Part shown: positions 1 through 64,000 of the stretch, one piece after another | How positions within the stretch are numbered: the stretch's first letter is position 1 | Layout: each line of letters begins with the position of its first letter | NCBI GenBank assembly: GCA_965218095.1 | Contig: OZ244587.1 | Coordinates: 2,080,001-2,144,000 of the forward strand | Length of the DNA stretch: 64,000 nucleotides | Source: Candidatus Poribacteria bacterium | GTDB taxonomy: Bacteria > Poribacteria > WGA-4E > PCPOR2b | Direction: 5' to 3' | Notes under the pieces: generated by a model | Told to the model about the DNA's origin: nothing | Databases searched by the model: none | The model's input: the letters and a program-made list of their open reading frames with translations, nothing else | Position numbers and translations under genes: made by a program

Positions 1-213
1 CAGTTCCTTCGTGCCATGGTGTCTTTGTGGTTAAGGAATTAAATCTCCCTTGCTGAGAAACGTTTGATATTGACGTTACTCCTTTTTCGTGTTAGAATGA
101 AGGAACAAGGTTGCCCCTTTCTCTCAAGAGCATACATCGCCGTACAAGATTTGTGCACCTTGTCGAACGATCCGGAATTTTCAGCGTTTACTTCAAAGGG
201 GGAGGGCACTTCC

Positions 214-1743
214 ATGAAAAGCAAAAGAGGTATTTTCAGCGGTATATTGATACTACTTGGCAGCTTGTTATCAATTTCCTGGCTGGCAGCCTTATCGGAT
301 GATGCGCTCGTGTATGTTATCAATATACGGAATGAGATCGGGAATGGGCTCCGCGTGTATATTGATAACGGGATTCGGCAGGCGGAGGAAACGGACGCAG
401 ACGCGATGATTTTTGACGTTCATACGCCCGGAGGCGCTGTCGGAGCGGCACGGGATATTATTGACGCGATTCAACGCACAGACATCCCCACGATTGCTTA
501 CGTCAACACAGAGGCAATCTCTGCCGGCGCGATGATTTCCCTATCTTGTGATCAGATTGTCATGAGACACGGTGGCACGATCGGTGATTCCGCGCCAGTC
601 ACGATTCAGGGCGACGAACTCAATGAGAAAGCCGTTTCCTACATTCGCGGAAAGATTCGCGCTACGGCAGAACGACAGGGCAGAAACCCTGCCATTGCTG
701 CCGCAATGGTGGATAAACGCCTCTATCTCGTCAGGTTGGCGGAGGGCGAAATTATCACGCTCAGACATGAACAATATAACGAGAGGAAAGAGGCCGGCGA
801 AGAGATGGAGATCATCGCGTCCGGAGGCCCTGAGGGTGAACTGCTGACTTTAACGACTGAAGAAGCCTTGCGGTATAACCTAGCGGATGGGGAGGCAGAT
901 ACTATCGAAGATCTGTTGGCGATGTACCAGATTGTCGAAGTCGATGGGGAACGCAAAGCCTTAACGATGGAAACAGTTGTGGAGAAACAAGCGGAGTTGG
1001 GTGATGATAGTGTAAAAACAATTAAGTCCCTGGAAAATGCAACGATTCAGGAAGTCATACTGACGTTGATGGATCGCTTTGTTCTTTTCATCACCAGCCC
1101 AGTGATCAGTGCAATGCTCTTAGCTTTCGGAGGAATTGGACTATGGGTGGAGATTCAGACGCCCGGTTTCGGTTTCCCTGGTATTGCTGGGCTCATCTGT
1201 CTGGCACTGGTGTTTGGGGGACACCGCCTGCTTAATATTGGCGTGGATTATGCGATACTGGCATTCATCGTTGGTGTTGCTTTACTTCTGCTAGAGTTCT
1301 TTGTCATACCGGGATTTGGCATTGCGGGCATCTTTGGCATTGTGCTGATGTTGGGCAGCGTCTTTTTTGTCTTCAAAAACGCCTACGCACTCAGCACCGC
1401 AATCACGTCGCTTTCTATCTCGATCCTCACCATGTTCCTCGTTGGAATTGTTCTCGCTTATATCTTGCCCAAAACCCGTACATGGAGCAACTTCATTTTG
1501 GACACAGCGATGGACTCAGCAATGGGTTATCATTCTGCGGGGGAAGAAGATTTCCAGAGCTATCTAGGCAAAACCGGCGTCGCCATTACACCGCTGCGAC
1601 CGGCCGGTACGGTTCGTGTCGGAGATAAGCGACTCGATGTCGTCACTGTCGGCGATTTTATCGCATCGGAAACATCTGTTAAAATCGTAAATGTCGAAGG
1701 ATCTAAAATCTTCGTCGAAGCGATTGATGAAACGGCTTCTTAG
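214..1743 (+). CDS. NfeD-family membrane-bound serine protease (long form: ClpP-like domain, TM region, C-terminal OB fold)
   Basis: TPGG and AISAGAMI ClpP-like motifs, multi-TM region (EIQTPGFG), C-terminal TPLRPAG..LDVV NfeD motif; start placed at ATG 214 after GGAGG; upstream of floA. Confidence 0.88.
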   Translation: MKSKRGIFSGILILLGSLLSISWLAALSDDALVYVINIRNEIGNGLRVYIDNGIRQAEETDADAMIFDVHTPGGAVGAARDIIDAIQRTDIPTIAYVNTEAISAGAMISLSCDQIVMRHGGTIGDSAPVTIQGDELNEKAVSYIRGKIRATAERQGRNPAIAAAMVDKRLYLVRLAEGEIITLRHEQYNERKEAGEEMEIIASGGPEGELLTLTTEEALRYNLADGEADTIEDLLAMYQIVEVDGERKALTMETVVEKQAELGDDSVKTIKSLENATIQEVILTLMDRFVLFITSPVISAMLLAFGGIGLWVEIQTPGFGFPGIAGLICLALVFGGHRLLNIGVDYAILAFIVGVALLLLEFFVIPGFGIAGIFGIVLMLGSVFFVFKNAYALSTAITSLSISILTMFLVGIVLAYILPKTRTWSNFILDTAMDSAMGYHSAGEEDFQSYLGKTGVAITPLRPAGTVRVGDKRLDVVTVGDFIASETSVKIVNVEGSKIFVEAIDETAS

Positions 1744-1817
1744 GTATTCGGGCTTGAGCGTTCACGTTTCATACCTGATGCCTCATCCCCATCATGCCTT
1801 ACGCATTACGAGATCCT

Positions 1818-2300
1818 ATGTCATGGCTTTCGATTTTCCTCATCGGTTTGGGCGTCTTATTATTATTCATTGAAATTGTCTTACTCCCCGGCTTTGGGGC
1901 GGCCGGGGTTCCGGCAATTGTGTTGATGGTCGTCGGTATAGTGCTTGTGTGGTCAGAGTTTGGATTGGAAACCGCCCTGATTTATGTCGGCTCGACAGTG
2001 GTATTCACCATCCCAGTTGCAATACTGGGATTGTGGCTTGCCCCTCACACAAGATTTGTAAAATCGCTCATACTTGATACGGCTGAGAATCGCGCAGACG
2101 GATTTCAAGCACCCCCGCAAGATTTGGTCAACCTGGTTGGCAAATCGGGCAGGTCGATTACCCCTTTACGCCCTGCTGGTACTGTATCAATCAATGGTCA
2201 CCGTGTTGATGTCGTTTCGCAAGGAGAATTTATTGAAGCGAAAACAGAGGTCGAAGTTATCTTCGTAGAAGGAAGTCGTGTCGTTGTCAGAAGTTTGTGA
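1818..2300 (+). CDS. Short NfeD-family protein (TM + OB fold)
   Basis: EIVLLPGFG TM motif and TPLRPAG..RVDVVSQG C-terminus; ATG at 1818. Confidence 0.85.
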   Translation: MSWLSIFLIGLGVLLLFIEIVLLPGFGAAGVPAIVLMVVGIVLVWSEFGLETALIYVGSTVVFTIPVAILGLWLAPHTRFVKSLILDTAENRADGFQAPPQDLVNLVGKSGRSITPLRPAGTVSINGHRVDVVSQGEFIEAKTEVEVIFVEGSRVVVRSL

Positions 2301-2341
2301 ACGCAAATAGTTAAAGTCACCTTATATTCAAGGAGAGTTAT

Positions 2342-3244
2342 ATGCCTGCAGAATGGTTGTCGATAGTGCCTATTCTTGTGATAATTGTCTTACTATTGTT
2401 ACTCTTTTGGGCAGTGCCAGTTGGGCTTTGGATTGCAGCCCGTTTTGCCGGCGTACGCGTCCGTCTCATCGGAGACCTGCTTTTTATGCGCTTGCGTCGC
2501 GTCAATCCTCCTGTGATTGTGAATGCCCAGATTAATGCGACGAAAGCTGGGCTCCAGATTAACATAGCAGATCTCGAAGCCCACTACCTAGCGGGTGGCA
2601 CTGTCCCGCGTGTCGTCAACGCCTTAATTGCTGCTGACAAAGCGAAGATTGAACTTCCTCTTCAGCAAGCAACCGCAATCGATTTAGCCGGACGAGACGT
2701 ACTTGATGCTGTGCAGGTAAGTGTGAATCCACGAGTTATTACAACACCACGAATCACCGCCGTTGCCCTCGATGGGGTTCAACTCATCGCTACAGTGCGC
2801 ATTACTGTTAGAGCAAATATCAACCGGCTGGTTGGAGGGGCGGGCGAAGAAACAATAATCGCCCGGGTTGGTGAAGGAATCGTCAGTGCGATTGGCGCCT
2901 CAGAAACTTATGAGGATGTTCTGGAAAACCCCGACATTATCTCCAGAACAGTGTTAGATCGCGGGCTGGATTCAGGAACAGCTTACGATATTCTCTCAAT
3001 TGATATTGCTGATATAAATGTCGGAAAAAACATTGGCGCTGAATTGCAAGCCGAACAAGCAGAAGCAGATCTTGTCGTCGCTCAAGCAAAGGCTGAGGAA
3101 AGACGGGCGATGGCAGTCGCCCGTAAACAAGAAATGACCGCGAAAGTTCAGGAAATGCGCGCAAAATATGTTGAAGCCGAAGCTGGCGTTCCTCGCGCCA
3201 TCGCCGGCGCATTCCGAGCCGGAAATCTTATAAGCCAAGTTTAG
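2342..3244 (+). CDS. floA: Flotillin-like protein FloA (YqfA/SPFH), paralogue 1
   Basis: [38 protein letters not shown] motifs; RBS AAGGAG. Confidence 0.9.
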
Positions 3245-3257
3245 AAGGAGGTTTCAG

Positions 3258-4283
3258 ATGACCGTTCCTGTTTCAGTTCTAGCGATTGCAGTTGTTGCTG
3301 GTATTTTGTTGTTGTCCTGGCTTGTTCCACTAAGACTCTGGATTGCTGCCCGCGCATCAAACGTGAAGGTCCGAATCTTCCAAGATCTCGTTGCCATGCG
3401 CTTACGTCGTGTGCCTCCGAAGGCAATCGTGGAACCGCAGATTGAAGCGACAAAAGCTGGACTTAATCTCAGACTTGACAACCTCGAAGCGCACTATCTC
3501 GCCGGGGGCAGCGTGGGAAACGTTGTCTCTGCACTCATCGTTGCGGATAAAGCAAGGATCCAGCTGGACTTCACGCAAGCCGCAGCCATAGATCTCGCCG
3601 GGAGAGATGTGTTAGAAGCCGTGCGGATGAGCGTCAATCCAAAGATTATTGATGTCCCACCCAAGGGTGAAAACAGCCCCGGCATTACTGCGGTCGCCCG
3701 TGACGGCATCCAACTGATTGCGCGCGCTCGGGTTACTGTGAGAGCCAATATTAATCGGCTTGTCGGTGGTGCAGGAGAAGCAACAATCATCGCCAGAGTG
3801 GGAGAGGGTATTATCACGACGATTGGTTCTGCCGTAAGCCATAAAGCGGTCCTGGAAAATCCAGCGCAGATCTCGAAGGTTGTCCTTGAAAAGGGCCTGG
3901 CAGCCGGTACAGCTTTTGAGATCCTGTCCATTGATATTGCAGATATCAACATCGGTGCCAATGTCGGCGCAAAACTGCAAACGGATCAAGCGGAAGCCGA
4001 GTTGAAAATTGCTCGCGCCAAAGCGGAAGAAAGACGGGCGCTGGCGCAAGCGCAAGAAGAGGAAAACAAAGCCTTCGTCGAGGAAATGACTGTCACTCTC
4101 GTTGAAGCAGAAGCGGAAGTGCCTCGCGCCATTGCAGATTCTTTCTCGTCAGGCAGCATGAGTGTTATGGATTACTACAATCTGCGCAACGTCATCGCGG
4201 ACACGGAGATGCGTCAATCGATCGCAACGACTAACGGTGACAGAGACACGACCCGTTCATCTCATGCGTTGGGACTTTCGTAA
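3258..4283 (+). CDS. floA: Flotillin-like protein FloA, paralogue 2
   Basis: Same motifs plus C-terminal [17 protein letters not shown]; RBS AAGGAGG. Confidence 0.9.
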
Positions 4284-4639
4284 GAAATTTGGGCTCAGGT
4301 TATTAGGCATTAGGCTATTAACTAATGGTGCTAGTTTGAAACCAAAGATCCAGTCATAGCAACGATCGATTCTTTGCGAGGTCAAATATGTAAGCTCTAC
4401 ACCTCTTGTGGGGACTACATCCTCACCAAACTACAGATGGTATTATTGTGATGGAGAATTTCCGCTTCTTCCTTTTTTCGGAAATTCCGCTAAACCTCAC
4501 CTGATCTGACTTTGAGGCCTTATGGCGTCTTATCGCAGCTTCGCTCCCGTTACCCCTACAATCGGCGATCAGAATTATTTCGTGGAAAGGTATAGAAGAA
4601 AAACCCAGCAATTTCTTGTTCCGCAACCGGCAGATAATC

Positions 4640-5132
4640 ATGAATGAAAAAGAGAGTACAACCCACAACCTGCTTGGCTTACATGCACGCTTCGCCCAAA
4701 TGCTCTCCGAAGCTGCGAATCAATTCTCTTCCAACATCTACATCCAAGAAGGGCAGATGAAAGTAAGCGCAAAAAATGTTATGGGAATCATGATCTCATC
4801 TTTCGCATCATCCGGATCAAATTTTCTTAATTTCGGAGGACAAACCCGCATGTCGCGCGGATCCGATAATTGACCGTTTCGATTATCAAGACCGGGTTGA
4901 GGCGGCAATGTGTCAATCATCGGAGCGGGATGTTGAGAAGCCTTGCAAAGACTGGATCCAAAAATTAAGAAAACCACTCAAAAATGATGCGAAAGGTAAG
5001 ATGATGTTAGCCGCTAGAAAAGACATCCAACTTACCATTACCGCAGAAGGCCCAGGCGAAGAAGAAGTCATCGGAGTATTGTCGAAATTGGTTGAAAGTG
5101 GCTTCGATGAGGTAATTCACTTTCGTGTTTAA
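4640..5132 (+). pseudogene. HPr-family phosphocarrier gene interrupted by a 206-bp MITE
   Basis: N-half GLHAR...AKNVMGIM (4640-4794), C-half MLAA..TITAEGPGEEE..LVESGFDE (5001-5132); removing 4795-5005 restores a 93-aa ORF. Confidence 0.85.
4795..5000. mobile_element. MITE-like element, 17-bp imperfect TIRs, 5-bp TSD ATGAT
   Basis: CTCATCTTTCGCATCAT (4795-4811) vs ATGATGCGAAAGGTAAG (4984-5000), 15/17 inverted match; internal inverted TTTTCTTAATTT/AAATTAAGAAAA; ATGAT at 4790-4794 and 5001-5005. Confidence 0.85.
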
Positions 5133-5251
5133 CTGTAAATGACTCCGACGGGAACATGAGGTGACCCTCTAAATCTGTGCACTTATTTTATGAACAGCCT
5201 GGAATAGCATTGATTAAGTATCGTCGCTATCAGATAAAAGAGAGGTGCAAA

Positions 5252-5704
5252 TTGGGAAATGAAATTATCTACAAGACACATCTTGAGGACATCAACTGGA
5301 AAGAGATGAAAGAGACATTGGCAATGGATAAGTTTGACAATGGACGCACGCCAGAGCAGCTTGCAAGTTCTTTCCGAAACAGCTATGCGACGGTAATTGC
5401 CTACATTAATAATCAGATTGTTGGCACGGCGCGTGCGCTTTCTGATGGTGTCTGCAATGCCTACATAGTTGATGTCTGGACACTTACGAAGTATCGCAGA
5501 CGTGGCATCGCAAGCAGAATGATGGGAATTCTTTCTCATCAATTGCAAGGACAGCAGGTATATCTGTTTACAGAAGATGCGACTGCCTTTTACGAAACAC
5601 TTGGATTTAAGGCGCAGTCGGTGGGAATGGGAAAAGTGGTTGGGGAGTGGCTGAAGCCTAAAAGCACCGCGTATAATGTGCCCAGAAAACGTGTACAATA
5701 CTAA
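5252..5704 (+). CDS. GNAT-family N-acetyltransferase
   Basis: YRRRGIAS acetyl-CoA motif, FYETLGF; TTG start after GAGGTG. Confidence 0.8.
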   Translation: MGNEIIYKTHLEDINWKEMKETLAMDKFDNGRTPEQLASSFRNSYATVIAYINNQIVGTARALSDGVCNAYIVDVWTLTKYRRRGIASRMMGILSHQLQGQQVYLFTEDATAFYETLGFKAQSVGMGKVVGEWLKPKSTAYNVPRKRVQY

Positions 5705-5727
5705 AAAACTTGATGAGGTCAGAAAAG

Positions 5728-5943
5728 ATGAAAGCTTTAATCATCGCTGCCGGAAGAGGCAGTAGACTGGCAGGTCTAACCCAGGATAAGCCAAAGCCCC
5801 TGATTCAACTTTTAGGTTTATCTTTAATCGAAAGGGTGATATTAACGGCTAAACAGGCAGGTGTTGATGACTTTTTATACTACTTGGACTTCCAGATGCG
5901 ACTATTCCGTAATAACCTGAAGGTGGTATTCCGCCCTGTTTGA
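5728..5943 (+). pseudogene. Truncated sugar-phosphate nucleotidyltransferase (N-terminal fragment)
   Basis: MKALIIAAGRGSRL..PKPL motif; similarity appears to end near 5875 and the ORF stops after ~70 aa. Confidence 0.75.
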
Positions 5944-6011
5944 CTCCCCACAAATAGTCGCATTTGAATCTGCAAACGGTATAATGCCTACTATCAAAAA
6001 AGGAGATACCG

Positions 6012-6428
6012 ATGGACGAATTCATTCAAGTGATTGCTTTTATTGTTTTTGGAATTGTGGCATTGCTGGGCAGGCTCCTCAGTCGGAAAGAGCCTAGCGT
6101 CGTACTGGAGGAAGAAGAGGTGACTTTGCCGCCGTGGGGTAACTTGCCAATGAAGGAGGAAGCCCCAGCCCCCCAAACCGTCGAACCTGAAACGATGCCC
6201 ATTCAACCTCCAGCACTTCACCCATATTCAGCACATCTCGTGAACAAAGAAACACCTGTCAAGCCGGAGTTGAAACCTGTCCCTGCTCCCAAAAGCCATA
6301 CCGATTCGCCTCCACCTAAGTCGCCGGAAATTGCAGGAATTCCTCTGTCCCCCCAGACTTTTCGTCAAGGGATTATCCTCGCTGAGATTCTTGGACGCCC
6401 AAAATCTCTTCGCCGTCCCCGTCAGTAG
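6012..6428 (+). CDS. Hypothetical membrane-anchored Pro-rich protein (YqfB-like, floA-associated)
   Basis: N-terminal TM, C-terminal RQGIILAEILGRPKSLR motif typical of proteins downstream of floA; RBS AAGGAG. Confidence 0.6.
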   Translation: MDEFIQVIAFIVFGIVALLGRLLSRKEPSVVLEEEEVTLPPWGNLPMKEEAPAPQTVEPETMPIQPPALHPYSAHLVNKETPVKPELKPVPAPKSHTDSPPPKSPEIAGIPLSPQTFRQGIILAEILGRPKSLRRPRQ

Positions 6429-6464
6429 AACTGCTAAAATCTCTACATTGTTCAGCACATTCCG

Positions 6465-7229
6465 TTATAGTTCTCCACACAAAGCTTCCCACAAGGCACG
6501 ATAGTAGTTCATCACACGAAGGGGATCGGAACTCCCCGGAATTTCGGCTAAGGTGTAACCGTTATATCCGGCCGCCTTCAACAGAGCGAAGAGTTCTGGC
6601 CAGGGGTATTCCCGCCGATGGAGTTCGTTGATGTGAACCAACTGTATCCAATCCTTGACCAGATCGAAGTTGTTTTTAGTAGAGCCGTTTTCGACTTCCC
6701 CTTGATTGGAATTCCAGCAGACAAACACGTTATCGTGATCGGCAACTTCCATGATTGTTCGGATATGTGGGACATGCGATGTTCCCCTGCCGTGCACCTC
6801 AAGGCGGATCTGAACGCCGAGATTTTTGGTAAACTCCCCACACTCCCGCAAGGATACTCCAATCTGTTCCAGCGTTTTTCCCTCCGGAACGCCCTCGGGA
6901 AGACCGTTCGGCCGGACTTTCACCCCAGGGGCTCCGACATCTGCTGCAAGCTGTGCATATGCCTTCGTTCCCTCAATATTCTCCCGCACTTCATCCGCAT
7001 CCGTTGAGTGATACTCGAATGCACTTCCCAATCCAGCCAGTTCAACCGGCGAGTCCTCAAACCGTTTTCGCACTGCCTGGCGTTCGTTTGCGGAAAGATT
7101 GACCTCAACCCCATGGGCATGGGTGGTGCGCAGTTCGACACCCTGAAAACCGGTTGCTGCGCAGTGTTCGATAATCGTTAGAACGTCCCAATCCTTCGCC
7201 ATATTATACGTCACAAGACCAAGTTTCAT
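6465..7229 (-). CDS. Sugar phosphate isomerase/epimerase (AP endonuclease 2 TIM barrel)
   Basis: GFQGVELR, LEVHG, LVHINE motifs; start MKLGL after AGGAG. Confidence 0.8.
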   Translation of the reverse strand: MKLGLVTYNMAKDWDVLTIIEHCAATGFQGVELRTTHAHGVEVNLSANERQAVRKRFEDSPVELAGLGSAFEYHSTDADEVRENIEGTKAYAQLAADVGAPGVKVRPNGLPEGVPEGKTLEQIGVSLRECGEFTKNLGVQIRLEVHGRGTSHVPHIRTIMEVADHDNVFVCWNSNQGEVENGSTKNNFDLVKDWIQLVHINELHRREYPWPELFALLKAAGYNGYTLAEIPGSSDPLRVMNYYRALWEALCGEL

Positions 7230-7404
7230 CGTATTTCTCCTCTGTAATGGGTGCTTTTGCCGCCGTAAAGTTGCTAACTCTCCAACCATTGTATCACAAT
7301 CCGCTTAACCCATCTAGCTGAAATTTACTGCTTATTTCTATTGCAAACCCTTGCGCCTTGTGCTATGCTATGGTTTCCAATCCTACATTCAAATGAGGAG
7401 TCAG

Positions 7405-8449
7405 ATGAGTCAAGCAGAGATCAAAGTTGGAATTATCGGTGCGGGTGATATTGTGTGCAACCGTCATTTACCCAATCTGCGAAAAATTGAAGGAGTTGAA
7501 ATTGTTGCCGTCTGTAACCGTACCTCTGAAAGCGCGGAAAGGGTCGCAGCGGATTATGATATTCCGAGGATTTACAAAAACTGGCGAGATCTGATTCGAC
7601 AAAAGGACGTTGATGCGGTGTTCATCGGAACGCCCCCCTTACCTTCATTACGCCGCGACCCTGGCAGCGCTGGATGCGGGAAAACATGTATTCTGCCAAG
7701 CGCGTATGGCGATGAACTATCAGGAGGCGAAGCAGATGTACGAAGCTTCGCAGAAAACAGCTCTGAAGACAATGCTGTGTCCTGTCCCCGTTGGGATTCG
7801 AGGGGGTGCGATGATGAAAAAGCTGATTGACTCAGGTTATGTTGGATAGGTCTACAACATTCAGATGCCCGGCTTTTCGTCACAATATGCGGATGCAAGT
7901 CGCTCACTGCACTGGCGTCAGATGCCAGATATATCAGGGTTAAACACGCTGACGCTGGGGATGTGGGCAGAAGTCTTACATCGATGATTCGGTTATGCGC
8001 GTCGGGTTACGGCACAAACGAAGATCCACATTCCGCAACGCCGCCTGCCAAATTCAGATGATTGGACGAAAGTGGAGATTCCCGATGGAATTGGCATCGT
8101 CGCTGAGATGATGAATGGCACCTTAATGGTGATGCACTTCAGCGGCGTGGCTCGATTCGCAGGTGATAATCGCTGCGAAATCTACGGGAGTGATGGGACG
8201 ATTATGTACAATCTCGACACGGATCAAATTCATGGGGCGCAAGTAGGCGATGACGGGTTAAAACCCATCTCGATTCCTGAACCGCTTCAGCGTGAATGGA
8301 TGGTCGAGGAGGATTTTATCTCGGCGATCCGGAATGACGCCCCCGTGTTACCGAGTTTCTACGCCGGATTGAAGTATATGGAATTCACCGAAGCCGTGAT
8401 GCGATCTGCCCACGAAGGCCGGATCGTTGAACTTCCTTTCAGTAGCTGA
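7405..8449 (+). pseudogene. Gfo/Idh/MocA oxidoreductase pseudogene
   Basis: IKVGIIGAG start; frameshift at C-run ~7634-7638 into PPYLH..GKHVFCQARMA; stop at 7847-7849; C-terminus in ORF 8072-8449. Confidence 0.85.
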
Positions 8450-8598
8450 TTGACATGGGTATGGCCTACTATCACTAAATCCGTGGTTCCAGTTGGAATG
8501 TCGAGAAGACGACCAGGGATTTGAGTTCAAGCGTTCAATGAACCCATGAACTGATGAATTCATGAACCTCTGCACAGAGACAAACTGAGTGGTTACAG

Positions 8599-9936
8599 TT
8601 AGCCCAGTCTCACGCATAGAAATGGAATCAGCATTTCATCAGGGGTTAAGCCGCCGTGTCTTCCGCCAGTCGCATACGGCTTATCCGTCACCGGGGCGTA
8701 AAAAGCGTTGTTATCGCGCATAACAACGAGCAAATCGCCCATTCTGTCGCAGACATGCTCACTGAGATCGCCATGTCCCCACAGCCCAAGATTTAACGCT
8801 TTTTGCGAATCAATCACGATCAGTTGATCCGAAAATCGGTCTCTCAAGTAAGTCTGTAGCCGATCCAATTTTCCCTGTTTGACGTGGAGATACGCAGCGC
8901 GATAGTCTCCTGTTGGCAAGAATAACAGGTGATCCTTGATAGCAGGGAAGCGATCGACTCGGATGTGCCTGTCTTTCGGAACGGTGATCTGGCCATGGTC
9001 GGCGGTTAGAATGAGAAGCGTGGTTCCTGAGATCTGGGAATCGACATGCTGAATGAGCTCTCGTTCTAGCGAATATGACAAGTTGCATACCTCCGCGACA
9101 AACTCCTCGCTGTTGGCACCATAAAGATGAGCAATTGAGTCAATCGCATCCCAGTAGACAAAGATGCAGGCACGTTCATCAGGCTTTTCTTTAATAAGCC
9201 GCCGCAACGTAACGAACATATCCGACGCATTCACAAAACCGTGAACTCTGGTTGCTCCCAGGTGAAACATCTGGGATAGAGGACTTCCCCTGTATTCGTT
9301 TCTGATCAGGACATGCGAAGCAACCCGTGCGTTGGCGAGGCGTTGGTGAAGCGTTTTGACACCGAGTAACCGTTGGGGGTCAAGCCCCATCTGAAGTAGA
9401 CGACCATCCGCCGATTCGTAGATGGATGAGAAGCCAATCATGTTCGCGATGGTCGCATATTCTTTGAGGAAAAGGCGGTAGCCGAGTATACCGTGTTCTT
9501 GGGGGGTCACGCCCGTGTAAAAACTGGTCAGGGCAGCAACCGTTGTTGATGGGAAAATCGAAGTGAGTGGGACGAATCGACCGCGACGGATTAATTCATT
9601 CAGAATCAGATCTGGCTGTGATTCAAGGACTGGCGTCAGTTGATTATATCCGAGGGCATCCACGAGAAATAGGATGACCTTCCGAATCCCTTCCGTTTGC
9701 CCCTCAACCAGTTCATCAGGTAACGCAGGGTGCCCAGGGATGTGGATGCCAAACAGCTTCAGTAATGTTGCGGAAATATTGATCAGTGAAAGGTCTTTAT
9801 AGGCGGGATATATGAATTCGCCGGGTTGAACATATTGATTTATCTGTTTGATGGACTGACGCCGGATATGTGCTTCAATTTTATCGGCAGGTGGTTGATG
9901 CGCCGTTTTATAATCCAACTTGTATGTTCCAGACAT
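8599..9936 (-). CDS. Alkaline-phosphatase superfamily (nucleotide pyrophosphatase/phosphodiesterase) protein
   Basis: LVDALG, FPSTT nucleophile motif, DSIAH, TADHG, HGGLT. Confidence 0.82.
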   Translation of the reverse strand: MSGTYKLDYKTAHQPPADKIEAHIRRQSIKQINQYVQPGEFIYPAYKDLSLINISATLLKLFGIHIPGHPALPDELVEGQTEGIRKVILFLVDALGYNQLTPVLESQPDLILNELIRRGRFVPLTSIFPSTTVAALTSFYTGVTPQEHGILGYRLFLKEYATIANMIGFSSIYESADGRLLQMGLDPQRLLGVKTLHQRLANARVASHVLIRNEYRGSPLSQMFHLGATRVHGFVNASDMFVTLRRLIKEKPDERACIFVYWDAIDSIAHLYGANSEEFVAEVCNLSYSLERELIQHVDSQISGTTLLILTADHGQITVPKDRHIRVDRFPAIKDHLLFLPTGDYRAAYLHVKQGKLDRLQTYLRDRFSDQLIVIDSQKALNLGLWGHGDLSEHVCDRMGDLLVVMRDNNAFYAPVTDKPYATGGRHGGLTPDEMLIPFLCVRLG

Positions 9937-10031
9937 GCATTATCCTAACTATTGGAAAAAAGTGCATCAAAATAAGCTGTAGGGCACGCAATACGCATCA
10001 CGTTTTTACGTTTCACGCATGGCGTGCGTAC

Positions 10032-10526
10032 CTATATGCAGATGCCAACAATTAACACAGCAGTTGGCATTGATGTTTCTTGAGCCCTCCGGAAGGCATC
10101 GCTGATATACGGAATGTCATCATCAGTTTCGATCTTGTTGTATGGAAACCCCCACGCCTTGAGCGTCGGTTCAAGGAAGGTCGCGGCGGTGTCTATACGA
10201 GGGGCATCGGGTTTCATAGTCTGATACCCACGATAACCGACCAGCGATACCAAGGGGATTTCCATATTAAAGGCTGTGCCTCGGATGGCATCTCCAGATT
10301 CCAGAAAACCGGTATTCTGGATAATGACCACAGGGTGTTTTCCGCCAACGTATAGTCCTGATGCGATGGCGAATGCTTCACCTTCACGGCTAACGGTGAT
10401 GACATCGATTTCGGGGTCTGCATGGAGTCGCTTAAAGATTTGCGCTGTCCCGTTGTCGGGCAAGCCAATCGCATGGCTCACGTTCCATTTTTTCAACTCG
10501 TCTACAATTTTTTGTGCGGATACCAA
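10032..10526 (-). CDS. ThDP-dependent decarboxylase alpha subunit-like (ComD/phosphonopyruvate decarboxylase N-terminal)
   Basis: GLPD, SREGEAFAIASG, IQNTG motifs; 164 aa. Confidence 0.75.
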   Translation of the reverse strand: MVSAQKIVDELKKWNVSHAIGLPDNGTAQIFKRLHADPEIDVITVSREGEAFAIASGLYVGGKHPVVIIQNTGFLESGDAIRGTAFNMEIPLVSLVGYRGYQTMKPDAPRIDTAATFLEPTLKAWGFPYNKIETDDDIPYISDAFRRAQETSMPTAVLIVGICI

Positions 10527-10563
10527 ATCGTGTTCCTCCTCAATGAATCAATAACCTTTCTTG

Positions 10564-12507
10564 CTACTTTCGCCCTTCGACGAGTGAATCGACAACTGCT
10601 GGTTCAGCAAGCGTTGAGGTGTCTCCGAGATCGTCAAGTTCTCCTTCAGCGATTTTCCGAAGGATACGCCGCATAATTTTGCCGGAGCGGGTTTTGGGGA
10701 GTGCAGGCGCGAACTGAATCTTGTCCGGCGTCGCATGGGGACCGATATGCTGACGCACCACACCCTTGATGCCGGTTTCGATGTCATCTGAAGGCGACAC
10801 ACCACTCATCAGTGTGACATAGGCGTAGATACCCTGTCCCTTAATCTCGTGTGGGTAGCCGACAACGGCTGCTTCAGCGACCGTTTCATGCTGCCCGATG
10901 GCTCCCTCGACTTCGGCTGTACCCAGGCGGTGTCCAGAGATATTCAGCACATCATCAACACGCCCGGTAATCCAGTAGTAGCCATCTTCGTCGCGCAACG
11001 TGCCATCGCCGGTCATGTAGTAGCCGGGGAAGCGATCGAAATAGGTTTCGCGGAAGCGTTCGTGGTTGCCGTAAACGGTTCGCATTACGCCGGGCCAAGC
11101 AGTCTTGATACATAGGTATCCGCGTGCCGGGTTGCCCTCCACCTCTTTTCCTTCTTCGTCTAGAATAACAGGTTCTATTCCAAAGAAGGGGAGTGTTGCG
11201 GAACCGGGTTTCAGTGGCGTTGCTCCCGGTAACGGCGTCATCAAAATGCCGCCGGTCTCTGTTTGCCACCATGTATCAACAATTGGGCATCGTCCATCTC
11301 CCACGATGTTATAGTACCAGAGCCATTCGGGTTCTTTGATCGGTTCACCGACGGTGCCGAGCAGTCTCAGGGTGGATCGGCTATGTTTCGTGACCCAATC
11401 ATTTCCTTCCTTCATCAAGGCACGTAAGGCGGTTGGCGCGGTATAGAAGAGATTGACTTGGTGCTTGTCGATTACCTGCCAGTAACGCCCAAAATCAGGA
11501 TATGTTGGGATGCTTTCAAACATGAGAGTAATCGCGCGGTTTGAAAGGGGGCCGTACACAATATAAGAATGTCCGGTGATCCAACCGATGTCAGCCGCAC
11601 AGAAGTAAACATCCCCTTCATGATAGTCAAAAATCATCTCGTGGGTGAACGATGTATAAACGAGATAGCCGCCGGTTGTGTGAAGCACCCCTTTGGGTTG
11701 CCCCGTTGAGCCGGAAGTATAAAGGATAAACAGCGGATCTTCGGCATCCATCTCCTCCGGCGGGCACTCATCGTCGGCGGTTGCCATCGCTTCATGCCAC
11801 CACACATCGCGTGAGGGATCGAAATCAACAGGATCGCCGGTGCGACGAACAACGATGACACCTTCAATTGAGGGGCATTCGACCACCGCTGCGTCGCCGT
11901 TGGCTTTCATAGGGATGCCGCTGCGGTCTCCACGAAATGCGGTGTCTTGCGTGATCAACAACTTGCACTCAGAATCGTTGATGCGATCGCGCAGAGAATC
12001 GGCTGAAAATGCGCCGAATACAACGGAATGGACGGCACCGATACGTGCACATGCCAACATGGCAATCGTCAACTCTGGGACCATCTGCAGATAGATACAG
12101 ACACGGTCGCCTTTACGGACGCCTTGCGCCTTGAGGACGTTGGCAAAGCGTTTGACCTGCTCCAACAACTCGCTGTAAGTGAAGGTCTTATCCTCGTCGG
12201 GACTGTTGCCCTCCCAAATGATTGCGGTCACATCGCCGTGTCTCGCTTCCACATGTCGGTCAAGACAATTATAGCAGGCGTTCAACTTTCCGCCATCAAA
12301 CCATTTGATGTTGGCGTTCACAAAGTCATACTCTCGGACGGTGTCCCACTTCTTATACCATGTAATGCGTTCAGCGACATTTGACCAGAAACTTTCTGGA
12401 TCTGCCACTGATTCATCGTACATTTTTTGATATTGCTCCATGCTGCTTATATGTGCAGCGGAGATTGGGTAATTTGTATTTTCTGGTGGAAATATCTTGG
12501 CTGCCAT
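10564..12507 (-). CDS. acs: Acetyl-CoA synthetase
   Basis: [33 protein letters not shown]; start MAAK after AAGGAG. Confidence 0.95.
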
Positions 12508-12910
12508 AAAATTCTCCTTAGAAGTTTGCAATCAAGCAGATGCGCTGACAGAAGTTTTGAAATGTTTGCGAATTTCCTTTATTATAAACAAAAATATGAT
12601 GTTGTCAATCAAAAACAAGTGATGTTACTCGTAGACCTCTCTTCAATGTCCAACGGCAAGGATATGATAATTGTGACATAGATCGGAATTTGATATTTCA
12701 TAGCAGTGGGAATCACCTTTCTTATCGGACATTATTCTGCCATTCAACAACCAGATGCCAAACCGAGGATAACCAGTAACAATAAAATAATAAAAACAAT
12801 CAAACAACCTGTCCTGTCCGCTTCACATGCTTGATAGGCATCCCATGAACCGTGCCGAGCGATGATCCGTTCATACTCACCATAAGTTACACCAAACCTT
12901 TGTAAGTAGC

Positions 12911-14017
12911 TGAGGGGTGCTCATAAGTAGACTTGAGTCAGGATAACGGTTATAATCTAATCTAACGTGCAAGAAAGAGAGGATTATAACATGGGTTATC
13001 CTGACAGTACGTATTATATCACATTTTTGTTTGAACAACTTGACCATTTCAACGCTTCCAGCCATGCACCGCCACCTGAGAGCCATGGACGTCCGAAATC
13101 GTATACAGACGACTGCTTGATTGTCCTTTTTGCCATCTTAACGCTCAAAGGCCTCCATCGCTTTAAGGCACAACACAGATGGCTCAAGCTACACCCGCAG
13201 TGGCTGTGTCGTCTTAAACTGGCATGTGTTCCGTCTCGGGCAACCCTTTGCCGACGCTACAAACAACTCGCTTACCAGCTAGAGGCGTTCATCGGGTATC
13301 TCGGTGATGTGGGAATGACTTTGATACCTGACTCACCTCCAGAGGTGGTTTACCAAGACAAAAGTCTGTTTAAGGCAAAAGGAAGCGTCTGGCATCAGAA
13401 GGATAGAAATGCCAATCGCATCCCAACTGGCATCCGTGCCATTGACACAGACGCCAGTTGGTCAAAGAGTCACTATCACGGTTGGGTTTACGGCTATGGG
13501 CTTCATCTGACCGTCTCTATAGAGGGATTGCCTCGTATGAGTGCCATTGACACCGCGTGTGTGAGTGAAAAAGCCGTCCTTGACCGACAACTCGACACAC
13601 TGCTTGAACAGAACATCGGGTATTTAGTCGCTGATGCCGGCTATACCGACTTGAAACGTACCCAACACTTGGCGAACCAGGGACTGTTGCTAATCACTCC
13701 CGTCAGAGGCGCAAAGAGTCAGCGGGCACGGCGTTATGTTGAAGCGGTGAATCAATCGGCGCAGTTGCAGACCTATCAACACAAGCGCAAGGTTGCTATT
13801 GAACCTATCTTTGGATTGTTGAGCCAATTACTATCGACCCATACCAATCATAAGCAATTGCCGGTGAGTCGAAAAGCGAATGTCTCTACCTTTTTGATGC
13901 TGGGGGTGGTTTTACTGCAACTGGCTATGTTAGTCAATTCTATTTGGGGAAGACCCCTGAGAAATGTAACACATCTGATTACACTCTTTCGATAAGGGGA
14001 CTTATGAGCACCCCTCA
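12911..14017 (+). mobile_element. Insertion sequence (~1.1 kb) with perfect 18-bp TIRs
   Basis: TGAGGGGTGCTCATAAGT (12911-12928) and ACTTATGAGCACCCCTCA (14000-14017) flank a DDE transposase. Confidence 0.9.
12991..13995 (+). CDS. DDE transposase (DDE_Tnp_1; IS5/IS982-like)
   Basis: GRPKSY N-terminus, VPSRATLCRR, DTDASW..GWVYGYGLHL, LVADAGY, R..IEPIF. Confidence 0.85.
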   Translation: MGYPDSTYYITFLFEQLDHFNASSHAPPPESHGRPKSYTDDCLIVLFAILTLKGLHRFKAQHRWLKLHPQWLCRLKLACVPSRATLCRRYKQLAYQLEAFIGYLGDVGMTLIPDSPPEVVYQDKSLFKAKGSVWHQKDRNANRIPTGIRAIDTDASWSKSHYHGWVYGYGLHLTVSIEGLPRMSAIDTACVSEKAVLDRQLDTLLEQNIGYLVADAGYTDLKRTQHLANQGLLLITPVRGAKSQRARRYVEAVNQSAQLQTYQHKRKVAIEPIFGLLSQLLSTHTNHKQLPVSRKANVSTFLMLGVVLLQLAMLVNSIWGRPLRNVTHLITLFR

Positions 14018-14022
14018 CTTAA

Positions 14023-14643
14023 CTAAGCGAGTTCCGCGAGATGAAACGCCAAAGTGAACGGCTCGTCTTCTAAAGTTTGAGGAATTTTCTGCAATTCGGG
14101 GGCGTGTTTGATGAAATAGATCCACTTCTCTGTATCGGTTTCGAGCCCATCTACCGTCAGGGTGAATTTGGGCAACTCCACATAGACGAAGGTCAGTTTT
14201 TCTGTAAAGACTTTGTGTTTCTGACAATCCATCAGTTGGATGCGACGGAGATATTGGTCATCCTCGTCGAAAGTGAAGTTCAGAATCCCAACGCAGTAGA
14301 CAGCGTTTAATTGATAATTCCAATCCCCTTGCTCTGCTTGCTGGAAGATGGGGAACGTGGAGTAAAATAACGCCTAATCTTTAAAGTAACGCTGTCTAGT
14401 TTTTTGCATCTCGATGATGAACCACCACCCACTTTCATCGACACAATAGACATCGAAAATCCCCTTTCGCTCTTGCGGTGAGCGGAGACGTTGTTCGGTG
14501 GAAAGGAAGGTAAGTTCAACAATCGGGAAAGGGAGTTCTAAAAGGTCAAAGAGAAAGTGCTTGAGAACCGGTTTGCTTTCCTCCTCCCCGAAGAGTTTCT
14601 TGAACCCAAAATCGGTTGTCGGATCGATGTATTTCGTGAACAT
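14023..14643 (-). pseudogene. Rpn-family (PD-(D/E)XK) recombination-promoting nuclease pseudogene
   Basis: IDPTTDFGFKKLFG, FDVYC..FIIEMQ, YVELPKF..EKWIYF; in-frame TAG at 14374-14376 and 14023-14025; 3' end cut by the IS. Confidence 0.85.
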
Positions 14644-14684
14644 CTCAAATCCTCCTGATATTTCGTCATCGAAGGGTTCCATAT

Positions 14685-14752
14685 TGTCATTCTGTGTGCA
14701 GCGAAGAATCTCAGCAGGCACGATGAAATCCTTCGCAACGCTCAAGATAACG
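14685..14752. repeat. REP-like palindrome (GTCATTCTG..GCGAAGAATCT / ATCCTTCG..CTCAAGATAAC)
   Basis: Imperfect inverted repeat upstream of the Rpn pseudogene. Confidence 0.6.
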
Positions 14753-14925
14753 TACTTTAGGGGTATTTTAGCCACAATCCCAGCGAACGCCGGTTGAGTG
14801 GCCGAAGGCATATCGAAACCAATTGGGTGGCGAGACGCTTGGTCTTGATACACTTCACTACTGGACCGGCGCTCCCAGGATCAGATCTAAAAAGCGCGAG
14901 AAATTTACTCATAATTACTTACGTT

Positions 14926-15657
14926 TCACCCGATCATCTCTCGCATCCTGTCTGCGACCCAATTGACAGCGACATCAATCATTACCTGTCCCTTTTCCGC
15001 TGTCGCCAACTTCGCGTCATGATGATAGATGCGATCGCTTTCAGCCTGGTTCGGATCAGAGATCGTCAACCTGGCGCTATCATAGTCCACGCCCTCCCAA
15101 TCGACATTTTGAGGAAAAGCCGCCAGCGCAAACGCAGTCTCAAATTCTGCCGCGTGACCGGGGCATATGCTAGTCTCCATTTGCTCCTTGACAAGTTCCG
15201 GGGAGTAGGCCTCCCAATATGAGTGAAAATCAAGATTGATGCCGAGTCGTTCGCGGAAACCGTTCAACCGTTCATGAACGGGTCCGGCGTTACCGGCATG
15301 TCCATTGATAACCAGCACGTTTTCAACTCCGTGACGACGCAGGCTTTCCGCAACATCGTAAAGTACCTCTCCGAACACCTCAGCGCGGATGGTCAACGTT
15401 CCCTTGTGATCCATCCAGTGTTCCGAGACGCCAATCGCCAGTGGCGTGGTGACAATCACCTGCGGGAACAACTTTTGCGCAGCCAGCTTTGAGACGTGCA
15501 GTGTGCTCGCCGTATCGTGAATCATCGCCAGATGTTCGTTATGTTGCTCGGTACTGCCCGTTGGAATAATTGCGCCCTTGAGCGTTCCTGCATCAATGGC
15601 TTCGCGGACATATCGCCGTTGATTTTCCCATAACAGGACTGATTTGATTTGAGACAT
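14926..15657 (-). CDS. Creatininase-family protein
   Basis: PTGSTEQHNEHL..D, NGHAGN, GHAAEFET. Confidence 0.88.
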   Translation of the reverse strand: MSQIKSVLLWENQRRYVREAIDAGTLKGAIIPTGSTEQHNEHLAMIHDTASTLHVSKLAAQKLFPQVIVTTPLAIGVSEHWMDHKGTLTIRAEVFGEVLYDVAESLRRHGVENVLVINGHAGNAGPVHERLNGFRERLGINLDFHSYWEAYSPELVKEQMETSICPGHAAEFETAFALAAFPQNVDWEGVDYDSARLTISDPNQAESDRIYHHDAKLATAEKGQVMIDVAVNWVADRMREMIG

Positions 15658-16340
15658 TTTGGAACCTCCTGTTTAACTTGAATTTGTTCAAGCGGTTGAG
15701 TTATCAAAACAATAGAGCATACAACTTAGTAAGTCATGGGTAACACATGATGCGTAAGAAATATGCTGTGAGTGTTTGATCTGCCCCCGATAAATCGGGA
15801 TCGACCGACCTGACATTGACTTCCTAGATTCCGGACTGTGCATGCGGTTTCGCGCGGAGGTTTTCAGGCAGAATCTCATTCAGATCATAGGCAATTTGCG
15901 CAGCCCAAGCATTGTGGAAGGATTGAAACTCTACAAGATCTGTGATTTCTTGGCTGAGATGATCAAGAATTGGCATAGTATCTCCTAAAATTCTACTTTT
16001 CCTTCTCCAACACGCAACAAGAATAAGATGTGACGTACTTACTGCTCATTATAACCTGAATGAAATATAAATGCAACAGCCAACCAAACTGAAATCCGAA
16101 GGAAGTGAAGGGAATGTAAGGGATGGGTTTACAAGTTAATGAACTTGCGTATCGCGTTTTTGGGAAATTCCGTTGCGTCTTTCTGTCCATTTGTGCTATA
16201 CTATACGAGTTTAACCGATGTCAAAAGTGTTGACCTTAATATGGGATACGAATAGCGAGATTGAAAAAAGGAGGAACTGGTGAGTCAAATCTATCAAATC
16301 TAATGCGGTCATGTGGTTTTGAATAGAGCCAGTCACATTG

Positions 16341-18431
16341 ATGAACGAGGATGCAAAAAACGGACAAGAAACAACAGATCACCCGGCTGTCGAAGTTGAA
16401 ATTACCAACACGGTTGAAGCTGAGGAGAAATTAGGATCTTCCACAGCGAACCGAGATGAAAACGGATCGGAAGAACCCGTCCCGGTTTCTGATCAGGACA
16501 CTCGGAACGGAGTGGATGAAGAGCATCGCTCACAAGATGCGGAACAGGATGTGCAGGCAATCGAAGAAGAAGCAGTAGAGGAAAATGGGGAGGAAGTTAC
16601 CACACCGGGGATAGTTGAATCCGATGAAGCCCCGTCAACCGATGAAGCCGCTCCTGCTGATGAGCCCGTAGCGGCAGAGGCATCTACAGATGTAGCTGCG
16701 ACAACATCGGAGCTTGCGGAGATCGAATCCCTCGAAGAAGCCTATGACAATTCTCTCAGAGCTTTTGCGGAAGGGGAAATTGTTAAAGGAACCGTTATCA
16801 GTATCGACCGTGACGAAGTTATGGTTGATATTGGGTTCAAGTCGGAGGGTTATATTCCGGTCTCAGAATTTGAGGTTGACGAAAATGGGATGCCTTCTGT
16901 AAATGTCAGTGATAAGATCGACGTGTACATCGTCCGCAGAGAAGATGCTGAGGAACAGCTGATTTTATCCAAAGAGATCGCCGACCAGAAGCTCGTTTGG
17001 GACGAGATCGCCAGGGCTTACGAAGGAGACCAAATCGTTGAAGGGCAAATTATCCATCGTATCAAGGGCGGGCTTCAGGTGGATATTGGAAAATTACGTG
17101 CGTTCCTCCCTGCTTCTCAGATCGAGTTACGTCCCGTACAAAACTTCGATCAATATATTGGTCAGACGCTTGAGATGAAAGTTGTCAAACTCAGTAAGCG
17201 TCGCCGCAATATCGTTCTTTCACGTCGTGTAATTCTTGAAGAAGAGTTGGCCGCTCAAAAAATGGCGCTTCTTGAGACGCTTGAAGTCAGACAAGTTCGA
17301 TCTGGGGTCGTGAAAAGTATTACGACCTTTGGTGCATTTGTCGACCTTGGCGGTATTGATGGATTGCTCCACAAAACGGATATGTCGTGGAGCAGAATTA
17401 ATCATCCCTCCGAAGTTGTTGCTATTGGAGATCAAGTGGAGGTGATGGTTGTCGCCATCGACCGTGAAAACGAAAAAGTCTCTTTGGGCTTAAAACAGAA
17501 GACTCCCGATCCGTGGGAAACGGTTGAGGAGAAGTACTCTATTGGGTCCACCGTTAAAGGGAAAGTGGTCGGCATTGTCAACTACGGGGCATTTCTTGAA
17601 CTCGAAGAGGGGGTTGAGGGGCTCATCCATATATCAGAGATGTCTTGGACACGGCGAAATGTCGCACCGTCGAAGGCCGTCACGAAGGATGAAATCATCG
17701 AGGCAGTTGTTCTCGATATCGACAAGAAAAACCAGAAGCTCTCTCTTGGACTGAAGCAACTGCATCCGAATCCATGGGAGCTCTTGGAGACGAAATATCC
17801 TATTGGCACAAAAATCGTTGGTCGCGTGCGTAACCTCACGCATTTTGGCGCCTTCGTCGAGATTGAAGAGGGAATCGATGGCTTGATTCATGTCTCTGAT
17901 CTCTCTTGGCTCAAGCGAGTTGTTGATCCGCGTGAGGTCCTCAAAGAAGGCGATGAAGTCGAAGTCATGGTTTTAAGCATTGATCCAACGAAGCAGAAGA
18001 TTTCATTAGGACTCAAACAGATCGAACCGGATCCATGGATACAGGTTCCCAACAAGTACAAGATTGGATCCATCGTCCGTGGGAAAATCATGAACCTGAC
18101 GAGTTTCGGCGTATTCGCACAACTCGAAGATGAAATTGAAGGGTTAATCCATATTTCCGAACTTGCTGAACGCCGCATTGAAAAGGCGGAAGAAATTGTT
18201 TCGATTGGCGATGAATTGGATCTGAAAGTGATTCACCTGGATCCAACTGAACGTCGAATCGGTCTGAGCTTAAAAGCGGCGCAGGCTGAACAAGAACGTG
18301 CCACCGCCACTCAGTATCAACAAAAACAACAGGATCGCTTCCAGCGTCAACGTGAAGAACAGGAGGAATTGACAGCGTTTGGAGGATTGCTAAAGGAAGA
18401 ACTTAATAAGTCGAATTCGGAAGAAAGCTGA
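16341..18431 (+). CDS. rpsA: 30S ribosomal protein S1 with long acidic N-terminal extension
   Basis: Six S1 repeats (DIGFKSEG, FGAFVDLGGIDGLLH, EGLIHISE); ~130-aa Glu/Ala-rich N-terminus; start uncertain. Confidence 0.93.
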   Translation: MNEDAKNGQETTDHPAVEVEITNTVEAEEKLGSSTANRDENGSEEPVPVSDQDTRNGVDEEHRSQDAEQDVQAIEEEAVEENGEEVTTPGIVESDEAPSTDEAAPADEPVAAEASTDVAATTSELAEIESLEEAYDNSLRAFAEGEIVKGTVISIDRDEVMVDIGFKSEGYIPVSEFEVDENGMPSVNVSDKIDVYIVRREDAEEQLILSKEIADQKLVWDEIARAYEGDQIVEGQIIHRIKGGLQVDIGKLRAFLPASQIELRPVQNFDQYIGQTLEMKVVKLSKRRRNIVLSRRVILEEELAAQKMALLETLEVRQVRSGVVKSITTFGAFVDLGGIDGLLHKTDMSWSRINHPSEVVAIGDQVEVMVVAIDRENEKVSLGLKQKTPDPWETVEEKYSIGSTVKGKVVGIVNYGAFLELEEGVEGLIHISEMSWTRRNVAPSKAVTKDEIIEAVVLDIDKKNQKLSLGLKQLHPNPWELLETKYPIGTKIVGRVRNLTHFGAFVEIEEGIDGLIHVSDLSWLKRVVDPREVLKEGDEVEVMVLSIDPTKQKISLGLKQIEPDPWIQVPNKYKIGSIVRGKIMNLTSFGVFAQLEDEIEGLIHISELAERRIEKAEEIVSIGDELDLKVIHLDPTERRIGLSLKAAQAEQERATATQYQQKQQDRFQRQREEQEELTAFGGLLKEELNKSNSEES

Positions 18432-18445
18432 AACTTGACCCTGGA

Positions 18446-18482
18446 ATTGTCTCCTCTCTCGATAGAGGGGGCAATTATTTTC
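18446..18482 (+). terminator. Probable intrinsic terminator of rpsA
   Basis: AATTGTCTCCTCT / AGAGGGGGCAATT hairpin followed by ATTTT. Confidence 0.55.
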
Positions 18483-19076
18483 ACATTTTGGTTGCAAAGT
18501 TTTCCATTCGTTCTATTGTCTTATGGACTGTTTCTCAACATGTGGTTTCACAGGAGCCGGTACTTAGCAGAGATGTGATATGTGAGTGGTAATTGGTGAG
18601 TGGTGACCACTCACCACTTTACCATTCGCGGATTCTTGATGTCTTCGCGTTTTTGGGAGGCATGCTGCATTCTTAAATAAACTGTTGAGAATACACTTGC
18701 GAGAAACTGTACAGTCCCGCCCCCGATAAATCGGGACGAAAGCTTGAGCCATTGCGGAGTGTCATTCCTGAATCCGTTTGTATCTTTCCAGATTATATCT
18801 TACCTCTATCCTTTCCTGTTGCTTTAATCTTTTCGCAAAATCCCGAATTTGTTTACAAGGAATCGCATTGTAGAAGTTGTCACATGTATGTGCAATGAAA
18901 AGGCAGTTTTTTTGTGCTCAACATCATGAACGACTTTTTACGTGCCCCGATAAGATCGGGATTGAAACTTCTTTAGAGCGCGTGTGAGAAATCCTGCGCA
19001 GAGAACCATTTTTCACACACCCTCTTAGTCCCGATGCGCAAAAATTTATCTATAACTGAATATCAGGAGAAATCAA

Positions 19077-20225
19077 TTGGCTAGAAACTTTGTATTCACA
19101 TCTGAATCCGTAACTGAAGGACACCCCGATAAACTTGCAGATCAGATCTCTGATGCTGTGCTTGATGCTATCATGGCGGAAGATCCAATGGGTCGCGTCG
19201 CTTGCGAAACGTTAGTGACAACGGGGCTTGCACTCATCACAGGTGAAGTCACGACCCACGCAAATTTCATCGATATTCCCGGGCTTGTACGTAACACTAT
19301 CCGACAGGTTGGCTACACCGATGCCTCCTATGGGTTTGACTATGAGCATTGCGCTCTGCTAACTGCAATCGATGAGCAATCCCCGGATATTGCGATGGGT
19401 GTTGATCGGCTTGGCGCCGGTGATCAAGGTATGATGTTCGGCTATGCCTGCCGCGAAACGCCGGAGCTGATGCCGATGCCGATTATGTTGGCGCATAAAC
19501 TGACGCACCGTCTCGCCCAATTGCGGAAAGAAGGGGTATTAGACTTCCTTCGCCCTGATGGCAAATCGCAGGTCACGGTTGAGTACGTCGATGGACAACC
19601 TGAGAATGTCACGACCGTTGTTATCTCGACCCAACACGACCCAGACGTTACCAATGAAGAACTGAGAGAAGCTGTGATCGAGGAGATTATCAAATTCGTG
19701 ATCCCTGATGAGTTGCGCCACCCGGATATCATATACCATGTCAACCCGACAGGACGATTTGTTGTTGGTGGGCCACAAGGAGACGCGGGTTTAACTGGCA
19801 GAAAGATCATCGCTGATACTTACGGTGGCATGGGCAGACACGGTGGCGGTGCATTCTCTGGCAAAGATCCGACGAAAGTGGATCGGAGCGCGGCGTATGC
19901 AGCAAGGCACGTTGCGAAAAACATCGTTGCTGCTGGTTTGGCGGATCGATGTGAAGTCCAACTCTCTTATGCCATCGGTCTCGCTAAACCGATCTCAATC
20001 ATGCTGGAGACTTTCGGTACAGGTGTGATCCTTGATGAAAAACTGGCGCAGCTTGTGGACAAGCTTTTCGATCTGGAACCAGCTAGGATTATCGAACGCC
20101 TTGAGCTCCGGAAGCCGATTTACTCAGCAACAGCGGCTTATGGGCATTTCGGACGTGAGGAGCCGGGTTTCACATGGGAATTGACAGATTATGCAGACTT
20201 GCTGAAATCAGAAGTCGGTGTGTAG
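19077..20225 (+). CDS. metK: S-adenosylmethionine synthetase
   Basis: [35 protein letters not shown]; TTG start after AGGAG. Confidence 0.97.
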
Positions 20226-20253
20226 CACGATACGCGCTAACAAAGGAGAATTG

Positions 20254-21516
20254 ATGAACCACGACATTAAAAACCGAGAGCTCGCAGAAGATGGAAAGCG
20301 GCGAATTGATTGGGCGGATCGCTTTATGCCTGTCCTCCGTCTGATTCGCCAGCGGTTTGAGCAGGAACGTCCACTCAATGGCGTGCGGCTGTCCGCGTGT
20401 TTGCATGTCACGACAGAAACGGCGAACCTGGTGCGTGCCTTGAAGGCAGGCGGTGCAGAAGTTGTTTTGTGTGCTTCCAATCCGTTGAGCACCCAGGACG
20501 ACGTTGCGGCGTCTCTTGTCATGCATGAGGGAATCCCCATTTTCGCAATCAAGGGCGAGGACACTGAAACCTACTACCAACATCTCGATGAAGCGGTCAA
20601 TTTTCAACCGATGATGACGATGGATGATGGGGCGGATCTGGTCTCTCGGCTCCACTCTGAAGAGGCGAACCCTGCCTTTGTCGAAAACGTGCTTGCAGGT
20701 ACGGAGGAGACAACAACGGGGGTTATCCGACTCAAGAGTATGGCAGCCGAAGGGGTGCTTCGGTATCCAATCATTGCCGTAAACGACGCCAAGACCAAGC
20801 ACTTCTTTGATAATCGCTACGGTACGGGTCAAAGTACGCTAGACGGTATCATTCGCGCGACCAATTTGTTGATCGCCGGGACGACTATCGCCGTCGCGGG
20901 CTACGGGTGGTGTGGACGCGGTTTTGCCAGTCGGGCGCGGGGGTTGGGGGCGAATGTCATTGTCACGGAAGTCGATCCGTTGAGCGCGTTGGAAGCAGTG
21001 ATGGACGGCTTCCGCGTCTTGCCGATGATTAAAGCTGTCGCCGAAGCCGATCTCGTCGTTACGCTGACGGGCGATATTCATGTGTTGCGCCGCGAGCACT
21101 TTGAAGCGATGAAGGATGGCGCGATTATTTGTAATTCGGGGCATTTCAATGTCGAAATTAACATCCCCGATCTCAAAGATTTAAGCACCGAGGTGAGAAC
21201 CACGCGAGAGTTTGTCGAGGAATATTCCCTCAAGGATGGGCGCAAGCTCTACCTGCTCGGCGAAGGAAGGCTGATAAATCTCGTTTCGGCGGAGGGGCAC
21301 CCCGCTAGTGTCATGGATATGAGTTTCGCTAATCAGGCGCTGTCTGCGGAGTACGTTGTTAAAAACCATCAACAGATGGAAAATCGTGTTTATGACGTGC
21401 CGGAAGAACTGGATGCCTCTATTGCAAAACTCAAATTGCAATCCATCGGCGTTGAAATTGATGAACTGACGGAAGAACAGCGGACTTATCTCAGTTCTTG
21501 GACGATGGGAACATAG
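20254..21516 (+). CDS. ahcY: Adenosylhomocysteinase
   Basis: [48 protein letters not shown]. Confidence 0.97.
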
Positions 21517-21537
21517 CGTAAAACGTAAGATGCCACC

Positions 21538-21726
21538 GTTTCAATCTTATAAGGGTTTGGTTCGGCGTTGCAACTTACCCAGGCCGTCAACTGTGATGTG
21601 AATTTTTGTACTGGTTTCAATCTTATAAGGGTTTGGTTCGGCGTTGCAACCCCGGCAGTTCTAATGACCGTGCGAACAAACTTGTTACCGTTTCAATCTT
21701 ATAAGGGTTTGGTTCGGCGTTGCAAC
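21538..21726. CRISPR. Mini CRISPR array: 3 identical 37-bp repeats, 2 spacers of 39 bp
   Basis: Repeat GTTTCAATCTTATAAGGGTTTGGTTCGGCGTTGCAAC at 21538-21574, 21614-21650, 21690-21726; spacers TTACCCAGGCCGTCAACTGTGATGTGAATTTTTGTACTG and CCCGGCAGTTCTAATGACCGTGCGAACAAACTTGTTACC; reverse complement ends ATTGAAAC. Confidence 0.92.
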
Positions 21727-21954
21727 CCCGGCGCCTCTGGGAGCCTTGACGTTGTTGGGGTTTTCAACTCTTTTTCTGTCAGCCCCTCCCCAATCGGGGA
21801 GGAGGACACGGTTTGGGGGGATAAGGTAAGTCGGTGACAACGCCGAAACCCTTATAGGTGTTGCAAAGCCGGGCTTTCCTGTCAGTCTGCGGGGTTTTTA
21901 TTAGCCCTAGGGTTGGCAGGATTAAATCCTTATAAGGTATCCCTTTAAGTGGTA
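21727..21954. promoter_or_regulatory. Leader-like/anti-repeat segment between array and omegaRNA
   Basis: CAACGCCGAAACCCTTATA (21838-21856) complementary to the repeat; CTGTCAG at 21776 and 21879 with inverted TGACA at 21835; CCTTATAAGG palindrome 21928-21937. Confidence 0.55.
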
Positions 21955-22216
21955 GATTCTAATTACACTCACACCTAGAAACAGCCTTAGCCCGTGAGTT
22001 GAAAGGAATCTGGGCTACGTTGGTATGATTAGCATACCCTGGGGTGCTCCACCAGCCCCAGGCACTATGGCGGCTCTTTAAGAAGGACTTGGGGAGGTTC
22101 GGTCAACCGCATTTCGCACTCACTTTGAGTGAAAGTCACACCAACATTGGCGGGGTGGATCATACCTATTACCCCCCTATCTCCCTCCCGCAAGCGGGGA
22201 GGGGGAAGGGAGGTAA
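21955..22216 (+). ncRNA. IscB omegaRNA (HEARO-like) scaffold
   Basis: CAGCCTTAG (21982), TAGCCC/GGGCTA stem, CTACGTT, CCTGGGG/CCCCAGG stem whose loop TCCACC (22048-22053) can pair with GGTGGA (22154-22159), GTTGGT/ACCAAC stem, AACATTGGCG, 3' GC hairpin ending at the iscB RBS; 5' end approximate. Confidence 0.85.
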
Positions 22217-22227
22217 TGGAGGTCAAT

Positions 22228-23769
22228 ATGTTTGTTCATGTTTTATCAAAATCAGGTCAGCCGTTGATGCCCACGCATCCGGCAAACGCACGTAAACTGC
22301 TTAGAGACGAAAAAGCCCAAGTTGCGAAAACTAAAACGGGCGTGTTTACGATTCAACTCAATTATGAATCTCTAACATATACGCAACCGATAACCGTTGG
22401 AATTGACACCGGCTCAAAATCTGTGCCGATCGCCGCAGAGGGCAACGGCAAAATTTACTACGCCAAGGAGAAACTATTACGGACGGATGTTAAGAATCGA
22501 CTTTCCGATCGGCGTCAACAGAGGAGAATCCGAAGACACCGTAAAACCCGGTATCGGAAACCTCGTTTTTTGAACCGCACCAAAACGAAATGCAGCCGTT
22601 GCGGTGTCAATAATGTGCCGTGTTTATGGACTCTCAAAAAGCGCGAAGAGGGGCAGACAAAGAAGTGGGTTAAGGGTCGGAGAAAATCTTTATGCAGACC
22701 TTGTAAAGGGCATAAAGGAGAGCATAAGCAACCGACTGTGTTAGCCCCTTCAATTAAGAACCGTGCGGAGAGTATTCTAAATGATGTAGAGAGACTGCGG
22801 AAAACCCTGCCCATCTCTAAGGTGGTCGTAGAAACGGCGTCATTCGATACTCAGAAGATGGCAGATCCGAAAATTAAAGGCGTCGAATACCAGCAGGGAA
22901 CCCTCGCCGGGTACGAGTTGAAAGAGTATCTGCTGATAGTGAACAAGCATACATGCGCCTATTGTGGTAAAAAGGATGTCCCCCTTGAAAGGGAACATAT
23001 TTTGCCCAAAGCCAAGGGAGGCAGCGATCGCATTGATAACGCGACGGTCGCTTGTGTGTCTTGCAATGCCGAAAAAGGCGCGAGGACATTAGATCAGTGG
23101 GAAGAGTCACTGCCAGAGGCGGACGCTCGTAGGCAGGGGATACAGCGGGTTCGGAAAAATGCGAATGTCAAAAAAGAATTCCAGTATTCGGCATTGACCC
23201 AATCCTATAAGAATTATTTGATGAAGTCATTGCGCGAACAGTTCCCTGTAATTGAGGAGACTTACGGTTACATGACGAAGTTCTACCGGATTCGACGGAA
23301 GCTTGACAAAACCCAGATAAACGATGCTATGGTGATTGCATCAGAAGGGGAGCCGTTCCAACTACCGGATCGATTTCTTATAGAGAAGCAGATCAAGAAA
23401 CGGCATCCATATCATTCTATCTCGGACCGACATGGTTATAAAATCGTCAAGTATAAGCGCGATCCTGAAAAATATGGTTTCCGCCTATGGGATCGAGTGA
23501 GTTTCAATCATAAGGAATTCGGAGAAGTGGTTGCTTATATCTCTGCGCTGAAAGAGGATGGCTATTTTGAAATGCGCGATATTGAAGGAGGGAAAATTAA
23601 GGGAAAGCGTCCGACCTGTTCACATAAAAAGTTAAAATTGATAGAACCCGCGAGAACAAACTACATAAGGGAATGGCGCGTAACGCGGACTTCGACGAGC
23701 TCAGACTTCGTCGATCCATTGTTAGCCGGTCCTGCCGAACAACTTCACCTGTTCTCGCTTATGTCATAG
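22228..23769 (+). CDS. iscB: IscB RNA-guided endonuclease (IS200/IS605 OMEGA; PLMP, RuvC, bridge helix, HNH), 513 aa
   Basis: PLMP motif, RuvC-I GIDTG (D60), RRxRR bridge helix, RuvC-II VVETASFD (E202), HNH CAYC..EREHILP..GGS..N..C..CN..KG (H257), RuvC-III KTQINDA; ATG 22228 after GGAGG. Confidence 0.93.
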   Translation: MFVHVLSKSGQPLMPTHPANARKLLRDEKAQVAKTKTGVFTIQLNYESLTYTQPITVGIDTGSKSVPIAAEGNGKIYYAKEKLLRTDVKNRLSDRRQQRRIRRHRKTRYRKPRFLNRTKTKCSRCGVNNVPCLWTLKKREEGQTKKWVKGRRKSLCRPCKGHKGEHKQPTVLAPSIKNRAESILNDVERLRKTLPISKVVVETASFDTQKMADPKIKGVEYQQGTLAGYELKEYLLIVNKHTCAYCGKKDVPLEREHILPKAKGGSDRIDNATVACVSCNAEKGARTLDQWEESLPEADARRQGIQRVRKNANVKKEFQYSALTQSYKNYLMKSLREQFPVIEETYGYMTKFYRIRRKLDKTQINDAMVIASEGEPFQLPDRFLIEKQIKKRHPYHSISDRHGYKIVKYKRDPEKYGFRLWDRVSFNHKEFGEVVAYISALKEDGYFEMRDIEGGKIKGKRPTCSHKKLKLIEPARTNYIREWRVTRTSTSSDFVDPLLAGPAEQLHLFSLMS

Positions 23770-23831
23770 AGGTATTGCTGGGAAATATTCACATTAAAAC
23801 TATCGGCTCTTAGAGTAAAGGGGCCTGACTT

Positions 23832-24068
23832 ATGAAAAAATCAGATCTCTGGGAAAATATCATTTTGCTTCTGTCGGCGATTTTACTTGTGCCGATCTGG
23901 ATGTTCAAATCCAATCTATCACAGTTATCCGGCGGCATGTTCCAACTGTACCAGATACTACAAGTCGTTTTAGTGATTGTTCTCGTCGTTATGCTGGTTC
24001 GTCGTGTTCGGCGCGTTATGGCTGCGTTGCGCGGGAACAAAAACCGTCAGGGGCCCTTTCTGTTCTAA
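23832..24068 (+). CDS. Small hypothetical membrane protein (2 TM)
   Basis: Two hydrophobic segments, basic C-terminus. Confidence 0.6.
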   Translation: MKKSDLWENIILLLSAILLVPIWMFKSNLSQLSGGMFQLYQILQVVLVIVLVVMLVRRVRRVMAALRGNKNRQGPFLF

Positions 24069-24123
24069 ATCAACGTTCACATTTTAGCCAGATCCATATT
24101 GAGATCTAGTTTGAGGTTGATTC

Positions 24124-25029
24124 ATGAGCATTTTAGTCGTCGGATCTGTGGGGTTAGACTCCGTTGAAACCCCTGCGGGTAAAGTTGAAAACGCACTCGG
24201 TGGGTCGGCTATCTATTTTTCGACTGCGACGAGTTTCTTCTATAAGCCGATCCGGTTGGTGGCTGTGATTGGCGATGATTTTCCCCAAGAGCATCTCGAT
24301 TTCCTTCAAACACGAGGGGTCGAGCTCAAAGGTCTGGAACGGATCCGAGGCGACAAAACCTTCCGTTGGGGCGGGGACTATACCGGCGATCTCAACGCTG
24401 CGACGACGCTCTTTACAGATCTGAATGTTTACGGCGACTTTGATCCGAAATTGCCAGAAACGTATAAAAACACGCCTTACGTTTTCTTAGCCAATATCAA
24501 CCCTGAATTGCAACTGAGCGTGCTTCGGCAAATGGCAGCCCCCAAATTAGTCGTGTGCGATACGATGAATCTCTGGATTAATAACAGCCTCGCCGCGCTG
24601 ATGCAGACTTTGGTCGAAGTGGACATCCTGATCTTGAATGACGGTGAAGCTCGCCTATTAACGGGTGAAAGCAACCTCATTCGCGCCGGAAAGAAAATTC
24701 TCACTTATGGGCCAAATCGGGTTGTCATCAAGAAAGGGGAGCATGGGGCAATTACCTTGACCGATTCCACGTTCTTCGCTACGCCTGCTTATCCACTGGA
24801 AGCGGTAGCCGATCCGACTGGAGCCGGCGATAGCTTTGCCGGCGGATTCCTGGGGTATATCGCCTCTGTTGGAGACATCTCAGAAGCGTCCATCCGTAAA
24901 GCGATTATCTACGGGACAGTCATCGCCTCCTTCAATGTCGAGGATTTCAGCCTGAATCGTCAGCGACGATTAGCCCAATCGGAAATTGATCAACGCTATC
25001 GTCAATTACAAGAGGCGGTGCTGTTCTGA
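24124..25029 (+). CDS. PfkB-family sugar/nucleoside kinase
   Basis: GGSAIYF, DPTGAGDSFAGG signature; follows metK-ahcY. Confidence 0.9.
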   Translation: MSILVVGSVGLDSVETPAGKVENALGGSAIYFSTATSFFYKPIRLVAVIGDDFPQEHLDFLQTRGVELKGLERIRGDKTFRWGGDYTGDLNAATTLFTDLNVYGDFDPKLPETYKNTPYVFLANINPELQLSVLRQMAAPKLVVCDTMNLWINNSLAALMQTLVEVDILILNDGEARLLTGESNLIRAGKKILTYGPNRVVIKKGEHGAITLTDSTFFATPAYPLEAVADPTGAGDSFAGGFLGYIASVGDISEASIRKAIIYGTVIASFNVEDFSLNRQRRLAQSEIDQRYRQLQEAVLF

Positions 25030-25110
25030 ATCAGGCAATAAGCGAATCAGAAAAAAGAAACCGGGAATTTAGGGAATTGGAAAATCACGTTTTACGTTTC
25101 ACGCACCACA

Positions 25111-26190
25111 TTGAAGAGAGTTCCAAATTTGCCAGAAGCTGCTTTACCCTCCCAACACTACGAATATAAAGGCACTATCCACCTCCATTCGCGCTACTCC
25201 GATGGGAACGGAACCGTCCCGAAGATTATACAGAAAGCCGTCAATGCAGGGCTGGATTTTGTGATGCTTGCTGATCACGATAGCATCAATGCTTTATACG
25301 ATGGGTATGAAGGATGGCACGATGGGGTCTGGCTGCTTGTAGGACAAGAGATTTCACCGCTGACCCACCACTATCTGGCGTTCAATCTCAACAGAGAGAT
25401 TCAGGGCAGGCGCCGAACTGACTATCAAAACATCGTAAATGAAGTTGCACATGCGGGGGGATTGGGCTTTATTGCCCACCCCTACGGCGGAAGAAAGCCT
25501 CCACTGTTTCAGGCGAAAGCTCACGCATGGACGGATTGGAGTATTACAGGCTACACAGGGCTCGAAATCTGGTCTTACATGATCGATTGGATCGATAGCG
25601 TCAATATATTGACGTTTATGTACTACTATTTTTACCCAGAAAAAGCAATCACTGGCCCACGCCCTGAAGCTTTGCGCAAATGGGATGAAGTTGCACAGCG
25701 CCGCCATGTTGTTGGCATTGGGTCCACCGACGCTCATGCAAAGCCACTCCCAATTTTTCGTTTCATCAAGTTTTTTCCCTACGAGTTTCTCTTCCGAACC
25801 ATTCGGACACACCTCCTACTCGACACCCCTTTACCCACACAATCCCTTCCTGAAAGCAAACGGCTGATTTATGACGCCCTTAGAGCGGGACACTGTTTTA
25901 TCGCTTACGATCTCCTTGCCGATTCGATGGGATTCACATTTACGGCGGAGATGAAAGGCGTGCCTCTGCTGATGGGCGATGAAGCTATCTTTGATGGAGC
26001 AGCGGATCTCCGGATCGCTGCCCCCCAACCTGCAAACATTCGACTCATTCGAGATGGACGCCCCATCCACAACGCCAACGGCAAATCCTTACGCTTCCCC
26101 ATCGATCAAGCGGGTGTCTATCGCGTCGAGGTTTACTATAAAGGTCAGCCTTGGATCTTTTCCAACCCCATCTTTCTGCGTGAAGCGTAA
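25111..26190 (+). CDS. PHP-domain metallohydrolase (CehA/McbA-like)
   Basis: HLHSRYSDG, ADHD, AHP, GSTDAH, C-terminal WIFSNPI. Confidence 0.8.
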   Translation: MKRVPNLPEAALPSQHYEYKGTIHLHSRYSDGNGTVPKIIQKAVNAGLDFVMLADHDSINALYDGYEGWHDGVWLLVGQEISPLTHHYLAFNLNREIQGRRRTDYQNIVNEVAHAGGLGFIAHPYGGRKPPLFQAKAHAWTDWSITGYTGLEIWSYMIDWIDSVNILTFMYYYFYPEKAITGPRPEALRKWDEVAQRRHVVGIGSTDAHAKPLPIFRFIKFFPYEFLFRTIRTHLLLDTPLPTQSLPESKRLIYDALRAGHCFIAYDLLADSMGFTFTAEMKGVPLLMGDEAIFDGAADLRIAAPQPANIRLIRDGRPIHNANGKSLRFPIDQAGVYRVEVYYKGQPWIFSNPIFLREA

Positions 26191-26300
26191 AATGTAACAG
26201 ATCTTTCCATTGCATTTCCTTATTCCCACGGGGTCATTTAGTTTTCAGCCTTTGAGCGTGACCGAACAATTAAATGCTCCTATTAATCCCACTCTGAACC

Positions 26301-26329
26301 TTGACAGGATGTAATCTCTGCGCTATCAT
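26301..26329 (+). promoter_or_regulatory. Sigma70-like promoter upstream of tmk
   Basis: TTGACA-17 nt-TATCAT. Confidence 0.6.
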
Positions 26330-26355
26330 ATAAGTCAACAAATTAGGGGAAAACT

Positions 26356-26997
26356 ATGGCGCAACGCGGACTTTTTATCACCTTTGAAGGGACAGACGGT
26401 TCAGGGAAAACGATACAGATCCAACGGCTATCGGCAGATCTGATACGAGCCGGCCATGCGGTGTGCGTAACACGCGAACCGGGCGGTACGCCGATCTCCG
26501 AGCAGATTCGTGAGATGGTGCTGAATCCGAATCATCGTGAGATTGCATCGACAACGGAGTTGTTGTTGTACGCCGCAGCGCGGGCACAGAATGTATCGGA
26601 GGTCATCCGACCTGCGCTGGAAGCCGTGAAGATTGTCATCTCCTCTCGGTTTACAGATGCAACGGTTGGCTATCAAGGCTATGGACGTGGATTAGACCTT
26701 GAGATGATACGCTACCTGAATCGGATCGCGACAAGCGGCTTGGCGCCGGATTTGACCCTTCTGTTGGATCTGCCGGTGGAGATCGGATTGCAACGTGCCC
26801 AGCAAAGCCGGGGGACAATGGATCGCTTGGAGTTGGAAGACATTGAATTTCACCAACGGGTCCGGCAGGGCTACCTCGCTATCGCAGGTCAAGAACCCGA
26901 CCGCGTCAAGATTATCGATGCGCAAACAAACCCTGATTGTGTGTATGAGCAGATAAAGGCGGAGGTCGATCGTAAATTCAAGGCCATGAATTCATGA
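26356..26997 (+). CDS. tmk: Thymidylate kinase
   Basis: FITFEGTDGSGKT, TREPGGT, YQGYGRG. Confidence 0.95.
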   Translation: MAQRGLFITFEGTDGSGKTIQIQRLSADLIRAGHAVCVTREPGGTPISEQIREMVLNPNHREIASTTELLLYAAARAQNVSEVIRPALEAVKIVISSRFTDATVGYQGYGRGLDLEMIRYLNRIATSGLAPDLTLLLDLPVEIGLQRAQQSRGTMDRLELEDIEFHQRVRQGYLAIAGQEPDRVKIIDAQTNPDCVYEQIKAEVDRKFKAMNS

Positions 26998-27042
26998 GTT
27001 CGTTTTTTGAACTCACGTTTCACGTTTTACGCATTACGCTCT

Positions 27043-27996
27043 ATGAAACAGCCTATCATCGGACATCAGCAGATCATTGAACAGTTTCACTACGCGATTG
27101 CATCGAATCGCGTGGCGGGCGCCTACCTATTCGCTGGAATAGCCAATGTTGGAAAAGAGACTGTCGCCCTCCACTTCGCAAAATCGATCAATTGCTTAAC
27201 GCCAAACGAGGGGGCATGCGGTGCCTGCTTATCCTGCCGTAAAGCCGACGATGGGAATCACCCTGACCTTCAGATTATCCGTCCGTCAGGGGCTTGGACC
27301 AAGATTGATCAGATCCGCGAATTGCAAAAACGGATTATTTACCGACCGCTTGAAGGGGTACAAAAAGTCTACATCTTGACCGAAGCAGAGCGGATGAATC
27401 TCGAAGCCGCAAACTGTTTACTCAAAACCCTTGAAGAACCGCCCGCCAAATCGGTTTTAATCCTCCTGACCACAAATCTTGATGCGCTGCTACCCACAAT
27501 CCGGTCCCGTTGCCAAATCATCACGTTTCACCCGCTGCCGATTCCTGAACTCGCTGGGTATTTGATGAAGAGGTTCGACATTGAGGAAACTCAGGCGTTT
27601 TCAATTTCTACATTAGCCGGTGGCGCCGTTGGCAAAGCACTGTCGCTGCTTCAAGAGGGAGCGAGTTTCGATGAAGAGATCCCAGAGATTATCACTGCCG
27701 GCGATCGGTTAGATGCCTTTCGGATTGCAGAAAAATGGAATCAGCAACCGGAAGCACTCGACCACCTCGTGACATGGTATCGCGATCTAATGCTGCTGCA
27801 TCAAGGAGCCCCCGCAGATCTGCTTACTCATGTCCATCATGTGGAACAACTCAAACAGCTGACAGCGCGTTACTCACGGCTACAATTGCAGTCGGCGATC
27901 AAGGCGATTTTTGAAACGAAAGTTTTGCTTCAACGCAACGTCAACGCGACATTGGCTCTGGAGGTTTTGGCTTTGAAATTGTTGCGTAAACCGTAG
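27043..27996 (+). CDS. holB: DNA polymerase III delta' subunit
   Basis: CGACLSC Zn motif, HPD, AANCLLKTLEEPP, LPTIRSRC; follows tmk. Confidence 0.92.
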   Translation: MKQPIIGHQQIIEQFHYAIASNRVAGAYLFAGIANVGKETVALHFAKSINCLTPNEGACGACLSCRKADDGNHPDLQIIRPSGAWTKIDQIRELQKRIIYRPLEGVQKVYILTEAERMNLEAANCLLKTLEEPPAKSVLILLTTNLDALLPTIRSRCQIITFHPLPIPELAGYLMKRFDIEETQAFSISTLAGGAVGKALSLLQEGASFDEEIPEIITAGDRLDAFRIAEKWNQQPEALDHLVTWYRDLMLLHQGAPADLLTHVHHVEQLKQLTARYSRLQLQSAIKAIFETKVLLQRNVNATLALEVLALKLLRKP

Positions 27997-28037
27997 TTAG
28001 TTGTTTAAGAGAAGTTGCACACTTGAACTTAATGCCT

Positions 28038-28101
28038 TGTAGTTCGGCGATTCATCGCCGATGAACACCATTTCCAATGCCCGATGAATCGGGCAACTAC
28101 A
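28038..28101. repeat. REP pair (GTAG-type)
   Basis: TGTAGTTCGGCGATTCATCGCCG ... TGCCCGATGAATCGGGCAACTACA. Confidence 0.7.
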
Positions 28102-28124
28102 GCAGAGGCTCCATCAGAGAATCC

Positions 28125-28152
28125 GTAGGGAACAACGATCGCCGTTCCCTGC
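28125..28152 (+). repeat. REP palindrome GTAGGGAAC..GTTCCCTGC (left copy)
   Basis: Inverted counterpart at 29192-29219. Confidence 0.7.
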
Positions 28153-28205
28153 GGAAGGGCGTAGCTCTTATGGGTGCTAAAGTTCACGGATAGGAGGAGT
28201 TAGTC

Positions 28206-29156
28206 ATGGCGTTGGGTAACTTACAAAGTACTATTGAGAAACTACGGAAAACGATTGAGGCACATCGTGGATATTTGGCTGGAAATGAAACCCGCACTCG
28301 GCAGGTGCTAATCGATCCGTTGCTGCGAAGGTTGGGTTGGGATGTGTCAAATCCGAATATAGTTCAACTTGAATATAGAGTGAAGGAGCAATGGGCGGAT
28401 TATGTACTTATGTCAAAGGGTAAACCGGTTGCTGTTATTGAAGCAAAGCCGCTGGGAAGCAATTTAAAAATTAAGGTGATAGGGCAAGCTATCGCTTATG
28501 CGAAGTTGGCTGTTATTGATTACACGGTTGTTACTGATGGTGATAGATGGGAGATGTACGATGTCTTCAAGAAAGCCACATTGGAAGAGACTCTGTTAAT
28601 GGAGTTGGAATTGTCTCAACAGCCGGCTGATAAGAATGCGAAGCAGGCGTTGGCAATGAGGAAGCTAAATCTCACCTCTAAGAAACCAGTCTTTGTGCGA
28701 CCAAAGCCTCCACGGGATAAACCGCGAGTACAGCCGCCTATCGACCCACCAAAAGATACCGACAACTGGTGTTCCTTTGAAGATAAAATGTACCCGCCGG
28801 ACGCTGATCCAGCCAAATTGAAAATAGGTAATAGCCCCGCAGTGACTGTTAAGAGTAAGAAATGGACGGAGGCTATTCATAAAGTTGTTGCTTGGCTCGC
28901 TGATGAGGAAATACTAAGTGCCAATGACTGTCCAATCGGCACAGCGACGTATACTTTCATCGGTCACAAATCGGTGAACCCTGATGGCACACCGTTCAAA
29001 AACCCACAAGAACTGTCGAACGGCCTTATTTTGCAGGGTGGCTATTTAAACACCCAAGCACGATGGAGTAAATTAAGGCAGTTGCTAGAGGACCTTGATG
29101 TGAATAGAAACACGATTCGAGTGTCCTATAGATCGTCAAGACAAGCCAATCGCTAA
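28206..29156 (+). CDS. HsdR_N-like (type I restriction R-subunit N-terminal) PD-(D/E)XK nuclease-domain protein
   Basis: NETRTRQVLIDPLL..LGWD, ADYVL..VIEAK, Q..AYA, TDGDRW; RBS AGGAGG. Confidence 0.8.
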   Translation: MALGNLQSTIEKLRKTIEAHRGYLAGNETRTRQVLIDPLLRRLGWDVSNPNIVQLEYRVKEQWADYVLMSKGKPVAVIEAKPLGSNLKIKVIGQAIAYAKLAVIDYTVVTDGDRWEMYDVFKKATLEETLLMELELSQQPADKNAKQALAMRKLNLTSKKPVFVRPKPPRDKPRVQPPIDPPKDTDNWCSFEDKMYPPDADPAKLKIGNSPAVTVKSKKWTEAIHKVVAWLADEEILSANDCPIGTATYTFIGHKSVNPDGTPFKNPQELSNGLILQGGYLNTQARWSKLRQLLEDLDVNRNTIRVSYRSSRQANR

Positions 29157-29191
29157 ATGAAGTCAATGCGTCCAATTTGGGTTGAGCGGAT

Positions 29192-29219
29192 GCAGGGAAC
29201 GCAGATCTGCGTTCCCTAC
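29192..29219 (-). repeat. REP palindrome (right, inverted copy)
   Basis: GCAGGGAACGCAGATCTGCGTTCCCTAC. Confidence 0.7.
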
Positions 29220-29258
29220 GAAGATACAATACGCAGTAAGTCAAAAAGGAATACAATC

Positions 29259-31169
29259 ATGAGTACATTCTACATTACAACACCGATATACTATACCAAC
29301 GCCGAGCCGCACGCCGGACACGCGTATACAACAATCGCCGCCGACGTGCTCGCAAGATACCATCGTCTCAAAGGGGACGACGTTTTTTTTCTGACCGGCG
29401 TGGATGAACATGGGGAAAATATCCAAAAAATTGCTGACCAGAAAAACATCTCTCCACAGGCTTACTGCGATCAGATTGCTCCAACGTTCACGACGCTTTG
29501 GGAAAGGTTAAATGTATCTTACGACATCTTCCTGCGCACAACGAGCGAATTGCACAAAAACGGCGTCAGAAAACTCTTGAACACGCTTTATGAAACAGGG
29601 GACATATACAAAGGCAAATACAAGGGATACTATTGTCGTCCGTGCGAACGCTTTTTCACCGAAAAGGAGCAGGGCAAGGATAGAATCTGTCCAATCCACA
29701 ATTTACCCTTGGAATGGGTCGAGGAAGATAACTACTTCTTCGCGCTTTCAAAATATCAAGACCCACTGATTGAACACATTCACAAAAATCCTGAATTTAT
29801 TCAACCCGATAGCCGTCGTAACGAGATGTTGAACGTACTAGAGTCAGGATTGGAGGATGTGAGCATCTCACGGTCTTCCGTATCTTGGGGGATTCCTTTG
29901 CCGTTCGATACAGAGCACATCTCTTATGTCTGGATTGAAGCCTTGAGCAACTATGTCACCGCACTCGATTATGCCCAAGATGGGGAAAGGTTTCGCAAAT
30001 TCTGGCCCGCCAACGTTCACTTGATGGCGAAGGACATAGCACGCTTTCACGCTATTATATGGCCAGCCATGTTAATGGCGGTCAAATTGCCAGTTCCCAA
30101 AAAAGTCGTCGCACACGGCTTCCTGACAAAAGATGGCGAAGCCTTGAGCAAAACGCTCGGTATCTTCATTGATATGGATACCGACATCGGGACGTATGGG
30201 TTGGATGCGTTCCGCTACTACCTGTTGCGCGAGTTCAGCTTCGGAAACGATGGCGATTACCGGCCGAGCCGCCTCGACGCCCGCTACAATGCCGACCTCG
30301 CAAACGATCTCGGAAACCTGCTTAACCGCACACTAGGGCTTGTATCCAAAAACTTCGGTGGTATCCCTGAACCGACGACATCGGGGGAATTTGATGACGA
30401 GATTCAACAGATGGCGCGTGAAACGGTTGAGAAGGTCGATGCCCTGATGGACCAACTCGTTTTCGATATGGTGTTGGAAACGATCTGGGAGTTTGTGCGG
30501 CGAATTAACCGCTATATCCAGCAAACACAGGTTTGGACGTTGGCAAAGTCGGAAGAAACAAAAGGGCGTATGGGAACAATCCTCTATAACAGTATGGAAG
30601 CCCTGCGGGTTGTTGCCGTCCTGATTTCTCCCTTCATGCCCGATACCGCCAATCGCATCCGTCAACAGCTTGGACTCGATGAGAACTTCAACGACCAAGG
30701 ATTGGATACGGTCGCTGAGTGGGGAGGTTTGCCTTCGGGACTGGCGGTTGGAAAACCCGAACCCATTTTTCCTCGAAAGGATACCAAGAAGCCGAAGCGG
30801 GAGAGCAAAGGGACACCTGCCCAAGCGGAGAAGCCCACAGATGATAATCTGATCTCGATGGATCAGTTTCAGGAACTGGATCTGCGTGTCGCTGAAGTGA
30901 TCGCTGCCGAGCGTGTCCCCAACGCAGATCGTCTCCTGAAATTACAAGTCGATCTCGGGAGTGAGAAGCGTCAAGTTGTTGCCGGCATTGCAGCGCATTA
31001 CGCGCCCGAAGAGCTCATCGGGAAACAGATTATTCTAGTCGCCAATTTGCAGCCTGCCAAGATACGCGGTATCGAATCGCAGGGGATGTTGCTCGCGGCT
31101 GCGGATAAGAAAACCCTTGCCGTGGCGACGTTTGAGAAGACGATGCCCCCCGGCGCACAGATCCGTTGA
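29259..31169 (+). CDS. metG: Methionyl-tRNA synthetase with C-terminal tRNA-binding domain
   Basis: YITTPIYY, HAGH (HIGH), ALSKT (KMSKS variant), ANL.PAKIRGIESQGM; start MSTFY. Confidence 0.96.
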   Translation: MSTFYITTPIYYTNAEPHAGHAYTTIAADVLARYHRLKGDDVFFLTGVDEHGENIQKIADQKNISPQAYCDQIAPTFTTLWERLNVSYDIFLRTTSELHKNGVRKLLNTLYETGDIYKGKYKGYYCRPCERFFTEKEQGKDRICPIHNLPLEWVEEDNYFFALSKYQDPLIEHIHKNPEFIQPDSRRNEMLNVLESGLEDVSISRSSVSWGIPLPFDTEHISYVWIEALSNYVTALDYAQDGERFRKFWPANVHLMAKDIARFHAIIWPAMLMAVKLPVPKKVVAHGFLTKDGEALSKTLGIFIDMDTDIGTYGLDAFRYYLLREFSFGNDGDYRPSRLDARYNADLANDLGNLLNRTLGLVSKNFGGIPEPTTSGEFDDEIQQMARETVEKVDALMDQLVFDMVLETIWEFVRRINRYIQQTQVWTLAKSEETKGRMGTILYNSMEALRVVAVLISPFMPDTANRIRQQLGLDENFNDQGLDTVAEWGGLPSGLAVGKPEPIFPRKDTKKPKRESKGTPAQAEKPTDDNLISMDQFQELDLRVAEVIAAERVPNADRLLKLQVDLGSEKRQVVAGIAAHYAPEELIGKQIILVANLQPAKIRGIESQGMLLAAADKKTLAVATFEKTMPPGAQIR

Positions 31170-31210
31170 GTCCACGAATCGGTGAAGCAATATAGTGTTC
31201 TGTCAGGTTT

Positions 31211-31243
31211 AACCTTGCGAAGGTTTCAAACCTTCGCAAGGTT
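31211..31243. repeat. REP-like palindrome AACCTTGCGAAGGTTT(C/G)AAACCTTCGCAAGGTT
   Basis: Near-identical copy at 42906-42938. Confidence 0.75.
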
Positions 31244-31479
31244 TGAGTCCATCAATGGGAGAAATGTCGATGAAGTTCATCTCATTAAATCCGCTGAGGA
31301 AACGAATTCTGAAATTGCTTAAACCCTCGTTTGGACCTGAAGACAAGGTGCACAGCTCATTCTAAATCTGGCAACAACTCAGAAAGAAGTGACAGAGGTC
31401 TCCACTAATCTGCGAGCGGAGGCTTCGAGCGACTGACTCGTGATTCATCTGGGCCCTATTACGTTTCACGTTTTACGCC

Positions 31480-34400
31480 ATGGAAACCATTCTTACCAAC
31501 GGACAAGTCCCACTCCCAATCGACAAAGAGATCTGTGCCCGCCTTGAAAACGGTCGTGCGGATACATTCCTGCTGATCGTCCCAACTGCCCATGCCCGCC
31601 TCAAGTGGCAACGCGAATGCCTGGACTATGCCCCAAACCGAGCCGCTGCGGGCTTACACATCCACACACTCGAAGACCTCGTGCAACGCTTTTACAGACG
31701 TATTGGCGCCGGGCGAAGACAGATCTCCGTGGGTTTACAGACAATATGGATGCGCCAGATCCTAGATCGGGGTGAACTCCCGTTTTTGAAACCGCATCCA
31801 GAAATTCCCGTCCCCCAAGGAACGGTAACACGATTGACAAGTGCGATTAACCAACTCAAGGGGAGTGGCATAGATCCGTCTCAGTTGCAGGGCGATCTGA
31901 TCCAAAGTGAGGAGGTAGAACGCGGTAAACTGACGGATCTCACCGCGCTTTATGAAGCGTATGAGGGATGCCTCAGCAATCAATGGGCGGATCGTGCAGG
32001 TGTTCACCGTGCCGTTTCAAACGACCTGTCCACATCTCCGAGTCGAACGGAAAAATTGATGACGACGCTCTTCCCCGATGTAGATCTGGTCATTGTCAGT
32101 GGTTTTGATGTTTTCTCCCCTCCCGACCTCTCGATTCTGACCGGCATCGCCAATCTGCCGCCGATGAAAATGGGCATCGTTCTCGACTTCGATGAGCAGA
32201 ACGAATCCCTCTTTGGGCATGTGAAAGAGAACTATGACCAACTTTTGAGTGTTGGGTTTCAGACCTCTCCCCCGGCCCCTCTCTTACAAGGAGAGTGGCC
32301 GGGGGAGGGGTCCTCGCAATCCAGAATCCGCAATCAGCACTTCGCCCAAAATCTGTTCCGCAAGGACCGGTGGCTGCAATCATCGGATGAGAAACTAGAG
32401 CTCACGAAACAGATGACCCTCGTGCAAGTATCAGATCGGGTCCAGGAGGTGGAGCAGATTGCCAGGTTGATCAAGCAGTTCGTATTGCATCAGCCCGCTC
32501 TTGAACTCCATCGTGTGTGTATCACTTTCTACAACCTTGACATTTACGCGCCGCTCATTCGCGAGATTTTCCCGATTTACGGCATCCCCTATGCCCTGGA
32601 TTGGGATGAAGGGCTTACGAATTCCCCGATCGTCGTATCGATCTTCGCGTTGCTTGATGTCATTGAAGGCAATGCGAGTCCGCGGAACAGACGTAAAGTC
32701 TTGCAGAGTCCCTACTTCTCGATTGATGATTGGAGTTCGATGATTGACAATTGCGAATTAAAGACGGAGATGCCTCCCCATGCTTTTAGCGCAGCCTTCG
32801 ATCAGTTGATGGAAACCTTAAATGTCCGTCAGCAGGTTCTGAAGGGAAGTTGGGAAGAAAAAACGCTGCTCGCCGCACACGAGATCAATGCCTATCGCCG
32901 CTTCCGTGCCCTCATTGATGAACTGGTTAATTTTCTCATGGTGGAGTACGATGGGGAGCGTCATCACCGTCTGAACGCCTACGTCAACTGGCTCAGATTG
33001 ATGGCTTCACAAACCACTTATCAATGGGGTAATCTAGACAACGATGGGGTTTGCATTCTGCCGCTTGTCCAGACGAAAGAATTGGATTTTGATATTGTCA
33101 TCTTGGGCGGTTTGGTCAATGGCGATTTCCCCGCAGTTTTTCGCCCTGACGCTTTCCTGCATCCCAGGCGAAGTCGGAGTGAATCCGATCGGCTTCGTGA
33201 AGATCGCTTCCTTTTCTATCAAGCCCTCAAGCTATATCGCAAACATCTGTACCTGATTGCGCCACAGCGTGACGGTGAAATTGAACTGGTACAATCTTCA
33301 TTTATTGACGAACTCCGGCGCGTTGCTGACATCCACACCCTCCAGGATAACACCACGGCCCTTTTTAGTACGGAGAGTTTCCTCAAAGATTACGGGAAGT
33401 TTGCTTGGGAATCCGCAGGGGAAAGAATGGAAAGCGGGAAAGAGGAAAAAAGCGAGATTTCTATCCTTCCATCCTTCCCTTCCTCCCTTCCTTCCCCGCC
33501 TTCTACGCTTTTGCCCTTGCTTGATTTGATCGAGCATAATGTGCGTGTTGAAAAGAGCCGCACAGTCACACACGACCTGCCACAATACGAAGGCTGGCTT
33601 ATACGCGACTTGCTGTCTCGGACAAGCCGGCGTGCGCTTGAAGAACGGCGTGAAGGGGTTTATTCGGTGAGTCAATTGGAAAGCTATGGCCGGTGTCCGT
33701 TTCAGTATTTCTCCGATCGTGTATTAAGGCTGAACCGAATTGAAGAGGAGGAGGAGGAGGAGGGCTTAACAAACCGCGAAAGGGGGAGTCTGCTGCACGC
33801 GATCTTGTTTGAATTCTACGATCGCCGTCGTGACGAGCCGCCGATTTCCGCTTGTACGGATTCGGAATTTGAGGCGGCTGTACAGGAGCTCAGAGAAATT
33901 GCGCGAAAACACCTGAGTTGGGATGGGGTTAAACCGCGTCCCAGACACGGAGGACTGTTTTGGGAGATTGATGTGGAGACGCTCATCGGCGGGCATGGGC
34001 GGACGGGGGTCTTACCTGCATTCCTTGAAGCAGAAAGGGCGCGAAAATTTGAGGTACATCCCCAATATTTTGAGGTCGAATTCGGTTCTAGTGGCAGACC
34101 GGGACAAATAGATCCAATACTCGGCAGCAATGCGCCAATCGCGGTTGGGGAGGTCTCCCTGTCCGGGAAGATTGATCGAATCGAAGTGGGGGATGGGTTC
34201 TTCATTGTTGGCGATTACAAGACAGGGAGGGAAAACCCCAAAATCCGCGATATTCTTGAGGGACGCAGCCTGCAACTGCCAATCTATATCGCCGTTGCTG
34301 AGCAGTTGCTGAAGGGACGCTACCTTCGAGAAGTCAAAGGGGTGGGAGGCGTCTACTACGTTTTGCGGGAAGATAGCAAAGCGGAGCTTGGCATCGGGGA

Positions 34401-34647
34401 CAAGGCGTACGATGGCAGGGCGTTTAAGGCGTCTTCCCGAAGCGGGCAGTTGTTGCCCAATTCAAATCAGGGAATTGAGGACACGCAAATGGTCATCGAT
34501 TTGGCGGTCGAATACGTCAATCGGTATGTCGGTTCGATTGCCAGTGGAGAATTTCCATTGACCTCCCACGACAAGCAGCTAGTCTGCCGTTACTGTTCAT
34601 TCAAAAAGATCTGTCGTGTGGGCGAGATTTTAGAGGAAACCGGATAA
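31480..34647 (+). CDS. AddB/RexB-like helicase-nuclease subunit with C-terminal PD-(D/E)XK nuclease and Fe-S cysteines
   Basis: YSVSQLESYGRCPF, GSLLH, GKIDRIE..DYKTG, LQLPIY, CRYCSFKKICR. Confidence 0.82.
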   Translation: METILTNGQVPLPIDKEICARLENGRADTFLLIVPTAHARLKWQRECLDYAPNRAAAGLHIHTLEDLVQRFYRRIGAGRRQISVGLQTIWMRQILDRGELPFLKPHPEIPVPQGTVTRLTSAINQLKGSGIDPSQLQGDLIQSEEVERGKLTDLTALYEAYEGCLSNQWADRAGVHRAVSNDLSTSPSRTEKLMTTLFPDVDLVIVSGFDVFSPPDLSILTGIANLPPMKMGIVLDFDEQNESLFGHVKENYDQLLSVGFQTSPPAPLLQGEWPGEGSSQSRIRNQHFAQNLFRKDRWLQSSDEKLELTKQMTLVQVSDRVQEVEQIARLIKQFVLHQPALELHRVCITFYNLDIYAPLIREIFPIYGIPYALDWDEGLTNSPIVVSIFALLDVIEGNASPRNRRKVLQSPYFSIDDWSSMIDNCELKTEMPPHAFSAAFDQLMETLNVRQQVLKGSWEEKTLLAAHEINAYRRFRALIDELVNFLMVEYDGERHHRLNAYVNWLRLMASQTTYQWGNLDNDGVCILPLVQTKELDFDIVILGGLVNGDFPAVFRPDAFLHPRRSRSESDRLREDRFLFYQALKLYRKHLYLIAPQRDGEIELVQSSFIDELRRVADIHTLQDNTTALFSTESFLKDYGKFAWESAGERMESGKEEKSEISILPSFPSSLPSPPSTLLPLLDLIEHNVRVEKSRTVTHDLPQYEGWLIRDLLSRTSRRALEERREGVYSVSQLESYGRCPFQYFSDRVLRLNRIEEEEEEEGLTNRERGSLLHAILFEFYDRRRDEPPISACTDSEFEAAVQELREIARKHLSWDGVKPRPRHGGLFWEIDVETLIGGHGRTGVLPAFLEAERARKFEVHPQYFEVEFGSSGRPGQIDPILGSNAPIAVGEVSLSGKIDRIEVGDGFFIVGDYKTGRENPKIRDILEGRSLQLPIYIAVAEQLLKGRYLREVKGVGGVYYVLREDSKAELGIGDKAYDGRAFKASSRSGQLLPNSNQGIEDTQMVIDLAVEYVNRYVGSIASGEFPLTSHDKQLVCRYCSFKKICRVGEILEETG

Positions 34648-34703
34648 GTAGATGAGATAGCGGTTGATATGCTATAATTACGTGAAACGTGATGCGTGAA
34701 ACG

Positions 34704-34862
34704 TACCACTGTTAAATAAATTATGACAGTAGGTCAATTTTCCAAAATTGACTCTCTGAAATCGCGTCGAGATTGGAATCTTGACCTACTGTCAAAACAT
34801 AATTTACAGTGTACTATACCCATCAATCCACCTTTACTGTCAAAACTAATTTCACAGTGTAG
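34704..34862. repeat. Composite MITE/REP repeat
   Basis: ACTGTCAAAAC..ACAGTGTA direct repeats (~34788, ~34836), an inverted copy at 34704-34732, and a GTAGGTCAA/TTGACCTAC REP between. Confidence 0.6.
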
Positions 34863-35032
34863 TAATGAGTAAATAAGGAGATTCTAATAGTTACTAATGC
34901 ACCCTCTCGTTCCCCAATTCTGCTTGGGGACAGATTTGTGCGAAGTTCTGCTTCCTCCTTTGGATTGTTGCGTATCTACAGTTAGTAGCAAGCTGATTGA
35001 GAGTTGGTATAAGATAAGGAGCAAAATCATCT

Positions 35033-36190
35033 ATGTATGTTGAAGGACCTTTATCTTCGTTGACCCGTGTGAAGAAAGCGCGCTCCCTGCGTGCCTCTTC
35101 GTGGGATACAACCGGAAGAAATAACGATGCCTGGAGTATTCAACCTGACGAGGCGCGAGTGCTTGCTGAGATCAAGGGACCTGGCTGCATCAACCACATC
35201 TGGATGACGCAACGAGACGGTTACCGGAATGTCCTCCTGTGCATCTTTTGGGATGACGAAGAACACCCCAGCGTGCTCTGTCCACTTGGGGACTTTTTCG
35301 GTTTGGGGCACGAAATCGTCAATTCCTACGATTCACTGCTGTTTTCGGCGTCAACAAATGGGAATAACCAGTTCAACACAGGCTGTGCGCTGAATTGCTA
35401 CGTGCAGATGCCGTTTAACAAGTCTGCACGGGTTGAGTTTGTCAACGAAGGCGATGAACCCCACCGTCAATACTTCTACATCGATTATGAACTTTATGAT
35501 CAATCCCTTGGCGATGATGTGGCTTACTTCCATGCGCAGTTTCGTCGAGAAAATCCGTGCGACGGGTGGGGACACGAGATTCGGGTCAACACGCCGGAAG
35601 CCAACATCGTCAACACAGAAAGGCTTGCCTGGGATAACAATTACCTGATCCTTAAAGCGGAAGGACGAGGACACTACATCGGCTGCAATCTCTCCATCAC
35701 CAATTTTCAAGGCACATGGTGGGGCGAAGGGGATGATATGATTTGGGTTGATGGATACAAGTGGCCGCCGGATCTCCACGGCACCGGATCGGAGGATTAT
35801 CTCAACCAGGCGTGGGGCATACAGCCCAACGCATTTCGACACAATGGTTCGTCAATCTACGAGCGTGACACCAATGGCTATCAAACGTCGTATGTGTTTC
35901 ATCTTGAAAATCCGGTCCGATTTGAAAAGGAAATCCGCGCCACCATTGAGCATGGACATGGGAATCATCTCCGTAACGGGATGTCTTCGGTCGCCTACTG
36001 GTATCAACTCGAACCGCATAAACCGTTTGGCATCCTACCTGTTCAGCAACGAAAACCAATTCTCAAGGATGAAAATGGGGAGTGGGTTATCGACGAGACT
36101 GCACAAACATCACAGTCGGAACCGGTGTTGAATGATGAAATGAAGCGGATGAAGGCGCAATGGGCGGAAAAACAGGAGAATGAAACGTGA
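35033..36190 (+). CDS. DUF2961 / glycoside hydrolase family 172-like protein
   Basis: GPGCINHIWMT, PLGDFFG, MPF, WWGEGDD, HGTGSEDY, IEHGH, SSVAYWYQ. Confidence 0.85.
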   Translation: MYVEGPLSSLTRVKKARSLRASSWDTTGRNNDAWSIQPDEARVLAEIKGPGCINHIWMTQRDGYRNVLLCIFWDDEEHPSVLCPLGDFFGLGHEIVNSYDSLLFSASTNGNNQFNTGCALNCYVQMPFNKSARVEFVNEGDEPHRQYFYIDYELYDQSLGDDVAYFHAQFRRENPCDGWGHEIRVNTPEANIVNTERLAWDNNYLILKAEGRGHYIGCNLSITNFQGTWWGEGDDMIWVDGYKWPPDLHGTGSEDYLNQAWGIQPNAFRHNGSSIYERDTNGYQTSYVFHLENPVRFEKEIRATIEHGHGNHLRNGMSSVAYWYQLEPHKPFGILPVQQRKPILKDENGEWVIDETAQTSQSEPVLNDEMKRMKAQWAEKQENET

Positions 36191-36387
36191 TGAGGAGTTT
36201 AGTAGTTCAAGAGTTCAGTCCCAATTTTCGGCGCAACCGAGTTGTGGATGGATCTTTTTCGGATGAGTTCAATCTGGCGACTAACCCCGATTAAGGATCG
36301 GGGTTAAGTTGACGGCTAATGAATACCAGTTAGGTATCACGCATCACGTTTCACGTACCTATTCACCACGATTTTTGGAGGATTTGA

Positions 36388-39300
36388 ATGTTTACAATTT
36401 TTCACGGGTTTTTGGCATTGACAACCGTTCATGCCAATGAAACAGCGGGGGATCAAGAAAATCCACCCGACGAGGTTGTGCAAGAGAATCTATCGACGGA
36501 AGAAGCAGAGGGACCAAAGGTATCTTCCGATGATGATGAAACGAATGAATCGGATTTAAAAGTTGAGCAAAGTGAAGACACGCAACCCGACGATGAGCAG
36601 AATAACGAAGACGTGATAGAAACACATCAAACCGTAGACGCAGAAGAACACAACTTGGAATTAAACGATCGTACGGAAAAATCTTCCGATAACCTTGAGG
36701 CGGAAGCTGTCACGGAAGAAGGGCGCATGGAGGAAACCTCCGAAGCAAGTGAAGCAAAAACTGAAGAAGCCGAAGACCAGGCGGCAGAAGCAATCACAAC
36801 AGATTCGGATCAGGAAACGAGCGAAGATGCTGAGATACCCCTCAGTTTTGGGGGTATTGATGAGGTGTATAATTTCGTCAATGAATTTCAGCACAGTCAA
36901 TCGAGCAATGCCGAGCAAACCTCTGCCAGCACTCAGGATAGCGCCGGCGGCGAAAAGAAAGCGGCAATCTTTGAACACCCCCGCGCCGACGGCGATGCGC
37001 GAATCGAATATGAGGTGACGCTACCGCAAGTAGAATCCAACGAAAGTCTGATCTTGCACTTCAGCATCGGGTTGAGGGACGGCGTCGATTTTGAACTGCC
37101 CCATACGGAGCCTGATGGGGTACAGTTTGCCATCGAGATTTCAGGTGAACGCCGCTTTGAAGGCGTCTCCGTCGCCTGTCAATGGGATGAGCGCCTCATT
37201 GACCTTTCTGATTTCGCCGAAAGCACGATCCAAATTGCGTTCCTGACCAATTGCAATGGCGCAGGCAATACCGACTACGACTGGGCTTTATGGGGCAATC
37301 CGCGCGTCTTAAAGCTCACCTGTGTTTCGCTGCCGGTTGAAAAGGGCGAAACTGAACCCAAAATGAGACGTGGACTTGCGATGGGACTCTTAGAAGGCGA
37401 GTCCCCAGAACTCTCTGTCACTGAATTTGATTTGGAGACATCTACGCTGGTATCCGAAATAGTAGATAAAATCAGCCAACAGATGCAAGCGAAAGTGGGG
37501 GCGGCGATTGTAGAGCTTGCGCTATACACAGAGCAACCAAAGTTGGAGCTCGTAACAGCGGGACCGACTGTTGCCCTCATTGCGGCAAAGGAGGATTTTC
37601 AACTGCAATGCACGATTCGCAACAACGGGCTGGTTCCACTTGAGCCCATCCACGAAGCGACTGTCGCGATAAGTCGGATTAAGTTGCAGCGTGGTCGATC
37701 TACACAGCTACTTAGAACGCTCAACCCCGGTGAGGAAACAGCAGTGTCGTGGAATATCCGCAGCTTTTCACGTGAGTCGGTGACGCAGGTGTCTGTCGCG
37801 CTTCGGTGTCAAACACCGACAGGTGAGATTCGCCAAACCGTTGACAAGACGATCGCAATTCATCCGGCAATCCCCAGAATCTCTAATCAAACTGCTCTAG
37901 AGTTACACACCCATGATCTGAATGGCCATGTAATTACCGAAAACCGGCATTTGCGTGCGGTCTTTGTGAGGGGAAATCAAGGATTTGAATACTATCTGCT
38001 CTTTGCCGCGAAAAATGGGCGTTACCGGCAAGTTGCAGTTTGCAACGCGATCTCAAAACTCTGCTATCGTGACTTGGCGGGAAACATTCAACACACCCGA
38101 ATTACGCCCTCCCTCTATCGTCTCGCCGGAAATAACCGTGGCGAATCGATTGTGTTGCTGTCTTCCGAGGAGAAGGACGCTGACGGCGTGCTCTGGTCTT
38201 ATGAAGGACGTTTTTCGTTGTCAGAGGGAACAAAACGGATCAATGTGGAATACCGTCTTGGTGCCAATCAAGATCGGGAATTGATCGCTTTCAACGGGCC
38301 GATGCTCCACGCAGGCGAATGGGCGTCTGGCGAGCGTAAGACCTTTGCCCTTTTCCCCGGCTTAGAATTTCTGGAAGATGATGAACCGTCGTCGAGTACG
38401 CGCGATGCAGCCTCTCCGATTAACAACCGACTCGTTCCCCATCCCTATAAAATTACGGTTCCGCTGATGGCTATTGAGCATAAAAAGTCGCTGGTTGGCT
38501 TAGTGTGGGATGCATTGGAAACCTGGGATGGCGAAAACAATATGCTATCGGCGGCCTTTGCTTCGCCGAATTGGTATGAACACCAAAGAAACCACCTGAT
38601 GGGGCTGTTTTTACCTACCGTTCCCGATTGGGTTGAAGAAAATCATCTGGAAATTTCGTGCTCATCCGATCAGATCGGACATCCCGGAATCGTCGGCGAT
38701 GCCCGGACCTTCACGCCGTATCCGCTGAAAGCGAACCAGCCAATTACACTCAAAGCACAAATTATTATCGACGGAAACGCTTCCATTTTGGATGCAATCT
38801 CCCACTGGACAGATGCCTATGGTGTGCTTGAGCCTCTGGAAGCACCACGCAGTGATGAGGAGGAACTTCTACTTTCGCGGCACGGCTTCATGCACACCAT
38901 ATGGGACGAAAAGACAGGAAAATCTCGACACTGCGTCGGTTGGACACCTGGGAATGCACCGGGCTTTGCAACGCTGCTGTGGTACGATCACCTCGTCCAA
39001 ACTCAAGATGACGCGGTGAGAGATGAATCGGTCAGGCAGCGGGTCCTTGAAATCGTCAAAAGTACGATTCAAGAATCTGGGGCAGGAGGACTGGTTTCCA
39101 CTGACCTCTGTCACATTTTGAAATGGGAAGCGCCGTTTTACTTCGGGCATATCGAAGCTGGACTAGATCGGCTCAAAGAGATTATGGGCCGATTGATTGA
39201 GGTGCAGGCAGAGGATGGCAGTTGGCGTTTTCACCCAACCACGGATCGCATCAAAACGCTGGGGAATGAAGGGGATGTCGTTTTAGGGACTTGTGCGCAT

Positions 39301-40305
39301 GCTGCCCTGATGCTGCTCAAACACGCTCGCGTCACGGGCGATTCGGAATCGTTGGAAGCTGGACTGAAAGGGCTAAAGTTCATGGAGCGATCCAGCATCC
39401 CGCGTGGCGCACAAACGTGGGAATGTCCGCTTTATGCCCCCGATATCCTCGCAGCAGCCCATGCCCTCGGCGCTTATGTTGAAGCCTACGAGAGCACCAA
39501 CAAGAAACGTTACATGGATTGGGCGGAATACTGGGCAAAAGCAGGACTACCTTTCCTGTATCATTGGCATCTGCCAGTTCGACCCGGTATGCGCTTTGCT
39601 TCTATACCGGTCTTCGGTACAACCTTCTATACCCATTCCTGGTTCGGTGTTCCGGTTCAATGGAACGGACTAGTTTATGCCTACTACCTTCAGCACCTCG
39701 CACGACACAAGCCCGAAAACGGGAACCAGCTTTGGTCCAAAGTTGCAGAGGGGATTACTGTGAGTGCAATGTACCAGCAGTGGACAGAAGGTGAATTGAA
39801 AGGAACGTATCCTGACGGTTTCTACGGTTTCTGCACCGAGGGTCGGGGGCCACACATCAATCCAGAGGGTATCATGGTAAACCTCTATGCCCTGCGCGGA
39901 CTCGATCCAGATATTTCTACCGCGATTCTCCGGAACCAACATGGGCGTATCCACCTGAGCACCGGTGCAAAAATCGAGGCGTTAGATTATGGTGATTCGG
40001 GCAGATTGACTTTCATGCTACGCTATGTTCAACACGAGACAAGCCATAGTATTATTACGGGATACGGCAGTAAATTCCGCAAAGCGGAATCCTCGGCGAA
40101 GTCGGGACCTTCGGCGATTCGGGGGCAAAACGAGGAGATCGCCGCTGTCGATAACCTCGAATCGGTTGAATCCGGCTGGGTTTATCGTGAGGAGAAAGAC
40201 ATCATCTTCATCAAATATAAACACCCAACTGAAGAGATGGATTTTGAAGTCCTTCCTCCGGCAAAAGCGGAAGCCACCCAAAATGAGATTGCGGGTGCGA
40301 TCTAA
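36388..40305 (+). CDS. Large hypothetical multidomain protein (acidic N-terminus, beta-rich modules, probable (alpha/alpha)-barrel)
   Basis: 1305-aa ORF with RBS GGAGG; DWALWGNP, Q..DGSW helical-repeat features; no confident family. Confidence 0.7.
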   Translation: MFTIFHGFLALTTVHANETAGDQENPPDEVVQENLSTEEAEGPKVSSDDDETNESDLKVEQSEDTQPDDEQNNEDVIETHQTVDAEEHNLELNDRTEKSSDNLEAEAVTEEGRMEETSEASEAKTEEAEDQAAEAITTDSDQETSEDAEIPLSFGGIDEVYNFVNEFQHSQSSNAEQTSASTQDSAGGEKKAAIFEHPRADGDARIEYEVTLPQVESNESLILHFSIGLRDGVDFELPHTEPDGVQFAIEISGERRFEGVSVACQWDERLIDLSDFAESTIQIAFLTNCNGAGNTDYDWALWGNPRVLKLTCVSLPVEKGETEPKMRRGLAMGLLEGESPELSVTEFDLETSTLVSEIVDKISQQMQAKVGAAIVELALYTEQPKLELVTAGPTVALIAAKEDFQLQCTIRNNGLVPLEPIHEATVAISRIKLQRGRSTQLLRTLNPGEETAVSWNIRSFSRESVTQVSVALRCQTPTGEIRQTVDKTIAIHPAIPRISNQTALELHTHDLNGHVITENRHLRAVFVRGNQGFEYYLLFAAKNGRYRQVAVCNAISKLCYRDLAGNIQHTRITPSLYRLAGNNRGESIVLLSSEEKDADGVLWSYEGRFSLSEGTKRINVEYRLGANQDRELIAFNGPMLHAGEWASGERKTFALFPGLEFLEDDEPSSSTRDAASPINNRLVPHPYKITVPLMAIEHKKSLVGLVWDALETWDGENNMLSAAFASPNWYEHQRNHLMGLFLPTVPDWVEENHLEISCSSDQIGHPGIVGDARTFTPYPLKANQPITLKAQIIIDGNASILDAISHWTDAYGVLEPLEAPRSDEEELLLSRHGFMHTIWDEKTGKSRHCVGWTPGNAPGFATLLWYDHLVQTQDDAVRDESVRQRVLEIVKSTIQESGAGGLVSTDLCHILKWEAPFYFGHIEAGLDRLKEIMGRLIEVQAEDGSWRFHPTTDRIKTLGNEGDVVLGTCAHAALMLLKHARVTGDSESLEAGLKGLKFMERSSIPRGAQTWECPLYAPDILAAAHALGAYVEAYESTNKKRYMDWAEYWAKAGLPFLYHWHLPVRPGMRFASIPVFGTTFYTHSWFGVPVQWNGLVYAYYLQHLARHKPENGNQLWSKVAEGITVSAMYQQWTEGELKGTYPDGFYGFCTEGRGPHINPEGIMVNLYALRGLDPDISTAILRNQHGRIHLSTGAKIEALDYGDSGRLTFMLRYVQHETSHSIITGYGSKFRKAESSAKSGPSAIRGQNEEIAAVDNLESVESGWVYREEKDIIFIKYKHPTEEMDFEVLPPAKAEATQNEIAGAI

Positions 40306-40436
40306 TACTATTTACAGATCTAATGGCTACTAATGCGCCCTCACCGTAGTGGCGACTTCAGTCGCTGAGGCGAGCGAATATATTTGCCACTGCCGGTTGG
40401 TCGCTGGCTCGCTAAATGAACGAAGGAGAATAACTG

Positions 40437-40685
40437 ATGGCAGATTATTCCATTAAACTTGGCGTCGTTGGCTGTGGGTTTACGGGCAGACAAACGGTCT
40501 TTGCTGCCACCGCACTTCCGTGCATAACCGCCGTTGCCGTTGCAGACCTCTTTCATTACAAGTTGGCGGTGGAAGACGAAGGGCGGCGGCATACCGTAAA
40601 AACGGGCGATGTGGCAGTCCCTGAAGCGCTTAGACCATTGATCCAACGGTTGACGGCTATGACATGCTCAACCCGACGTTCATAG
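40437..40685 (+). pseudogene. Gfo/Idh/MocA N-terminal fragment
   Basis: IKLGVVGCG..AVAVAD then loss of similarity; RBS AAGGAG. Confidence 0.55.
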
Positions 40686-40752
40686 GCGCCGGCGTCCCTT
40701 AGGCTGAAAACAAGCTGCATCTGCAATCCGGGTAAATGAAAAGGAGCTTATT

Positions 40753-41697
40753 ATGTCCATCAAAATCTTGGTTACAAGACGCGAAGATCCAGAAGTTGAA
40801 GCGATACTCGAAGATGTCCCACCGGAAGTCGAGATTCGCTTCTCACCGCCGGGAGCAGCGCTCGGCGATCACGTTTCAGATGTCGAAATTATCTACGGGG
40901 GCATCGGTGAAGCCGATTTCCCCAAAGCCAAATCGTTACGCTGGGTGCAACTACTGTCAGCGGGCGTCGAAGGGATGATGTATCCCGCCTTCAAAGCGAG
41001 CGATGTGATTCTGACCAATTGCCAGAAGCTGTACGGTCTGCAGATTTCAGAACATGCCTTTGCCCTATTGCTGGCGCTCACTCGCAGCATCCCAACTCAA
41101 CTGGAGTTGATGAAACGGAAACATTGGGAGCGTGTCCCGTGCATCGAATTGGCGGGGATGACGATGGGTATTCTAGGGCTTGGCGGAATCGGTCGAGCGA
41201 TTGCAGCGCGCGCAAAGGCGTTTGAGTTCAAGGTGATTGCCATCGATCCAGAGCCAATGGAAAAACTGGATACGGTTGATCAACTCGGAAAACTGGATTG
41301 GCTCTCGGAATTTATGTCGAAATCCAATGTCGTGGTGGTCTGCTGTCCAAGCACTCCTCAGACCCATAAGCTTCTGTCGCACGAGCAGTTTAATCTGCTG
41401 CCGGATGGGAGTTACCTCGTCAATGTCAGCCGAGGCAAGGTGATTGACGAAGACGCCTTAATCGCTGTACTCCGTAGCGGCAAACTCGCAGGCGCAGGAC
41501 TGGATGTCACTTACACCGAGCCGTGTCCGCCAGAGAGCCCGCTCTGGACGGAACCAAACGTGATTTTGACCTCTCATAGCGCAGGCGCATCGCAGAACAT
41601 GCGCGCCCGTGCCACGCGCCTGTTTGTTGATAACCTGCATCGTTATGTCAAGGGCGATCCGTTGGTCAACCTTGTGAATAAGCAAAAGGGATACTAA
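40753..41697 (+). CDS. D-2-hydroxyacid dehydrogenase family protein
   Basis: GLGGIG, NVSRG, GAGLDV..EP, TSHSAG. Confidence 0.9.
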   Translation: MSIKILVTRREDPEVEAILEDVPPEVEIRFSPPGAALGDHVSDVEIIYGGIGEADFPKAKSLRWVQLLSAGVEGMMYPAFKASDVILTNCQKLYGLQISEHAFALLLALTRSIPTQLELMKRKHWERVPCIELAGMTMGILGLGGIGRAIAARAKAFEFKVIAIDPEPMEKLDTVDQLGKLDWLSEFMSKSNVVVVCCPSTPQTHKLLSHEQFNLLPDGSYLVNVSRGKVIDEDALIAVLRSGKLAGAGLDVTYTEPCPPESPLWTEPNVILTSHSAGASQNMRARATRLFVDNLHRYVKGDPLVNLVNKQKGY

Positions 41698-41710
41698 GGG
41701 GAGGAACATA

Positions 41711-42455
41711 ATGCTTACGGAACAGCAAATCAGTCACTTTCAAACCTTCGGATTCCTGATCTTCCAGCAGTTGTTCAGTCCGGACGAACTGAACACCATC
41801 CACGCAGAGTTTGAACCTGCGATGGAGGCTGCATTCCGCGATGAGCCATTCGATGGAACGCGCCGGCATTGGCTGGTAACGATGGGATGGATACACCCTT
41901 CCTTGCCTCGTTGCTAGAAGACCCGCGATTCTGCGAGGCGGCAGAGAACTTTATGGCGACGACGTCTTCGGCATCGCCTCCGATATCAACCGTTACGTTG
42001 GGGATACCCACTGGCATCCCGATACAGGCAGCATCCATCAGTACAGCGTCAAATTCGCCTACTATCTGCAACCGGTGGGGGCGGAAAACGGCGCCTTGCG
42101 GGTGATTCCGGGGTCGCACAAGCAGCCCTTTCATGATGAACTGCGGCAGAAGATGAGCGAGTTAGAGCTTGGTATTCGTGACGTTCCCGCCTACGTCTTC
42201 GAATCGGAGCCGGGCGACGCGATTGCCTTCGATGTGCGGTGCTGGCATGCCAGTTGGGGTGGTGGGATTGATCGCTGGATGTGCGTCCTGGTCTACTACA
42301 ACAACCCCAAGACACCCGAGGAGGAAGAAGCTACCCGAAAACAGATCATCGGCAATGGGATTGACTATGTCCCCTGGGCTGCGAATGCCGAAGGGAATCC
42401 TAGGCGGAAACGGTGGATAGATCGTATGCGAGAGTTGGCTCCCGAAGCGTTTTAA
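41711..42455 (+). pseudogene. Phytanoyl-CoA dioxygenase (PhyH) family, frameshifted
   Basis: Three frames (41711-, 41869-, 42075-) jointly align with the paralogue at 45593; WHPD, IPGSH, CWHAS. Confidence 0.82.
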
Positions 42456-42473
42456 CGGAAAGGAGTGGAGATT

Positions 42474-42890
42474 ATGTTAACCGGTCTGTGGACGATTGGT
42501 ATCAAAGTGCCGAATCTGGAACGAGAGTTGGCATTTCATGAGCAGATGGGCGCCGAGATTGTCCTTGATGAAACACTGGAATTTGATGGCGAATCTTTCC
42601 GTGTACCGCTGGTCAAAATGGGAGATAAATATCTCCACCTGGCGGAGAAGATGGTTTACGAGCGAATGCTGGGTGAGGAGCTGCCCTTCGGTGTAACGCA
42701 CCTAGTCTACATTAGCGATCACCTTGATGAAGATGTCGCCAAAGCCGTTGAGAGCGGCGCCATCCTCATAGGAGACATCGCCGAGGTCTCGGCGGGATTT
42801 GGTGAGCGCAGAGTGGCGTTCATGCGTGCGCCGAGCGGCTGGATTTTTGAGTTCATCGAGATTAAACGCAACCTTGTGCCGGCAGTCTAA
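42474..42890 (+). CDS. VOC/glyoxalase-family protein
   Basis: IGIKVPNLE, GVTHL, VAFMRAPSGWIFEFIE. Confidence 0.75.
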   Translation: MLTGLWTIGIKVPNLERELAFHEQMGAEIVLDETLEFDGESFRVPLVKMGDKYLHLAEKMVYERMLGEELPFGVTHLVYISDHLDEDVAKAVESGAILIGDIAEVSAGFGERRVAFMRAPSGWIFEFIEIKRNLVPAV

Positions 42891-42905
42891 TCCAACGAGT
42901 TGTTG

Positions 42906-42938
42906 AACCTTGCGAAGGTTTGAAACCTTCGCAAGGTT
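42906..42938. repeat. REP-like palindrome (copy of 31211)
   Basis: AACCTTGCGAAGGTTTGAAACCTTCGCAAGGTT. Confidence 0.75.
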
Positions 42939-43387
42939 AAATGTCCAACTTATCTAATCACCATTCCTTAGTGGAAACAGCATAAGTATTTTCACAGGGA
43001 GAGTTGATGATAAAACTTGGTTGTAACAGCCTTGTGCGAGACAGAGACAATCCGGGCCAGTGGATAGACATCGAGACATCGATTTTCAGCTTGATAGGGG
43101 ATTTCGTTCTCTGGATCCGGGCTATCTTTGCCGCGTCAATCCCATTGCCCAAGAGAAGTATCGAGTCGTTGAACGTCGGGTTGCAGATGTCCCGTTTGGC
43201 AAGTTGTTCGCTGCCCTTAAAAACGAGCCGTATCGCGAGCCAGAGTTACCCATTGATGGGAAGGCGTTGGTGCAAGTCATTACTACTGCTGCACAAGCTG
43301 ATGCTGCCGTATCCCGTGATTCACAGCAGTCGGAATCTATGTGTGTGCTTACAATCTTCAATTCAAAATTAGTTAAGGAGTCAACTT

Positions 43388-44398
43388 ATGTCTAAAATCC
43401 GACTGGCGATCATTGGCTGCGGCGGGAATTCCTCGGGCCATGCCCGTAGAATGGACGTCAATCCCGATGTACAGATTGTCGCCGCCTGCGACGTGAACAC
43501 CGACATCGTTAAGGGCTATATCGACCGTAACCTACCAGAGCTTGCGCCGCGTCCAACCGCGTTCGATAATATCCCGAAGATGCTCTCCGAGACAAAACCG
43601 GACGCGGTGCTGATTTCCACGCCGCACACCCTTCACTTTGAACACGGCATGCACGCCCTCAACGCGGGGTGTCATGTCCTCATGGAAAAGCCGATGGTGA
43701 CGTCCGCTCAAGACGCCTATACGATTGCCGAAAAAGTCAGGGAGACAGGGAAGGTGTTTGTCGTCGGTTACAACACCTCCTCCACGGCAAACTTCTATTA
43801 CCTGCGCGAAAGTATCCGCAACAAGACTTTCGGGACGCTGGAGTTGGTGACGGGCTACATCACGCAGGCCTGGCTTCGCCCAACCAAGGGAACATGGCGG
43901 CAGAATCCCCAATTGTCCGGCGGTGGTCAAGCCTATGACAGCGGAGCACACCTGCTCAACAGCCTGTGCTGGTCGGTTGAGTCTAATATCGCTGAGGTCC
44001 ACGCCTTCATTGACAACCACGGCGTTCAGGTGGACATCAACTCGTCCATCAATATTTGCTTTGAAAACGGGGTGTTGGCGGGCATCGTCATCAGCGGCAA
44101 TTGCCCAAGTCCGGGCGGCACCCATGCAGCGTTCATCTTCGACAACGGCCGAATCGAGATCGACGGCTGGGGCGGTGGTTGGATTCGCGTCTATGACGGC
44201 GGGGAACTACTCGACCCACCGCCGATTACTGAGGACATGTCGGCGGGCTCGGCGGACGATAACTTCATTGACGCCATTCTTGGCCGCGCTGAACCCCGCA
44301 CCAGTCCGGTGAACGGTATTATCCACTCTGAGTTGATGGATGCAATCTACGAGTCGGCTCGTACGAGGCTGCCCGCTCGGCCCAAACGGAGAGGATAG
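43388..44398 (+). CDS. Gfo/Idh/MocA oxidoreductase
   Basis: LAIIGCGG, TPHTLH, HVLMEKPM, GGG..D.GAH. Confidence 0.9.
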   Translation: MSKIRLAIIGCGGNSSGHARRMDVNPDVQIVAACDVNTDIVKGYIDRNLPELAPRPTAFDNIPKMLSETKPDAVLISTPHTLHFEHGMHALNAGCHVLMEKPMVTSAQDAYTIAEKVRETGKVFVVGYNTSSTANFYYLRESIRNKTFGTLELVTGYITQAWLRPTKGTWRQNPQLSGGGQAYDSGAHLLNSLCWSVESNIAEVHAFIDNHGVQVDINSSINICFENGVLAGIVISGNCPSPGGTHAAFIFDNGRIEIDGWGGGWIRVYDGGELLDPPPITEDMSAGSADDNFIDAILGRAEPRTSPVNGIIHSELMDAIYESARTRLPARPKRRG

Positions 44399-44499
44399 TA
44401 GATTGGGCTTTCGCTTCGGTCAACTTGTTCAGAAGTGCAGGGGTTCAGGTATTCATTTATGTTTTACGTTTCACGTTTTTACGCAAGGGAGGATAACCG

Positions 44500-45573
44500 A
44501 TGCAAACCTATCGCGCCGCCGTCATCGGCTGTAGCCGAATGGGCGCATTTATCGACAACGAAGGGGGCGGTCACTTGGCAACTGAAGTGACCGACTACCT
44601 GGCACGGACGTTCCCGAAGTCGCACGCCGCCAGCTTTTTTGCGGAGGATCGGACAGACCTCACCGCTTGCGCTGACCTCCGCACAGAGGTCATGGACGAA
44701 TTCGGGAAGCGATACAATGTCCCCAAGGAACGGCAGTACACCGATTACCGGGAGATGATTGAAAAGGAACAGCCCAACATCGTCAGTGTTGCGACGCAGC
44801 CAGAGCAACGCGCTGAAGTCGTTATCCACGCGGCGAAGAACGGCGTCAAAGCTATCTATGCAGAAAAGGCAATGGCGGCGTCAATGGACGAAGCGGATGC
44901 GATGGTGGAGGCAGTGGAGCGCAACGGCGTTGCTTTCAACCTGGGGACAAATCGCCGTTGGGACACCGGCTTCGACAAAATGAAAGAGATCATCGATAGC
45001 GGGGAATTGGGTGCCCTGCAGACGTTGATTATCTACGGCAACGGGTCGCTTTTCAACACTGCCAGCCATAACTTCGACCTCATTCTGCGCCTGAACAGCG
45101 ATGCGCCGGCGTCATGGGTTTCGGCGCATTTGCCGGAGGGTGACCAGATTATCGATGGGAATATCGTCCGCGAAGACCTAAGCGGACAGGGAATGATCCA
45201 GTTTGAAAACGGCGTGACGGCGCATGCCCTTCTCACGCAGCTTGGCTGGGAAGCTGTCTGCGAGAAGGGAAGCGTCGCGAGCTCCAGAGACGGCGCGGTG
45301 TGGCAAATCCGTCGCCAAAGCCGGGTGGAGCCCTTCCCCAGATTTGAGCGCACCAGCAGCGGCGCGAATATCGTCAAAGACCTGATTCACGCCCTGGATA
45401 CCGGCGAACCGACGCGCGGCGGGATGCGTGTCGCACACGCCAGCACGGAGTTGATTTTCGCGTTCATGGAGTCGCATCTGCGGAATGGGGCACGGGTCGA
45501 GCTGCCGTTGAAGGGGAGCAAGTTGCGTTTGCAACGGGATCGAGCGCCACGGCAGCCGAAGTTTAAGCCATGA
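44500..45573 (+). CDS. Gfo/Idh/MocA oxidoreductase
   Basis: AAVIGCSRMG, AEKAMA, TNRRW, ASH..D. Confidence 0.85.
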   Translation: MQTYRAAVIGCSRMGAFIDNEGGGHLATEVTDYLARTFPKSHAASFFAEDRTDLTACADLRTEVMDEFGKRYNVPKERQYTDYREMIEKEQPNIVSVATQPEQRAEVVIHAAKNGVKAIYAEKAMAASMDEADAMVEAVERNGVAFNLGTNRRWDTGFDKMKEIIDSGELGALQTLIIYGNGSLFNTASHNFDLILRLNSDAPASWVSAHLPEGDQIIDGNIVREDLSGQGMIQFENGVTAHALLTQLGWEAVCEKGSVASSRDGAVWQIRRQSRVEPFPRFERTSSGANIVKDLIHALDTGEPTRGGMRVAHASTELIFAFMESHLRNGARVELPLKGSKLRLQRDRAPRQPKFKP

Positions 45574-45592
45574 GGCGGTAAGGAGGAATACC

Positions 45593-46399
45593 ATGCTCAC
45601 AGAACAGCAAGTCAACCACTTTAACACCTTCGGATTCCTGATCTTTCGGCAGTTGTTCAGCCCGGACGAACTAAAAACCATCAACGCCGAGTTTGAACAC
45701 GCCTTGATGTCTGCGTACCACCACGCCCCATTTGATGGCACTTACAGACATTGGGTGCGGACAATGGGCCCCGAGACCCCCTTTTTCGTTTCGCTGCTCG
45801 AAGACTCGCGCTTCTGCGAACCGACAGAACAACTCTACGGGGAGGACGCTCTCGGCATTGTTTCGGATGCTAACCGTTACGTCGGCACCACGCGCTGGCA
45901 TCCAGACCACCGTGTCGATCCGACTGAGGATTGCTACGGCGTCAAATTCGCCTACTATCTCGAACCGGTTGGTGCCGAAAACGGGGCGCTGCGGTTGATT
46001 CCAGGGTCACACAAAAACCCGCTGCACAACAACCTGCGGGACAATCTGGGAGAGTTTGGGTTTGAGATCTGCGACGTTCCTGCCTACGTTTGCGAATCGG
46101 AGCCCGGCGATGTGGTCGCCTTTGACATGCGCTGCTGGCATGCGAGTTGGGGCGGAGCGATTGACCGGCGGATGTGTACGGTGGTCTACTACAAAAACCC
46201 GGAGGGTCCTGAAGAGGAAGCGGCGACCCGAAGGCGAGCCGCCAACAGTGCGAAAGAACCGAATAATTCTGGACTCCCTTTTTCGACTCACCGTGATATC
46301 ATGAGCCACTGGGCTGCCAATCATGAGGGAAGCGAAAAACGTCAGTGTTGGATAGATCGGGAGCGGGATCTCGGATTTTTCGATTATCTCCAAGCCTGA
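45593..46399 (+). CDS. Phytanoyl-CoA dioxygenase (PhyH) family protein
   Basis: WHPD HxD motif, GALRLIPGSH, PGD..FD..CWHAS. Confidence 0.88.
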   Translation: MLTEQQVNHFNTFGFLIFRQLFSPDELKTINAEFEHALMSAYHHAPFDGTYRHWVRTMGPETPFFVSLLEDSRFCEPTEQLYGEDALGIVSDANRYVGTTRWHPDHRVDPTEDCYGVKFAYYLEPVGAENGALRLIPGSHKNPLHNNLRDNLGEFGFEICDVPAYVCESEPGDVVAFDMRCWHASWGGAIDRRMCTVVYYKNPEGPEEEAATRRRAANSAKEPNNSGLPFSTHRDIMSHWAANHEGSEKRQCWIDRERDLGFFDYLQA

Positions 46400-46490
46400 A
46401 GGTCGGACACGGGAAAAGCGCGGGAGCGCCGGAAGCAGATCCGTGTAATCCTACCTATAACATTCTGCTATTACCGATTCGGCGCCAACA

Positions 46491-47642
46491 TTACATTTGA
46501 CCATTTTTACTTCGCATCTCCTGTATTGTGTGGTTGATCTCCTCGAGAACTTCCGGATTGGTTTCCGCTTTTAACTGCGCCTGCAACGACTTTCTCGCAG
46601 CTTCGCCGCCGATTCGTCCCAACGCCCATGCCGCATGTGCGCGGACGAGCGGGTCGTCGTCATTCAACGCCTTTTCGAGGGCAGGCGCCGCGGATGGATG
46701 CTTCCAATTGCCGAGCGCAACCACGATATTCCGCAGAAACCCACGTCGCTTCGCACGCTTGATTGGGCTGTTCTTGAAGCGTTTACTGAACTCCTTTTGC
46801 GTCATGTTAATTAGTGAGAGCAGCTTCGGAGCAAGATTCCCCATCCGTGGATAAAAACCGCGTTCCTTTGTCGGCGTGGCTTTGCTATTCCATGGACAGA
46901 CCTCCTGGCAGATGTCGCAGCCGAAGATCAGGGCGCCCATCTGCGGTCGAAGTTCGCGCGGAATGCTTCCCTTCAGTTCAATGGTGAGGTAGGAAATACA
47001 CAGCCGGGAGTCGAGGACATTTGGGGCAAGGATGGCGTCCGTTGGGCACGCCTCGATGCAGCGGGTGCATGTGCCGCAGCTTCCACGCAGTTGCAGTGGA
47101 TCGGCATCCAACTCGATGCTGACCAGAATGCCTGCGAGGAAGAACCATGATCCTGTCCGCCAGTTGATTACATTTGTGTTTTTGGCAATCCACCCGATTC
47201 CCGCATTTTGAGCGTATTCGCGTTCGAGAACCGGAGCTGTATCCACATAAACTCGGGTTTTTACTTCTTCTTCGGCAGTTTTTTGGATAAATTTCGCTAA
47301 CTGATCCAGTTTCCCGCGGATAATGTCGTGGTAATCCGCCCCCCACGCATACCGAGAAATCTGCCCCCGCGATGGATCGTTGACAAGTTCCTTGGGCGGG
47401 TCGAGCGTGTAGTAATTGATCGCCAACGCGATAATCGATTTGGCTTCAGGAAGAATATTGCGCGGATGGCGCTTCAGCGGGAGATGCCTTTCGAGATAGG
47501 CCATCTCCCCCGCGTAACCATTTTTCAACCATTGTTCGTAAAGATCGATCATCTCACTCGGTTCAGCGGGGATAATCCCGACTAGCTCGAATCCGAGTTT
47601 CTGTGCCCGATCTTTGATCTGTTCGGTCAGAGTCGTGTTCAT
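46491..47642 (-). CDS. queG: Epoxyqueuosine reductase with C-terminal HEAT repeats
   Basis: ISRYAWG.DYH, VDTAPVLER, CGTCTRCIEACPT, CISYLTIE, GCDICQEVCPWN. Confidence 0.93.
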   Translation of the reverse strand: MNTTLTEQIKDRAQKLGFELVGIIPAEPSEMIDLYEQWLKNGYAGEMAYLERHLPLKRHPRNILPEAKSIIALAINYYTLDPPKELVNDPSRGQISRYAWGADYHDIIRGKLDQLAKFIQKTAEEEVKTRVYVDTAPVLEREYAQNAGIGWIAKNTNVINWRTGSWFFLAGILVSIELDADPLQLRGSCGTCTRCIEACPTDAILAPNVLDSRLCISYLTIELKGSIPRELRPQMGALIFGCDICQEVCPWNSKATPTKERGFYPRMGNLAPKLLSLINMTQKEFSKRFKNSPIKRAKRRGFLRNIVVALGNWKHPSAAPALEKALNDDDPLVRAHAAWALGRIGGEAARKSLQAQLKAETNPEVLEEINHTIQEMRSKNGQM

Positions 47643-47698
47643 GGGTCTATGGATTGTGTGCTTATGGGCGTTAAACGTAAAACGTGAAACATGTTCGC

Positions 47699-49078
47699 CT
47701 ATCCACCATTTTTCAAAGCCGGCTTGGCGGTCCACGCCTGCAATTTTGCCATCTCGATGACGCGCTTCCCTTCAAAGCCGGGATAAAACATGGTCCAATC
47801 GAAACGCATTTCCGCGAAATCGGATCGCCCCACAATTGTAGGAACATGGAAATCGGCATCCAGTGGAAGTTCGGCGGGCAGATTTTCATCAGCGGCAATG
47901 GCTTGCAACACTCGGGAAGCAGCTTTGAGGAAACTCCCCGGTGCAATTGCTCGCGGCTCAAGTACGATGGATGCAGGGACACGATGATCGTCGGTAAGTT
48001 TTTCGTTGACCCTCGCCGCCAAATCGAGTAGTGTGTCAACACCAACCGGTTCGTATGCTTCATCGAACTTCAGCGATTGTGTTGGACCAATCAAACGACG
48101 AATTGGTATCATCTGAGGGAGTTTCCCGGTTCGGCGGCGCCAATCCAATGCGAAGACAATCACCCCAAAAATCTCGGCGGGCGAGTAAGAGACGCCATCA
48201 ACAATCTGATAGTTGAGCGCAAGCTGGATCTCCTCCGCAAGCTGGAGGAGGGTGGGTTGATCAATCCAGGTTTGCCGCTCCTTGTACTGCTCATAAAGTT
48301 GCTGGTAATCAATAACTTCAATCCCCTCTCCGACAACGTACGCCACGAAAGCATCGAAATCGCTAATCAACGCCTCAATCTGTGAGGAAGGGCGCATTGG
48401 AGCTGGTGCCCATTCAGATTTTGGCGTGTTCTTACCGTAGCGGAAATTGTCTGAAAATTTGTGTACGAACAAGCGCGCCGGGTGGGTGTATATCACGAGC
48501 GTTCCCTCCCCAATCTTATCACACAGATGACGGAAATCCGCCTTCATCTGTGCCAGGCGATCTTCCACTTCAAAATAGCGATCGAACGCCGTGTGGTAGC
48601 CGATGAAAAGCTGGCTACAGTACCACATCGGCTGACCTGGTGCGAACTCAAATGGGGCATCGCAAAACACGGGCAGTCCCATCAATGCCATGCCGTATGC
48701 GACCTGCGGGCCCCAGCTCTCACCAGGCTTGCAGTGCGCGATTGGGCGTTGCCCTAAAATCTCCTCGACATCGTGGATACCTTGTGATTCCTCATCAATC
48801 ACGCGCTGTACGCCATTATCCCACCCCATCCCATCCAGATACTCCGCATGGAGCGGGTGGCGGGAGTGCCAATCAGAATGAAAATCGATCTCGTGCGCCG
48901 TGAGTGCGTCGATGATATCCTTGCGCCCACGATCTCGTAACACCCGTGCCTTCTCCCCGACGGTGCAGAAGGCGCCGCGACATCCATGTTTCGTCAACAT
49001 GTCAGCCCAGATCTTTACGGTATCATCGATACCGGGGGTTTCATATTCTTCTGTGTCAAATGAAAAAATCAACTGCAT
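47699..49078 (-). CDS. Polysaccharide-deacetylase-like hypothetical protein
   Basis: FSFDTEEY, HEIDFHS..HS.HP, YTHP. Confidence 0.65.
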   Translation of the reverse strand: MQLIFSFDTEEYETPGIDDTVKIWADMLTKHGCRGAFCTVGEKARVLRDRGRKDIIDALTAHEIDFHSDWHSRHPLHAEYLDGMGWDNGVQRVIDEESQGIHDVEEILGQRPIAHCKPGESWGPQVAYGMALMGLPVFCDAPFEFAPGQPMWYCSQLFIGYHTAFDRYFEVEDRLAQMKADFRHLCDKIGEGTLVIYTHPARLFVHKFSDNFRYGKNTPKSEWAPAPMRPSSQIEALISDFDAFVAYVVGEGIEVIDYQQLYEQYKERQTWIDQPTLLQLAEEIQLALNYQIVDGVSYSPAEIFGVIVFALDWRRRTGKLPQMIPIRRLIGPTQSLKFDEAYEPVGVDTLLDLAARVNEKLTDDHRVPASIVLEPRAIAPGSFLKAASRVLQAIAADENLPAELPLDADFHVPTIVGRSDFAEMRFDWTMFYPGFEGKRVIEMAKLQAWTAKPALKNGG

Positions 49079-49205
49079 GAGCCCTCTCCCTTGGTGTTGA
49101 AAACTGAAGCGTGGATTGTGATTCGTATTGCATTCTCAGGTATCAAGCGTTTGCTAATTCCTGCCCCAGCATTGAGGATCGGGGGACGAATGTAACATTG
49201 TCAAA

Positions 49206-50406
49206 TTACTGTCCCGCTACAAACGGAGTACGGGGGAAAGACATCAGCAGTTCTGGGCCCTCCTCGGTCACATGACACACATCTCCGAGTGGAACGAACA
49301 TCACCCCCGAACCGGGTAAAGAGAAAGTGGCGTGAACAACAGCGGTTGTACCCGCCTTGAGGGGCGTCTCGTTACTTTCAGTCATGTTCGGGCGCTCACT
49401 GTAGTCCAAACCGATCCCGTGTCCAATCCGTCCGCCTTGGATTTCCCAACTGTGTTCTGCCGCCTTTTCCCTTATCGTCCTAGCGATGTGGCCCACCGGG
49501 GTACCCGGTTTCATTACTGCCAAACCCGCTTCCTGGGCCTCTTGGGTAATTCCACAGATCCGTTCTAGCTCGGCACAAGGCCTTTGAAGCACTCCTGTAA
49601 TAACCCTTGTAAACTACATAGGAACAAGCCGCCATCAGGTCTCCTTCCTCCAACACACGCATGTGGGGTTTCACTTCAAGTTTTACATTCGACCAGTCAG
49701 GTGGCGGCCCCGAAGCCAACCAGTATTTAGCGTGATCGGCGCCCTCTCTGCGGATGGCTCTTTCCATTTCCGCAACGATCTCAATGCCTCGAAGACCCGG
49801 TTTGGCTGTCTTGAGCATCGTCTCGAACCCTAGGTCGCTCAGACGGGCTGCATGCCTCATCATTCCGACTTCATCGGGGCTCTTGGCGTATCGCAGTTCC
49901 GCAACAATATCCCTTACAGGTTTGAACTTTTCGCCGAGCCCTTCAGATAAGCTTTGGTAGAAAAGGGTGGGGATGTTTTCAATACCAACGACCCCAATAT
50001 CCTTTCCTCCGAGTCCATTCTCTTGAAGAATTGCCAGTGCTTCCTCGGTAAAACTGCGGGGAGCGCCGCTTTTTCTCGGATCGACAGCCACAGCATTGGG
50101 GTCAATAGCTCCCACCAACCGAACATCGTCAAGGGACGAGACCTCCAGGGCCAGTTCACGCATATAGGGCATCCCTGCAAACAGCAGGACCGGGGCGCCC
50201 TGGCGGGGAACGACAGCGGCCGAATCGACAATGCGGTCATGGTCTGCCCATCCGGATAGATAGGACACATGGCCAGTTTGGCCCCACTTGTGCTCCATTG
50301 GCGGCGAATAGACAAACAGAGCCCCCAGACCTTCCTCCTCTAAGAATTGTTGAATCTTCTCAAATCGAAGCTGATAAATCTCATTTGAAACTCTCTGAGT
50401 TGACAT
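49206..50406 (-). pseudogene. M24 (Xaa-Pro peptidase/creatinase) family, frameshifted
   Basis: LRYAKSPDEV in 5' ORF; GRIGHGIGL..E.P in a second frame; shift near 49595. Confidence 0.8.
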
Positions 50407-50430
50407 AAAACCTCCTTCTTGCTATTATAT

Positions 50431-50817
50431 GTATTGGTCAATAACATGTTAAATACGGCGAGATTCACTGGAAATTATACGAATTATGGAGAGCGTGACA
50501 TTTCCATTATTCCCATAATCCGCAGTGAATTGAGTTTATCAGTTCATTTTCCTGCAAGATGTATTTGACCATTATACTTCTTGTTATTACACTTTGCAAC
50601 AGCATAAACACCGTTTTGGGTTGTCATTCTGAATAGCAACCTTTATATCTATACTATCACTAAACCTGTGAGAACCCGCATCGGAATTGGACGGTTAATC
50701 TCGCAAGAGTACACGCCTTCAAAAGTTCATTGAACTTTTGAACCCTTGACTCAACTTGCTGGTCGTTTTCTTGATACGCCAAATCGAATAGATTTTCTTA
50801 CGTCTTTAGTGATGATA
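50431..50817. mobile_element. Two adjacent MITE-like remnants
   Basis: TATTGGTCAATAACAT (~50432) vs inverted ATGTATTTGACCATTA (~50559); TACTATCACTAAACCTGTGAGAA (50652) vs inverted TTCTTACGTCTTTAGTGATGATA (50795-50817). Confidence 0.5.
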
Positions 50818-50854
50818 CACTATACCTTTCAAAAAACGCATCTCGGAACTGAAA

Positions 50855-51811
50855 CTACCTTTTGGGGCGCTTCACCTGGGTAAATTGGAAATCCGGTCCT
50901 TTCGTATAAGTTGCCCCAAGGCCCAGTCCCCAATCATACGGACCTGGGCCGGCTTGCTCTTCAGCCCACGCCTTTAGCGGAACACTATCCCAGTCGTCGG
51001 TAAACCAATATTGCGACGACGGTGCGTGAATCGGATCTTTGCCCATCGGGTGTCCACCGTCGCCTATTGCCCCCAGCAACTGTCGCCGGATTGGCGAACT
51101 GCGGGCGATTAGCGCTGCATTCTGTTCATAATAACCGCTTGGTCGTATCCATCTGGGTGTGTAGCTGATATACATTGCCTTGCGGACGCTCTTTGAGCGG
51201 TTTGGGGTCACACTGTGCAAGAGCGTAGGTTGCCATAGCATGGCGCTGCCGGCTGGCACTCGCAATTCAAAGATTTCCTCAGGCTCTAGCCACGACTCCC
51301 AGGTGGCGCGTTGCTCTCGGGTCCACTTGTAGCTCCCCGGCACGAGCAGAATCATGCTGTGACCGGGCTCGGTGTGATCGGAAATGTACCAGCCGACTTT
51401 GAAATCCAACAGCGGCATCCGGCTGTCTACAGTCGTGCCGGCAAATTCTTCTTCGTAATCGAAATGCCATCCTAGCGACAGGATGTCCGGATCTGCGTCG
51501 TCGGGCAGCGGCAATTTATAGTCAAAAACGCTATCGCGATTCTGAATGTTCCAGCCCACGGCATCTACGACCAACGGCAGGATCTTGGGATGGTCGAGCA
51601 GATCCAAGATGGCCTCGTGGCATGCCAGCCCATTGCGCCTGCTTACACTGTCATTGGGACCCAAGCCACGCTCCTGGCGAAGCTGGTCCGCTACCTCGTC
51701 CATTGCGGCCGACACCCGTTCTAGCTCCGGCTGGGTCAGTACACGCTCTAATACCGTGAACCCCTGTTCGTTGAGCTCATCTCTCTGTTGGTCGGTCATG
51801 GCTATAGGCAT
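50855..51811 (-). CDS. Phytanoyl-CoA dioxygenase (PhyH) family protein
   Basis: GWHFD, VPGSY, LLHSVTPN.S..R. Confidence 0.82.
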   Translation of the reverse strand: MPIAMTDQQRDELNEQGFTVLERVLTQPELERVSAAMDEVADQLRQERGLGPNDSVSRRNGLACHEAILDLLDHPKILPLVVDAVGWNIQNRDSVFDYKLPLPDDADPDILSLGWHFDYEEEFAGTTVDSRMPLLDFKVGWYISDHTEPGHSMILLVPGSYKWTREQRATWESWLEPEEIFELRVPAGSAMLWQPTLLHSVTPNRSKSVRKAMYISYTPRWIRPSGYYEQNAALIARSSPIRRQLLGAIGDGGHPMGKDPIHAPSSQYWFTDDWDSVPLKAWAEEQAGPGPYDWGLGLGATYTKGPDFQFTQVKRPKR

Positions 51812-52034
51812 CTAATTACCCTCCACTTTTTTCGCGGGTGGGTCCTGCGTCGTTGTTTGCGGATGTTTCCATTTAGATATTCCTATCGTCTAACGTTTTA
51901 GGCAATGGGCAAAGTTTTGCTACTCAATCGAAGCTATACCACGCCAAATTTTGTCCTTGCCCTGTTATGCGAAGTACCCCGAATCAACCTTTCAAAGCTG
52001 TTTCCCTTTTTTTTGCAAAATGATGATTTTCCTC

Positions 52035-52065
52035 TTGGCTCTTCCCCAAGGATAGGGGCTATACT
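52035..52065 (+). promoter_or_regulatory. MerR-type promoter with 19-bp spacer (probably leaderless)
   Basis: TTGGCT-19 nt-TATACT, ATG 6 nt downstream. Confidence 0.5.
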
Positions 52066-52071
52066 GAAGCT

Positions 52072-52746
52072 ATGAACAAAGATAAACAACATTTACTCTT
52101 TATCGGTAGGTTCGCAAAAGCCTCATACCTCTCATTGAAAGCACTGAGGCTTTACGATCAAAAAGGCATCTTAAAACCTGCACACATTGCCCCGGAATCG
52201 GACTACCGCTATTATCGGATTGAGCAACTAGATATTGCAAGATTAATCCCATACATGCGCCAAATGGAAATGCCTTTGGTCATGATCCAGCAGATCCTCT
52301 TGGCAGATCCTGACGAAGTAGGAGAAATATTGAGGGATTATTTACAATCCTGTGAACGTCGAGTTGAAGTCGTTCGCAGAACCATCCGAAGTTTAATTTC
52401 TCACCTGAGAAACGAGGAGGTAACACCTATGTCATTTGAAGTAGACGTGAAAGAGGTCACTCCCCAACAGATCGTTAGTATCAGCAAACATGTATACATC
52501 GGGCAACTTGATAGTCATATTAGGGGGAGCATCAATTTTCTCAAAGAGTTCGTCAAAAGGCAAGATGGCGAAATCGTTGGGCCGTCGTTAGGCATTTATC
52601 ACGCTCCTGTTAACCAGGAAGATTCGGTAAAAAAGTCAAGCAAGGTAAACGCACCGAGATCAGAAATCTTCATATCAATTTGCAATACATCGTACAAGAT
52701 AGGAGTAATTCATTCAGGAGCCTGGATGGCGTACAGGGCATCATAG
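52072..52746 (+). pseudogene. MerR-family regulator (BmrR-like), C-terminally truncated
   Basis: IGRFAK..SLKALRLYD..GIL.P..YRYY HTH; GyrI-like domain breaks after GIYH (~52625) and the ORF runs into the convergent gene. Confidence 0.72.
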
Positions 52747-53993
52747 CTGCGAAGGAAAACCCTGCCGTTGGAAATCACGGGCGAGGCAGAAATCTCCTCA
52801 CCAATGTCGTTGGAGGCGAGAATTTCAAACTCCCGTCCAGCCTTGACCACGGTCACGACACCGTCTCTCGCTGCTAGGTAGATCTTGCCGTCAGCGGAGA
52901 CGGGCGATGCACGGTGCCGATGGCGGTGTGTTCGTTCTTTGTACACTTCGTCGCCAGTTTTGGCATCCATGCAGATTAGATCGCCGTTCTCCCGGCAGAG
53001 ATAGATAAGCCCATCATGGATGAGGGGTGAGGGCACGTCCGGTGTGCCACGGGGTCGCGTCCAGAGATGCCCCTGCTCAGAGTTAGTTATATCTCCCTTC
53101 GCGTCCGGGCTGAGTCCGAGAACCGATCCATTCTTCGCGGAGGGAACAACGATGAGGCCGGGGGTCGCTACAGGCGAGGCAACAAACCGTAGAGATGGGT
53201 TGTAGCTATCATAAGGATTGAGACCGCCGCAGCGCCAGATCTCCCTTCCGTCGTCGAGTCTGTGGGCAGTGATGTAGTCGGCGCCGTGAACGAGCAGAAA
53301 TTCCCGTGTTCCGTCACGATAGAGGAAAGGTGAGGCGTAGGAATGTTCACACTCTGCGTAGGCGTCGCTCTTACGCTCGTGCTTCCAGATCTCGCGCCCG
53401 GTGGCTTTGTCCAACGCGAGGACAAGCCATGCATTGCTGTGTATCAACTGAAGGTAGAGTCGGTCGCCATCAAGGAGCGGCGTGGATGCCATTACAAAGT
53501 AGAGCTTGAAGTGTCCATACCGTTCTTGCAGATTGGTCCTCCAGACCTTGGCACCTTCGAAGTTGTAGCAGGCGAGGTCACCGGTGCTGACAAATGCCCA
53601 GACATCTCGGCCGTCGGTTGATGGTGAGGGAGATGCGGAGTTTCCTTCGCCGCCGCGGACAACACGGTTGCCGCTCCCCAAGGTACGCTTCCACAAGATC
53701 TTCCCTTCGGTACTGACGCATAGCAGTACCAGCTCATCCCCTTCGGCTGAAGTCAAGAAGATACGGTCTTCCCACACAACAGGCGTGGCGCCAGCGGGAC
53801 CGGGAAGCGGAAGCCGCCAAAGGATGTTTTCGGTTTTGCTCCACTTGACCGGCAAGTTGGTTTCGGGGCTGGTCCCATCATTGCGGGGACCGCGCCAATG
53901 TGGCCAGTTTTCCGCAACAGCGGATCCCACTGTGGTGAGGAGAACGATGCCAAATACCACAATTGACCAATATTTCATCAGTTTTGTAATCAC
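52710..53993 (-). CDS. PQQ-like beta-propeller repeat protein (secreted)
   Basis: Signal peptide, ENWPHWRGP, repeated SP/W motifs; start uncertain (GTG 53993 or ATG 53978). Confidence 0.88.
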   Translation of the reverse strand: MITKLMKYWSIVVFGIVLLTTVGSAVAENWPHWRGPRNDGTSPETNLPVKWSKTENILWRLPLPGPAGATPVVWEDRIFLTSAEGDELVLLCVSTEGKILWKRTLGSGNRVVRGGEGNSASPSPSTDGRDVWAFVSTGDLACYNFEGAKVWRTNLQERYGHFKLYFVMASTPLLDGDRLYLQLIHSNAWLVLALDKATGREIWKHERKSDAYAECEHSYASPFLYRDGTREFLLVHGADYITAHRLDDGREIWRCGGLNPYDSYNPSLRFVASPVATPGLIVVPSAKNGSVLGLSPDAKGDITNSEQGHLWTRPRGTPDVPSPLIHDGLIYLCRENGDLICMDAKTGDEVYKERTHRHRHRASPVSADGKIYLAARDGVVTVVKAGREFEILASNDIGEEISASPVISNGRVFLRSYDALYAIQAPE

Positions 53994-54066
53994 AGCGATG
54001 TGCCCTCCAAATTCTATTGTGTGAAATAATACCTGATACACGCTCCAGGCGCTACTAGTCTGTCTA

Positions 54067-54498
54067 TCAAGCGTTATTTCTCCATTCCTTTCTGTGCTGG
54101 TTTCTTCCTGCCCTTTGCGAATCTACGGAGATTGTTTTCGCGATATACGACAAGAATTTCTCCCGAAGATAACATGACTGCGCCGGGAAATGCTCTGTTG
54201 TGGGCATTGCCGCCAGCAATCGTGAAGTGTCGAATTGCTTTGAACCGGTCGCGCATTCCAGGGACGTCCGGCCGTAAGCCATGTCAATACAGAATTGCCC
54301 TCTGAAACGGATGTCCAAACGCGTATACTTTCCCTTAAAGTTTTCCTCCGCAACGCGGTTAATCTGCTGCTCCACATCACGTTTGACCGCATCTGGGATT
54401 TTTACTCCACCTGAGTCCGGATCAAAAACCCACTGTTTACGTCGTGCCATAACTTCCTCCAATATGTTCGCTGAAATTTCAATTTGCTTGTTATACAT
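54067..54498 (-). pseudogene. Chimeric/degraded hypothetical gene fragments
   Basis: Conserved-looking N-terminus ending LDIRFRGQFC, then an unrelated sialidase-like fragment (AFPG..L.SGEILVVYRE) in another frame. Confidence 0.4.
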
Positions 54499-54758
54499 TA
54501 TGGGGTTATCCTCAACCGACGCCGCATCTCCTCACTCGATATTCCACCCTCCGCTTCTTGACGAGCCCGTGACTGTTCAATAAGTGCAAGAAACTCTGGA
54601 TCTGTACTCAACGCAATCGTTTCTAAATCCGCGTTTTCTAGTGCTATCGAAGCAGCGATTGGTTTGCCATTGACTGTGACAACCACAGGTTCTGTACTCA
54701 CCTGCCCTGTATATTCAGCTAAACTTGCCTTCGCCTCTGCTTGCTCTATAGTCTTTAT
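54498..54758 (-). CDS. Phd/YefM-family antitoxin
   Basis: IKTIEQAEAKASLAEY..EPVVVTVNGKPIAA; expected start codon reads ATA (possibly degenerate). Confidence 0.7.
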   Translation of the reverse strand: MKTIEQAEAKASLAEYTGQVSTEPVVVTVNGKPIAASIALENADLETIALSTDPEFLALIEQSRARQEAEGGISSEEMRRRLRITP

Positions 54759-54949
54759 AAGTCTATTACCTTGTTTTCCCGAGTAGTGACCTATTGATAG
54801 GAGCGGCTATCGCTTTCAGCGCGACGATAGATGGCGAGACTCAGCCAGGGGCTGAGTTGAAAGTGATTCTCTTTGTACTAGGGAGTGCTAGAAACTGTCT
54901 GTGAGTCAATGCTTCACTGACAGTTTCTAGGTCATAACTTCAATTTCGG

Positions 54950-55801
54950 TTAATGATAAATAAACAACGGAATACCTGCCTGCGCCACAAGGGATTTGGT
55001 TACACTCCCGAAGACGAACTCCGACACACTTCGTCTCCCATACGCCCCCATGACAAGCAGATCGATTTCATGTTCTCGGATGTAGGACAGAATCACTTCA
55101 TCTACCCTGCCTCTCAAGTGGACCTTCTCTAGCTGTACCCTATATCTACCAAAGTAATCGCCGAGTCTGTCGAGCAACCGTTTTCCACGATTCGCATCAT
55201 TGTTGATATTCAGGAGGGTGATGTCGCACTGATTCCAGATGTGAAGCAGCAGAAACATCTGAATGGCTTTGGTGACTTGGACGCTGTTATCATAAGCAAC
55301 AAGCACTTTTTTAATCTCCCTGACAGAATCGGGCACTGCAAAGACCGCCGTCAACCCCTTATGGAGAATTCGATGCAAGGTGTTACCCGATTCGTGTCTG
55401 ATGCTATACCGAAAAAAGGTCTTCTGCCCGATCATAATAAAATCGTGGAATTTTGACTCTTCGATAATTTCCCGAAATGGGCTACCTGTCTCTGAATGGA
55501 TTGTGTGGCGAATCTTTTTCTCCTGACAGGTTTTCTCAAAGTCTTTAAGGATTTCACCGACCATCTCCTGCGTCTCCTTGAGGTGGTGTTGCTCAGAAAG
55601 TTCATCGTAGCGCATCGCTCCGATCGGCGCGGGACCGCCTGAACGTAGGATACCCGGCAGATCGATTACCCCGATGCCGGTCAGTGAGGCGTTATGTTCA
55701 AGAGCGATTTGCGTGGCATATTCGACCGCCGCCTGAGAATAACTTGAACCGTCGAGACACACAAGGATTTCCGCAAAACTCAAAGGATTTCTGAGGGGCA
55801 T
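54950..55801 (-). CDS. Tandem-domain universal stress protein
   Basis: ILVCLDGS, VLVAYDNS, DLLVMGAYG..FGSVT. Confidence 0.88.
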   Translation of the reverse strand: MPLRNPLSFAEILVCLDGSSYSQAAVEYATQIALEHNASLTGIGVIDLPGILRSGGPAPIGAMRYDELSEQHHLKETQEMVGEILKDFEKTCQEKKIRHTIHSETGSPFREIIEESKFHDFIMIGQKTFFRYSIRHESGNTLHRILHKGLTAVFAVPDSVREIKKVLVAYDNSVQVTKAIQMFLLLHIWNQCDITLLNINNDANRGKRLLDRLGDYFGRYRVQLEKVHLRGRVDEVILSYIREHEIDLLVMGAYGRRSVSEFVFGSVTKSLVAQAGIPLFIYH

Positions 55802-56257
55802 TGGCAACCTCCGATCTAAATTGACATACACTGAACAATCCGTTTCTCTTAAACTCCTTTGGCTTCTGTTAAGAAATTGTGCAAAGAAACCAAGTTTTTC
55901 CGAAAAACTCGGGGTTTCCAGACAACTTTGCACCTTCTTTTGACATGCCCCAATGGTATTATTATTAGAGCGATTTAAAGCTAAATATAACATATCATCA
56001 ATGGAATATCAACAGGAAATGCGTTTCGCTCGCAGGGGGATGTATGCTTGCTTGACTGGTTCGGGAAAGAAGTTATTAGCTATCACGTGAATGATAAGAT
56101 TCCGGGCAAATTGGCCAGGGTGTTGCACGCGGAAAGACAGAACAACTTTACGCCAAAAAATTAGTCTTGCCGGGAACATCCGTCGAGAATCTGCGTCATA
56201 ATAGGTGTATACTTGGCGGTTACACGACAATCCAACACTTGACACCCGGAGGTTCTA

Positions 56258-59040
56258 ATGGCGCAAAGTGACGCGGAACTCATAAAGCGAACGTTGGAGG
56301 GCGATGACAACGCATTCGGCTTTTTGGTGGATAAATACAAGGGCGCTGTCCACGCCCTCGCCTACCGCAAAATCGGGGACTTTCACATCGCAGAAGACAT
56401 TACGCAGGACACCTTCCTCAAGGCATATCAGAAACTATCAACGCTGAGGCACTATGCTCATTTCCCAGGCTGGTTGTATGTGATTGCGGCGCGGTGCTGT
56501 ATCTCCTGGCTTAGAGAAAATCAGCACCCAACTCAATCTCTCGACCAGGTAGCGGCACAGATCGAGGCATCGGCTCAAAGAAATATGCTAATGATCGTTT
56601 GCGTAAGGGAGTCCAGGATGCGCTTGAAAGCCTACCTGAAAGTGACCGGACCGTTCTGACGCTACACTATCTGGGTGGAATGACCTACGAGAAGATTAGT
56701 CGTTTCATCGGCGCTTCAACCGGCGCTATCAAGAACCGTCTCTATCGCGCTCGACACCATTTCAAGGAGGAGATAATGAAAATGATACATCAAACTTGGG
56801 GGGCTTTCCAGCTTCCACCGACATTCACACAGCAACTGGTTGAAAATATCTGCCATCTTAGGCCAACAGCAACACCGAACGGCAAACCGCTGGTGCCCTG
56901 GATTACCGCGATAACGCTGGGCGTGGCGACGCTGTTTATCGCGGCTGGCATGTTAGCGACATCGCAATTCCAGCAACCTTATTCCCTCAATGCACCCGCC
57001 CCGACGAAGATGGTCGAATTGACGGATACCTCAATTATTGATACTCCCTTGCAGAAGCCACGGCTTCCAAATCACTTTGATGGAGATAGAAGTCCTGCTT
57101 TGGCTCTCGCAGCCGGCGAGGACGATACGGCGCAGACAGAGAATCCGCGAGGAAACATTTCTGGACAGGTTATCTATGCTGGCTCAGACAAACCTGCCGC
57201 TAACGTACCAATTCGCGCTGCTGGTATGGAGCCGGGTATGGGAGAGGAACCTATCACACACACGGGTATGGATGGTACGTATACCTTGAAGGATCTTATC
57301 GTCGGACCATACGTTGTCATGGTTGGTGATACTTGGGAGTGGCACGAAACTTTTGCTTGGCGTGCTCGCGCTCAGGAAGGTATTCATGTGAAAGCCGATA
57401 ACGTATATACTGGAGTGGATTTCTTATTGACGCCGGGGGCGTTTGTAGAAGGCAAAATCACAGACGGTGACACAGGCGAACCTGTAGCAGGGATACAGAT
57501 CCAGGTTTACGACGCCACGCATCCACCGACTCAGGGCGTGGGACATTGGCTCAAAACTGGTACAAATGGGCGCTATCGCTTCCGTGTGGCGCCCGGACAA
57601 GTAGGTATTTCTGCTGGCCCAACCAATACCAGCGCAGAATATTACTTTGCATATCCTGAGGGGGAATATAGAGGGGAAATCGTGGAGGGTGAAACGATTT
57701 CTGACATTGATTTTGTCTGTTATCGTGGGTATACCATACACGGCACTGTCCAGACAGCAGATGACGAACCGATGGTGGGAGCATCTGTCCGTCTGGCTAT
57801 GGACACTGGATTTAGCCGTTACACGCAGACGGATGAACGAGGACAATTTAGGCTCAACGGTGTATCTAGCAGTATAAATGAGGTAATCATAGATGCCGCA
57901 CATGATCTCCTACACGGACAAGGAACTTGGTCGAAAGGGCAAACAAACCCCGTCGTAATTACAGTTGCTCAGCGAATCACTGCTACTATTGTTGGTCAAG
58001 TGATCGACGAGAGTGGCAAACCAATTGCTCACGCCGACATTGGATTGGGTTGGGAGGAGGGGTACGGTGGGAGAACAACCACTTCGCCGATTGCAGAAAC
58101 AGATTCAGAGGGAAACTTCACCGTGGGGCCGACATTCCATGGAGTGTGGTGGTTGGAGGTTGGCAGAGTCTATCAGGTTTATGCGAAAGCAGCCAACTAT
58201 GGAAAAACCTCATCCGAATGGTTCACTCTGCAGGAAGGTGCTAATAACGTTCCAAACCTTGTATTGCCAAAGGCAGAATACTTCATCGCCGGACAGGTTG
58301 TCGACTGGCAGGGTCAACCTATCGGTGGAGCATCTGTGTTCGCTGAAGGTCCTCACACAGGAGCAAACAGCATCACTGATTCGGCGGGAAAATTTCGCCT
58401 GAAGAATATTGCTGATGACCGTGTACGCGTGTATGCATGGGATGCAGCTTATCCTCCCTCTAATGATAAAGCCCAATTCGAGGCAAACCGAGAAGACGTG
58501 CAACTGGTCTTGCCTCCCAATAAACCAATGTTAATAGATGACGAAGGCAACACAATAGAGTTTGGTTCTTTCCCGCATCCGCTGGAGGGCAAATCTGTAC
58601 CTGAGTTGAAGGTTGACCGTTGGTTCAATACCGAACCGATAGCGCTGGAATCGTTGCACGATAAGGTTGTTGTCCTAAATTTTTGGTCAAGCTTTGTCAA
58701 CTCGGAATCTTGCGCTGTCTGGTTCTCTGCGCTTAATCGTATCCACGACCAATATAGCGATAAAGGGGTTATCGTAATCGGGGTGCATACTTCTGCCGAT
58801 CTCAAACATCACACCAATATCCAAGGAACTGTTGACCAAGAACAAATTAGATACCCAGTCGGAATTGCCACAAAAGATTCGCGGGATGAATTCGGTGCTA
58901 CGTTCAAAGACTACTCAGTTGACTACTCAGTTGGATCTATTCCAACAATTTTATTCGTGGACAAGGCGGGTAAGATTCGATATCTGTTCCTAATCGGACA
59001 ATCCCTTGAGGCAAAGGTGCTGGCGTTGTTGAAGGAGTAA
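56258..59040 (+). pseudogene. ECF sigma factor fused to TM, carboxypeptidase-regulatory-like repeats and TlpA-like thioredoxin domain; split by one frameshift
   Basis: Region 2 (AEDITQDTFLKAY..F.GWLY) in ORF 56258-56659; region 4 (ALESLP..R..L.LHY..MTY..I..KNRLYRAR) in the -1 frame ORF 56599-59040; G.V.D..G.P repeats; KVVVLNFW. Confidence 0.8.
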
Positions 59041-59202
59041 CCTGATAAATATATACCATTACCCAAAACTTCTAACTCTAAGTGTCAGGGTGCTGATAAG
59101 GTGCGCGTGAACATGGTTTACACGCTATCTCAATCTATCGTCGTCAAACGGACTCGGAGGCTGTTGCAAGGTTTGACCGGAGACAAAACGTAGCCGCCAA
59201 GT

Positions 59203-61149
59203 TTACGCTTGCGTCGTTCTCCCTTTATCGCTACCCACTTCAGCTATGTGTTCATCATCCTGCTGATAATACCTCCCAAGGACCTCATTATCCAGACTCC
59301 GTCCTTCCTCAATCACCTGCGCTGCAAATTCTAGGTTGATTGTCGTGAGGTTCGCTTCCTGTGCTCGCTGCTCGACACGGGATTGCGTGATGTTCCGCAT
59401 AAATCCAGCCGGTACGAGATTCAGCCGTTCGCGGGCATCTGCCGTCCATTCAAACGGACTTTCAAATGTTTCTGCTTGGGAGGTATCGGCAGGTTCACGA
59501 GACTGTGCGACAGCTTTCAGTTCGGGCGCGTCTTCACGGACAGCGGAAGCCTCCTCCATACTCTCGTTAATAATCCGCATCGCAAACTCATTCGTGATGG
59601 TGTCGATTTTCTGGGTGCGTGCCGATTTCTCGATTCGCGCCTTGACATTACGTCGCATATAACCCCGCGGAACATTCCGCAACGCTTTCTTTGCCTGACC
59701 TGACCACTGGAGGCGTACACCATCGAAGGTCTGTTCCTCACTGACGCCGCCCTCCTGATCTGCAACCTTCTGGAGTGAGTCTTTATCAACCATCTGGAAG
59801 CGGTCACCGCCTGTGCCGCAGACAGGGCATTTCACAGGCTGTTGGTCGCGGGCGGCATACCCACAATCTCCACAGATGTAGGTTTTGACTGCATTGGACT
59901 CTAGTACTGTCTGTGTCGCAATCTCTTTGGCGACCTTGGTCATCCGTTCCGCGGAACGCCCCGGCATAAACGTCTCCATCGCTTGATCGATGACGCTTTC
60001 GGTGATCACGGAATGTCCACGTTCAATCGCAAAGCGGTGGACAGCGGTGCGTGCGATGCCCTGCACCTGCGGCGGTGCTTTCGCCATTCGATCCAATGCT
60101 TCCTGCGTCCAAACGACGGTCTCCTCTGCCTTGACATCAACTTTGGGAACATACCGGTGGCTCGACAGCAGCATGTTACACGGCGCGAGTCGCAATAAGT
60201 TTTCAGTGTTGCTGCCGATGTCCATATCGGGCTCGCTGTGGACGCCGATTCGCCCCAACACCAGCAGCCACGGTTCTGTTTTTCGGGTGTATTGCAAGAT
60301 CTTTTCAAACGCTTTGCCGTCCAGCAAGGTAATTTTGAGGTCGTAGTTGTGGTCTTCCTTGGCGATGGTCCGGGCAATCTCTAAATGGGATTGATAGATT
60401 TTGGCGAGCCCGGTGTCGATGACCTCCTCGTGCAACTGCTCCTGCTCTTTGAATCGGAAGGTTTTGGAGGCTCGCTCGGTTAAGACGCTGACAACCGAAT
60501 TAAATACCACATAGTGAAGATACGGATCATAGACACCAACCGCCTCAACCTGTCTATCAAATGCCTTGCCGATCCGGATCGCCGTTTTCAGTCCACCGAA
60601 GGATTCGGGGCTACCATCAATCCCGACGAGAATATGCCCCTGCTGTTCCACGATAGGCTCAGTATTTCTGACCACGAAGGTATCAGTTTGAATGCGCCGC
60701 GCAACCCGTTCAACGACGCCGCCAAGTAGGCTGTCCTTAACCACGCCCATGCCCAGGGCACCCATAATCACGAGGTCGTAATCGCTCGCCTGAATGTCCT
60801 CCACCAGCTTGATGAAGTGCTTGCCTTCGGGCATCTTCGCTTCAAAGGGAATCTCATTTTGAGCACATTTCTTCTTCATGACCTCCAGGTACGAATCGGA
60901 AATCAACTGAAGCCCCATCGTAATCAAGGTGTCATGAATGCGGCGCTGTTTCTCCAGTTCGGCTTCATCCTGATACTCTTCGGGGAGTGTGTACTCCATC
61001 TGCTTGAAGCGAACATCGTGCATCTTCGCCGCATAGACGTGGGAGCCGACGAGTTGCGACTGAAATTTTTTGGCGAACTCCACGGCGAAATCGACGCTCG
61101 CATCCGAATGTTCCGAGTTGTCAACAGGTACATAGATTTTCTTAAACAT
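59203..61149 (-). CDS. USP-USP-PCP_red-rubredoxin-PCP_red-PCP_red fusion protein
   Basis: Two USP domains; three W(T/S)..A...(R)...P helical domains like the BchB/ChlB C-terminus; CGDC..CPVC. Confidence 0.78.
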   Translation of the reverse strand: MFKKIYVPVDNSEHSDASVDFAVEFAKKFQSQLVGSHVYAAKMHDVRFKQMEYTLPEEYQDEAELEKQRRIHDTLITMGLQLISDSYLEVMKKKCAQNEIPFEAKMPEGKHFIKLVEDIQASDYDLVIMGALGMGVVKDSLLGGVVERVARRIQTDTFVVRNTEPIVEQQGHILVGIDGSPESFGGLKTAIRIGKAFDRQVEAVGVYDPYLHYVVFNSVVSVLTERASKTFRFKEQEQLHEEVIDTGLAKIYQSHLEIARTIAKEDHNYDLKITLLDGKAFEKILQYTRKTEPWLLVLGRIGVHSEPDMDIGSNTENLLRLAPCNMLLSSHRYVPKVDVKAEETVVWTQEALDRMAKAPPQVQGIARTAVHRFAIERGHSVITESVIDQAMETFMPGRSAERMTKVAKEIATQTVLESNAVKTYICGDCGYAARDQQPVKCPVCGTGGDRFQMVDKDSLQKVADQEGGVSEEQTFDGVRLQWSGQAKKALRNVPRGYMRRNVKARIEKSARTQKIDTITNEFAMRIINESMEEASAVREDAPELKAVAQSREPADTSQAETFESPFEWTADARERLNLVPAGFMRNITQSRVEQRAQEANLTTINLEFAAQVIEEGRSLDNEVLGRYYQQDDEHIAEVGSDKGRTTQA

Positions 61150-61194
61150 CGTTCCTCCTCCGATGTCAGTTTTCCATCGACGAATTATATCTTT

Positions 61195-61488
61195 TCAATC
61201 TTCGATTTTCAATCCTGATATTGCGTCGTGCTTTCTTTGCTGATGCTTACCCCAGTATCCGCCGAGGATGTGTCCTAAAATTGTTCCCATAAAAAGGTAG
61301 GGAATTGCAGTCCAATCCCAGTGTAGAATGAAACGGCGGGTGAGAATGTTAATGAGAATCGGGAGATAAATACATCGTCCCCAGGGGCGGGAAAATCTTC
61401 TGAAACGGATTCGGAAAAATCCGAAAGGAAGGTTGATGAGGAAAATAAGGCACGCAACACCTAGACGCGCCATGTTGAGGCTAAACAT
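61195..61488 (-). CDS. Small hypothetical membrane protein
   Basis: INLPFG..R..FS..W..I..PI hydrophobic pattern. Confidence 0.6.
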   Translation of the reverse strand: MFSLNMARLGVACLIFLINLPFGFFRIRFRRFSRPWGRCIYLPILINILTRRFILHWDWTAIPYLFMGTILGHILGGYWGKHQQRKHDAISGLKIED

Positions 61489-61518
61489 TTCGACCTGCTT
61501 GCTCCGAAGAAATCTCGA

Positions 61519-62181
61519 TTATTTCAGCAAGGTTCTTATATCCCGCCGAAGTTGCTGGAGATTGGCTTTACTTCGACTTTCATAGTAGCCGCGTACCTTT
61601 CCCTGTCGATCGACGAGGGCGAACCGCGTGCTATGGAGAATTTCGCCTCCCTGATATCCGGCTGCCAGACTGAAGCCATCGTGGGCAAGTTGATAAATCG
61701 CTGCTTTCTCCCCCGTCAAAAAAGACCACCGACTGTCATCCGCACCATAGCGATCGGCATAGCGCGAGAGCACCGCGGGCGTATCCCGTTCCGGATCGAC
61801 AGAGAAAGAGACGAAATAAACGTCCCCCGTCGCAAATTCCTCCTGAAGTCTCACCATTTCATCCGTCATCGGCGGACAAATTGTGGCGCAGCTTGTAAAA
61901 ATGAAATCGGCGACCCAAACTTTGCCGCGGAGATCTGTCAACGCAAGGGGACGACCATGCTGATCGGTCAGGGAAAAGTCCGGCAGTTGATGCTCAATCA
62001 TGAGCCGCGATAATGAACGCGCTGACTCGGAGGTTACACCGGACTTTTGATGAACCAATGACCGGATGTTAGCACCAAAGATACCAACAATCACGAGGGC
62101 TAACACACCCCAGAGGAATCCACGCAGCATACGTTCGTTGGGTCTGATGTCCTGCTCTGGAGATTTGACTTTGGCTTCCAT
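61519..62181 (-). CDS. SCO1/SenC copper chaperone
   Basis: FIFTSCATICP CxxxC, SVDPERDTP, HS..F.LVD. Confidence 0.92.
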   Translation of the reverse strand: MEAKVKSPEQDIRPNERMLRGFLWGVLALVIVGIFGANIRSLVHQKSGVTSESARSLSRLMIEHQLPDFSLTDQHGRPLALTDLRGKVWVADFIFTSCATICPPMTDEMVRLQEEFATGDVYFVSFSVDPERDTPAVLSRYADRYGADDSRWSFLTGEKAAIYQLAHDGFSLAAGYQGGEILHSTRFALVDRQGKVRGYYESRSKANLQQLRRDIRTLLK

Positions 62182-62225
62182 AGGCGTCGTAAAATGTGAA
62201 ACGTAAAATTTTCTCACGTTTCATG

Positions 62226-62564
62226 TTAATGCGCTGTGTCTACGGCTTGGGATTCAGCCTTGCCGGCTTCCGCTTCAGCATGGCGGGCATCTGCCAGTAG
62301 GTCTGGAAGCAGCATAAACACAAGAAAAATGCAGATGATAAACGGTGTCAGTGCAATGACTGTCAAGGTTTTCTGCTCGAATTTCAGGTGCATAAAATAG
62401 AGTGCGACATAAGCGGCTTTAGAACATGCCATACCGATAAGAAGAAGCACCGTCACAACCGTCGGCAAAGGCAGGTAGACGACGAGGACTTCAGCAATTG
62501 TGAGTACGAGCAGGATCCAAAATATCCTCATGTATTTCGGGTGTTCCTTTTCAGCGTGTTCCAT
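62226..62564 (-). CDS. Cytochrome c oxidase subunit IV family protein
   Basis: LT..EV, KA..V..YFMHLKFE. Confidence 0.88.
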   Translation of the reverse strand: MEHAEKEHPKYMRIFWILLVLTIAEVLVVYLPLPTVVTVLLLIGMACSKAAYVALYFMHLKFEQKTLTVIALTPFIICIFLVFMLLPDLLADARHAEAEAGKAESQAVDTAH

Positions 62565-62584
62565 ATTAATTCTCCATTTCGTGA

Positions 62585-63211
62585 TTACAGTAGATAGACA
62601 AAAGTAAAGACCATGATCCAGATAAGGTCAACGAAGTGCCAATAAAGCCCTAAGATTTCGACTTTGTGGTTATATTCCGCAGTGTACGTGCCTCGCATTC
62701 CCTGAATCAGGATAACAATGAGGTAAATCACGCCGCCGGTGACGTGGGCACCGTGGAAACCTGTGATCGCGTAGAAGGTCGGACCAAAAAGCTCGGAACC
62801 GGACACCCCATGCTTCAGCGATGTCAGGGTGAGACCGTGCTGGATTAAGTGCGTCCATTCATACGCCTGTAGCCCTAAGAAGATAAGCCCACCCAGAATC
62901 GTCAAGCCGAGATAGGTGCACATTCTTGATTGGTTACCATTCTGAATGGATTCGAGGGCTTTGACCATCGTGACACTACTACAGATTAGCAGGAATGTCA
63001 TAAATGCTGTGAGGTTAATGCCGAGGACTTCCGATGGAGGTGCCCATTCTGCTGCGCCGGCGCGCACGGCACCGTAGGCGGCGAGCAAAGCCCCAAATGA
63101 CATTGCATCGCTAATAAGAAAAAGCCACATCCCCAGCTTGCCCAAGCTGTCGGGCGTGAGGGAAGGCTCATAAGTATCGACAGAATGATCGAGTGTCGCA
63201 GTTTCTTCCAA
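62585..63211 (-). CDS. Cytochrome c oxidase subunit III
   Basis: GMWLFLISD, TGFHGAHV, LYWHFVD.IW; TTG start. Confidence 0.92.
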   Translation of the reverse strand: MEETATLDHSVDTYEPSLTPDSLGKLGMWLFLISDAMSFGALLAAYGAVRAGAAEWAPPSEVLGINLTAFMTFLLICSSVTMVKALESIQNGNQSRMCTYLGLTILGGLIFLGLQAYEWTHLIQHGLTLTSLKHGVSGSELFGPTFYAITGFHGAHVTGGVIYLIVILIQGMRGTYTAEYNHKVEILGLYWHFVDLIWIMVFTFVYLL

Positions 63212-63214
63212 TTT

Positions 63215-63469
63215 TCACACTCCTTTCACATTTGAAGATGGTTTATGATTATCGCCCCGATTTGTGCGATTGCATATGTAGAATACGCCACCGCCAATCA
63301 GACCGGAAACAAGATAGGGCATCGCCATAAGAAATAGAATGCTCCACTTGAAACCTTGGGCAATTGGGTCATCAACCAGTTTGCATGAGGGACAGGCTTC
63401 CACAACTGTTGGCATTAGCAGTGCAAAGACCAGAATCCCTATTATTAGTGGAAAGTATTGACGAATCAT
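63215..63469 (-). CDS. Small membrane protein with ACPSC motif (cox-operon associated)
   Basis: Signal/TM, CxxC, SILFLMAMPY TM; RBS AAGGAG. Confidence 0.65.
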   Translation of the reverse strand: MIRQYFPLIIGILVFALLMPTVVEACPSCKLVDDPIAQGFKWSILFLMAMPYLVSGLIGGGVFYICNRTNRGDNHKPSSNVKGV

Positions 63470-63780
63470 AAGAAATCTCCTTATTCACGAAATGAAGATG
63501 GCAATCTCAGGCTTATAGCCAGGTGAAGACATAAATAAAGGTGCGCCATTGCTCGATTGGGAAATGGTCTGAATCGCGGATTGGCACCGATTATTGGATG
63601 TCGCCGATTTTTTATCCGCAGGTTCAATCGGATTCGACGTAAGACCTCAGCGAGTTTGGTCGAGCCGCTCTGCCGAACGGTTCTTAATCCGTGTCTTCCG
63701 CGTCATCGGTTTCATCGGTGATTCAGACAAGCAAGCAGTCCACTCGAGCTCCCTCCCACACAATTATGAACCATCCTGAG

Positions 63781-64000
63781 TTAGATTAAGTACACAAGTA
63801 CATAAAGAATGGGCCACAACACCACAACAAACGCCCAGTAAATTGCGCAGACCTCAACGCCAACATGGTGATTGACCGAAAACCGCCCGGCTATCGCCCT
63901 AGCCAAGACAGCTAACAACCAAAAGACTGCCACCAGGACGTGCAAGGCATGGCAACCGATGAGGACATAGAAGATTGAGCCGTATACCCCCGACGAAAGC
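63781..64000 (-). CDS. Second cytochrome c oxidase subunit III-like protein (3' part only)
   Basis: Manual translation: ..YGSIFYVLIGCHALHV..YWAFVVVLWPILYVLVYLI*; runs off the window end. Confidence 0.85.
   Translation of the reverse strand, partial: LSSGVYGSIFYVLIGCHALHVLVAVFWLLAVLARAIAGRFSVNHHVGVEVCAIYWAFVVVLWPILYVLVYLI

Follow-up and report, generated by a model that had tools for sequence, protein, structure and literature searches.

In nature, only CRISPR-associated IscBs can stand in for the transition between transposon nuclease and Cas9, and a question that they raise is how spacers are gained without cas1 and cas2. Such IscBs were reportedly described by Altae-Tran et al. in 2021. 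Excerpts of published work describe CRISPR-associated IscBs with a crRNA and a tracr-like omegaRNA (PMC12660989, PMC11610941, PMC10734277), and reviews, as excerpted, state that several branches of small IscBs acquired the association independently (PMC10734277). Here we asked whether a two-spacer array beside an iscB gene supplies guides to IscB, and where its spacers came from. The window is a 64,000-nt stretch of the complete 6.35-Mb genome of a sponge-symbiont bacterium (Candidatus Poribacteria). We conclude that the locus is probably a CRISPR-associated IscB module with a guide RNA in two pieces, derived from an OMEGA element and brought in by one insertion.

This genome combines a defined insertion with empty sites in 24 relatives as a control. 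Its adaptation modules are candidates for acting in trans, with repeats like the IscB repeat in length and ends; strains apparently differ in repeat number (one versus three); and the source of one spacer is exactly known, an IS with 124 copies. Acquisition in trans, tolerance of self-targets through the TAM, and maturation that does not depend on RNase III can thereby be tested directly.

Anatomy of the locus and its insertion

An earlier note had described a 37-nt repeat in three identical copies with two 39-nt spacers, an omegaRNA and a 513-aa IscB; the sequence, Rfam and Pfam confirmed each of these. All parts of the module, including the intact iscB, lie on the + strand:

21534..23769, +, lineage-specific insertion holding the entire module, 2.2 kb, edges uncertain by ~4 nt
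21538..21574, +, repeat 1, 37 nt, GTTTCAATCTTATAAGGGTTTGGTTCGGCGTTGCAAC, abutting the left edge of the insertion
21575..21613, +, spacer 1, 39 nt, identical to a stretch inside an IS5-family transposase gene and antisense to the mRNA of that gene
21614..21650, +, repeat 2, 37 nt, same sequence as repeat 1
21651..21689, +, spacer 2, 39 nt, no target found
21690..21726, +, repeat 3, 37 nt, same sequence as repeat 1
21738..21776, +, terminator-like hairpin and T-run 3' of the array, overlapping a weak repeat-like stretch (21762-21772)
21834..21868, +, anti-repeat, pairing with almost all of the repeat, interrupted by a gap of 4 nt (pairs I3 and I4 among the inverted repeats)
21836..22155, +, abundant RNA in metatranscriptome contigs, a tracr-like omegaRNA (anti-repeat, small hairpin, HEARO scaffold)
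21897..22165, +, HEARO/omegaRNA scaffold, Rfam RF02033, full model 1-211, E 1.2e-14, 75.3 bits, which falls under the Rfam gathering score of 83
22167..22218, +, G+C-rich hairpin over the iscB ribosome-binding site (predicted fold)
22228..23769, +, iscB, 513 aa, Pfam RRXRR 1.3e-51 and HNH 5.2e-10

In all 24 family genomes ahcY was followed directly by a small ORF, and the insertion was absent from each. The gap between the two genes was 17 to ~460 nt in these genomes versus 2315 nt here. We placed the edges by aligning the flanks to L118, after GATGC on the left and before TAGAGGTATTGC on the right. Repeat 1 begins at most 4 nt from the left edge in this alignment. The left edge of such an element is the usual start of the omegaRNA scaffold.

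The flanking genes are metK, ahcY, the small ORF and pfkB, and no adaptation genes adjoin the array in this neighbourhood. The guide-5'/repeat-3' geometry that had been read on the + strand is likewise supported. The claim that cas and tnpA genes are missing held for the neighbourhood and failed for the genome, which contains two Cas1 loci and four Y1-transposase (Y1_Tnp) matches. All four matches lie elsewhere, and no TnpA/Y1 was found in or near the element. Both iscB and the HEARO match are single-copy in the genome, as is the repeat as a locus: GTTTCAATCTTATAAGGGTTTGGTTCGGCGTTGCAAC, searched at up to 3 mismatches across 6.35 Mb, gave three matches, all in this array, and none of the copies beside cas1/cas2 that the earlier note had suggested looking for.

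The array has a period of exactly 76 nt, and its two spacers, both exactly 39 nt, are mutually unrelated. Between the last repeat and the start of the Rfam scaffold lie 170 nt, not ~230 bp as first reported. Past the repeat end, copies 2 and 3 have another 6 bases (CCCGGC) in common, which is not expected from clean integration. A degenerate fourth repeat at 21762-21772 was considered and is not claimed, as its alignment score of 16 lay under the median of shuffles (18). A related strain appears, in contigs from sequencing runs, to carry one repeat and zero spacers. A simple scan found no sigma-70 promoter on the + strand before the array or the scaffold RNA; TAAGGT at 21822-21827, spotted by eye as a promoter element, is a guess only.

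The IscB protein and its scaffold

The protein has an N-terminal PLMP/RRXRR part and a split RuvC with an inserted HNH, and it has no REC lobe, as is typical of the IscB class. Its catalytic positions are conserved: D60, E202, H257, N280 and D366 were invariant across a 55-sequence alignment. The protein matched the solved structures of TbaIscB (E 6e-49) and OgeuIscB (E 1e-28). Protein family and scaffold RNA are those of canonical IS200/IS605 OMEGA IscB (HEARO RF02033; OgeuIscB 7xht/7utn). Unlike canonical elements, this one is single-copy without a nearby TnpA, has an array instead of a flank in the guide position, and has a rebuilt first RNA domain.

An anti-repeat heads the abundant scaffold RNA

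The repeat had been described as unlike the omegaRNA 5' end beyond ~5 nt; the anti-repeat at 21834-21868 had been missed. Its local alignment score with the repeat was 33, versus a maximum of 24 among 200 shuffles. The repeat:anti-repeat duplex had an energy of −35.1 kcal/mol (200 shuffled repeats: 5% point −29.7, best −36.4), which by itself stands at the ~1% level of shuffles. A second anti-repeat-like stretch at 21912-21936 was weaker (score 23, equal to the 95% shuffle level). Long-range RNA folds gave competing repeat pairings and were left out of the choice of structure.

Metatranscriptome contigs from one study, which carry no strand, true ends or small RNAs, covered 21836-22155 at a depth of 60.3 (run X10) and 21837-22149 at a depth of 54.1 (run X11). 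Contigs over iscB in the RNA runs had depths of 2-4. One RNA contig continued into unlike sequence past 22155. Because the anti-repeat heads this abundant scaffold RNA, we read the locus as a crRNA plus tracr-like omegaRNA system.

It is also conceivable, though we think it improbable, that the array has no function and arose as a by-product, when type I-D Cas1-Cas2 of the host integrated two spacers ectopically into an ordinary omegaRNA element whose 5' end resembles a repeat. The spacers would then never be used, and IscB, if active, would work with a one-piece RNA. The HEARO part does retain its own 5' stem (TTTATTAG with CTAGAAA), so that it may belong to a one-piece RNA whose fixed guide is internal. 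The array holds only two spacers, and the related strain seems to cope with a single repeat. RNA cover of spacer 2, from bin arithmetic on contigs, was nil in X10 and at most ~2 in X11; array cover at this nil to very low contig level is not evidence of absence. An accidental array, however, leaves unexplained a 35-nt anti-repeat to the full repeat, placed exactly where the abundant RNA begins. In addition, a published CRISPR-associated IscB that is active has, as excerpted, the same repeat/anti-repeat layout (PMC12660989).

Spacer 1 matches the genome's own IS5-family element

The earlier note had suggested comparing the spacers with viral and plasmid sets. Spacer 1 had no exact match in viral_contigs and instead matched the genome's own IS. 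The match falls within the DDE_Tnp_1 ORF of an IS5-family element present in ~124 copies, conserved and ~805-850 nt long. At up to 3 mismatches spacer 1 had 64 other sites in the genome, 18 of them perfect, and at up to 4 mismatches it had 105. Very deep run contigs matching spacer 1, examined as a phage or plasmid target, were the genome's own IS copies.

The bases beside the IS protospacer are ATT or GGA. The type I-D PAM is GTN, which these bases do not fit. On its 3' side the protospacer is natively flanked by AATCCC and AAACCG.

A spacer 1 guide with a fitting TAM would, if used, kill the host through the 18 perfect self-targets. Because these targets persist in the genome, the spacer 1 guide probably triggers no cleavage. 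No escape mutations were seen in the IS protospacer: its minor-allele fraction was 0.054 versus 0.056 for the whole element, and its variation ranked at window 318 of 766, with no excess. Such persistence of perfect targets without excess variation is also what a functionless by-product would leave. If the two-piece guide is in use, the self-match may be tolerated in that the protospacer flank is not a TAM or the crRNA is scarce.

Spacer 2 gave a best match of 14 nt in its own genome, no exact match in viral_contigs, and no target in phages or in 60 other genomes of the order. Its likeness to iscB 23648-23662 (13/15) was taken as chance.

Host type I-D loci and the origin of the repeat

Cas1 occurs only at 3.42 and 4.78 Mb, inside two type I-D-like loci (Cas4-Cas1, Cas2). 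Their repeats A and B are 37 nt each, and the IscB repeat is like them in length and ends. Identity to repeats A/B is 18-19 of 37 positions only, a level that none of 500 shuffles reached (repeat B). Array B spacers are 35-43 nt long, with 39 nt in 10 of 61. Given this likeness, a class-1 origin of the repeat is conceivable; the likeness would also suit accidental integration at an ordinary omegaRNA element.

The same likeness could point to an IscB beside, or carrying, a class-1 (type I-D-like) orphan array that has nothing to do with IscB and is read from the minus strand for the host I-D effector. The repeat is 37 nt and its reverse complement ends ATTGAAAC, as in host array B, and its likeness to repeats A/B beats shuffles. 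We find this reading barely credible. None of the 24 family genomes has an array at the site, by which the suggestion that IscB landed beside an orphan array is rejected. The repeat is found only here, and no Cas6-type stem-loop was seen before its 8-nt handle, whereas repeat B has a stem-loop before ATTGAAAC. The anti-repeat and scaffold RNA lie on the + strand, and the two host arrays contain no self-matching spacers (0/175).

Type II crRNAs are matured by RNase III, according to excerpts of a review (PMC10734277). Searches for an RNase III domain gave none in the genome itself and none across 41 genomes of the order; Cas9-style maturation is therefore not available.

Proposed mechanism and relation to known systems

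The CRISPR-associated module with a two-piece guide probably arose and works as follows. An OMEGA-type IscB element entered once between ahcY and the next gene. Its scaffold RNA (~21836-22155), made in quantity, carries the anti-repeat first and then the HEARO-type omegaRNA. Transcripts of the mini-array would yield spacer-repeat units, whose repeat would pair with the anti-repeat of the scaffold RNA. The 3' end of the spacer would thereby occupy the flank-derived guide position of an ordinary omegaRNA, as in the crRNA/tracrRNA of Cas9. The repeat is the 5'-terminal 37 nt of the element, with the length and end motifs of host type I-D repeats. We infer that both spacers were inserted at this repeat-like end by the host Cas4-Cas1/Cas2 acting in trans, and that the source of spacer 1 was the genome's own massively amplified IS5-family element.

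A bolder version, which we regard as doubtful, sees here a live snapshot of CRISPR array birth on an OMEGA element whose 5' end chances to resemble a host I-D repeat, so that Cas4-Cas1/Cas2 loads it with spacers. If true, the first catch was the host's own runaway IS5 element. IscB would then be aimed, by cleavage or through a crRNA acting as antisense, at the transposase gene of a rival transposon, in the part for its catalytic core. Maturation would follow a non-Cas9 route, consistent with the lack of a detected RNase III, and the single-repeat strain would represent the 'before' state.

The module resembles DelIscB (PMC12660989) and K. racemifer IscB-1 (PMC11610941), as their reports are excerpted, in its small IscB (513 aa here versus 457 for DelIscB) and upstream ncRNA. 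The repeats, spacers and anti-repeat joined to the omegaRNA scaffold are also shared, and adjacent cas1, cas2 and csn2 are absent in each case. The IscB-to-Cas9-like intermediate that the earlier note thought possible is not newly seen, because the kind is already published. Compared by excerpted description, not by sequence, with DelIscB-type systems, the anti-repeat here lies 5' of a HEARO part that has its own first stem; the module came as one insertion into a symbiont genome that is complete; one of its spacers matches a host IS; and the lineage has no detectable RNase III. The points new here are the IS-matching spacer 1, the likeness of the repeat to I-D repeats, the apparent single-repeat strain and the lack of a detected RNase III domain. 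If nothing functional is found, the locus is an ordinary member of the published class.

In type II CRISPR-Cas9, likewise, the 5'-terminal anti-repeat of a scaffold RNA pairs with a spacer-repeat, and the nuclease has RuvC and HNH. In contrast to Cas9 systems, the module has a large scaffold RNA, no REC lobe and no adjacent cas1/cas2, and RNase III was not found. CRISPR-associated transposons use self-targeting 'homing' spacers, and Cas1-Cas2 can integrate spacers ectopically ('neo-CRISPR'). Like the former, this is a mini-array by a mobile-element nuclease with a chromosome-matching spacer; like the latter, it was possibly born at a repeat-like sequence, with integration in trans as the presumed route. 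Unlike both, the target is a multicopy IS transposase gene and not an attachment site, and there is no linked transposition machinery.

IscB relatives

The suggested recurrence of array, omegaRNA and iscB was seen in some relatives and not in others. L027, with an IscB of ~50% identity, has at least 11 repeats of 30 nt and an anti-repeat within the HEARO 5' part. In L020, another poribacterial IscB locus, the HEARO 5' end is formed by the last copy of the repeat, whose complement lies ~50 nt further on. One L020 spacer, searched in its fragmented MAG, matched itself only. Closer relatives (L026, L030, L031, L017 and L032; 51-64% identity) are array-less, and their canonical omegaRNA begins directly after upstream DNA. 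The nearest relatives with known context are array-less and flank-guided, and the CRISPR association is therefore derived here.

Several features speak against an array that was 'captured rather than generated', as had been proposed: the layout of L020, the expressed scaffold RNA here, which carries an anti-repeat to nearly the full repeat at its 5' end, and a first repeat within 4 nt of the insertion edge. At L020 the omegaRNA 5' end is also present as irregular, shortened copies spaced 28 to 73 nt apart, which raises the idea that the spacers are former flanks: repeated moves would each have left an old 5' flank and a copy of the element end, with one earlier site inside an IS5 element. OMEGA guides are flank-derived by nature, as an excerpted review puts it (PMC10734277), and the first repeat sits at the element edge, hence with the current flank in the guide position. 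We consider this account very unlikely, however, as the spacers and period have exact lengths, the IS match breaks off abruptly at each border of spacer 1 inside a conserved element, and the single-copy element has no TnpA nearby.

On a quick tree, the array label needed 4 changes, at least 3 of them forced by well-supported branches. The placement of the present locus and L027 is unsettled in this tree, and the two may share a common origin.

Structure and novelty of the IscB locus

We observed an array, a HEARO scaffold and an intact iscB within one insertion, and the reading of this DNA as a CRISPR-associated IscB in the earlier note was right in substance. The features are:

21538, 21614 and 21690 (starts), + strand: repeats 1-3, identical, 37 nt, separated by two unrelated 39-nt spacers
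21834-21868, + strand: anti-repeat, complementary (4-nt gap) to almost all of the repeat, overlooked in the earlier note
21897-22165, + strand: full-length match to HEARO, the Rfam omegaRNA family of IscB (75.3 bits, below the Rfam gathering score of 83; E = 1.2e-14)
22228-23769, + strand: iscB ORF, 513 aa, with Pfam RRXRR and HNH

The IscB catalytic positions (D60, E202, H257, N280 and D366) did not vary across 55 aligned relatives, and the protein matched the solved structures of TbaIscB (E = 6e-49) and OgeuIscB (E = 1e-28). The repeat, the HEARO match and full iscB each occurred once in the genome (6.35 Mb, single contig). Cas1 was located at 3.42 and 4.78 Mb, and the four Y1-transposase matches in the genome were all elsewhere, with none near the IscB locus. 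According to a review, IscB and CRISPR became associated independently in several small branches (PMC10734277), and a passage of a commentary describes an array and an ncRNA in the K. racemifer IscB-1 region (PMC11610941); the kind is therefore already known. Overall, the locus is a real, well-formed CRISPR-associated IscB of a published kind.

Two alike G+C-rich hairpins (CCCTCCC...GGGGAGG) were also present. The first (21784-21806) sits between the array and the anti-repeat, and the second (22167-22218) spans the ribosome-binding site of iscB, where it might regulate translation. The last 29 iscB codons are non-conserved and hold stretches complementary to a segment ~90 nt upstream (GCGAGAACA/TGTTCTCGC and ACATAAG/CTTATGT; 23648-23670 and 23751-23766). 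These stretches may be left over from the right end of the element.

Insertion after ahcY

metK, ahcY and a small ORF were contiguous in all 24 family genomes searched, with pfkB next in 22 of the 24 within the fetched stretch. The gap between ahcY and the small ORF was 17 to ~460 nt in these genomes compared to 2315 nt here, and the repeat was absent from all 24 gaps. Flank alignment to the family genome L118 (GATGC-CACC-insert-TAGAGGTATTGC here, GATGC-TAAGGATTGCC in L118) placed the left insertion edge at most 4 nt from the first base of repeat 1, and the right edge fell on the iscB stop codon. By these sequence comparisons, the module is an insertion, and the array belongs to the inserted element. 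The alternative raised in the earlier note, an IscB that landed beside an older orphan array, was ruled out because the insertion runs from repeat 1 to the iscB stop and the repeat was absent after ahcY in the family genomes (0/24). The bases after the ahcY stop (21517-21531; CGTAAAACGTAA...) are part of a short AAAACGT-type heptamer repeat, present at far more than 100 genome sites and also 3' of ahcY in several relatives.

Arrays among related IscB loci

We scanned 91 related loci for exact repeats (≥20 nt, period 50-100). Repeats were found in five, and in three of these, L027, L020 and L040, they preceded iscB on its own strand. L027 (~50% identity) carried 11 or more 30-nt repeats, with a repeat complement inside the HEARO 5' part. 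In L020, from a poribacterial MAG (37% identity), the HEARO match began with the last repeat copy, a repeat complement followed ~50 nt later and the upstream copies were irregular. No cas genes adjoined the L027 or L020 locus. In five closer relatives (L026, L030, L031, L017 and L032; 51-64% identity), a canonical omegaRNA (GTCAAYA...) directly followed upstream DNA with no array. These five loci indicate that the flank-guided state is ancestral in this IscB clade.

A quick tree required four changes of array label, at least three of them forced by well-supported branches, and left this locus and L027 unresolved. No close IscB orthologue was found in family or order genomes (best 41% identity). 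The nearest proteins were metagenomic, one at 99% identity and the other listed matches of comparable length all at ≤57%.

At L020:3726-4260 and 4397-4646, the IscB mini-array directly adjoins a second array, of class-1 type, whose 37-nt repeat differs; L020 also has truncated, irregularly spaced IscB-repeat copies. The 384-nt omegaRNA-iscB gap of L026 (2463-2845) is full of short tandem repeats (gattgcttcgcaa...gctcgt).

Anti-repeat and scaffold RNA

The anti-repeat had a local alignment score of 33, compared to a best of 24 among 200 shuffles. The repeat:anti-repeat duplex was calculated at -35.1 kcal/mol (200 shuffled repeats: 5% point -29.7, minimum -36.4). This predicted pairing has the topology of crRNA:tracrRNA, with the spacer-repeat paired with an anti-repeat at the scaffold 5' end, and the same layout is described in part of a report on the CRISPR-associated DelIscB (PMC12660989). 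Contigs from two metatranscriptome runs of one study covered 21836-22155 at depth 60.3 and 21837-22149 at depth 54.1, spanning the anti-repeat start to the HEARO end; iscB contigs had a depth of 2-4. Because contigs give neither strand, true ends nor RNA level, and one deep contig continues into unlike sequence, these data are a good hint of a tracr-like omegaRNA of ~315 nt, not proof. The HEARO part retains its own first stem (TTTATTAG with CTAGAAA), and a second, weaker anti-repeat-like stretch lies at 21912-21936 (score 23, the 95% shuffle level), so the exact pairing scheme is a candidate.

We did not detect an RNase III domain in the genome (PF14622 and PF00636 unmatched; TIGR02191 gave only a 30-bit double-strand-binding piece). 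PF00636 was matched in 0 of 41 order genomes (this one and 40 others) and in 8 of 14 control genomes. Duplex maturation, if any, would therefore not follow the Cas9 route.

A probable single-repeat allele

A 5971-nt DNA contig from sequencing run X7 (48 differences over 2164 nt) joined 21534 to 21687, omitting exactly two repeat-spacer units. X7 depth in the bin 21612-21692 was fully explained by this contig and IS-derived contigs, and spacer 2 cover in X7 was thus nil. RNA from the metatranscriptome run X10 carried X7-type variants together with abundant scaffold RNA. These data suggest that a single-repeat allele probably exists and is expressed. The join in X7 may instead be an assembler collapse; contigs from another run, X4, break at the repeats, unlike those of X7. 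The single-repeat allele could be either a pre-array state or a later deletion.

Spacer 1 matches a resident insertion sequence

Spacer 2 was unmatched in its own genome (best 14 nt), in viral_contigs, in phages and in 60 other order genomes. Spacer 1 is an exact 39-mer internal to an IS5-family insertion sequence of ~805-850 nt, which has inverted ends (GGTTCTGTTGACATTT) and encodes a DUF4096 and a DDE_Tnp_1 ORF that meet at an A-run. The genome contains 124 copies of at least 700 nt (~1.6% of the genome), and the 39-mer occurs elsewhere in it 18 times perfectly, 64 times at ≤3 mismatches and 105 times at ≤4. The source element was found in only 3 of the 60 other order genomes (2-6 copies each). 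Very deep run contigs matching spacer 1 were IS5-family copies. The match stops sharply at both spacer borders in an element conserved on either side; spacer 1 is therefore a discrete spacer and not an IS-insertion fragment.

Within the transposase gene, spacer 1 falls in the region of the first catalytic Asp, in antisense to the transposase mRNA. We saw no extra variation at the protospacer among IS5-family copies, and the two host arrays (175 spacers in total) had no spacer that matched the genome elsewhere. The many perfect targets and the apparently intact nuclease argue against cutting by the spacer 1 guide. Possible reasons are that the 3' flank (AATCCC or AAACCG) is no TAM, that crRNA is in short supply or that the array goes unused. 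At the level of titles and abstracts, we found no report of an IscB array with a spacer matching a resident IS. One IS5-family copy (L145:~1120-1966, same genome) precedes the start of the window by ~1.3-2.2 kb; within the window there is none besides the 39-nt spacer.

Origin of the repeat and array

The repeat begins at the element edge, the usual start of the omegaRNA scaffold, and L020 is an example of an omegaRNA 5' end being multiplied. Both observations argue against simple capture of a foreign array, and the captured-array origin put forward in the earlier note is not favoured. The IscB repeat shares its length (37 nt) and end motifs with the repeats of the host's two CRISPR arrays, A and B, which both adjoin type I-D-like cas operons (Csc1-3, Cas3', Cas6, Cas4-Cas1, Cas2).

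Ungapped identities of the IscB repeat to host repeats, and shuffles scoring as well
Repeat B: 18/37; 0/500
Repeat B, reverse complement: 19/37; 0/500
Repeat A: 18/37; 8/500
Repeat A, reverse complement: 18/37; 2/500

Array B spacers are 35-43 nt long (39 nt in 10 of 61). We infer that the element's 5' end may have resembled a repeat closely enough to receive spacers from the host adaptation module. Against a clean host integration, repeats 2 and 3 have six further bases in common, and the bases beside the spacer 1 source are unlike GTN, the type I-D PAM. The self-IS spacer, the likeness to host type I-D repeats, the one-/three-repeat polymorphism and the missing RNase III lift this locus above routine, and in combination they allow tests of how IscB arrays without cas genes obtained their spacers.

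Two further observations concern the host CRISPR loci. Between cas4-cas1 and cas2 (4783396-4783722 of the genome; L152), 4-5 tandem units of ~82 nt each contain GAGATTGAAAC, the end of type I-D repeat B, within the cas operon and upstream of the true array. At the 3.42-Mb locus (L151:14025-14789), a gene for a RAYT-like REP-associated tyrosine transposase (NCBIfam NF047646, E = 4e-19, below cut-off) separates cas1 from the 115-repeat array and overlaps the cas1 end.

Follow-up and report, generated by a model that had tools for sequence, protein, structure and literature searches.

Organization of the locus

In the window (the whole stretch of 64,000 nt from a Candidatus Poribacteria genome that was analysed), the gene ahcY (20218-21516) is followed in 5' to 3' order by a CRISPR array, which begins 21 bases past the ahcY stop codon, by 501 nt of non-coding sequence and by an open reading frame (ORF) of 513 amino acids (22228-23769). 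The neighbours of this array/iscB unit are ahcY, a small ORF and pfkB. The features are given below with the evidence for each; A and B denote the distal and the proximal anti-repeat copy.

21513..23825, + strand: whole inserted module of mini-array, tracr-like omegaRNA and iscB (RNA-contig joins; ahcY-pfkB gap)
21538..21726, + strand: CRISPR mini-array of three identical 37-nt repeats and two 39-nt spacers (direct reading; repeat search)
21538-21574, 21614-21650 and 21690-21726, + strand: the identical repeats
21575-21613 and 21651-21689, + strand: spacer 1 and spacer 2, 39 nt each
21575..21613, + strand: spacer 1 as a match to an IS5-family insertion sequence of the host (105 other genomic matches)
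21833..21870, + strand: distal anti-repeat A, an inverted repeat copy with a 4-nt deletion (pairing; alignment; start of abundant RNA contigs)
21836..22221, strand not shown by the contigs: abundant RNA (contigs of depth 24-60)
21877..21921, + strand: stable hairpin between A and B (-23.9 kcal/mol, z -4.2, none of 200 shuffles as good)
21897..22165, + strand: match to the HEARO / IscB omegaRNA scaffold (RF02033, E 1.3e-14)
21912..21938, + strand: proximal anti-repeat B (aligns to positions 1-31 of the reverse-complemented repeat)
21975..21982, + strand: CTA-GAAAC before AG, the 3' strand of the first scaffold stem (HEARO alignment; relatives)
22166..22219, + strand: G+C-rich terminal hairpin directly before the iscB ribosome-binding site (-39 kcal/mol, z -4.2)
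22228..23769, + strand: iscB, 513 aa (Pfam RRXRR and HNH; solved IscB structures)

The repeat (GTTTCAATCTTATAAGGGTTTGGTTCGGCGTTGCAAC; starts at 21538, 21614 and 21690) was found neither elsewhere in the 6.35-Mb genome at up to three mismatches nor in 175 other genomes of the phylum. It contains two palindromes, CTTATAAG and GTTGCAAC, by which complementarity is inflated in both orientations. Since the ends of the repeat are near-palindromic, its likeness to the repeats of related loci gives an ambiguous orientation of the array; the orientation was taken instead from the pairing of the stem strand and from the strand of the anti-repeats. At 21760-21772, 70 nt from where the third repeat starts, GTTTTCAACTCTT shows a weak similarity to the repeat and may be what is left of a decayed fourth copy. 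With such a decayed repeat on the iscB side, the leader would lie on the ahcY side. A complementarity of 11 of 13 positions between the 3' end of spacer 2 (21674-21686) and the start-codon region of iscB (22225-22237) was judged to be probably due to chance, because 25 such inverted pairs occur in 900 nt. Two similar G+C-rich hairpins, one in the array trailer (21783-21806) and one at the end of the omegaRNA before the iscB ribosome-binding site (22183-22206), are 79% alike and 400 nt apart.

RNA contigs of one metatranscriptome run fuse position 21512 to 23826 or 23832 and omit 2313-2319 nt. The gap between ahcY and pfkB, which measures 2610 nt here, amounts to 310-566 nt in 10 of 12 relatives. 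From these contig joins and short gaps it follows that the array is part of an inserted 2.3-kb unit together with iscB, and not a pre-existing host array. Inside 21513-23825, neither a transposase nor a cas gene was found. A related strain present in the sponge RNA data lacks precisely the 2.3-kb insertion, with array, RNA gene and iscB missing together. The target of the insertion is the conserved neighbourhood of ahcY, the small ORF and pfkB.

The IscB protein and its scaffold RNA

The product of the ORF matches the Pfam families RRXRR (1.6e-51) and HNH_5 (2.5e-12). Among solved IscB structures, TbaIscB is the best match (6e-49), and OgeuIscB matches at 1e-28. The protein has the PLMP/RRXRR N-terminus, the split RuvC domain with an inserted HNH domain and the size (about 400-550 aa) of an IscB, and it has no REC lobe. 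The gene is single-copy in the 6.35-Mb genome, and its product keeps every column that is invariant across 47 family members.

The HEARO match scores 75.3 bits, below the gathering score of 83 bits, so that the RNA stays under the curated threshold for membership of this family; it is the only HEARO match in the whole genome. Alignment is poor (low posterior probabilities) in the 5' quarter of the model, which is the site of the split guide-adaptor element. The cis 5' stem strand that the Rfam model places at 21897-21904 is doubtful, because this position lies inside the stable hairpin at 21877-21921. An omegaRNA-type scaffold with an anti-repeat lies between the array and the ORF, and the array adjoins iscB in the same unit (the repeat is unique to the locus, and both are absent jointly from the related strain and from the syntenic site in relatives).

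Two inverted copies of the repeat

A preliminary description of this DNA had reported that CAACGCCGAAACCCTTATA (21838-21856) is complementary to the repeat, and this proved correct: all 19 bases pair, as the reverse complement of TTCGGCGTTG plus TATAAGGGT (10 + 9), with four repeat bases left over between the paired segments as the described bulge on the repeat side. Among the inverted matches listed for A there are perfect stretches of 11 and 10 nt. The copy is longer than first noted, as 31 of the 37 repeat bases find partners in 21834-21870 (RNAduplex, -35.1 kcal/mol), and in a local alignment A spans positions 1-36 of the reverse-complemented repeat, apart from a single 4-nt deletion. In 3000 random 501-nt windows of the same genome the duplex energy averaged -25.1 kcal/mol (sd 2.6; 0.1st percentile -35.1 kcal/mol), and ten of them reached -34.4 kcal/mol or lower. 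By gapped blastn (+1/-1), A scores 13, and 68 other hits of at least 13 occur in 12.7 Mb (both strands). Both estimates put the chance of finding A at about 0.003 per 500 nt.

An alternative folding of the segment on itself (CAACGCC with GGTGTTG) had also been pointed out; it is present but weak, at -15.1 kcal/mol and z -1.7, and 6 of 200 shuffled sequences do at least as well. The further caution that the segment looks leader-like refers to motifs that are indeed there (CTGTCAG at 21776-21782 and 21879-21885; TGACA at 21835-21839), and no second array with the same repeat, in whose leader an identical segment might have occurred, was found in the genome or in the 175 other genomes of the phylum.

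The second partial echo of the repeat (CCTTATAAGG, 21928-21937) was understated in the preliminary description, as it is part of a near-full-length inverted repeat copy at 21912-21938. Here, 21919-21938 forms 20 contiguous pairs with repeat bases 7-26 (15 Watson-Crick and five G-U), and GAAAC at 21978-21982 pairs with repeat bases 1-5 (GTTTC). Genome-wide, on both strands, ten registers have at least 20 contiguous pairs. Three of them have at least 25 and were presumed to be the antisense strand of the array itself and set aside; the six other registers that remain correspond to a chance of about 0.0002 per 500 nt. The 20-bp helix departs from a perfect complement at five positions, all of them C-to-T or A-to-G changes, which keep the pairing (as G-U) in RNA of the + strand only.

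The starts of A and B are 79 nt apart, and the array has a period of 76 nt; on the basis of this offset, A and B together are probably an inverted repeat-spacer-repeat piece of the array. The segment 21893-21920 had been considered as a decayed direct repeat fused to the scaffold, and it was dropped, as it gave no blastn hit on the + strand. The best duplex energy with the repeat is -35.1 kcal/mol for A versus -27.5 kcal/mol for B. Cofolding with the repeat, which the preliminary description had proposed as a check, uses either A or B plus 21859-21875, depending on the 5' end that is supplied. Since the predicted optimum switches in this way, thermodynamics does not choose between A and B.

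Related loci and their guide RNAs

The relatives of the IscB comprise one twin (99% identity) and then about 50 metagenomic proteins at 50-57% identity; besides the twin, no protein closer than 57% was found. A scan of genome contigs with the IscB protein gave no close relative for a covariation test of A, the 175 other genomes of the phylum held no close IscB at E 1e-60 or better, and the viral contigs yielded a single distant IscB hit, with neither the repeat nor spacer 2 matched. Altogether, 23 related loci were recovered, 18 of them with usable upstream sequence. In three of these 18 (L029, L030 and L036) an array lies upstream of iscB, 438-451 nt from the ATG.

The array-less loci carry a one-piece omegaRNA, which consists of GTCAACAT, two hairpins and ATGTTGAC. 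In the array loci, the first 6-7 bases of the repeat pair with the strand corresponding to ATGTTGAC (CGTTGAC, CGTTGA and GACTGA), and the partner of its last 13-20 bases is an anti-repeat standing in for the 3' strand of the first hairpin. This two-part pairing is located 192-202 nt before the ATG, with energies of -29.1, -44.5 and -41.4 kcal/mol in the three loci (RNAduplex). The equivalents of the stem strand are CTA-CGTTGAC-AG (L030, L036) and CTA-GACTGAC-AG (L029), in the same place as CTA-GAAAC-AG here. B matches the anti-repeat of all three loci in position, and through B the locus fits the plan of its relatives, namely anti-repeat, hairpin region and CTA-GAAAC-AG. A has no positional counterpart in the relatives, as it lies about 120 nt upstream of the stem strand and their anti-repeat 13-20 nt. 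Hence A is not the sole anti-repeat, and the one that docks to the scaffold is probably not A.

When four repeats were combined with six tracr regions in a cross-table, each region bound the repeat of its own locus best. A reaches -35.1 kcal/mol with its own repeat versus -11 to -18 kcal/mol with the others, and B -27.5 versus -9 to -12 kcal/mol. This is co-variation between whole loci, four in number, and does not single out A.

In L030, partial extra anti-repeat pieces occur about 75 nt upstream of the main one. L029 (1240-1385), L030 (460-600) and L036 (480-620) have in common a long hairpin, GTCGTCGAC...GGTTGTGCAAAATCC...GATCGACGA, between array and anti-repeat. A second copy of its 3' strand directly precedes the anti-repeat, so that an alternative pairing is possible.

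In a tree of 20 rows, from which L031, L037, L040 and L047 were excluded because of reading frames of less than 300 aa, the basal grade is made up of the window and the array loci, within which six array-less, transposon-like loci are nested as a tight clade (support 100/99; metagenome loci L027-L040). This pattern suggests either that arrays were gained several times or that a split guide RNA reverted to a one-piece form.

RNA from the locus in sponge metatranscriptomes

The RNA data consist of assembled contigs from four sponge metatranscriptome runs of one study, which count as one observation. High-depth contigs (24-60) were present in all four runs (21843-22360, 21836-22155, 21840-22221 and 21851-22153). 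They start at 21836-21851, i.e. at segment A, and continue into the scaffold, with the reservation that the contigs show neither the strand nor true RNA ends. The contigs show that an abundant RNA spanning both anti-repeat copies and the scaffold occurs in nature, and their starts hint that it begins at A.

The array and its trailer are covered at a depth of 4-15. The trailer contigs (depth 3-8) are separate; their ends lie at 21849-21855 except in one of the four runs, where they stop at 21815, and no contig in the four runs bridges them to the contigs of the abundant RNA. The breakpoints of the contigs bracket the core duplex at 21838-21856, which is what protection by pairing would predict. 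The iscB gene is nearly silent, most of it being at an RNA depth of 0-3. A scan for sigma-70-type consensus promoters gave no site, so that a transcription start at about 21836 is unsupported by the sequence. Terminator-like sites occur nearby, and the RNA reads through them. The environmental strain or strains showed no variants at 21783-22273.

Spacer 1 and the CRISPR arrays of the host

Spacer 1 has 105 other sites in the host genome at up to four mismatches, including 18 perfect ones; for its last 16 nt alone there are 70 other perfect sites. The target is an element of the IS5 family of about 805 bp with DUF4096 and DDE_Tnp_1 ORFs. All matches fall in the DDE transposase ORF of this element (L050, 545-583), in its most conserved transposase segment, and the 3' flank of the protospacer is AATCCCCC or AAACCGCC. 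A crRNA of spacer 1 from the + strand would be antisense to the transposase mRNA.

Of the 173 spacers in the two large arrays of the host, not one matches the host's genome. Possible explanations for the self-matching spacer are that the TAM spares these sites, that the system does not cut, or that it has a role in the control of the insertion sequence. The large arrays (3424072-3432463 and 4784269-4788637) contain 115 and 60 repeats of 37 nt, and each adjoins a cas1-cas2 pair (at 3.42 and 4.78 Mb). The repeat of one of them begins with GTTTCAACCTT and shares the 5' sequence GTTTCAAyCTT with the repeat of the IscB array. The module may borrow the adaptation machinery of the host.

Interpretation of the anti-repeats

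The preliminary description had proposed that a 5'-extended omegaRNA acts as a tracrRNA that loads crRNAs. The general idea fits the locus, and a tracr-like reading is supported by the IscB family and its scaffold, by the specificity for the own repeat, by the RNA contigs that start from A and by the published precedent; the flagged segment is, however, not the only anti-repeat. We lean, with moderate confidence, towards the explanation that A and B make up the first 105 nt or so of an abundant tracrRNA-like omegaRNA in a horizontally acquired, CRISPR-associated IscB module. The array would be transcribed on the + strand, and each crRNA, consisting of a spacer and then a repeat, would hybridise to the 5' domain of the RNA. 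As in the relatives, repeat bases 7-26 would be docked by B and bases 1-5 by GAAAC (21978-21982), and the resulting duplex would take the place of the guide-adaptor hairpin of an ordinary omegaRNA, so that the last 16 nt or so of the spacer would enter IscB as the guide. A would be a second, thermodynamically stronger site, which may capture the pre-crRNA or help to process it, hold the 3' part of the repeat, or mask B as long as no crRNA is present. Against this explanation it must be said that A and B compete for the same repeat bases; the missing positional counterpart of A, the palindromes of the repeat, the failure to find a promoter site and the HEARO score below the threshold also speak against it. 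Furthermore, the array has two spacers only, one of them with at least 70 perfect 16-nt sites in the host, and may be unused.

We consider it rather unlikely that only B with GAAAC is a working anti-repeat and that A is a leftover of an inverted duplication, carried in the 5' end of the RNA without a role of its own. The position and the two-part geometry of the relatives' anti-repeat are shared by B and not by A, and with the extra pieces in L030, remnants of inverted array fragments would be found in two of four array-bearing loci. However, A is the better complement (19 of 19 Watson-Crick pairs in the core; -35.1 versus -27.5 kcal/mol), which is unexpected for an unselected relic, and it is at A, not at B, that the contigs of the abundant RNA begin.

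It is improbable that the locus is decaying or its array unused, with an RNA that acts, if at all, as an ordinary omegaRNA whose fixed guide lies just upstream of the scaffold, and with inverted copies that are incidental. The small number of spacers, the near absence of iscB RNA from the metatranscriptomes and the cis 5' stem strand placed at 21897-21904 by the Rfam model would agree with such a state, as would the 105 matches of spacer 1 to a host insertion sequence, which an active nuclease should not tolerate. The would-be fixed guides (21877-21892 and 21881-21896), however, have no perfect match elsewhere in the genome, and at one mismatch one of them has a single hit. Moreover, pairing of B with its cis partner is poor next to that with the repeat, all three repeats are identical, the protein retains all invariant columns of its family, and 21783-22273 is free of variants in the environmental strain or strains.

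A more elaborate version of the preferred explanation, to which we likewise give little credence, is that one tracr-like RNA binds two consecutive repeats of the pre-crRNA, the upstream one with B and the next one with A, and in this way measures out and loads the crRNA without Cas6. The module would then be domesticated to police the 105-copy IS5-family element, or be tolerated alongside it, and would represent a chromosomal IscB-CRISPR for transposon control and not for phage defence.

Least probable of all is that the segment is a leader, trailer or regulatory element without repeat pairing, its complementarity being chance helped by the palindromes: the low-depth upstream contigs stop at 21849-21855 in three of four runs, a self-hairpin is possible and terminator-like sites are nearby, but the chances of about 0.003 for A and 0.0002 for B apply to the same 500 nt and to the right strand, the self-hairpin is no better than shuffles (z -1.7), and the RNA reads through the terminator-like sites.

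Comparison with known systems

CRISPR-associated IscBs, such as DelIscB, were reportedly already published by Altae-Tran in Science in 2021. Such proteins are regarded as snapshots of the path from a transposon nuclease, guided by a one-piece RNA, to Cas9 with crRNA and tracrRNA. The unit described here is a CRISPR-associated IscB and a new member of this published design, with some new details; its particulars are the host-like 37-nt repeat, the doubled anti-repeat, the chromosomal site in a sponge symbiont and the in-situ RNA evidence. It provides a natural, expressed example in a complete genome, in which the abundant scaffold RNA appears to start at the anti-repeat and the array is transcribed at a lower level. 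As the anti-repeat looks like an inverted piece of the array, the questions of its origin and processing are testable with one 2.3-kb construct. The spacer against a host insertion sequence raises the question of target choice in a symbiont crowded with such elements.

PMC12660989 provides a precedent, a CRISPR-associated IscB preceded by an ncRNA that comprises spacer, repeat and anti-repeat; according to this paper it is still unknown whether and how the natural ncRNA of DelIscB is split into two components. The locus resembles CasIscB/DelIscB, as described there, in an IscB-sized nuclease (513 aa) without a REC lobe, an upstream array oriented like the gene, a long intervening ncRNA in which an anti-repeat is fused to the omegaRNA scaffold, and the lack of adjoining cas1/cas2. 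It differs from them, by description, in the 37-nt repeat and the 39-nt spacers, which resemble the large arrays of the host. Further differences are the two near-full-length anti-repeats around a stable hairpin, the chromosomal site in a sponge symbiont and the spacer against a host insertion sequence (one of two).

The topology is that of type II systems, especially the compact II-D Cas9 of PMC9755519: where the repeat adjoins the spacer, it pairs with the part of the anti-repeat next to the scaffold, the duplex may contain a bulge, and an abundant trans RNA carries the anti-repeat at its 5' end. Unlike in these type II systems, the effector is an IscB and not Cas9, the omegaRNA scaffold measures about 300 nt, and the pairing in this clade is in two parts. 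A Cas9 with a REC lobe, usually with cas1/cas2 in the locus, defines type II; here, a 513-aa IscB without linked adaptation genes is found.

PMC9640706, on OgeuIscB, equates the guide-adaptor hairpin with the repeat:anti-repeat duplex of Cas9. In common with this canonical omegaRNA, the 3' two-thirds of the scaffold are homologous (HEARO and 11 array-less relatives), and the guide-adaptor element lies directly 3' of the guide. In contrast to the one-piece omegaRNA (GTCAACAT-hairpin-hairpin-ATGTTGAC), the 5' strand would be supplied here by the CRISPR repeat. The locus also differs from the transposon-borne OMEGA IscBs of IS200/IS605: there is one iscB and one HEARO match in 6.35 Mb, signs of IS200/IS605 mobility are missing from the genome, neither candidate fixed guide has a second perfect site, and the cis adaptor is degenerate.

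TbaIscB (PDB 9K30) is called the founding IscB of the Cas9 lineage in PMC13180657. It is the best structure match of the protein described here, over residues 2-372 only, and a Cys-rich insert after the bridge helix is common to both.
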